DNA from: the human T2T-CHM13v2.0 reference genome, Homo sapiens
Length of the DNA: 64,000 bases
Reading direction: 5' to 3' (one strand)
Assembly: GCF_009914755.1 (NCBI RefSeq)
Contig: NC_060933.1
Shown: piece after piece, positions 1 through 64,000 of the stretch
Numbering within the stretch: position 1 is the stretch's first letter
How the letters are laid out: every line of letters begins with the position of its first letter
Position numbers and translations under genes: made by a program
The notes under the pieces: generated by a model
Seen by the model: only the letters and a program-made list of their open reading frames with translations
Told to the model about the DNA's origin: nothing
Databases searched by the model: none

Positions 1-3690
<3,690 letters not shown>

Positions 3691-3753
3691 TATGATGTTA
3701 GCTGGTTATTTTGCTCGTTAGTTGATGCAGTTTCTTCCTAGTCTCCATGGTCT

Positions 3754-4770
3754 TTACATTTTGGCATGATTTTGCAGCGGCTGGTACCAGTTGTTCCTTT
3801 CCATGTTTAGCGCTTCCTTCAGGAGCTCTTTTAGGGCAGGCCTAGTGGTGACAAAATCTCTCAGCATTTGCTTGTCTGTGAAGTATTTTATTTCTCCTTC
3901 ACTTATGAAGCTTAGTTTGGCTGGATATGAAATTCTGGGTTGAAAATTCTTTTCTTTAAGAATGTTGAATATTGGCCCCCACTCTCTTCTGGCTTGTAGG
4001 GTTTCTGCCGAGAGATCCGCTGTTAGTCTGATGGGCTTCCCTTTGAGGGTAACCCGACCTTTCTCTCTGGCTGCCCTTAACATTTTTTCCTTCATTTCAA
4101 CTTTGGTGAATCTGACAATTATGTGTCTTGGAGTTGCTCTTCTGGAGGAGTGTCTTTGTGGCGTTCTCTGTATTTCCTGAATCTGAACATTGGCCTGCCT
4201 TGCTAGATTGGGGAAGTTCTCCTGGATAATATCCTGCAGAGTGTTTTCCAACTTGGTTCCATTCTCCCCATCACTTTCAGGTACACCAATCAGACGTAGA
4301 TTTGGTCTTTTCACATAGTCCCATATTTCTTGGAGGCTTTGCTCATTTCTTTTTATTCTTTTTTCTCTAACCTTCCCTTCTCACTTCATTTCATTCATTT
4401 CATCTTCCATTGCTGATACCCTTTCTTCCAGTTGATCGCATGGGCTCCTGAGGCTTCTGCATTGTTCACCTAGTTCTCGAGCCTTGGTTTTCAGCTCCAT
4501 CAGCTCCTTTAAGCACTTCTCTGTATTGGTTATTCTAGGTATACATTCTTCTAAATTTTTTTCAAAGTTTTCAACTTCTTTGCCTTTGGTTTGAATGTCC
4601 TCCCGTAGCTCAGAGTAATTTGATCGTCTGAAGCCTTCTTCTCTCAGCTCGTCAGAATCATTCTCCATCCAGCTTTTTTCCGTTGCTGGTGAGGAACTGC
4701 GTTCCTTTGGAGGAGGAGAGGCGCTCTGCATTTAAGAGTGTCTAGTTTTTCTGTTCTGTTTTTTCCCCAT
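3754..4770 (-). pseudogene. L1 ORF1p, full length (339 codons) but broken by an in-frame TGA
   Basis: ATG at 4770-4768. ORF track pieces 4381..4731 and 3754..4314 are in one frame, with a TGA (CGA->TGA) at 4383-4381. Confidence 0.92.
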
Positions 4771-5675
4771 CTTTGTGGTTTTATCTACTTTTGGTCTTTG
4801 ATGATGGTGATGTACAGATGGGTTTTTGGTGTGGATGTCCTTTCTGTTTGTTAGTTTTCCTTCTATCAGACAGGACCCTCAGCTGCAGGTCTGTTGGAAT
4901 ACCCTGCCATGTGAGGTGTCAGTCTGCCCCTGCTGGGGGGTGCCTCCCAGTTAGGCTGCTCGGGGGTCAGGGGTCAGGGACCCACTTGAGGAGGCAGTCT
5001 GCCCGTTCTCAGATCTCCAGCTGCGTGCTGGGAGAACCACTGCTCTCTTCAAAGCTGTCAGACAGGGACACTTAAGTCTGCAGAGGTTACTGCTGTCTTT
5101 TTGTTTGTCTGTGCCCTGCCCCCAGAGGTGGAGCCTACAGAGGCAGGCAGGCCTCCTTGAGCTGTGGTGGGCTCCACCCAGTTCGAGCTTCCTGGCTGCT
5201 TTGTTTACCTAAGGAAGCCTGGGCAATGGCGGGCGCCCCTCCCCCAGCCTGGCTGCCGCCTTGCAGTTTGATCTCAGACTGCTGTGCTAGCAATCAGCGA
5301 GACTCCGTGGGCGTAGGACCCTCCGAGCCAGGTGTGGGATATAATCTCATGGTTCGCCGCTTTTTAAGCCGGTCTGAAAAGCGCAATATTCGGGTGGGAG
5401 TGACCCGATTTTCCAGGTGCGTCTGTCACCCCTTTCTTTGACTCGGAAAGGGAACTCCCTGATCCCTCGCGCTTCCCAGGTGAGGCAATGCCTCGCCCTG
5501 CTTCGGCTCGCGCATGGTGCGTGCACCCACTGGCCTGCGCCCACTGTCTGGCACTCCCTAGTGAGAGAAACCCGGTACCTCAGATGGAAATGCAGAAATC
5601 ACCCGTCTTCTGTGTCGCTCATGCTGGGAGCTGTAGACCGGAGCTGTTCCTATTCGGCCATCTTGGCTCCTCCCC
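4771..5675. promoter_or_regulatory. L1 5'UTR: sense promoter (- strand, intact YY1 motif CAAGATGGCCG) and antisense promoter firing on + strand
   Basis: CpG-rich 905-bp UTR. + strand splice donors after 5331 (CAG|GTGTGG), 5416 (CAG|GTGCGT), 5479 (CAG|GTGAGG) and 5560 (CTA|GTGAGA). Confidence 0.85.
5226..5441 (+). CDS. L1 ORF0, intact 71 aa (MAGAPPPAWLPPCSLISDCCASNQRDSVGVGPSEPG...RFSRCVCHPFL)
   Basis: ATG 5226 in good Kozak context (GCAATGG). 216 nt to TGA. Matches the primate L1 antisense ORF0, with donors at +106 and +191. Confidence 0.85.
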   Translation: MAGAPPPAWLPPCSLISDCCASNQRDSVGVGPSEPGVGYNLMVRRFLSRSEKRNIRVGVTRFSRCVCHPFL

Positions 5676-8582
5676 TGATTTCTGCCTTAATTTCATTATA
5701 TACCCAGGAGTCATTCAGGAGCAGGTTGTTCAGTTTCCATGTAGTTGTGTGGTTTGAGTGGGTTTCTTTATCTTGAGTTATAATTTGATTGCGCTGTTTT
5801 CTGAGAGACTGTTATGATTTCAGTTCTTTTGTATTTGCTGAGGAGTGTTTTACTCCCAAGTACGTGACTGATTTTAGAGTAAGTGCTATGTGCTATGTGT
5901 CGCCAAGAAGAATATATATTCCATTGTTTTTGGGTGGAGAGTTCTGTAGATATTTATCAGGTCCACTTGATCCAGAGCTTAGTTCATGTCCTGAATATCC
6001 TTGTTAATTTTGTCTTGGTGATCTGTCTAATATTGACAGTGGGGTGTTAAAAGTCTCCCACTATTATTGTGTGGGAGTCTAAGTGTCTTTGTAGGTCTCT
6101 AAGAACTTGTTTTATGAATCTGGGTGCTCCTGTGTTAGGTGCATATATATTTAGGATAGTTAGCAGTTCACATTGAATTGAACCCTTTACCATTATGTAA
6201 TGCCCCTCTTTGTCTTTTTTGATCCCTGTTGGTTTAAAGTCTATTTTGTCAGAAACTAGGATTGCAGCCCCTGCTTTTTTCTGCTTTCCATTTGCTTGGT
6301 ATATTTTCCTCCATTCCTTTATTTTGAGCCTATGTGTGTCTTTGCATGTGAGATGGGTCTCTTAAATCCAGCACGTTGATGAGTCTTGACTCTTTATCCA
6401 GCTTGCCATTCTGTGTCTTTTAATCGGGGCATTTAGCCCATTTACATTTAAGGTTAATATTGTTGTCTGTGAATTTGATCCTGTTATGATGGTAGCTGGT
6501 TATCAGACTTGGTGATGTAGTTGCTTTATAGTTTCATTGGTCTTTGTACTTCAGTGTGTTTTTGCAGTGGCTAGTGGTGGTTTTTCCTTTCTATATTTAG
6601 TGCTTCCTTCAGGAGCTCTTGCAAGGTAGGCCTGGTGGTGACTAATTACCTCAGCATTTGCTTCTCTGAAAAGTATTTTATTTTTCCTTAGCTTATGAAG
6701 CTTAGTTTGACTGGAAATGAAATTCAGGATTGGAAATCCTTTTCTTTAAGAATATTGAATAATGGCCCCCAATCTCTTCTCGCTTGTAGGGTTTCTGCTG
6801 AGAAGTTTGCTGTTAGTCTAATGGGTTTCCCTTTGTAGGTGATCTCCCCTTTCTCTCTGGCTGCTGTTAACATTTTTTTTCCCTTCATTTTGACCTTGGT
6901 GAATTTGATGATTATGTGTGTTAGGGCTGATCATCTCATGGAGTATCTTACGAGGGTTCTTTGGATTTCATGAATTTGAATGTTGGCCTATCTTGTTAGG
7001 TTAGGGAAGTTTTCCTAGATGATATCCTGAGGTATGTTTTCCACCTTGGTTCTGTTCTCCCCATCTCTTTCAGGTATCCAAGTCAGTCATAGGTTCGGTC
7101 TTTTTACATAATCCCAAAGTTCATGGAGGTTTTGTTTCTTTTCATTCTTTTTTCTCTCGTCTTGTCTGCCTTGTCTTATTTCAGCAAGATAGGCTTTAAG
7201 CTCTGAAATTCTTTCCTCTGCTTGGTCAGTTTGGCTGTTGATACTTATGGTTGCATTGTGATGTTCTCAGGTTGTGTTTTTCAACTCCATTAGGTTATTT
7301 ATGTTCCTTTCAAACTAATTATTCTGGTTAACAGCTCCTGTAATGTTTTATCATGGTTCTTAGCTTCTTTGTATTGGGTTAGAACATGTTCCTTTGGCTC
7401 AGCTAAGTTCATTGTTACCCACCTTCTGAGGCCTACTTGTGTCAGTTCATCCATCTCCACCTCCGCCCAGTTCTGTGCTCTTCCTAGAGAGGTATTATGA
7501 TCATATGGAGAAGAGGCACTTTGGCTTTTTGAATTTTCATTGATTCTTTCTCATCTTTGTGAGTTTACCTAGCTTTGATCTTTCAGTTTGCGAGGACCTT
7601 TTTGTTGATGCTGTTATTGTTGTTGCTTTCTGTTTGTTTTTCTTTTGACATTCAGGCCCCTCTTCCGGAGGGCTGCTGTGGTTTGCTGGGGGTCACTCCA
7701 GACCCTATTCACTTGGGTCCCTTCTGCACCTGCAGGTATCAACAGTGGAAGATGCAGAATAGCAAAGATGGCTGCCTGCTACTTCCTCTGGCTGGGATCT
7801 TCGTCCCAGAGGGGCACCAACCTGATGCCAACAGGAATGCTCCTGTATAAGTTATCTGGCAACCCCTGTTGGGGTCTCACCCAGTCTGGAGGCAGGGGTT
7901 CTGGGATCTGCTTAATGAAGCATTCTGGCTGCCCCTTGGCGGAGCGGGTGCGCTGTGCTGTGGCGAATCTCAATCATCTGGACTGCCTGGATTCCTCAGA
8001 GCTGGCAGGGGGAAAGTCTAAGTCTGCTAATCTGTGAATACTGTGGCTGCCTCTCCCACTAGAGGCTCAGTCCCAGCGACATCAGAGTTCTGTCCCTAAA
8101 CCCCTGGCTGCAGTTGCTGAAATTCCTGCAGGAAGGTCCCACCCAGTGAGGAGGGATGGGTTAGGGTTCCGCCTGAAGAGGCAGTCTGGCCATGATCTGC
8201 CATAGCCATAGCCACTGTGAGTGCTGTGGGGAATTCCATCTGGGTCCAAACCATCTAGTCTTCCTGGCACTGGCAGGGGAAAATTGGCAGACTGGAGCTG
8301 CAGTGATGGCTGCCACCCCTTGCCCCTACTCCCCGGGAACTCAGGCATCTTAGGCAAAAGGCAGGGTGGTGATGATGACCTCCCCTTCCATTAGGAAGTT
8401 GGTAGTCGTAGGTAGTCACCAGCCCATTGGCTGCTGAGAGGCCACCAAGAGGCTGCCGAGAATCTGGACAGCTCTGCACTTGGGACCCAAGGCCCTGGTG
8501 GCATGGGCTCATTGGGGGACCTCCTGATCTGTGGGTAGCACGGATCCGTGGAAAAAGCGTGGTTTCCCAGGCAGGGTAGTAG

Positions 8583-10034
8583 TGTGTCCAGAATTGGTGC
8601 GTTCTTGGTCTCACTGACTTCAAGAATGAAGCCACGGACCCTTGCGGTGAGTGTTACAGTTCTTAAAAGCGGCGTGTCCGGAGTTTGTTCCTTCTGATGT
8701 TCAGATGTGTTTAGAGTTTCTTCCTTCTGGTGGATTCGTGGTCTCGCTGGCTTCAGGAGTGAAGCTGCAGACCTTCGAGTGTTACAGCTCATAAAGGCAG
8801 TGTGGATCCAAAGAGTGAGCAGCAGCAAGATTTATTGCAAAGAGTGAAAGAACAAAGCTTCCACAGTGTGGAAGGGGACCCAAGGGGGTTGCCACTGCTG
8901 GCTCTGGCAGCCTGCTTTTATTGTCTTATCTGGCCCCACCCACATCCTGCTGATTGGTCCATTTTACAGAGAGCCGATTGGTTTTACAGAGAGCTGATTG
9001 GTCCATTTTGACAGGGTGCTGATTGGTGCGTTTACAATCCCTGAGCTAGACACAAAAGTTCTCCAAGTCCCACTAGATTCTTTAGATACAGAGTGCTGAT
9101 TGGTGCATCCACAAACCCTGAGGTAGACACACGGTGCTGATTGGTGTGTTCACAAACCTTGAGCTAGATACAGAGTGCTGATTGGTGTGTTTACAATCCC
9201 TTAGCTAGACATAAAGGTTCTCCAAGTCCCCACTAGACTCAGGAGCCCAGCTGGCTTCACCCAGTGTATCCCGCACAGGGGCCACAGGTGGAGCTGCCTG
9301 CCAGTCCCGTGCCCTCCACCAGCACTCCTCAGCCCTTGGATGGGACTGGCTGCCGTGGAGCAGGGGGCAGAGCTCGTCGGGGAGGCTGTGGCTGCGCAGG
9401 AGCCCACCGCGGGGGGAGTGAGGGGAGGGAGGGGGGGAGGGTGGGGGGGAGTGGGCGAAGGGGGGAGGGCGGGGAGGAGGGGGGAGGGCGGGGAGGAGGG
9501 AGGAGGGCGGAGGGAGTGGGGGGAGGGGGGAGTGGGGAGTGGGGGGAGGGCGGGGGGGAGTGGGGGGAGGGCGGGGGAGGCTCAGGCATGGTGGGCTGCA
9601 GGTCCCCAGCCCTGCCGCACAGGGAGGCAGCTAAGGCCCGGTGAGAAATTGAGAGCAGCGCCGGTGGGCCAACACTGCTGGGGGACCTGGTGCACTGTCC
9701 GCGGCTGCTGGCCTGGGTGCTAAGCCCCTCACTGCCGGGCTGGCGGGGCTGGCTGGCCGCTCTGAGTGCGGGCCGCCAAGCCCACGCCCACCCGGAACTC
9801 TAGCTGGCCCGCAGGCGCTGCACGCAGCCCCAGTTCCCGCCCACGCCTGTCCCTCCACACCTCCCTGCAAGCTGAGGGAGCCGGCTCTGGCCTTGGCCAG
9901 CCAAGAAGGGGACTCCCAAGGTGCAGCGGCGGGCTGAAGGGCTGCTCAAGCGCCGCCAGAGTGGGCGCCGAGGCCAAGGTGGCGCGGAGAGCGAGCCACG
10001 ACTGCGAGGGCTGCCAGCACACTGGCACCTCTCA
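8583..10034 (-). mobile_element. Solo LTR12C (ERV9 LTR) with 4-bp TSD GTAG
   Basis: - strand starts TGAGAGGTG and ends CCAATTCTGGACACA. GTAG at 8579-8582 and 10035-10038. Seven tandem CCAAT boxes 8953-9185, GATA motif ~8925-8932, AATAAAA TATA-like box 8916-8922. Confidence 0.93.
9411..9580 (+). repeat. G-rich low-complexity expansion inside LTR12C
   Basis: ~170 bp of GGGGGGAGTG/GGGAGGGCGGGG units. Confidence 0.9.
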
Positions 10035-10606
10035 GTAGGTCGATCACTCACCATTTCCCTTGGCTGGTGGTAGGAGCTCGCATTACTCTGTGTGGCTCCC
10101 AGGTGGGCCGTCGCACCACCCTGCTTTTCCTTGCTCTCTGTGGGTTGTGCCAGCTGCCTAGTCAGTCCCAATGAGAGAACTTGGATACCTCAGTTGCCGG
10201 TGCAGGATTCACTCATTGTTTTTGTTCTTCTTGGTGGGGGGCCTCCGACCACAGCTGTTTCTAGTCGGCCATCTTGGCCCGCCCTGTTTTTCTTTACTTA
10301 TTTTCAAATGAGGAAAGATCTGGACAAATTCAGTGCTTTCCGCTGGTTCAGATGTGTGAGTTGTGCGAGCTTTGCTTGCTTTTTGTATTTGCAACATTGG
10401 TGTACATATCATCACTTGTACTTTCCCGAGGGTTGTGTGGGGCGATAGAAATAAACATATCTACATAGTATAAGAGTATCCTTCAATTCCACTTATTGAG
10501 AGCATGCCCAGAAAATACCATGAGGTGGTAGAGAAAAATGTGCTTTTTCCCAGGTTGATTTTTAATTTGCAAAGAGTAATAATAGTATGAGCATCTCCCT
10601 ACTCTT

Positions 10607-10610
<4 letters not shown>

Positions 10611-10678
<68 letters not shown>
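10611..10678 (+). repeat. Compound microsatellite (GA)14(GT)20 replacing an Alu tail
   Basis: Read directly. Confidence 0.95.
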
Positions 10679-10680
<2 letters not shown>

Positions 10681-10956
10681 GATGGAGTCTGGCTCTGTCA
10701 CCCAGGTTGGAGTGGGGTGGTGCGATCTCGGCTCAGGATCAAATGATTCCTCTGCCTCAGCCTCCTGAGTAGCTGGAACTACAGATGTATGCTACCATGC
10801 CCAGCCAATTTTTGTAATTTTTGTAGAGACGGGGTTTCACTATTGGTCAGGCTGGTCTCGAACTCCTGACCTCAGGTGATCCATCTACCTCAGGTGATCC
10901 ACCTGCCTCGGCCTCCAAAGTGCTGGGATTACAGGTGTGAGCCATCGCACCCTGCC
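10679..10956 (-). mobile_element. Alu (S-type) with internal deletion and 18-bp tandem duplication
   Basis: Alu sequence; ACCTCAGGTGATCCAYCT repeated at 10869-10904. Confidence 0.9.
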
Positions 10957-11676
10957 TAGTGTGTTTCTTTTGACTAAAGATACATATATTTTGTTGTACG
11001 TTGTCCTTAAATGCAGACCAGCTACGGATTCGGGCCTTCTCATTAAGAAATACCAAATGTCTTCTAACATGGGAATATAAATAAATTTGCTATGTTTTAA
11101 CACTGTATTGAAAGATGATATGTTTTATCTTCATCATGTCTCTTTTCTAAATGTGACATTTTTTTAGGCCTCCTGGCTAACGTATCTTAACTGTGATGGA
11201 ATTTTCTCCTGCCCTGTTGCGTATTTCCTTTGATAATTTTTGCTAATGTTATTAGTGAAAAATGGCAGTAATCATCATGCATGATTACTGTGGGTCTTTT
11301 TTCCCCTCCTCTTGTATTACATTTCCTGAAGGCATTGTGCCATTATTGGTTCTCTTCTCTCCCCTTTCCCGTTTTTGACTGCTATTTTCTGCATGTTTCA
11401 GTTTTTTGAATTGTTACAGGAAAATTGTGTATATCCATGTATCTGTATGGATGCAGGGGTTGTGGTTGTGGTTTGAGAACATTAATGTTCTAAATCTCTA
11501 AGGAGCGGAACTCCTTGCTCCCATACTAATTTTCATCCATGTTCAACAACTGTCTCCGTATCTCTTTTATTCCTTCTTTCTTTTAAGACATTTTATGTGA
11601 ATGAATGACTAGTTTAAAGTTATAGGTAAAAATAAGTTCCATTAAGAAATACAATCTTCAAAATATTATGTAAGTA

Positions 11677-12014
11677 CAATCGGCCTTTCATATCCATGGA
11701 TTCCATATCCACGGATTCAACCAATCATGAATTGAAAATATCAGGTGAAGAAAAATGAGTGGTTGCATCTGTACTGAACGTGTACAGACTTTTTTCTTGT
11801 CATTATTCCCTAAACAATACAGTATAACATTATTTGCATAGCATGTACTTTGTATTAGGTATTATAAGTAATCTAGAGATGACTTAAAGTATTTGGATGT
11901 GCATAGATTATATTCAAAACTACATCATTTTATATAAGGACTTGAGCATCTGTAAATTTTCATATTCAAAGTGGGTCTTGAAACCATTCTCCCATAGATA
12001 ATAAGAGACTACTG
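11677..12014. mobile_element. MER2 (Tigger-family DNA transposon)
   Basis: CAATCGGCC...GGATTCAACCAA start, CTG end; paralogous to 19266-19603. Confidence 0.75.
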
Positions 12015-12828
12015 TTTATAGTATATTTTGATGTAATAGTGCTTTATAAATATTTCTCGGTTCAAATTAATTATACAAAAGAATTCCCAGTTTGTATAAT
12101 CTGTATCACACAGGATTCACAACCACAGCAATCTGGAAACCTCTATCTCAAAGGTGTAGTTCTCCTAGACTCTTAGTGCCATCATTACCACCACCAGTTC
12201 ATTTGTCCTCCTGCTTATCAGTTTCATCCTGGGTAGGTTCGAAGGACTGGATTTTTCTTGTGACTTTCTGACTCTTTTACCTCATCAGTTCCTTCAAGCT
12301 GAGTTAGAGGAGTCACAAGTATCCCAGCCCAGGACCCTGAGGTTACAAACTAGAATTGGCAGTTGTGCTTTAAGGAACTTTGGTTTGAAAACTTAAGTTT
12401 GCCCTTTGGGATTCTTTTTAATATATTTAAAGTTCTGTATAGTAATATAAAATGAAAGGTTGACGTACCCTTTGTTCAAAACTGTCTAATAACTATAGCT
12501 GATCTTACCACTTGTTAATTCTTGAAACTGAAGTGTTTACTTAAATAAAAGGTTGTACTATGTATATCCATGGTTTTTATTACTATAAAGCTACAAAAGA
12601 AAATTAATATGTATCTGGCTTTGAAAGTCATAGTCGTTGTATCAATACTTTCTGTGTGTATGTGATAAATATTAAATATGTCATTATTTCTTTTATTAAT
12701 AAGTTTGCCTGCAGTACAAATAACAGATGCAAAACAGGATGCCAATCTGTAACCTTAGATGAACACAATTATTTAACTGAGATGATCTTTATCCATACTT
12801 TTCTCTATTTATTGCTTGCTTTGCACAG

Positions 12829-12991
12829 GAAGGAACTGCAGGAGCTGCAGAATCTTTACAAACAGAACAGTACACATACAGCCCAGCAAGCAGAGCTGAT
12901 CCAGCAGCTTCAGGTTCTCAATATGGACACACAAAAAGTACTGAGAAATCAGGAAGATGTTCACACAGCTGAAAGTATATCATATCAAAAA
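12829..12991 (+). CDS. CNTLN: Centlein coding exon (163 nt, phase 2->0): KELQELQNLYKQ...ESISYQK
   Basis: Acceptor ttgctttgcacAG, donor GTATGC. Coiled-coil peptide recognised as centlein; joins the next exon in frame. Confidence 0.93.
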
Positions 12992-13600
12992 GTATGCTTT
13001 TATTCTGTAATAAAGATGTAAATGTTTATGTATGAACTTATGAACATATATAGAATTCAGATTTTTTCAAATTTCAGCATTTAATTTTTACTTCCTTTTA
13101 CATGTGTTTCCTCAAAATTTAGAAGTGAAGGATGGTTCAATTTGATAACATTTAAAATTTTTTGAATTTTCTTTATGGTAATTAGAGCTGAATCACTTAA
13201 AATATAGATACAAACTTACTCTATAGGGTATTATTTTTATAAATTGGCATTCAGACAGCTTCTGTGAAACATACTAGGAGTATAGTCTCAAAACTGGAAT
13301 GGAATTCCTCGGCCTGCTATTACAAGAAATTATTTTGTCAAGTATGGCAGACTTTCATTGTAAAATTTGTACATTATTTTTCGGCAAATCTTCACAAATA
13401 CAAAGGGGATTGCTGAGGAGGGCTTTAGGATCAATATTTTCCAGGATTTTTCTCTGTTTATTTTGTGTGTTTCTGTTCAGTAGTCTTTTACTTTACAGTT
13501 GTTTTAGGAGCCTTTCAAGAAGGTTTACCCAAGTATTTAGGTGTGCTAACTGACTCAGCAGCAATAATTTAATCTACTAATTAAAAAAAATACCTTTATT

Positions 13601-13951
<351 letters not shown>

Positions 13952-14429
13952 TTAATAAATAATGTAGTTTATATAGTGTTATTCTCATTTAATGATAGTA
14001 GTTGAGGCAAGTGAGGCTTAGAGAGGTTAAATAATACACAGTTCATATTATCCCTCTAGAATTACTGGATTTTTACTTCTGATCTTACTTTTCTAAAAAA
14101 TCACTGTGAAAATCGAATGTCTATAATTAACATGAAATTAATTACCTTAAAACTTAAACACATATTTTTAAATGATGCTTTGTAACAGTGGTTTTCAGTG
14201 TGTGTTTTGTGTTGCCTTTGTGTTTTCCCAAGGACCTAGATGATAGCAAGCAGGAAGATACAGTCTTCCACTTCAGCTAGAGCAGTGCTGCCTTTTTGTT
14301 TTATGGGGTGACATTGCCCACTGTGTTTTTTGTTTCTAAAGCACGTTCCATTGCTAAAATGATTTGAAACACTGTACTTTATTAATACTTGTTAATTGTT
14401 ATTAATACTAATTAATTGTTTTCTCTTTT

Positions 14430-15570
14430 TCCCCCATTGATGACTTTCTGTTGCTTGGAACATTTTTTTTCTGTTGCTTGAAACATTTTTTTCCCCTCTT
14501 GGCTTCCATTGTACTATAATTGGGTGGCTTTCTTCCTTCAGTTTTTAGCTGTCCCTTTTTAATTTCTTTGTGGTCCTCCCCAGTCTCCATGTCCTGTAAA
14601 GTGTGAAAATGTTCCAGGCCTCACTCTTAGGATCTCTCCTTTTTTTTCTGTTTATCCTCACACCCTAGGTGATTTCATCTAATCACCTTGACTTTCAAAG
14701 TTACACTGCAGGTTCAATATCCCTTATCTGAAGTGCTTGGAACCTGAAACCTGAAGTGCTTCACATTTTTAGCTTTTGAGATTTTGGAATATTTGCATTA
14801 CATTTACTGGCTGAGCATCCCAAATCTGAAAAATTGAAATCTGAAATGCTCCAATGAGCATTTCCTTTGAGCATCATACTGGTGCTCAAAAATGTTTTGG
14901 ATTTTGGAGCATTTCAGATTTTTTGATTTGTATGCTCTACCTGTGTCTATAGGCTGATGATTCCCAAATTTGTAAATTTGTTTATCTACCTTGGATCTCT
15001 TCTGTATACTCTAGGAAAGAGTATATCTAATTGCCTACTTAATATCTCTTCACTTGGATTCCTAATGGGCATCTCATACTGAACGTGTTCAAAACAAAGC
15101 TATTGCCTTTTATGTTTTCAGTACAGGTGCAGAATTCGACTACTTCCCACCACCCTTGCTGTCACCATTCTGTCCAGGCCACTATCACATATTACCTGGA
15201 TTATTGCAGTAACTTGCCAGTTTCTTTGTTCTGATCTTAAGCCTTTTGACATAGGTGCCAGGATATTATTGCCAAAACTTTGTGAGTCAAATCAGATCAC
15301 TGCTCTCTTCAAGTCCCTCCAGTGGTTTCCCAGACCATTAAAAATAAAAAACCTAAGTTCTTACTACAACCTGTGGGACTCTACATGTTCCGACTCTACA
15401 TTACCTCTCTGATCTCATCTTTGCCTTCTTTTCTTATTCACTCCAGCAACACAAACCATGTTTTTATTCCTTGAACATAACAGGTATTTAACCTTTCAAG
15501 GTAATACTTTCTTCCAGTGCCTGAAAGCTTTCCTGCCCAGTTATCTGCATAGATACCATTTTACTTCCTT
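14430..15570 (+). mobile_element. L2 fragment interrupted by Tigger4a
   Basis: Degenerate L2 RT/3' motifs (GCTGATGATTCCCAAAT, ATTACCTGGATTATTGCAGT); boundaries approximate. Confidence 0.6.
14709..14943. mobile_element. Tigger4a/MER46A (Zombi) MITE
   Basis: CAGGTTCAATATCCCTTATCTGAA start, CTCTACCTG end. Confidence 0.75.
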
Positions 15571-16649
15571 TATTCTACAACTCTTACAGTTTAAAATTAG
15601 TTGATAGCAGACATTAAATGGTAGAAGCAAGAAAAGAATGATGTATGTTGTAATAGTAGTAGAGGGAAATATGGGAGCATAACTGGGGGCCTGTTCCAAG
15701 ACTAAGGATAAAGAAAGCTCTCCTTGATGGTGTCATACCAGTAATACTTTGCTGAGAAGATAAGATATCAAAGAGACAAATTAATTTCTGATAACTTTTC
15801 CAAATGGACTCTAGTTCAAACCAGAAATTCCCTAGTGTATGTCTTTACTAAATTGGGAGAAGTAGAGCTTATATGCCCCTATTTGGCGAACTTGCCGTAA
15901 CCTAAATTGTGATCTGGGGTACATTTTGAAACCGTAAACACTTTTCTTCTAGGATTATGTTTATCCCTTCCAAGAATCATTATAGAAAATGAGAGATGTA
16001 AATGATGGGGTTATGTTGTGTTTGTGAATGATATTGAGGCAGAATAAAAATAAAAGAGAACAAACTGAGATGTGCTAACCTAATAATTGGCTTACTTTTC
16101 CTTGTGTTTAGTCTGTTTTTTGTCATTTCTTTCTCTAGATTGAATATCATTTTTCTTTTATTTTTGTTTCTCAGAGATTACCTTGGGGAGTGTGGGAGTA
16201 GGGGGCTTCACTGATACTTAAGTTGATTCTCACTTTGAAATTGTACCTCCCACTGTAATATTTTAATTTTGTAGTTGTTTTAGATGCTTGTAGTTGTTCA
16301 TACAGTTTTCATTAGTATCCTCAACTAGACTCAATTTGAAAATATTCTTCTTATTTATTTATTCTTTATAAATTTTGTCTACAGTTAGTAGACATTACAA
16401 TTGTTTTGGTGGCTGTATGTAGTTATTTTAAAAAACAAAGTCTTTTATAATTCCATCTCCCAGAGGCAAATACTGTGAACATTTTGAATATTTCACTTTT
16501 AAAAATGCATCTTAACATATTTGTTAGCACACTAGTATTTTTCACTTTAACATTATATTTTAAAAAATCATAACATATAACTATTTTAGATGGTCATATA
16601 ATTTATTTTTCTACTGTTGGTTATATATGTTATTTGTTTTACTATTGTA

Positions 16650-16666
16650 AATAAAGCTGCAATAAA
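16650..16666 (+). terminator. Tandem AATAAA signals, candidate poly(A) site of a truncated CNTLN isoform
   Basis: AATAAA at 16650-16655 and 16661-16666 in an ancient antisense L1 relic; use inferred. Confidence 0.5.
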
Positions 16667-16725
16667 CATTTCTTTGTCAGTTCAGACTATTACTATTCAT
16701 TATAGTGTACTGACTACACATATGT

Positions 16726-16763
<38 letters not shown>

Positions 16764-16840
16764 ACACACACTGACCTATCCACCCAGGGAAGACTTCCTT
16801 TTATGAAGCTATAACATCATATTAACCATATGCAATTCAC

Positions 16841-17136
16841 TTTTTTTTTTTTTTGACAGTGTCTCACTCTGTTGCCTAGGCTGGAGTGCAGTGGCACGAT
16901 CTCGACTCACTGCAACCTCTGCCTCCCAGGCTTCAAGCAATTCCCCCACCTTAGCCTCCCCAGTAGCTGGGACTACAGGCACGTGCCACCACACTCAGCT
17001 AATTTTTGTACTTTTCGATAGAGACTGAGTTTCACCATGTTGACTAGGCTGGTCTCGAACTCCTTACCTCAGGTGATCCATCCGCTTCAGCCTCCCAAAG
17101 TGCTGGGATTATAGGTGTGAGCCACTGTGCCTGGCC
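16841..17136 (-). mobile_element. Alu (S-type)
   Basis: TSD CAATTCACTTTT on both sides. Confidence 0.93.
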
Positions 17137-17604
17137 CAATTCACTTTTAATTAGTTCGTACATAACATACCCTTTTAAAATTATGCCATAATAAGAATGT
17201 ACGGGGGTCATGGATTCTAAGGGGACCTGCCTACTACATGATCAGTAAACGTTAAGTTACTGAAACTTGAGACATTGCATGCTATGATGTCCCACTTTGG
17301 ATAATGCAATTTAAAAATCATAATTGTATTTTAAAACTTTATGGCGATGTTTCTATTTTAATTTAAATATTACTCTAGTCCATTTAATGTTTGACTTTGG
17401 GTGGATGAATGGTTCTGCAGTGGTGAAAAATGTGGAGAAACAAAATACAAGTGAGAAGTCCTTCCAGTTAGATCACAGTTATAAAGACAGAATGTAAAAT
17501 TGTACTATAAGCCAGGGAGAATCTGAGTTTCCATTTACACAAATTATTTTAGAAATGTTTTATGTAAATCGAGATAAAAATGTAAATTGCTCCTAGTAAC
17601 CATA

Positions 17605-17830
17605 TAATAATAATAGTTAACATTTTTTAGCTTATTGTGTATCAGGCACTGGCGATAGGGCTTTTGCCTGATTGTTTAAGCCTCGCACCAACCTGATGTG
17701 GTATTGTTATTTTTATCCCTGTTTGTAGATCAGGTAACTGAAGCTTAGAGTGTTGTCTAAAGTCAAACAGCTACCTGTGTAGAATTCAGATCTAGGTAAT
17801 CTTGGGTCCAGAATGCAATTCTTAAACTTT
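17605..17830 (-). mobile_element. MIR
   Basis: Degenerate core (TATCCCTGTTTGTAGATCAGGTAACTGAAGCTTAGAG). Confidence 0.55.
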
Positions 17831-19265
17831 ATTATAAAGCCAACAGTATAGTTCAGTTTTAAATGGAAAGGTGAGGTCTTATCCCTAAAAGCCTCGGTAA
17901 ACAGATTCTACAAACTTGCATTATCCATTCTCATCCAAATTTTTTCAACACTTAATAATTTCTAATGTTGGAATATTTATCCTGATATCTAAGTTAAATG
18001 TTATTCAGAAGATTTCATTGCTCTCTTTTTGGTGACCAGAGTATAGCAGTTACCTTTCTCTGTGAAAAGGGCTTCCATCATTTTTCTCTGGCCATTGTTT
18101 CTCCTGATTGTATCCATTTGGTTTCTTTTATCTTGCTATTACATCACACTTTTTAACTTTTTGAGCTTCTGAAGATTTTTTACTAACGCTTTTTTTTTCT
18201 CCTCAAAAATGTAGTAGTTGTGTAGTGCAGGATTTTAAAATTTGTGAATGATCACATTGCCTTATTTGTCAGGTGTGTTATTGTTCATACTTTAGTGTTC
18301 ATTTATGTCAGATTATTCATTCTTATTCTAGAGCATTATATGTATTGTCTTTATTCCTTGTCTACACATATTTTTAGATTGTTTTCTAATTTGAATAATC
18401 TTGCAATAATGAGATGAAATTATTTATTCAAAATTTCAAACATTTTCACATAGATTCATTTTAATATTTTCGAATAATAATTGGGATTTAGCTCTAAGAC
18501 TCAGGTGAGTTGAATTAAAAGTATTACACTAACAATTTGTCTTCAATTCTTATTAAACTTCTTTAAGAATCAGATCTTAGTTTACTGTTTCTAATGAAGT
18601 TTGTTTCCTCTGTTCTCTTTCTCTCAATTCTTCACCCCTTTTTCTTGCCCTTACATTACCCATTCTTTCTCTCATTTATTAAGTAGATCTGTATCATAAT
18701 ATCTGTTTAATTATCTGAAAAGATGAAAACAGTTGTCCCAGGTGGTAGGATGTGGGAATTGAGGAGGGGAGACAAAGGTGAAGAAAGAAAACTGAAAAAA
18801 GTTTTGAGCACAGAGGTGAGTCATATTGTCCCAGAGCTCTCCGTAACAAATCATCAGTCTCATATACAAGTCTACCAGTCATATAGTGTGGAAGGCTTTT
18901 CTAGGAGAAAAACACCTATCAAGATAAATAAAAGTAATCTAATGTGTTCTCTTCCTCTGAGCATGTAGCCGTTCATACAATTTTTAATATTTTTATATCT
19001 GCACCTTTATATATGTGTATGAATTAAATATTGATAAGGAATTATATCAGCATTTATGATTTCTAGACCATCCAACATGGTTGGGGTACTAACATGTATT
19101 TTATAACTTTTTGGTCTATTTAGTGACAATATTACTCAAACTATTAACTAGGAAAATAAGGAGTTAGCATATTAAATTACATGTTAAATTAGTGTTGTCA
19201 TTTTTGGCTATAAATAGTACAGTTTTCACTTGAAGAATTTATTGTTTCAGTCAGTGTTGCAAATA

Positions 19266-19603
19266 CAGTTGGCACTCTGTATCCATAGGGCATATCCCCA
19301 TTCACAGATTCAACCAACCTTGAATTGAAAATATTTGGGAAAAAAATGAAAAATAGCAATACAACAATAAAAATTAATAAGAAAAAGTATAACAACTATT
19401 TACATAGTGTTTACATTGTAAACACTGGGTAGATTCCATCTCATTCTTATAAGTAATCCGGAGATGGTTTAAAGTATACAGGAGGATGTACATAGGTTAT
19501 AAGCAAATACTGTGCCATTTTATACAAGGGACTTGTGCATTTGCAGATTTTTTTTATTCACTTGGGTCCTGGAAACAATATTGTGGATAATGAGGGAATG
19601 CTG
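19266..19603. mobile_element. MER2 DNA transposon
   Basis: TA|CAGTTGGC...ATGCTG|TA termini; paralogous to 11677-12014. Confidence 0.78.
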
Positions 19604-20707
19604 TAGTATATTTACTAGATTTGGATGATTTCAATTCTTAAACAAATTAGTATCAGTGGATAACAGAGCATATACATTTTCAAAATTGTTAAGATATATA
19701 AAATATCATTTAGTTCTTTAACACTAATAAAATATTCGAAAAGGCGTTCTTCAGTCTAAGCCCCTGAAAATTAAAGGAGTTGGAGGTTGAGGTCTTATTT
19801 CTAACTTGCTTTCTGTCCCCTGGAGATCCTTTTAACCTTTTTCACTTAATTTCTTCAACAGAAAATAGCATGAAGAATAGTAAGGATAGTATATTGCTTA
19901 TGAATTATAATGATTGATACTTCTAAAGCATATAATGTAATACGTGGTTACATTTTTATAGGCCAGAATCTTACAAAAAAATTCTTATCCATTCGAGCTT
20001 TTTGGATTATTAGAGGAAAGAAGTTATAGAGAAAAGAGCCTCTCTGAAAACTGTTGTAAGGAATCTTATTGCTAATAGGGAAAAAGATAACTCAGTATGC
20101 CTAAAGCAATGCAGATGAATGAATTTATCATATTGCCTAATTTACTCACTTGAGCACTGTTTTTTTTTTTTTAAACTCTACTCTTATTAATGGAATGAGA
20201 ATAAGATGGAATCTACCCAGGGCACTGGAACATCCTAAGCTTTTGCCTTCTTGCAGGATCTCCTAGAGAATTAAACATTTGATTACCCTGAGGTCTTGTC
20301 ACCAAAAAACACTTTAGAAATAAAGCTAGATTTAACCTTGTTGAAGGCTGTTTTAACCAAGTTTACTGCTGGACTGAGGCCTAGAGTTAAAAATGGCTGG
20401 AGGACTATCTTTGCTTCCTGTACTCTAAGTTCACAACTGAGTGATCTCATTACTATTAAATACATGAAATCCAGTCAGCCAACAAAGAAAACAGGCAAGT
20501 AGGAGATGTATATTTGGAGTAAGCTAAGGAATAAGATAAGAATTTTTCCCAAAACCTAGAGCAAAGCTGACCTAATTTGTTCTGGGCTTTCTCAGTTCTT
20601 TTTCACCTGCTGCTTGGAAGGATGGATATTCAGTGCAAGACATAGAGTTTTTCCCAGTGTAGTCTTACACACCTAGTCATATCACATCAAGTCAGGGCAA
20701 CTTCTGA

Positions 20708-21086
<379 letters not shown>

Positions 21087-21906
21087 AGTGCTCTATTTTA
21101 TGAAGCAAGGCAGAAGTTAGATGAGAGGAGATAAATTAAGATAGAGCCTTCTTCCATGAATGAATCGGCCTAAAGCCTTATATTTGTGGAAGAAGGTCCC
21201 AAGATGTGACACCCAAGAGTAGGGTATACCACATCCTTGGCACTAGTGGCCAGTAAATTGGTCCTCGATCCTGACCATACCCTAGCATCATGCCTGTACC
21301 TTGGTCATTAGGATAGAAGGTATGTAGTTTTCTTTGTCAGCACTTATCAGTGTCCATGAGATTCTCAAATATTTGAAATATGTGAATTCTTTAATAATAT
21401 GTTCTATTATTTACCTCAGAGGGATTAATTTGTACTGATTGGGTAAATATTGGTTAGTGTAAATAATGCACCCGAGATTAGAAAGTGGTTAAATATTCAT
21501 TGAAAAAATGACTATGCAGTGAAGAGAAGACCGTCACTCATCATAGCTTCAACTTTCCCTAGCCAGGTTAGCTCTTGTGTCCAGGGTTTGCTTTTTTCTT
21601 TTCTACCCTAAACCCAGTTATGAGAGCAGCAGCACAGTACAAGTAGGCACGCTGAACTCTTCATTGTCCCTTTAAGCTGTCAGGTTCCTACTCTTTCTTG
21701 CCTCCTAGAATATTTGATGGTATCAGCTGTGGAAATGACATTGGACATGCTCCTTGGTATAAAGGTAATGAGAAGGGAAAGTATAAATTGATGTTCTAAA
21801 TTTTTTTATAAATCATATAGGCAATACTTTCTTTTAAAAGATTGCCTAGACTTTGGCAATAAAGTGAAGTGGATTATTTTAAATATCTCCACAATAATAT
21901 CGATAG

Positions 21907-22223
<317 letters not shown>

Positions 22224-22609
22224 TAAAATAAAAGATAAAAGGTATATTGAGCTAATTATATGCCAGTGGAGTGGAACTTTGGAGGGTCTTATTTTTGTGA
22301 CAAAATTATGTTTCAGGAGATGTATTAATGAAAGGTTTTACAAGCCTTTTTAAATTTTAAATTTAAAAAACGGAGGTAAACATGCATACAGAAATGTACA
22401 CAAATCCTAGGTTTCTAGATGAACTAAAGCTTTACAATCTTTTATGTATGTAAGTTTCTTCCCATGAGGCAAGGCAAACTGATGGAAGATGTTCGTATCT
22501 TTAAGTAAATGAGCAAACCTAAAAACTTACCGTAGCTGTATATAATTTTGAGATTTTTACATTTGAGGGTTTTGCTCTTATTGTAAGATTTTACTGTTAG
22601 CCTTTAAAA

Positions 22610-22610
<1 letters not shown>

Positions 22611-22652
<42 letters not shown>
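22611..22652 (+). repeat. (CA)21 microsatellite
   Basis: Read directly. Confidence 0.95.
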
Positions 22653-22653
<1 letters not shown>

Positions 22654-23690
22654 TTTCGTTCTTAGGTCACTTTTCTAGTGTCAGCCACAGATATACATAC
22701 AGATTATGTATGTAAATCAACTACCAGAGATTGGATTATATCTCATTAAATCACAATTATACATTAGGATCAAGTTCACAAGTTCTGGAGGCATACCATT
22801 GTTAACCTTATATTACTGTCTGTATGATAGCACTTATATGTCATGTTATCTCATAGTTTTAATAAACTTAAATTTATTTAATGCATATTGCCTTGACTTA
22901 AAAAGGTTTTAAAGTTATTAATAAGTCTTCAAAATATTGCTTCTATTTTTTCACAGTTTAAGGTTTTCAGTAACTCCCTGTTGTCTGCAGAACAAATCCA
23001 TCCTCTTAATCCAGTATTGAAGAGCCTTTACATTCTTTCTACAGCCTTACTGCTTGACTTTGTCTCTTACTATTCCTCTGTTCCTCCTAGCAGTAGATAC
23101 TAAATTATACTTAATAAGAATGTAGAATTCAACATTAATTAACTGTTAATGAAATACTCCTGATTTTGTTTTCTTTCAAATGTATATGTTAAGTCCGATT
23201 AAACTGATATACCTTGTGCTCCTTTCTGTCCTTTCCTATCGTTGTACATAATTTTTTTTCACATTTCTTCTATCTTTAGAATGACTTTTTGTTTTTGGTC
23301 AATTCCAATTATATTGTCATGGTTCATTTCAGGTCCTTTTTCATAATTCCCTCCATGATTAATACAGCTAGCTTAAAGTATTTTCTTCCTCAGAAATTTG
23401 GCATTCTTTTCCTATATTACACTGGCTAATAATACATATTGCCTTTTTAACATATTTTCTAGTTTTTATCACATTTTAAATGTTAAAAAATTAAATATTA
23501 AACATATTATTATATAATTTAGTTATTTTTTTGTGTTTATATCTTCTTTCTCTCTGAGACTATTAAAATAACCTGAGGGCAAGAACTGTGTTTATACAGT
23601 TCATATATATATACACACACACACACACAGACACACAGACACATAGTTTTATTGATTATTAATATAATTTGGATATATTTTTTGAAACAG

Positions 23691-23885
23691 CTTTACAATG
23701 AGTTACATATTTGTTTTGAAACCACAAAATCAAATGAAGCTATGCTCCGGCAAAGTGTTACTAATCTTCAGGATCAGCTATTACAAAAAGAGCAAGAAAA
23801 TGCTAAGTTAAAAGAAAAACTTCAGGAATCACAGGGAGCACCTCTTCCTTTACCTCAAGAAAGTGATCCAGACTACTCAGCACAG
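23691..23885 (+). CDS. CNTLN: Centlein coding exon (195 nt, phase 0->0): LYNELHICFETT...DPDYSAQ
   Basis: tttgaaacAG acceptor, CAG|GTGAGA donor; in frame with neighbours. Confidence 0.93.
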
Positions 23886-25646
23886 GTGAGAGACATTTTC
23901 TAAAACTGTTATTCAGTGTAATATTAAATGAAATCATCTCCTACAATTGACTAAAACATAAAAATTTAAACATATTTGCATTTATTGGAGTATAAGAAGT
24001 GTGCAGATAGTTTTGCATTATACTGTTTTTATACTGTTTGTAGGCATGAGTATTACATACAATACAAATTTATATAGAAGTGCATGTAGAAGTACAGGGT
24101 CTAGCAAATATAGTTATCGTGATGAAACATTTGGCTGATACACATTATTGAAAAGCAAATTAATAGGTCATGCCCATTTTGAGACTTTTTAACTGAATGA
24201 GCTAATGGAATAGAAAGTATCTAACAGTAAGTTTCATAAAGTACTTGCCATAATGCCTGGTATTCGGTACTCAGTATCCAATAGTCCTAATTCTACCACT
24301 ACCTTGATACATGATTTTGGACAGGTCATGTAACCTTTCTTACTATTTCCTGTGGTAAATGAAGGTAGTATAAATGTATAGATAAATATGTAGGATCTGG
24401 TTGCAGAGCTTAGCATATAGAAAATGTTAAGTGGTACCTTTTTAGATAGTCTTCAGGGCAACTTTCAACTCTAAACATCTTTAAAAAAATCTCTGTGAAT
24501 TTATTTAAGTGTTTTTAAGGCACTCATAGCTTTTCTTTAAATTTTATAATGTATTAATTCAGTAATGGATTGTAATTTTTGAACGCAGCACATTTGTCTT
24601 GCTAATTAACCTTATGACAACAATTTTTAAAATTGTACCATATTGTATGCATTTTTTGGACTTCAGGCATACAATATTGGATCAATGATAAAATTTGTGT
24701 TATGACATACTATTGTATGCATATGACAATTTAATTTAATGGCTTTGTTTAGTTCTTTATTATAATAAACACCCTTGGTTCAACCAACTTATCCAAAGAC
24801 TAGATCATTACAAATGGCTTACATCCACTTGTATGTGCTTTGATTCTCTTACAAGAGGTAACCACCAAACTTCTTATCATTTTGATTTTTTTAAACAGTT
24901 TTATCATATACAAATTTATGAGGAAACAGTTTATTGTTTAGTCATTCAAAAAAATGATATAATGTGTTGTTTATGGGGTTAGGCAATTTTGACTCATCAT
25001 TATGTTACTAAGATTTATCCGTGTTTTTTGATATAGGTGTTTGTTTTCACTGTTTAAAAACGTTCTATTATATGTGAGTATATCATAACTATTTTTACAT
25101 GTATCTCTAGATGAGAACTTTGGTTATTTCCATTTTTACTGTTATGGATAATATTACTGTTGACATTTTCGCACATGTTTCTTGACGTACACGTTCATGC
25201 ATCTTCGTGGGTTATATATCTAGGAGTAGAAATCCTGGACTATAAAGTGTGAAAATGTTACTTTTAGGTGATACTGATCACCTGTTTTTCAAAGTGGTTT
25301 TATCAGTTTTACTACCACCAGCAATATAAAAGAGATCTGGTTGTTTCCTGTCCTACTCAACACTTGGTGTTGTCAGACTTCTTAATTCATTACCAATTGA
25401 ATGAGTATAAAATAATATTTTATTTTGTTTTTTATGTGCATATCACTGACTAGCCAGTATGTGTCTTCTTTTGTGAACTATCTGTTTATGTCTTTTTTGT
25501 TCAATCTTCTATTGGATTTTTTCTTACTGATTTTCAAAAGCTCTTTATATATTCTTAATATTAATCCCTAGTAAGTTAATATATGGCAGATATCTCACTG
25601 TGTACTTGTCTTTTCTTTTGATTTTCTTCAAGATGTCATCTGATGA

Positions 25647-26100
<454 letters not shown>

Positions 26101-26161
26101 TAAGGCAGAAGATCCCAATCAAACTCCCAGGAGGCTTTTTCTGTTATTTTAAGAAATTGAC

Positions 26162-26564
<403 letters not shown>

Positions 26565-26954
26565 TTAAGACTTATTTATTGAGCTAAAATATCAAGACAG
26601 TATGGTGTTAGTATAATAATTGACAAAATAGTCAATAGAACAAAGTCCAGATATATGCCTGTTCATATATGTAGCTTTATAGTAACTTTTGAAATGAGGG
26701 TAATGTAAGTTACTTTATTCTTTTTCAAGAATATTCTGTATGTTCTTGCTCCTTTGCTTTTTTGTAGTAATTTTACTATGAGCTCCTCAATTTCTACAAA
26801 TAAGCATTCGTTTAGAAATGTTTCTGATTTTCCTTTGGATTTTCTATTTGCTGAGTTTAAGTGTCTTGTTTACTTTTGAAATATTTTTGTGTATGTGTGT
26901 TTCCTGTTTTATTGTTACTGACTTCTAATCTACTTCCATTGTGGTCACAGGTAG

Positions 26955-27302
<348 letters not shown>

Positions 27303-28263
27303 TGTATTTTGATATTTATTGAGACTTGTCATAAAGCCAAGCATATTGTTTTGGTGAAAGTACTATATGTACCTGAGAATAATTTGTATTTTGCAACTAC
27401 TGGGCAGAGTGCTCCTTAAATATCAATATTAATTATGTCATTGCACTTGATAGTATTCAGATCTTTTATGTCTTTAATGATTGTGTTTTGTTTTTCTATC
27501 AATTGCTTTAGAAAGGAGTGTTAAAATCTCTCACGTAATTGTAGATTTTTGTTTCTCCTTTGAGTTTTCTCAATTTTTGCTTCATGGGTTTTAAAGCTGT
27601 TTTATTAGTTGTATGCATATTTATGATTGTTATGTCTTTCTGATAAATGGAACCCTTTCTCATTATAAAATGTCATTTTTAACTATAATATTTTGTTGGC
27701 TTGAAATGTACCTTTATGATGTCAGTATAGCCAATTCTTCCCTTTAATGGTTATATTTTGCATAGTATAACTTTCTCATTCTTTTAATTTCAGCACATAG
27801 GTTACTGTATATTTAAAGCGTATATATTCGGATCCTGTTGTTTATAATCCATTCTGACAATTTCTTCCTTTTCATTGCAGTGTTAATCCATTGAATTGTA
27901 ACATAATTATAATATGATTGGGTTTAGGTGTACCATATTATCATTTGTTTTCTGTTCATCCTGTTTTTCGTTTCTCTGCCTCTCTTTTTCTTCCTTCCTT
28001 TTGGATTAATTAACTGGCTTTTTTTTTAATCTAAAAGTTTTACTCTTCTATCCTCTAGACCCACAGTTTCTGATGGTAATTCAGTGGAACTCATTTCATT
28101 ATTCACTTAAACGTAATGTGTCAGTTTTGTCCGGCTTTCCTTTTTTCCCCAAGATTTTAACTTTTGACTCTTAGCATTTAAACTATGATGTTCCCAAGCT
28201 TGATTTTCATTATAGTCATCCGTCTTGTGGTTTGCTGAGCTTCTTGATTTTCATAATTTTTAA

Positions 28264-28634
<371 letters not shown>

Positions 28635-31013
28635 AGCTCTGTTAATTATTTAAAAATTGTTTTATATCTATATTATTCAGATTAGATAGTTTCTATTACT
28701 TTATATTCAGTTTAACTGAAATTTCTGTTATGCCCAACTTGCTCTTAAGTCTTTTATGTGAATTATTCTGCAAATATAAGTCCTTGTTATAGTAGTTAAA
28801 ATAGCTCCTTTAAAATCCGTATTTTCCTTCTCTATTGGGTCTTCTTTGGTTTGATCACTATTGTTTTCCCTTTTCTTTTGAATATGGGTCATACTTTGTT
28901 TCTTCTAACTTGGAATTATATGGTGTATATTGTAAAATATATGTTATAGAGACTCTGGTTTCTGTTGTATTACTCATGGAAGTGTTGAAATAAATATATG
29001 AATCAGAATTTTAATTAGGTCAGATTTAAATTCCAAGCCCTGCGTCCCAACAGGTGGGTGGCAGTGAATTGCTTTTCGGTTATCTTAACCTTATTCAGAT
29101 TGCTTAGAGGTCTGCTTAGTGCATGAACAGTTCAGTTATGAGTTCATAGTTTTGACTCTCTCTTTTCTGGAACTTTTCCCCTCAATTTGTAGCTGCAGAG
29201 GTATGACTGAACTTCCAAAGTTTCTGTTGGAATTTTAGTCTCCTAACGTTATTTCTGTTGTGGGCCTTGCTAAGGTAAAAATTCATCAGAATGGGTAACT
29301 TAGCCAATGCTGTTCCATTTTCCAACTATCAGTTCTTATCTAGATTCTGCCTACATTTGATCATTCTCTGTTGCCTTCAGGTAGTTGTTTATAATTTGCT
29401 TGGAGTTTAAATGGTCGTGTGTGGTAGATTTATTCTGATAGGATCTACTCTGTCATTATTGTAAATGGAACTTCCCAATCTTTGACTTTTTAAAGACTAT
29501 TTTAACTGATTTTTTAAATCATTTTCTATACAATGCAGTGAACTTAATAGACTATAACTTGTAGATCTTATCACCAATTATTGTTATTGTCTTGCATTTT
29601 AATTATACATCTATTTTACCCCATAAAATATTATTGTTGTAAAAAATCAATTTCATTTAGAATTTTTACACTTTTTAATCCCTTTATTCTTTTGTGCAAT
29701 TCTGTATTTCCCACTAGGATCTTTTGCCTTTTGCCTTAAGCACTCCTTTTAGTATTTATTTTATTGGGCATCATCTCACAGTGAATTCTCTCATTTTGTA
29801 TTTTTTGGATAATGTCTTTCTTTTGCCTTTATTTCTGAACAGTATTTTTTAGATGGATAGAACTGTTGATTTGCACCATCTTTTCTGTCTTTATTTTAAA
29901 GATGATATACGTTGTTTTCTGTATTTTGTATTGAGAAGGCATGTCTCTTATTGTGGCAACTTTAACAGTAGTGTGTCCTTTTTGTGTTTACTTTTTATAG
30001 CTTCTCTTTATTTTTGGTTTCTAGCAGTTTTTATATGATTTCAATGTGGTAGTGTTTCTCCTTTTCCTGGTTTTTCAGTTTTTAAAGCTTTTGTCAGCCA
30101 TGGCCTGTGGCTTTGGTTTTCTTCATTCTTAGAAAATTTGTGGTAAAAATGTCTTCAAATATGACTTCTGCACATTCTTTCTCTCCTGTCCTTGTGAGAT
30201 TCCAATTACACACATATTAGACCTTTTCACTGTATTCCATATATATTTTGAGCTCTTTTTTGTATCTTCAAATATTTTTTTCTGTTTGCTTGAACCTTGA
30301 TGTTTCCTTGAGTTCACACATTCTCTTTTCTGTTGTGGTTACTCTGATGTTTTACCCATCTATATTGAATTCTTGAATAGAATATGTATCCTACTTTTGT
30401 GGGTAGAATATTCTATAAATGTCATTTAGGTCAAGTTTCTTGATATTGTTGTTTAGGTCTTTATCTGTATAGATTTTCTCTACCTATTCTATCAATTACT
30501 AAGAGAGATGTTGAATTTTTCCAACCATACTTGTAGGTTTGTCTATTTCTCCTTTCTGTTCTATTCAGGTCTGATTGGCTTGTAATGTTCTTCCAGTCTT
30601 CTGTTTCCATGCTGATCTTCTGTCTAGTTTTTTTCCCCATCATTATTGTTTAATTGTCTTTTTTTCTCTTTAATTCTATCAGGTTTTGCTTCATGTATTT
30701 TGGGGTTCTTTTGTTAAGTGCATGTATTTTTATAATTGTTATCTCTTTTTGATGAATCGATTCTTTTATCATTATAAAATGTCCTTTACCTTTAGTGGCA
30801 ATTTTTGTCTTAAAGTCTATTTTGTCTGATATTAATATAGCCACCACAGCTTCCTTTTGGTAACTGTTTGCATGTTGTATCGTTTTCCATACTTTTACAT
30901 TCAATATATGTGCCTTTTAATCTAAAACGTTTCTCTTGTAGACACCATATAGTTGAATTATGATTTTAAAATTTATTCTGTCTTAAATTCCACCTATAAT
31001 TTGAGGGCTTAAT

Positions 31014-31240
31014 GTATGCTCTTTAACTTAGGATGGGGCTATGTCCTGATAAACCTATTGTAAGTTGAAAATATTGCAAGTTGAAAGTGCATTTTTGACA
31101 TAATATTTTCAGCTTATAATTGGTTTATCTGGTTGTAGCCATATCATAAGTCAAGGAGTGTACTGAATGCATATTGCTTTCACACCATTGTAAAGTTGAA
31201 AAATCATAAGGTAAACCATTTTAAGTCAAGGGCTGTCTGT
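31014..31240. mobile_element. Short MER47-family Tigger element
   Basis: Paralogous to both ends of 61875-62864. Confidence 0.65.
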
Positions 31241-32019
31241 ATTGGTAAGGTAAGATATAAATCTGCAATTTTCTTATTTTTAATATGTGTTATGTCTGTT
31301 TTGTTCCTCTTTTCCTCTATTACTGCCTTTTTTTGTAATATTTTCTAGTGTGATATTTTAATCCCTTTGTTTTTCTTTTACTATATATTTTTCAGTTATT
31401 TCCTTAGTGCTTACCCTGGGGGGGATTATAACTAACAATTTACAGCAATCTCATAGAAATTCATGTGAACTTAATGTCAATACATAACATTGCTCCTGTG
31501 TACGTTTGTTTCTCCCCCTGCCCTTTATGCTTTTATTGTCACAAATTACATCTTTATATATTGTATGCCCATCAGTACAGATTTATAATTTTTTAAATGC
31601 AATTGTCTTAAACCAGACAGAAGAAAAAAGTGTTGTTTTTTTTTCTTAATGTTGAGAAGATATCATGTCGTTATCATTGGGTTTGCATAATTTTTGGTGA
31701 GAAATCTGATGTAATTTTATTATTGTTCCTTTGTATATGTCATACATATGTGGAGTTTGAAAATCGTGTGAATGAATAATAGATGGATACTGTTTAGCAT
31801 GTTTCTCTGAATAAGAATCTTTGTGTAGCTAGTGAGGTGACCTCAAAATACGTACATTTTATGGACAGTTTAAATAATGGCTCTCATGTTATATGGAAGA
31901 TACAGACAGGTAAATAGATAAATAGAAAATTTGAAAGTATATTTTTCTGTAAAATTTATAGTAAAATGCAGGAATCATACTGTTAACTACAACTCTCCAT
32001 CAATTAATATATCTAAATA

Positions 32020-33800
<1,781 letters not shown>

Positions 33801-33839
33801 AGTGAGGATAGTCTGGCTAAGTACTTCTTGTAATCTACA

Positions 33840-33965
33840 TCCAAGCATCCTAGGGTGGGAGTAGTTATTATCCTAATTCAGTACGTCTGGGCTGGGGCCT
33901 GAGATTCTGCATTTCTGTCACGTTCCAGGTCAGGCTGATGGAGCTGGTCTAGCGATCATACTTTA
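33840..33965. mobile_element. MER5A (hAT-Charlie) fragment
   Basis: TCTGGGCTGGGGCCTGAGATTCTGCATTTCT. Confidence 0.65.
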
Positions 33966-34109
33966 ATGATTAATAGGAGACTAAGTGGAAAGTGAAATAT
34001 ACAGTCGAGGGGAAATGGTAGAAAGGTTTTATTTCATTTTTTTCTATCTGTAAATTTGTAAATACTTCTAGTGGGACTTTTTTGTGCAGGATTTTGGGGG
34101 TGTTATTTA

Positions 34110-34335
34110 CAGAGTAATGGATAAAAACATAGATTCTAGAGTCTGAATGCATGGATTTGGAACATAGACTTGATCACTTAATTGTGTGACCTTGGGCAAG
34201 TTACTTCTCTGTCAACTCAGTTTCAACATTTATAAAATGGGTATTATAATAGTACTTACCTCATTAGAGTTTCATTAAGATTACACAAGACAATGAATGG
34301 TGGGCATTTAGAGTAATAAATGTTAGCTCTTAATT
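34110..34335 (+). mobile_element. MIR
   Basis: Core TGTGTGACCTTGGGCAAGTTACTT...TAAAATGGG. Confidence 0.8.
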
Positions 34336-34444
34336 TATTATACAGGGAAGAGACTTGTTAGTAAATTGAGATTTTTTTTTTCTTATATTGGTGGGGATTT
34401 ATCTTTCCTTTCTCCTATCTCAACTTGTAATCCAAATTATTGGT

Positions 34445-47299: not shown

Positions 47300-48627
47300 G
47301 TGAACATTAAATCATTTCTTTAGTAGTAACCTTGCAAAGATAAAAATATACCAAAGTAAACATACAGTTCATAGATTACTAGTTGTCCTTTTTCTTTCCT
47401 GAATTTAATTGCCTGTATAAAAGTGTATAATCAGTTCATCTTGTTATTAAGATTTCTGAGGATGATAAAATAATATAAAATATTTGCTACTTGAAAAGTA
47501 AATGTTTATTTACTACTTTCAAGTTATTTGGTAATATTTTGTCTTAAAATTGGGAATAAATTTCTTAACCCTTTCTCAAAGGCAAAAAATAGAATTGTAG
47601 CAAGTGAAAAGAGAATTTCTTCTTCTTTATATATGATAAACATATGTAAATGAAAGTGAGTTTAAAAGCATATTAACCTAGCTCAGATCACTTACAATTA
47701 TCCTTTATAGAAAAATTACATTTAGTCAAAATGAAATATATATATATTTTTTCATTTCAGCTGAATTTGTCTCAGAACATGTGACATTTGAATGAGCACT
47801 CTACCATGTTTAAGAAACATGTATGTTATCGACCAGTCTTTGAGAGCTTATATTAATACTTCCTAATTCATACTTTGTGAAATCTCTTTTTCAATATGCA
47901 AGTTGTTCATACATATTGAACCCATTTTGTGTGACTACATTGAGGGTTTTTTTTCTCTTTCATTCTTCATTCACAATTACCTGAAGCTGTGCCCTATTTG
48001 AAGTTTAATCATATAATTCTCAAATAGTTTTATGATATTCTGTAAATCTAGTGCTTTACACATGATTAGAATGCAGTACACATGAAGCTCAGATTCTTTG
48101 TCATATAATATAGGTTACTCTTAAGGAGATAAATGTTCAGTTTAGATTATGTGTGTTCTAAAACAAAATAGGGTTTATGGGTATAGTTAACAATAAGCTA
48201 TAATTAATAATTTTAGTTTGCCTTAAGTTTAAACATTAAGTTTTAGTTTATGTTTATTCATTCAGAGTTAAACTGCTCTAAAACATGAAAATTATAATGT
48301 GTTTCTACCAAAAATAACGTCCAAATGACCTCAGCTAGCATTTAGCCTACTTGAAATTTATAAAGAACTTAGATAAACACCTAAGTTATTCTCTTATTCA
48401 TTTGTTTCCTCAATAGCAATTACTGAGCATTGCAATTAGCTAAGCATCATACTAGTACTTGTCTAACAGGAGACTGTTAAATGAGTTGCTATCCTTCAAG
48501 ACCCTTTCTCTAGTTAAGAAGGTAAGTAAGTAGTTAACTCTTGTGTTAATTGTAAATGTGTGGTTAGGCACAGGATATTATGGGCATTTTTGAGGAGCAA
48601 GTCTATCATCTTCCTCCTTTTGCATAA

Positions 48628-49725
<1,098 letters not shown>

Positions 49726-49797
49726 TCATGCTTTTAGTTCAGCTTATTCTCATCTAGGAACCTTTGTTCAAACCTGAAGATTAGATAAAAAATTATT

Positions 49798-50081
49798 GGC
49801 TGGGCGCGGTGGCTCACGCCTGTAATCCCAGCACTTTGGGAGGCCAAGCCGGGTGGATCACGAGTTCAAGAGATCGAGACCATCATGGTTAACATGGTGA
49901 AACCCTGTCTCTACTAAAAATACAAAAATTAGCTGGGTGTGGTGGTGCATGCCTCTAATCCCAGCTACTCAGGGGGCTGAGGCAGGAGAATTGCTTGAAC
50001 CTAGAAGGCAGAGGTTGCAGTGAGTCGAGATCGTACCACTGCCCTCCAGCCTGGTGACAGAGTGAGACTGTGTTTCAAAAA
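49798..50081 (+). mobile_element. Alu (Sc-like, short tail)
   Basis: TSD AAAAATTATT. Confidence 0.92.
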
Positions 50082-50217
50082 TTATTTATGTTTTTAATCA
50101 ATTCAGAATTAGAATTGCAAAGATCTTTGAGGAAAAGGTCAGTTGATGCATTTTTTCCTGTTTTCTATTTCCTAATGTTTCATTCATTCATACTTGTTCG
50201 TACACAGAAAGAGCCTT

Positions 50218-50509
<292 letters not shown>

Positions 50510-51269
50510 GTTAGAGCTTCTAGTTTAGCTAGTTTAATTACAAAATCCAAAGGAAGTACTTAGTAAATGTTTTATTGAATGATCTAATGAACTGATCTCA
50601 TTCAGCACCTGCCTGTGGAATATTTTTGTGTGTATCCTGTAGGAAAATATATTAATTAGTGATATAAAATACATTTTTCAGGTCATACACTTGACTTGTT
50701 GTAAGATCTTTGGTGGTAATAGTTCCCAAATAAAGTACTATTATTTTGCCTTTGCTTACTATTTGTCAAAGTTTGGATCATAATCCAAACTACAGTTAAC
50801 CTGTGTTTGTTAGAAGGTTATAAAGAAAGTATTTGGATATTTTGAAAAATATTTATTTTAAGATATCCAACTTTTGATGGATGACTTCAGCTGGCATGTA
50901 TTGTGGCGCCATTAAAATGAAGAAATGTTTTTCTTTGAACTGTATCTATCTTATATTTACATTTTTATAAAACTTTACTCTCTATTGCTGAAGTAAGATA
51001 AAGGAACAATAGTCTCTAGGACTAATTTAATGCATGATTTACACTTTGACAGCAGCATCCCCAAACATGAATCTTTGGATGAAACTGCATTTTAAAAGAT
51101 TTTTTCTTATGAATTATGTCTATCAAATGATTTGCAAATAATAGCTAGTTGAATTTTATTTTTAATAGTTTAGATTTTGATAATTTTATAAGACTTATGT
51201 AAACACTCTGCTGTTAGATATAATAAATTAAGCAAGTAAAATTAAAGCAGAAGGCTCATCTATAAAACC

Positions 51270-51977
51270 TTTTTTTAAAAAAATTATACTTTAAGTTCTG
51301 GGATACATGTGCAGAATGTGCAGGTTTGTTACATAGGTGTACATGTGCCATGGTGGTTTGCTGCACCCATCAACCTGTCACCTACATTAGGTATTTCTCT
51401 AAATGCTGGGTCAAATGGTATTTCTGGTTCTAGATCCTTGAGGAATTGCCACACTGTCTTCCACAATGGTTGAACTAATTTACCCTCCCGCCAACAGTGT
51501 ACAAGTGTTTCTGTTTCTCCACATCCTCTCTAGCATTTGTTGTTTCCTGGCTTTTTAATGATCACCATTCTAACTGGCATGAGATGGTATCTCATTGTGG
51601 TTTTGATTTCCATAATGACCAGTGATGATGAGCTTTTTTTCATATGTTTGTTGGCTACATAAACGTGTTCTTTTGAGAAGTGTCTGTTCATATCCTTCGC
51701 CCACTTTTTGATGGGGTTGTTTGTTTTTTTCTTGTAAATTTGTTTAAGTTCCTTGTAGATTCTGGATATTAGCCCTTTGTCAGATGGACAGATTGCAAAA
51801 AATTTTTTCCATTCTGTAGGTTGCCTGTTCACTCTGATGATAGTTTCTTTTGCTGTGCAAAAGCTCTTTAGTTTTATTAGATCCCATTTGTCAATTTTGG
51901 CTTTTGTTGCCATTGCTTTTGGTGTTTTAGTCATAAAGTCTTCGCCCATGCCTGTGTCCTGAATGGTATTGCATAGG
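51270..51977 (-). mobile_element. 5'-truncated L1PA (mid-age) with internal deletion
   Basis: ORF 51530..51949(-) is an ORF2 C-terminal fragment. 3'UTR jumps to ORF2 at ~51407. TSD-like ATAAAAC. Confidence 0.88.
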
Positions 51978-52674
51978 ATAAAACTATTTTTTCTGTAATT
52001 AATACTTAGTGGAAAGAGCCACTTATTGAAATTACTATAGGAAAATCAAAATTATTTGGTAATATTGAACATTTTACACTAAAGCTTTGGGAATCAGAAG
52101 GGGCAGCATTCACTGCTTTTATTAATTAAAGTGCCTAGTACAGAGTCTGGCACATCATGAATGACATATGGAGCTCAGGAGATTTTTATTGATTCTTAGT
52201 CTTTGGTTTAATGGTGTAATATAGTTAGTTTCTATGGACAATTAGGGAAAACACATGAATTCAATGACTAATGGTAGTTGAGGCAGTACTGAAAAATCCT
52301 TAACATAGTGTCAATACATATAAGAATCTCAGTTTGTTCCATGAATTTAACAGAGAATCATTGTGAAAGTAATTGAGAAAATTTGTACATCCTATTCTAT
52401 TTATTTTCACATCTTGGTCAATCTTTGAGGTTCTATTTACTCAGTTTCTGATGACTCTAACAAAAAACTTTAGTCATTCCCCAAACAGTTTATATATAAT
52501 AATTTTTAAGAAAGTCATTGTAAAATAAGAGTTTGAGGGAAGAACTTTGATTCAATGAAGAATAATTATAGAAAGCTATCATAGAAGTCTTTAACATAAG
52601 ATACACATTTTAGTTTAAGTTTCTTTTGAAATTATGTTTTGACATGAATCTCTTCCAATATAGTCTGTTAATTT

Positions 52675-53043
52675 CCCTCCCTCCTTCTTTCCTTCCTTCC
52701 TTCCTTCCTTCTTCTTTCTTTCTTTTACTTTCTTTTTTTTTTGACAGAGTCTCTCTCTGTCGCCCAAGCTGTAGTACAGTGCAGTGGCGCCATCTTTGCT
52801 CACTGCAACCTCTGCCTCCTGGGTTCAAGCGATTCTCCTTCCTCAGCCTCCTGAGTAGCTGAGATTACAGGCACCTGCTACCACTCCTGGCTAATTTTTG
52901 TTTTTTTTTTTTTTTTTTTTTTTTTTAGAGATGGGGTTTCACTATATTGGCCAGTCCGGTCTCAAACTCCTGACCTCAAGTGATTTGTCTGGCTCGGCCT
53001 CCCAAAGTGCTGAGATTAGAGGCATGAACCACTGTGCCCAGCC
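52675..53043 (-). mobile_element. Alu with (CCTT)n tail
   Basis: Alu body; TSD-like TTAATTTC. Confidence 0.92.
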
Positions 53044-54372
53044 TATTAATTTCTTATAATTAAATTATTAATAAATTTCTAATATGTCTTGCTGAAATCA
53101 CTAATATTGTTTTCTAGTTTTTAAGCAATCTCAATAAACATAATTAACTCATGTTCATATATGAGAAGGTACCAACATTATTAATTTTTAATCTCTTGTT
53201 TTGCTAACTTAAATTATTTATTTCACATACTTAACAATAGAAAGCTTTTTGTTCAAAGACATTAAGTAGTATTTGGATTGTTAACCAAATTAATATGAAA
53301 AACTCAAGTTCAAGACTAAATTATTCTCTATGTCTTAGAAGAAGAGATATAAATAGCTTCTATTTTGAAGATGGATAACCTGAGTTAACTGAATTTAAGT
53401 AACTAGATCAAAGTAAAATTTAGTTAACTTTGAGCAGCTAGATTTGAACTCTTATCAACACAGCATCCTACGTGTAATAGACTCTTCATGTATGGTTCTT
53501 AAATTGAAATGAACAAAATTGAACTCAGTAACCTGAGGTTTTTACTTTTACTTCATATATTAAACTATCCTACTTTAGCAAATTTGCATTATGTGTGATT
53601 TGTATATCTTCTAAAACTACTTAGGAAACATTTATTTTGAATGCCTTTGTCAACTGAATCCATTCTGCTTTTTCATCAAGCACTTTCATTTCTGTACGGC
53701 ATATAGAACACTTCTTGTTACAAACAAGACTCAAATACTTCTTAATAACTACTTAAGAGAACTATCCTAGTAGAAATATAGTGAAAGTAGAATGACAGAC
53801 TACCCATACTGCTAAGACAGCTAGAATTGCAGTAAAATAATGCAGACTCTATAAAGTATTATCTCACTGTTTAGATGAGAGGTCAAGAAACAGTTACTTG
53901 GTTTCTAAAAGATAAGGGCATCACTGTTAACATGTGGGAAAAGGAGACTGAAAGAAGCTAACTTTTGCTTTGTGTCCTTAAAAGGGCTGGGGCCCCACCA
54001 CCTAGGTTAACTTATTTCATCAAAATTTAAACCTCTTTTTTCTCTTCCATATTTTGCAGGAAAAAACTTGAATTAATTTCAATGGTGTTCTTAAGATAAT
54101 GCCACTAACAGGAGCAAGCTCCAAGAATGGAATTCAGATCTTTCTGATTACCATATGCCTACTCATATCACCTCACTATAATATTAGAGAGTATCTGTTG
54201 CCTCCACCACATAAGTATACAAGTTCATTCATACAGAAATATGAATAACAGTTATTAAAATATTTGAAATTCTCATGAGGGAAGAAACTGAAGAAGTTAC
54301 TTATTTTACTTTGAGAAACACAGTTTATAGTCATGTGCATATATCTTCTGAGGACTAAGAATTTCATCTTTA

Positions 54373-54807
<435 letters not shown>

Positions 54808-55397
54808 TTATAACCTCTTTAAGAGTTGTAAGCCTAGCTTTCCCATTCCAGTTCTTCATGGTACAACCCCAGAAGGTTAAACTATGCTCCTTCTAACATA
54901 GGGTCCAATCTCATTTTCTTCCTTATGTGTAATCCTTGTGCCTTAGTAAGTATTAATTATGAATTCATGTGCTAAATAATTGTTCTTACTCTGATTAATG
55001 TTCTTATACTAATTATATTTGCACTTTAATAAAATAATCATGGTTTATGTATAGATAAAACCTTATGCTGAAAAAGAAAATAATTAAAAACATGTAAGAT
55101 AGGTTTATGAATGTATACTAATTAACAACAGGGAAAGGAGTGAAACTATCTTAATGGTAAAATTTTGAAATTATGTGAGCAGCTTAAAAAATGCATTGAC
55201 TGAGTTGAATTTATCAAGCAAATGTATTCTGTGACTAGAGAAATTCTTTTTTCTGCTTAAATACATATTACAGATTCATTTATGTTTACACACTATTTTC
55301 TTTCAAATTTCATATTTAGATGGGTAACCTTTTATTTGAAACATTATATTAATACTTTCTTCAAACTTATATATACTTGCTTTTTTGTGTTCTACAG

Positions 55398-55519
55398 AGC
55401 CAAGAAAATGATGAGCTAAGAGATGCCCATGAAAAACGCAAGGAACGGCTACAGATGTTACAGACCAACTACAGAGCAGTAAAAGAGCAATTAAAACAGT
55501 GGGAAGAAGGCAGTGGCAT
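55398..55519 (+). CDS. CNTLN: Centlein coding exon (122 nt, phase 0->2): SQENDELRDAHEKRKERLQMLQ...WEEGSG(M)
   Basis: ttgtgttctacAG acceptor, AT|GTGAGT donor. Confidence 0.92.
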
Positions 55520-56895
55520 GTGAGTTACATAGCTCATAAAGGCATTTCCCTAAATATTAAATGGAATGGAGTAGCATTATATAGGTGTCTTAATGGCTTT
55601 TGTTTGGTTTTAAAGAAATTATTTGGTAGTCAAATCTTTATTGTGAATTTTTAAATGGAGAATATAACAAATTAAAACAGAGGAATGTGTTGGTAATAAC
55701 TATAGATTTTCCTCACATTTGCAGATATCATTAGCAGTCAATGATTATGAATTATTGTACACATTTTTAATATCAATGGAATAACTTAATAAAATTATGT
55801 AATTTAAAGCAAAAATGGTTAATATCCGTGTGATTGAAAAACTTGCTTTTAAATAAATAAAATACTGGTGTTAAAATGTTTATAACTCCAAAAGTATTTA
55901 AATTTTAGTGGAAAGACTAGAGAAATATGAAATTCACATATATAGTTAACTATCTTAAAACTACTTCAACCTAGTATGCAATTTGAAGATCTTTACTATC
56001 CATCAGTTTGTTCTCCAGCTTATGTGAATGAATTGGCGGTCTCAGTTCAATTGCTCTGAACAGGTGTTCAGATCTTGGTTAGTCGTAAGTGGCTCCCCTG
56101 TTAACTGTATCAACAGAGGGCAAAGGACTGAATGAGTACAGAAAATCTACTACCTTCTCATCTTTTGAGATGGATCCTTTAGGGCAATGTTGATGATACA
56201 CATTGGTCTGTTCTGTAGAGAAATACTGTTTCTAAATTGGCCAGTACGGCACTTTTACAAAATAAAAATGAAGAATTTGTTTTATGTTCAGAAAATGAAA
56301 ATGTAAAGGGCATTTGGCATCACTTGTAGATAATTGTCACATCTAATTTTTTTCTTTGATGAGTGGAAGTGTTTTGTATCACTTGTCAGTAAAGCAGTGA
56401 TAAAGCAGTTTGTCCTAGATTTATCCTCTGTTCACCCAGCTTAACTAATCATTAGAAGAGTGAAATCTACTTTCTGACATATTCACTGGTAATAGTTTTT
56501 TTAAAAGATAAAGGCATCTGTACCACATTCATCTTGGTTAGCAGCAAATTCCAGATGAGTTGGTTGCATATAGATTTTTTTGTATGCGGGGGGGACCGTT
56601 AAAATTCTACAGTGTCTGTTTTCATTACTACTAGACTGAATGGGAGCAATAGACCTTAGAATATCATGTGTCTGCTTAAAAGTTTGCTTTCCACAGTAGC
56701 AGTTTAGCTTCAAAAAATTATGATAGAGGGTTTTGATTTCTACATGCTTAGGTTTTAGGAAATTCATTCAATAAATGGTGAACTCGAGTTAGAAATTTGG
56801 TCAATAGATATTTTTAAATTTTAAGGAATGTATAAAATAATTTTTATTGCACTTCAGACATGTTAATTGAAAAAGCAACTTTGTTTTAAAAATAG

Positions 56896-57015
56896 GACTG
56901 AAATCAGGAAAATAAAGAGAGCAGATCCCCAACAACTTCGACAAGAAGATTCTGATGCTGTGTGGAATGAACTGGCATATTTCAAAAGGGAAAACCAGGA
57001 GCTAATGATTCAAAA
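56896..57015 (+). CDS. CNTLN: Centlein coding exon (120 nt, phase 2->2): TEIRKIKRADPQQLRQEDSDAVWNELAYFKRENQELMIQ(K)
   Basis: aaaatAG acceptor, AA|GTGAGT donor; phase matches the previous exon. Confidence 0.92.
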
Positions 57016-58224
57016 GTGAGTTTCATTTTTAACAATATGGACTTAGATAAAATACTTGGGAGAAATTTTTTCATGGCTTAAAAGCTATTGAAGAAACACT
57101 TTATAAAATTTGAAATAATCTGATTTTTGCCAATAAAAGTAAAGAAAAAAAGACTAGCTTTTAAAAATATATATATGTATTATGCAATAACAAGTTGCAC
57201 AGTTGCTAGCTCTAACAGAAACTGGATAATATGATCTAGGGATTGTGTTAATTAGTGTGGCTCTCATCTGTTGGAGGTGTCGCTCTTCATTAGCCTGTAT
57301 TTTAGACGCTGCCGTGCTTCATTTTTGGAATGAGGTGGAGAGGGGATAACCTAGCCAGCCATCCTTGTTTGATCTCCTAGATACATACGCAATGCAGAAT
57401 GCCTGAGCTCTCTTGGTTCCCTGCCCTGTCCTGCTAATCCCAGCTGAGCTCATTATGGTGTAGCCTTGCTGCTACTCTTGGAGCTGGAGCTGTCCAAGCT
57501 AATTACTGGTAGCAGCAGAACTGCCTGTTAAGGGTCTGGTGTGGATCTGCTAACATGGTCCTTGGTAGTGACCTGCAGAAGACACAAGGGAATTGCCTTC
57601 TTTCTTGCTGTGCCCTGCCTGTCCTTTGGGCTTACTGCTGATTTTTCCACATAGGTGTTTTAGCTGCCCTAAGTATAAAACTTGATGAAGGATACTCATA
57701 TTTTAGAAAACATACAGTTGGTCGCTTGATCTTATAATTCACAGGCTATTATATTCAGCCTGGCAAAGAAAGAACATTTATTTATTTAATTTTAAGACTA
57801 AAAGGAGTTAGACCAATATAATTAACCTCTTCTGCTACTTAACTATTTCTTCATTTAGAGTTAATGCCTGACACTCAAGCATACAGTTTTTTAAAGCCTA
57901 GATGTCTTTCAGATTGCTAGAATATAGCCTCATTATGGTGTAATGTAATTAAATGTCACTGAATTTTCTTAGCTGTAAATGAGAAGCTTATTTTATATAC
58001 TACATGATAACATGTATAACTTTTGTTTACAGCCTTTTCCATGTAATGATAAACTTTTGAGGAAATGACTAGACCATATGAGATTTAAATGTTGTATGCT
58101 CCCATTTACCACTTAAAGTGCAGTATACTCTATTAGTTCTAAATATTTGATGCTATAATGAAGGCTCTTATCTTGAAAACTATTTTATAGACTCATAGAT
58201 TTGTCTCAGAGGCATTTCCTAATA

Positions 58225-58590
58225 ATTTCAGTAGCTTTATTGAAATATAACTCACAAGTCATACAATTCACTTATATAACGTATATAATTCACTGGTATA
58301 TTCAGAGCTGCACCGTCCATTATCACAATCTATTTTAGATTTACAGTTTTATCACCCCCCGCTACTCTCCCCACCAAAGCCCATATGACTTTGTTGTCAC
58401 TCCCCAGCCCTCCCATCCATCCTGCCCAGCCCTAGGAAACTACTAATCTTCTTCCTGTGTTTACAGATTTGCCTATTCTAGACATTGCATATAAATGGCA
58501 TCATTTAGTACGTGGTCCTAGACTATCTTCTTTCACTTAGCATAACGTTTTCAAGGTTCATCCATGTTGTAAATGTATCAATGCTTTTAT
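58225..58590 (-). mobile_element. L1M (MA/MB-like) 3' fragment
   Basis: AGCTTTATTGAAATATAA...CAGCCCTAGGAAACTACTAATCT...TCAAGGTTCATCCATGTTGTA. Confidence 0.7.
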
Positions 58591-60572
58591 CTGATGATCT
58601 TTAATGACCCTTCTGTCTCTAAAAAAGAAAGTAATTTTGAATAAAGTGAATTAGTTGAGAGACCTAATCTAACTATTCAAGAAAATTTAGGAAGGATTAC
58701 CTATAAATGATTGATTTGGAGTTTATTTGTTAATGAAATAGAACTACAGAAAAAGTAATGAGGCCTTTTTAAAATTAGAGAACTCAGAATCCTGATCTGT
58801 TCACTTAGCAATATTTGCACTTTACAAATAGCTCCTTGAATTAAATGCCGTGTCATTCTTAAAGTGTGGAATTTTTCCCTGAAATATGTTAATATTCATT
58901 AATGTGAGAGCAATTTGTGAAATAGTTATTTTTTAGATCAGTCTTAATTTAGTAACAGGTAAGGAAAAAATTTTTAAAAGAATGCTAAAGAATGGAATAA
59001 ACTTTAACGTAAGCTTTTTTGGGGGAGGGTTGCATTATTTTGTGAAACATTTATTCAGGTAACAAACCTGTTTGAGCGCTGTGTGATAGTCAGTCTGCTA
59101 GGTCAATGAAATGAGAATACCAGACAGACTTTCTACTCTCAGGGAACTTACATGGAAACATGTTTAGTATTAAACATTCTTAATGAAATGTGATGTTAAA
59201 AATAAATGTCAAAAATGTTAAAAACTAATGTCCAAAAGTGTCATGATAAAACAATAAGGCATTAAATATCAGTGCTATAGTCATTCAAGTTTGTTTTGAG
59301 GACAGAAATTTTTTAACATTGTATGTAGTATGTTGAATGTTTAATGTGCAATTTTATGAGTTATATCATATATATAAATTTGAGTAACTACCACTACAAT
59401 CGGTATGCAAAATAGTTCTATCATCTCAAAAAATTTCCTCATCCTGCCCCTTTGTAGTCAAATCTTCCTACCGCCACTAATACCTGATTTGTTCTCCTTC
59501 CCTATAGCTTTGCCTTTTTCAGACTGTCATATGCACAGAATCATACAGGCTATTTACTTTCTGAGACTGGCTTCTTTCCGCATAATGTCTTTGAGATTCT
59601 TTTGGGTTGGTTAATCTAATATGTTCCTTTTTATTGCTAAATGATATTCCATTTTATGGATGGACCACCTTATCCATCTATTGAAGAACATTTGGGTTTT
59701 TTCTAGTTTTTTGCAATTATGAATACAGCTGCTATAGACAGGTTTTTGTGTGAACATAACTTTTATTTTTTAAGGGAAATGCCCAGGAGTTGCATTACAT
59801 TCTGTAGACTGCCCTTTCATTCTCTTACCTGTGTCTTTTGAATGGCAAAAGTTTTTAATTTTTATGAAATCCAGTTTCAAACCATATCATTTTTAAATTT
59901 TACATTGCTAGTGTATGGATATTTTGCATGCTGACATTTTAGCTTGCATTATTGATAGAGCTAAGTCTGCCATGTTATTATTTATTTCCTGTTTGTTTCC
60001 TCTGTTTCCCATTTAATTCCTTCATATGGGTTACTTAAGCTTTTTTTTAGAATTTCATTTTATTTTTTCTGTAGAGTTTTTGACTATATCTTTTTGAGTA
60101 GTTTTTTTTTTTAGTATTTGCTCTTGGTATTATATTATGCATACATACCTTATTACAGTCTACTGGTATCAACATTTTATTACTTTAAGTGGAATCTAGA
60201 AACCTTGTTTTCATTTACATACCTTTACCCTTCTCCATTATAATACAGTTATCTCAAATATTTTCTCTAATTACATTGAGAACCTCATCACAAGATGTGA
60301 TAGGTTTTGCTTCAACTGTCAAACATAATTATAAACCACAAAACATGGGTCGTCTCTTATGTTTACCCATAAGAGATAAATAATCTATGTATGGGTAAAT
60401 ATAATAGAGGTATTGTTTATCCTTTCTACTGTCCTCATTGCTAGTCTTCCAAGTTTCTTCTTTTATAGTTTTCTTTCAGTTTGAAGAACTTCCTTTAGAA
60501 TTATTAAAATAAGTTGGCTGGTAAGAAATTCTCTGTTTTCTTTTAAAATATCTGGATTTCTCCTTCATTATT

Positions 60573-61040
60573 TGTATTATTCTGTTTTCACAGTATAAAG
60601 AAATACACAAAACTGGATAATTTATAAAGGAAAGAGATTTAATTGACTCACAGTTCCACACGGCTGGGGAGGCCTCAGGAAACTTACAATCATGGTGGAA
60701 GGTGAAGGGGAAGCGAGGACCTTCTTCGCATGGTGGCAGAGGAGAGGAGTGAGAAGTGAAGGGGGAAGAGTCCCATATAAAACCATCAGATCTCACTAGC
60801 ATGAGAACACACCAGCATGAGATCTCACTAGCATGAGAACAGCATGAGAACTGCCCCCATGATCCAATCATGGGGAACACATGAGAACACACTAGCATGA
60901 GATCTCACTAGCATGAGAACTGCCCCCGTGATCCAGTCACCTCCCACTAGGTCTCTCCCTGAACACCTAGGGGATTATGGGGATTATGGGAATTACAATT
61001 CAAGATGAGATTTGGGTGGGGACACAGCTAGACCATATCA
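60573..61040 (-). mobile_element. THE1/MST (MaLR) solo LTR with internal tandem duplications
   Basis: TGTATT...GACTCACAGTTCCAC...GAGATTTGGGTGGGGACACAG...CATATCA. Confidence 0.88.
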
Positions 61041-61952
61041 CTACTGAATGGTATTTTCACCATATGTAGAATTATAACTTAGCAATTGTTTTTCTTCAGC
61101 ACTTGAAAAATTTGCTACTTCCTTTTGGCCTCTATTGTTTCTGATGCAACATGCACTGTTGAATCTTTGTTCCACAATAGGTAATGCATCATTCTGTTTA
61201 CTTGCTTTCAATCATTTTTCCTTTTCTTTACTCTTCAGAAGTTTGGTCATAACATGTCTTGGCATGGATTTGTTTGGGTTTATCCTATTTGGGTTTCTGT
61301 TTCTTGAATCCCTAGGTTTGTGACTTTTGTCAAATTTGGGAAATTTTTGTCATTATTTCTTTAAATCCTTTTTAAACCCTACATTTCTTTTCCTTTGACA
61401 GTTCTAATCACATGAATGCTAGATCTTTTATGATTGTCCTACAGGTCACTGAGGGTCTCTTCAATTTATTTTTCAGCCTTTTAACCTAATTTTGTCTCTG
61501 TTATTCAGATTTGGTAATTTCTATTGTGTCGTGTCTTCAAGTTTACTGATTGTCTCTTCTCTCATGAGCTCATGCAGCAAGTTTTTAATTTTGGCTATTG
61601 TAATTTTTAGTTCTAAAATTTCCATTGGGTTCTTCTTTATGTATAATTGTTTATTTGCTTAGAGTTTCTATTTAATTTATTTTAAGAGTGTTCTTTAGTG
61701 GTTCACTGGAGCATTTTAATCATGGCTGGTTTAAAGTTCTTGTCAAGTAATTCCGACATGTGTTATATCATGGTGGTGGCATCCTTTGAATATAATTTCA
61801 TCCTTTGATTATAGATTTTCCTTGTGCTTTGTATGATGAATTATTTTTTAATTGTCTCCTGGACATGTGGACTACAGATGTTTCTCAACCTACCTTGGGT
61901 TATGTCCGGATAAATCCATCATAAGTTGAAAATATCGTAGGTCAAAAATGTT

Positions 61953-62314
<362 letters not shown>

Positions 62315-62391
62315 TTAGCCTAGACTACCTTAAAATGCTCAGAACACTTCCATTAGTTTACAGTTGGGCAAAACTATCTAACACAAAACCA

Positions 62392-62697
<306 letters not shown>

Positions 62698-63084
62698 AAA
62701 ACCCATTTTATGATAACGCACTGAGTATGTCGTACGTCACTTATTGCCAGCCTGGGAAAAGATCAGAATTCAAAATTTGAAGTACGTTAAAATTGCAAAA
62801 GCTTTACACCATCATAAAGTTGAAAAATCGTTAAGGAGAAGCATTGTAAATCAGTGATTATGTGTATTCTATTTTGAGACTGTGGATCTTATTTAAATCT
62901 TTTATTTTAGCAGGCCTCTGATGATATCATGCCTGAGGGAGAAGGTCACGTCAATACTACTAGGAAAAGATGGGAGACTTACTCCTCCCTTTTACCTCTT
63001 TTCCTCTGCTGACATTGCATCGAGAGAGTTTGAAGGGGTTCCTGCTTAGTGTTGGTGAAAGTGCAGGCTTCTCACTCTGCTTTC

Positions 63085-63397
63085 TTTCTTTCTTTCTTTC
63101 TTTTTTTTTTTTTTTTGAGACTGAGTCTTGCTCTGTCGCCCAGGCTGCAGTGCAGTGGAGTGATTTTGGCTCACTGCAGCCTCTGCCTCCTGGGTTCAAG
63201 TAAATCTCCTGCCTCAGCCTCCCTAGTAGCTGGGATTATAGGCATGCGTCACCACGCCCGGCAAATTTTTGTATTTTCTGTAGAGATGGGGTTTCACCAT
63301 GTTGTCCAGACTGGTCTTGAGCTCTGACCTCAAGTAATCCACTTGCCTTGGCCTCCCAAAGTGCTGGGATTACAGGTGTGAGCCACCGTGCCTGGCC
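63085..63397 (-). mobile_element. Alu (S-type)
   Basis: TSD CTCACTCTGCTTTC. Confidence 0.93.
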
Positions 63398-64000
63398 CTC
63401 ACTCTGCTTTCATTGACGGAGCATGGCTGCTTTTTGTTTTGTTTTTTCCCCCTAGTTGATTATGGCTGGAGTAGGGTGGGCATGGTGAGCAGGGTTTTTG
63501 TTTTACTGGTCCTCACCTTTCCTGTACCTTTGGCTAGAGAGAGTAGGCTTTCCTTGAAGCATTTTTTGTTTCTGTTCATTGGCACTTCTAGGTGGTGAGT
63601 TTCTCTAGGAACTAGCTTGGGGTAGGTAGGAGGAAAGAAGAAAACTCAAGGAACTCACCACTGTGAGTCACTTCTCTAATGTTGTTCCACTACTCCTGAG
63701 CTCCCTATTCTATCCTTCTTCTTTTCCCTACTTTTCAAAGTCTCATGTTTGTTTTATTATGTTCTGGGTTTTTATAATTAATTAGCAGGAGGAATAGAGA
63801 TAAATACATCTACTCCTTGTTGGGAAACAGAAGTTTCAGCTTGTTTTTCTATGGGCCAGGCAGTCTTACTTTTGAGTCATTCATTAATATCTAGTTTCAT
63901 ACTCAGTCTTAACTGTTTAAGTAATAAGATGTACCCCTTTTTCTGCAATAATGTTTCTTTTAAATGTAAGGTTAGAATCTACAAAAAAAGATATACTATT

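What the first reader, a model, noticed from the sequence alone, without database searches (positions are those of the whole stretch)
5226..12991. Intact L1 ORF0 is exactly in frame with the next CNTLN exon: predicted ORF0-centlein fusion protein
Seen: the L1 has dead ORF1 and ORF2 but an unbroken 71-aa ORF0 (5226-5441) on the gene's sense strand. Its second donor (CAG|GTGCGT after 5416, +191, phase 2) leaves AG. The next CNTLN exon starts at 12829 with the single G needed to complete the codon, giving AGG (Arg). The junction TTTTCCAG|GAAGGAACTG reads ...VTRFS-R-KELQELQ..., with no stop through all six exons. The first donor (5331, phase 1) is out of frame. Known: the L1 antisense promoter drives chimeric transcripts, and ORF0 can splice to neighbouring exons, mainly in pluripotent or demethylated cells. 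Inference: an ape-lineage internal promoter could make an N-terminally truncated centlein with a 63-aa ORF0 leader. Combined with donor read-through, it could instead make a 127-aa mini-protein ending VCFYSVIKM. A phase match alone has about a 1-in-3 chance per donor.
Basis: partly seen in the sequence, partly recalled or inferred. Interest (0 to 1): 0.85.

Follow-up and report, generated by a model that had tools for sequence, protein, structure and literature searches.

The report
Known L1 antisense promoter inside CNTLN
A dead L1 retrotransposon in a CNTLN intron carries a backward-facing promoter that published catalogues already list as a tumour- and stem-cell-specific start site for CNTLN transcripts, and its small ORF0 does line up in frame with the next exon, but that match is what chance gives one time in three and no protein has been shown.

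Summary
The sequence observation is correct in every detail. ORF0 is 5226-5441, 71 aa. Donors lie after 5331 (phase 1) and 5416 (phase 2). Exon 12829 begins with codon position 3. The 5416->12829 join stays open through all six exons. Read-through gives 127 aa.

The element is a minus-strand L1PA2 with broken ORF1 and ORF2. Its antisense promoter is already catalogued as a CNTLN start site:
- EST BP352672 from the TE13 carcinoma line, also flagged as previously known and seen in H1-ESC PacBio data (Criscione 2016 Table S1).
- TEITbase TE_20350, "L1HS-CNTLN": 593 TCGA tumours, 0 adjacent tissues, 1 GTEx sample, with RT-qPCR in NCI-H520.

The protein claim is unresolved:
- Donor use is unknown.
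- The strongest donor (5479) lies after the ORF0 stop.
- The catalogued start site maps to about 5102-5278, so it may lie downstream of the ORF0 ATG.
- An intact ORF0 and a 1-in-3 phase match are both chance-level.

Other routes to truncated centlein exist: an in-frame ATG at 5349, and the first ATG inside the exon (12923), which is in the CNTLN frame.

Verdict: a real, already catalogued chimeric transcript, with a fusion protein that is plausible but unproven.

The parts
1..5675 (-). Full-length L1PA2 that runs off the window start. It has a 5'UTR, a broken ORF1 and a broken ORF2.
   Evidence: The 5' terminal L1 motif ends at 5675. RVT_1 and the L1 ORF1 domains are found on the minus strand. 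ORF1 has two premature stops and ORF2 has two frame changes. RepeatMasker calls it L1PA2 on the minus strand in Criscione 2016 Table S1.
4774..5675 (-). L1 5'UTR of about 902 nt, holding the sense and antisense promoters.
   Evidence: The ORF1 start codon region lies at about 4773. The stretch holds 32 CpG, observed/expected 0.44. The RefSeq 'enhancer' 5359-5964 overlaps its 5' end (hub table).
5078..5278 (+). Antisense-promoter output zone. It holds the published ASP forward-primer site (5078-5097) and the inferred interval for the catalogued start site (5102-5278).
   Evidence: The primer matches exactly and only once (primer from Honda 2020). The EST BP352672 span of 40101 bp must end inside exon 45202-45378 (plus arithmetic). 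The TEITbase start site at 17290647 agrees with the EST start at 17290648.
5226..5441 (+). Intact ORF0 of 71 codons. Its start context is gcaATGG and it is the first ATG downstream of 5050.
   Evidence: The published ORF0 reverse primer, which includes the stop codon, matches 5420-5441 with 1 mismatch. There is no Pfam family.
5349..5351 (+). Second ATG, in the ORF0 frame (residue 42). It is the only other ATG before donor 5416.
5329..5337 (+). Donor SD1, CAG|GTGTGG, with the exon ending at 5331. It is phase 1 and out of frame with exon 12829.
   Evidence: It scores 7 of 9 consensus matches with U1 duplex -7.4 kcal/mol.
5414..5422 (+). Donor SD2, CAG|GTGCGT, with the exon ending at 5416. It is phase 2 and in frame with exon 12829 through the junction codon AGG.
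   Evidence: It scores 8 of 9 consensus matches with U1 duplex -8.1 kcal/mol.
5477..5485 (+). Third donor, CAG|GTGAGG, with the exon ending at 5479. It lies after the ORF0 stop and is the strongest of the four by U1 pairing.
   Evidence: It scores 8 of 9 with U1 duplex -11.9 kcal/mol. Only 5416 and 5479 reach 8 of 9 between 5050 and 12828.
12829..12991 (+). Next CNTLN coding exon. Its first base is codon position 3. Its first internal ATG (12923-12925, aatATGG) is in the CNTLN frame. Its own donor, AAA|GTATGC, is weak.
   Evidence: Hub annotation.
12992..16684 (+). Read-through extension of the exon, annotated as 12829-16684 in other transcripts. It adds 9 codons and a stop at 13019-13021. AATAAA signals lie at 16650 and 16661.
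   Evidence: Hub annotation.

Best explanation
A coding-dead, full-length L1PA2 lies antisense in a CNTLN intron, 7.15 kb upstream of exon 12829-12991. When its 5'UTR is derepressed, as in pluripotent cells and many carcinomas, its antisense promoter fires on the gene's strand. The transcript uses a donor in the L1 5'UTR and splices to the next CNTLN exon. This makes a cryptic alternative CNTLN transcript that lacks all upstream exons.

That much is shown by published catalogues. The coding outcome is my inference.

The transcript pool is probably mixed:
- With donor 5416, the ORF0 frame continues into centlein. The leader is 63 aa if the start site lies upstream of 5226. It is 22 aa, from ATG 5349, if the start site lies between the two ATGs.
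- With donor 5331 and a start site downstream of 5226, the first AUG of the mRNA is the CNTLN-frame Met at 12923. This gives a truncated centlein with no L1 leader.
- With donor 5479, or with 5331 plus ATG 5226, only a short ORF0-type peptide is made. The CNTLN exons then sit behind a premature stop.

The frame match at 5416 is real, but it is a chance-level property with no sign of selection.
For: Shown here:
- The anatomy and all frames.
- L1 identity and its broken ORFs.
- Published ASP and ORF0 primers match once each, at 5078-5097 and 5420-5441.

Shown in print:
- Criscione 2016 Table S1 (supplement rows read) lists EST BP352672 at chr9:17290648-17330749, + strand.
- That row gives L1PA2 on the minus strand, gene CNTLN, and cell line TE13 (cancerous). 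Both 'previously identified' and 'Detected in PacBio RNA-seq' read yes.
- TEITbase Table S3 (supplement rows read) lists TE_20350 as L1HS_5end, start site chr9(+):17290647, CNTLN, chimeric.
- Its counts are 593 TCGA tumours, 0 tumour-adjacent samples and 1 GTEx sample, with a score of 334.7.
- The TEITbase main text (passage read) reports RT-qPCR detection of L1HS-CNTLN in NCI-H520. It was below detection in BEAS-2B.

Locus identity:
- The gene-start offset places the start site at about 5338.
- The 40.1-kb EST span places it at 5102-5278.
- The next TEITbase start site, 3189 bp downstream and labelled L1P3b_5end, falls in the older L1 5'UTR segment at 8100-8578.

Splice signals:
- 5416 and 5479 are the only + strand GT sites with at least 8 of 9 consensus matches between 5050 and 12828.
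- Only 22 of 3745 GT sites in the whole window reach that score.
Against: - I could not see the EST sequence, the PacBio isoform or any junction counts. Donor choice, and whether ATG 5226 is transcribed, are therefore not established.
- BP352672 is absent from Criscione's Table S3, which lists ESTs with an ATG-started peptide of at least 100 aa (one search found it only in Table S1). This may argue against an ORF0-started fusion in that clone. It could equally reflect a 5'-open ORF being excluded by their rule.
- TEITbase predicts 'Non-coding, Other'.
- My hg19-to-window mapping assumes no net indel across 40 kb.
- The equality of hg19 and GRCh38 numbering here is recalled. It is supported only by the 1-nt agreement of the two catalogues.
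- Pinson 2022 (passage read) found only 2.9% of L1 chimeric transcripts spliced at their 5' end in brain and glioma. Much antisense output may therefore never reach the exon.
Confidence: 0.8

Rival explanations
1. Transcripts start upstream of 5226, use donor 5416, and are translated into a 63-aa ORF0 leader, one Arg, and N-terminally truncated centlein at biologically meaningful levels.
For: ATG 5226 is the first AUG for any start site between 5050 and 5226, and it has purine -3 and G +4. Donor 5416 scores 8 of 9 and is in frame. The published ASP forward primer used to detect ASP-driven ORF0 transcripts lies upstream at 5078-5097. ORF0-exon fusions are reported at 57 loci (Criscione 2016 text citing Denli 2015). 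The locus is flagged 'previously identified', and ORF0 fusions are among the sources for that flag.
Against: The primary antisense start is reported at about L1 nt 400, which is about window 5276 and downstream of the ATG. The strongest donor is 5479. BP352672 is not among the ESTs with an ATG-started peptide of at least 100 aa. TEITbase does not call the transcript chimeric-truncated. I found no proteomic or ribosome-profiling evidence.
Confidence: 0.2
2. The chimeric transcript is effectively non-coding for centlein. It uses 5479, or 5331 together with ATG 5226. It yields at most a 58-71 aa ORF0-type peptide, and it is degraded or acts only by transcriptional interference with the host gene.
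For: 5479 has the best U1 pairing, -11.9 against -8.1 and -7.4 kcal/mol. ORF0 then stops at 5439-5441, before the junction. TEITbase gives a 'Non-coding' label. Most L1 antisense transcripts are reported to lack a predicted peptide of at least 100 aa (73%).
Against: After the short upstream ORF, the next AUG is the CNTLN-frame Met at 12923 in a good context, so re-initiation could still give truncated centlein. U1 duplex energy is a crude predictor of donor use.
Confidence: 0.35
3. The main product is the 127-aa mini-protein. It arises from ASP start, donor 5416, exon 12829, failure to splice at 12991, and polyadenylation at about 16684.
For: Donor 12991 is the weakest of the six annotated donors, at 6 of 9 and -4.2 kcal/mol. 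An annotated alternative exon spans 12829-16684 (hub table). AATAAA lies at 16650 and 16661. The frame gives 127 aa. TEITbase's 'Other' coding class would fit a short novel ORF.
Against: EST BP352672 extends 40.1 kb, beyond 16684, so at least that clone spliced onward. This reading needs both ATG 5226 and donor 5416, and neither is shown.
Confidence: 0.1
4. The L1 is not a promoter here. The L1 sequence is an exonized piece of canonical CNTLN pre-mRNA, or the EST is truncated.
For: ESTs are not always full length. The antisense strand of L1 contains cryptic splice sites, as noted in Criscione 2016.
Against: Criscione removed loci that had independent EST support for exonization. An independent RNA-seq start-site model places the start within 1-2 nt of the EST 5' end. 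Expression in 593 tumours against 0 adjacent and 1 GTEx sample differs from what an exonized form of a host transcript would be expected to show.
Confidence: 0.05

Closest known systems
TEITbase TE_20350 'L1HS-CNTLN' and EST BP352672 'L1PA2-CNTLN' (Criscione 2016 Table S1)
   Same: This is the same locus. It is a minus-strand young L1 in CNTLN with a + strand start site at chr9:17290647/8 and a chimeric splice into CNTLN exons. It is reported in tumours, the TE13 line and H1-ESC.
   Different: Neither source, in the parts I could read, gives the donor used, the reading frame or any protein. TEITbase names it L1HS after the 5'-end model 'L1HS_5end', while RepeatMasker calls it L1PA2.
ORF0-proximal exon fusion transcripts and proteins (Denli et al. 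2015, known to me only through citing papers)
   Same: The ORF0 is driven by the antisense promoter and has two internal splice donors that can join a downstream host exon. Young primate L1s (L1HS to L1PA8) carry it. Here both donors are present and one is in frame.
   Different: Use of the in-frame donor, inclusion of the ATG and translation are not shown for CNTLN. Whether CNTLN is among the 57 reported fusion loci could not be checked, because the paper is not held.
L1-MET and L1-BCAS3 (L1 antisense promoter acting as an intronic alternative promoter in cancer)
   Same: Each is an intronic, antisense-oriented young L1 whose antisense promoter splices to the next host exon. Each is linked to L1 hypomethylation and tumours.
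   Different: The host gene differs. For CNTLN there are no functional data on the truncated product or on interference with the host gene.

Membership tests
L1 antisense-promoter chimeric transcript (LCT) | A young full-length L1 (L1HS to L1PA8) with an intact 5'UTR, antisense to the host gene. | tested here: met
   The 5' end is at 5675 and the 5'UTR is about 902 nt. L1 protein domains lie on the minus strand. RepeatMasker calls it L1PA2.
L1 antisense-promoter chimeric transcript (LCT) | [quoted passage not shown] | tested here: met
   The EST start and the TEITbase start site agree within 1-2 nt. They map to window 5102-5278, or about 5338 by the cruder offset. That is L1 nt about 340-575. 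The mapping is inferred, not aligned.
L1 antisense-promoter chimeric transcript (LCT) | A splice from an L1 donor to an annotated host exon. | tested here: inconclusive
   The EST spans 40.1 kb and passed Criscione's exon-overlap filter. TEITbase requires a junction read on the first exon. The donor coordinate itself was not visible to me.
L1 antisense-promoter chimeric transcript (LCT) | Dependence on L1 promoter hypomethylation or derepression. | not testable with these tools
   This L1 was not found in the parts of Lanciano 2024's methylation table that were held. Between rows chr9:17263044 and 17539561 there is no entry.
ORF0 fusion protein | An intact ORF0 with its ATG in a good context and no upstream ATG. 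| tested here: met
ORF0 fusion protein | A splice donor inside ORF0 whose phase matches the downstream exon. | tested here: met
   Donor 5416 is phase 2 and exon 12829 needs 1 nt. Donor 5331 does not match.
ORF0 fusion protein | The transcript start site lies upstream of the ORF0 ATG. | tested here: inconclusive
   The start-site interval 5102-5278 straddles 5226. The primary antisense start is reported at about L1 nt 400, which is about window 5276.
ORF0 fusion protein | An observed in-frame junction and translation (ribosome profiling or peptides). | not testable with these tools
   There are no RNA-seq, Ribo-seq or proteomic data here. Four paper searches that required CNTLN together with ORF0 or L1 terms found no such report. 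A fifth, looser search listed only two CNTLN papers among the 40 rows shown.

The most novel reading that the evidence does not exclude
In the hundreds of carcinomas and the pluripotent cells that fire this L1PA2 antisense promoter, donor 5416 is used and the mRNA is translated. The product is a hominid-specific ORF0-centlein chimera with a 63-aa or 22-aa L1 leader. Its junction peptide would be a recurrent tumour-restricted epitope. Its truncated centlein part would lack everything encoded by the upstream exons and could disturb centrosome linker function.
Probability: 0.12. Interest if true: 0.6.

Novelty: already known. Interest (0 to 1): 0.25.

Why it matters
The locus is one of the most tumour-restricted L1-initiated transcripts in TEITbase, with 593 tumours against 0 adjacent and 1 normal sample. 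It was one of seven chosen there for validation in lung squamous carcinoma. If the in-frame donor is used, the L1-centlein junction would be a shared tumour-specific peptide, and the product would be a truncated centrosomal protein. That is a testable lead for cancer immunology. As genome biology it is one more case of a well-described mechanism, and the frame match carries no evidence of selection.

Tried and rejected
Paper searches:
- ORF0+CNTLN gave 0 papers.
- CNTLN + 'antisense promoter' + LINE-1 gave 0.
- CNTLN+L1PA gave 1, the TEITbase paper.
- C9orf39+LINE-1 gave 1, which was irrelevant.
- CNTLN+transposable gave 9, of which only TEITbase was relevant.
- ORF0/SD1/SD2 gave nothing on donor usage.
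- CNTLN with LINE-1, L1HS or retrotransposon required any two of the four terms. Of the 40 rows listed, only TEITbase and one paper on human contamination hold CNTLN.

- Denli 2015 and Matlik 2006 are not held. I could not learn which earlier source listed L1-CNTLN, or whether it is one of the 57 ORF0 fusions.
- The TEITbase primer table S10 lies beyond the stored part of the file.
- A search for this L1's hg38 end coordinate in Lanciano 2024's tables found no row for it. The start site could therefore not be placed to the base.
- The supplement of Adami 2025 was not seen, because paper reading closed.

Arguments I dropped:
- I considered using the absence of BP352672 from Criscione's peptide table to infer the donor. 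I rejected this as ambiguous, because a 5'-open in-frame ORF would also be excluded by their rule that a peptide must begin with Met.
- I considered the TEITbase label 'Non-coding, Other' as evidence against an in-frame fusion. I down-weighted it, because 0 of the 9 CNTLN rows seen carry any truncated label. This suggests incomplete assembly of this long gene.

The Pfam scan of ORF0 found no family.


Full report
**What is in the sequence**

The region 1-5675 is a full-length L1 on the minus strand.
- Its 5' terminal motif ends at 5675.
- The minus strand encodes RVT_1 (E 3.8e-46) and the three L1 ORF1 domains.
- ORF1 carries two premature stops in an otherwise continuous frame.
- ORF2 changes frame twice in its endonuclease part, near 3455 and about 3320. 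It is then open for 1088 codons to the window start.

On the + strand, which is the sense strand of CNTLN, ORF0 runs from ATG 5226 to the stop at 5439-5441, giving 71 aa.
- Two published L1 primers place it in the canonical position.
- The antisense-promoter forward primer matches 5078-5097 exactly.
- The ORF0 reverse primer, which includes the stop codon, matches 5420-5441 with one mismatch.
- Each primer hits once in the window.
- ORF0 has no Pfam family.

Candidate donors:

| Exon ends at | Sequence | Position relative to ORF0 |
|---|---|---|
| 5331 | CAG\|GTGTGG | 106 nt, phase 1 |
| 5416 | CAG\|GTGCGT | 191 nt, phase 2 |
| 5479 | CAG\|GTGAGG | after the stop |
| 5560 | CTA\|GTGAGA | after the stop |

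Frames:
- The six annotated exons are open only in the frame where base 12829 is codon position 3.
- The 5416->12829 join makes an AGG codon and reads 364 aa without a stop.
- The 5331 join stops at residue 58.
- Read-through of the exon's own donor gives 127 aa ending VCFYSVIKM.

**Is it more than chance? No**

- The phase match is 1 in 3.
- With four disabling lesions in about 4.7 kb of ORF1 plus ORF2, a 216-nt ORF would remain open about 83% of the time. This is my estimate.
- About 3200 genic ORF0 loci are reported (Criscione 2016 main text).

**What is already in print about this locus**

Criscione et al. 2016 (PMC4908685). I read main-text passages, section 7 and rows of Table S1.
- Table S1 lists EST BP352672 at chr9:17290648-17330749 (hg19), + strand.
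[quoted passage not shown] - 'Detected in PacBio RNA-seq' (H1-ESC) reads yes.

TEITbase (PMC13184619, 2026). I read passages and rows of Table S3.
- TE_20350 is listed as L1HS_5end, start site chr9(+):17290647 (GRCh38), CNTLN, chimeric.
- Its coding prediction is 'Non-coding, Other' and its tumour-specific score is 334.7.
- It is expressed in 593 TCGA tumours, 0 tumour-adjacent samples and 1 GTEx sample.
- The text reports RT-qPCR of 'L1HS-CNTLN': detected and upregulated in NCI-H520, below detection in BEAS-2B.

The two start coordinates agree within 1-2 nt. I recall that hg19 and GRCh38 share numbering on this part of chr9p, and the agreement itself supports that.

**Is it this L1?**

- The Table S1 gene start (17134988) set against the hub's gene start (window -150322) places the start site at about window 5338. 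It places the EST end at about 45438.
- That end lies 60 nt past the end of exon 45202-45378. At least 60 bp of net indel must therefore lie upstream.
- The 40,101-bp EST span is the better constraint. If it has no net indel, the EST must end inside that exon, so the start site lies at 5102-5278.
- The next TEITbase start site lies 3189 bp downstream and is labelled L1P3b_5end. It then falls in the older L1 5'UTR antisense segment at 8100-8578.
- The window holds only one young L1 5'UTR.

I regard the identity as secure and the start-site position as good to about +/-90 nt.

**What remains open is the protein**

Three things decide it, and none is visible to me.

(a) Start site relative to ATG 5226.
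- The interval 5102-5278 straddles the ATG.
- Criscione 2016 puts the primary antisense start at about L1 nt 400. That is about window 5276, roughly 50 nt downstream of the ATG.
- Against this, the primer used to detect antisense-promoter-driven ORF0 transcripts lies upstream, at 5078-5097.

(b) Donor choice.

| Donor | Consensus matches (of 9) | U1 duplex (kcal/mol) |
|---|---|---|
| 5331 | 7 | -7.4 |
| 5416 | 8 | -8.1 |
| 5479 | 8 | -11.9 |
| 5560 | 6 | -4.6 |
| Six annotated CNTLN donors | 6 to 8 | -4.2 to -11.6 |

- Only 5416 and 5479 reach 8 of 9 between 5050 and 12828.
- Only 22 of 3745 + strand GT sites in the whole window reach that score.
- The in-frame donor is therefore credible, but the post-stop donor looks stronger.

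(c) Translation. I found no data.

- Between 5050 and 5416 the only ATGs are 5226 and 5349, and both are in the ORF0 frame.
- The first ATG inside exon 12829-12991 is at 12923-12925. It is in the CNTLN frame and in a good context.

This gives the following outcomes:
- Start site at or upstream of 5226, with donor 5416: a 63-aa leader fused to centlein.
- Start site between 5227 and 5349, with donor 5416: a 22-aa leader fused to centlein.
- Start site downstream of 5226, with donor 5331: truncated centlein with no L1 leader, from the first AUG of the mRNA.
- Donor 5479, or donor 5331 with ATG 5226: a short peptide followed by a premature stop. Re-initiation at 12923 is the only route to centlein.

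The 127-aa form is structurally possible.
- Donor 12991 is the weakest annotated donor.
- AATAAA signals lie at 16650 and 16661, before the annotated end at 16684.
- BP352672, however, extends well beyond 16684.

**Evidence that leans against the full fusion**

- BP352672 is not in Criscione's Table S3, which lists ESTs with an ATG-started peptide of at least 100 aa (one search found it only in Table S1). This is ambiguous, because a 5'-open ORF would also be excluded.
- TEITbase does not label the transcript chimeric-truncated. None of the 9 CNTLN rows I saw has a truncated label either, so the assemblies are probably incomplete.
- Pinson 2022 (passage) found only 2.9% of L1 chimeric transcripts spliced at the 5' end in brain and glioma.

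**Comparison with what is known, and novelty**

- The mechanism is the textbook L1 antisense-promoter chimeric transcript (Speek 2001 and later work). Its ORF0 fusion variant was described by Denli 2015. I know that paper only through citing papers, because it is not held.
- The CNTLN case itself is catalogued twice and was flagged as known before 2016.
- The only element I did not find in print is the explicit in-frame reading. Four searches that required CNTLN with ORF0 or L1 terms, and the 40 rows shown by a looser fifth search, turned up no such report. Supplements are not covered by the search, and Denli's list of 57 fusion loci could not be checked.

**Limits**

- There are no primate genomes, RNA-seq, CAGE or proteomic data here.
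- Paper reading closed. The supplement of Adami 2025 (L1 CRISPRi in hiPSC) and the paper PMC6581058 were not read.
- TEITbase Table S10 (primers) lies beyond the stored part of the file.
- The exon's number and its residue position in centlein could not be determined. What the truncation removes is therefore stated only as 'all upstream exons'.

**Verdict**

- The fusion protein is plausible at about 0.2 for the full 63-aa form. I put the chance that any L1-initiated centlein-frame product is translated at about 0.4, which is my judgement.
- The feature is already known in kind and as a locus. Interest is low to moderate, and lies mainly in its possible value as a tumour-antigen lead.

Noticed in passing
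window 8100-8578 and 10037-10286 (minus-strand older L1 5'UTR), interrupted by 8579-10036 (+ strand): An older L1 5'UTR has its 5' end near 10286 and an ORF0-like ATG at 8306-8308. It is split by an LTR that looks like LTR12, with repeated CCAAT-box units at 8949-9211; the family name is recalled and was not tested. The RefSeq 'enhancers' at 9381-10426 lie on this LTR. TEITbase lists a second tumour-restricted CNTLN start site here: TE_20351, L1P3b_5end, 3189 bp downstream of TE_20350, with 159 tumours, 0 adjacent and 1 GTEx sample.
   Followed up: partly
window 9409-9580: A G-rich tandem array (units such as GGGGGAGAGGGGGGAGGGC, 8.4 copies) lies inside the LTR. It has G-quadruplex-type composition on the + strand.
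   Followed up: no
window 5676-~6100: The sequence directly beyond the L1PA2 5' end is itself the antisense of an older L1 ORF2. The L1PA2 therefore inserted into an older L1 of the same orientation. Part of this stretch is unmasked in NCBI's file.
   Followed up: no
window 12989-12997 and 16650-16684: The donor of exon 12829-12991 (AAA|GTATGC) is the weakest of the six annotated donors. Two AATAAA signals precede the annotated alternative 3' end at 16684. This fits intronic polyadenylation giving a short centlein isoform that ends VCFYSVIKM.
   Followed up: partly
window 10611-10678: A perfect compound microsatellite, (GA)14.5 followed by (GT)20.
   Followed up: no
literature, PMC6581058: A paper on human contamination in bacterial genomes mentions CNTLN together with L1HS in its text (search listing only). 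It may bear on L1-derived sequence in an annotated CNTLN protein.
   Followed up: no
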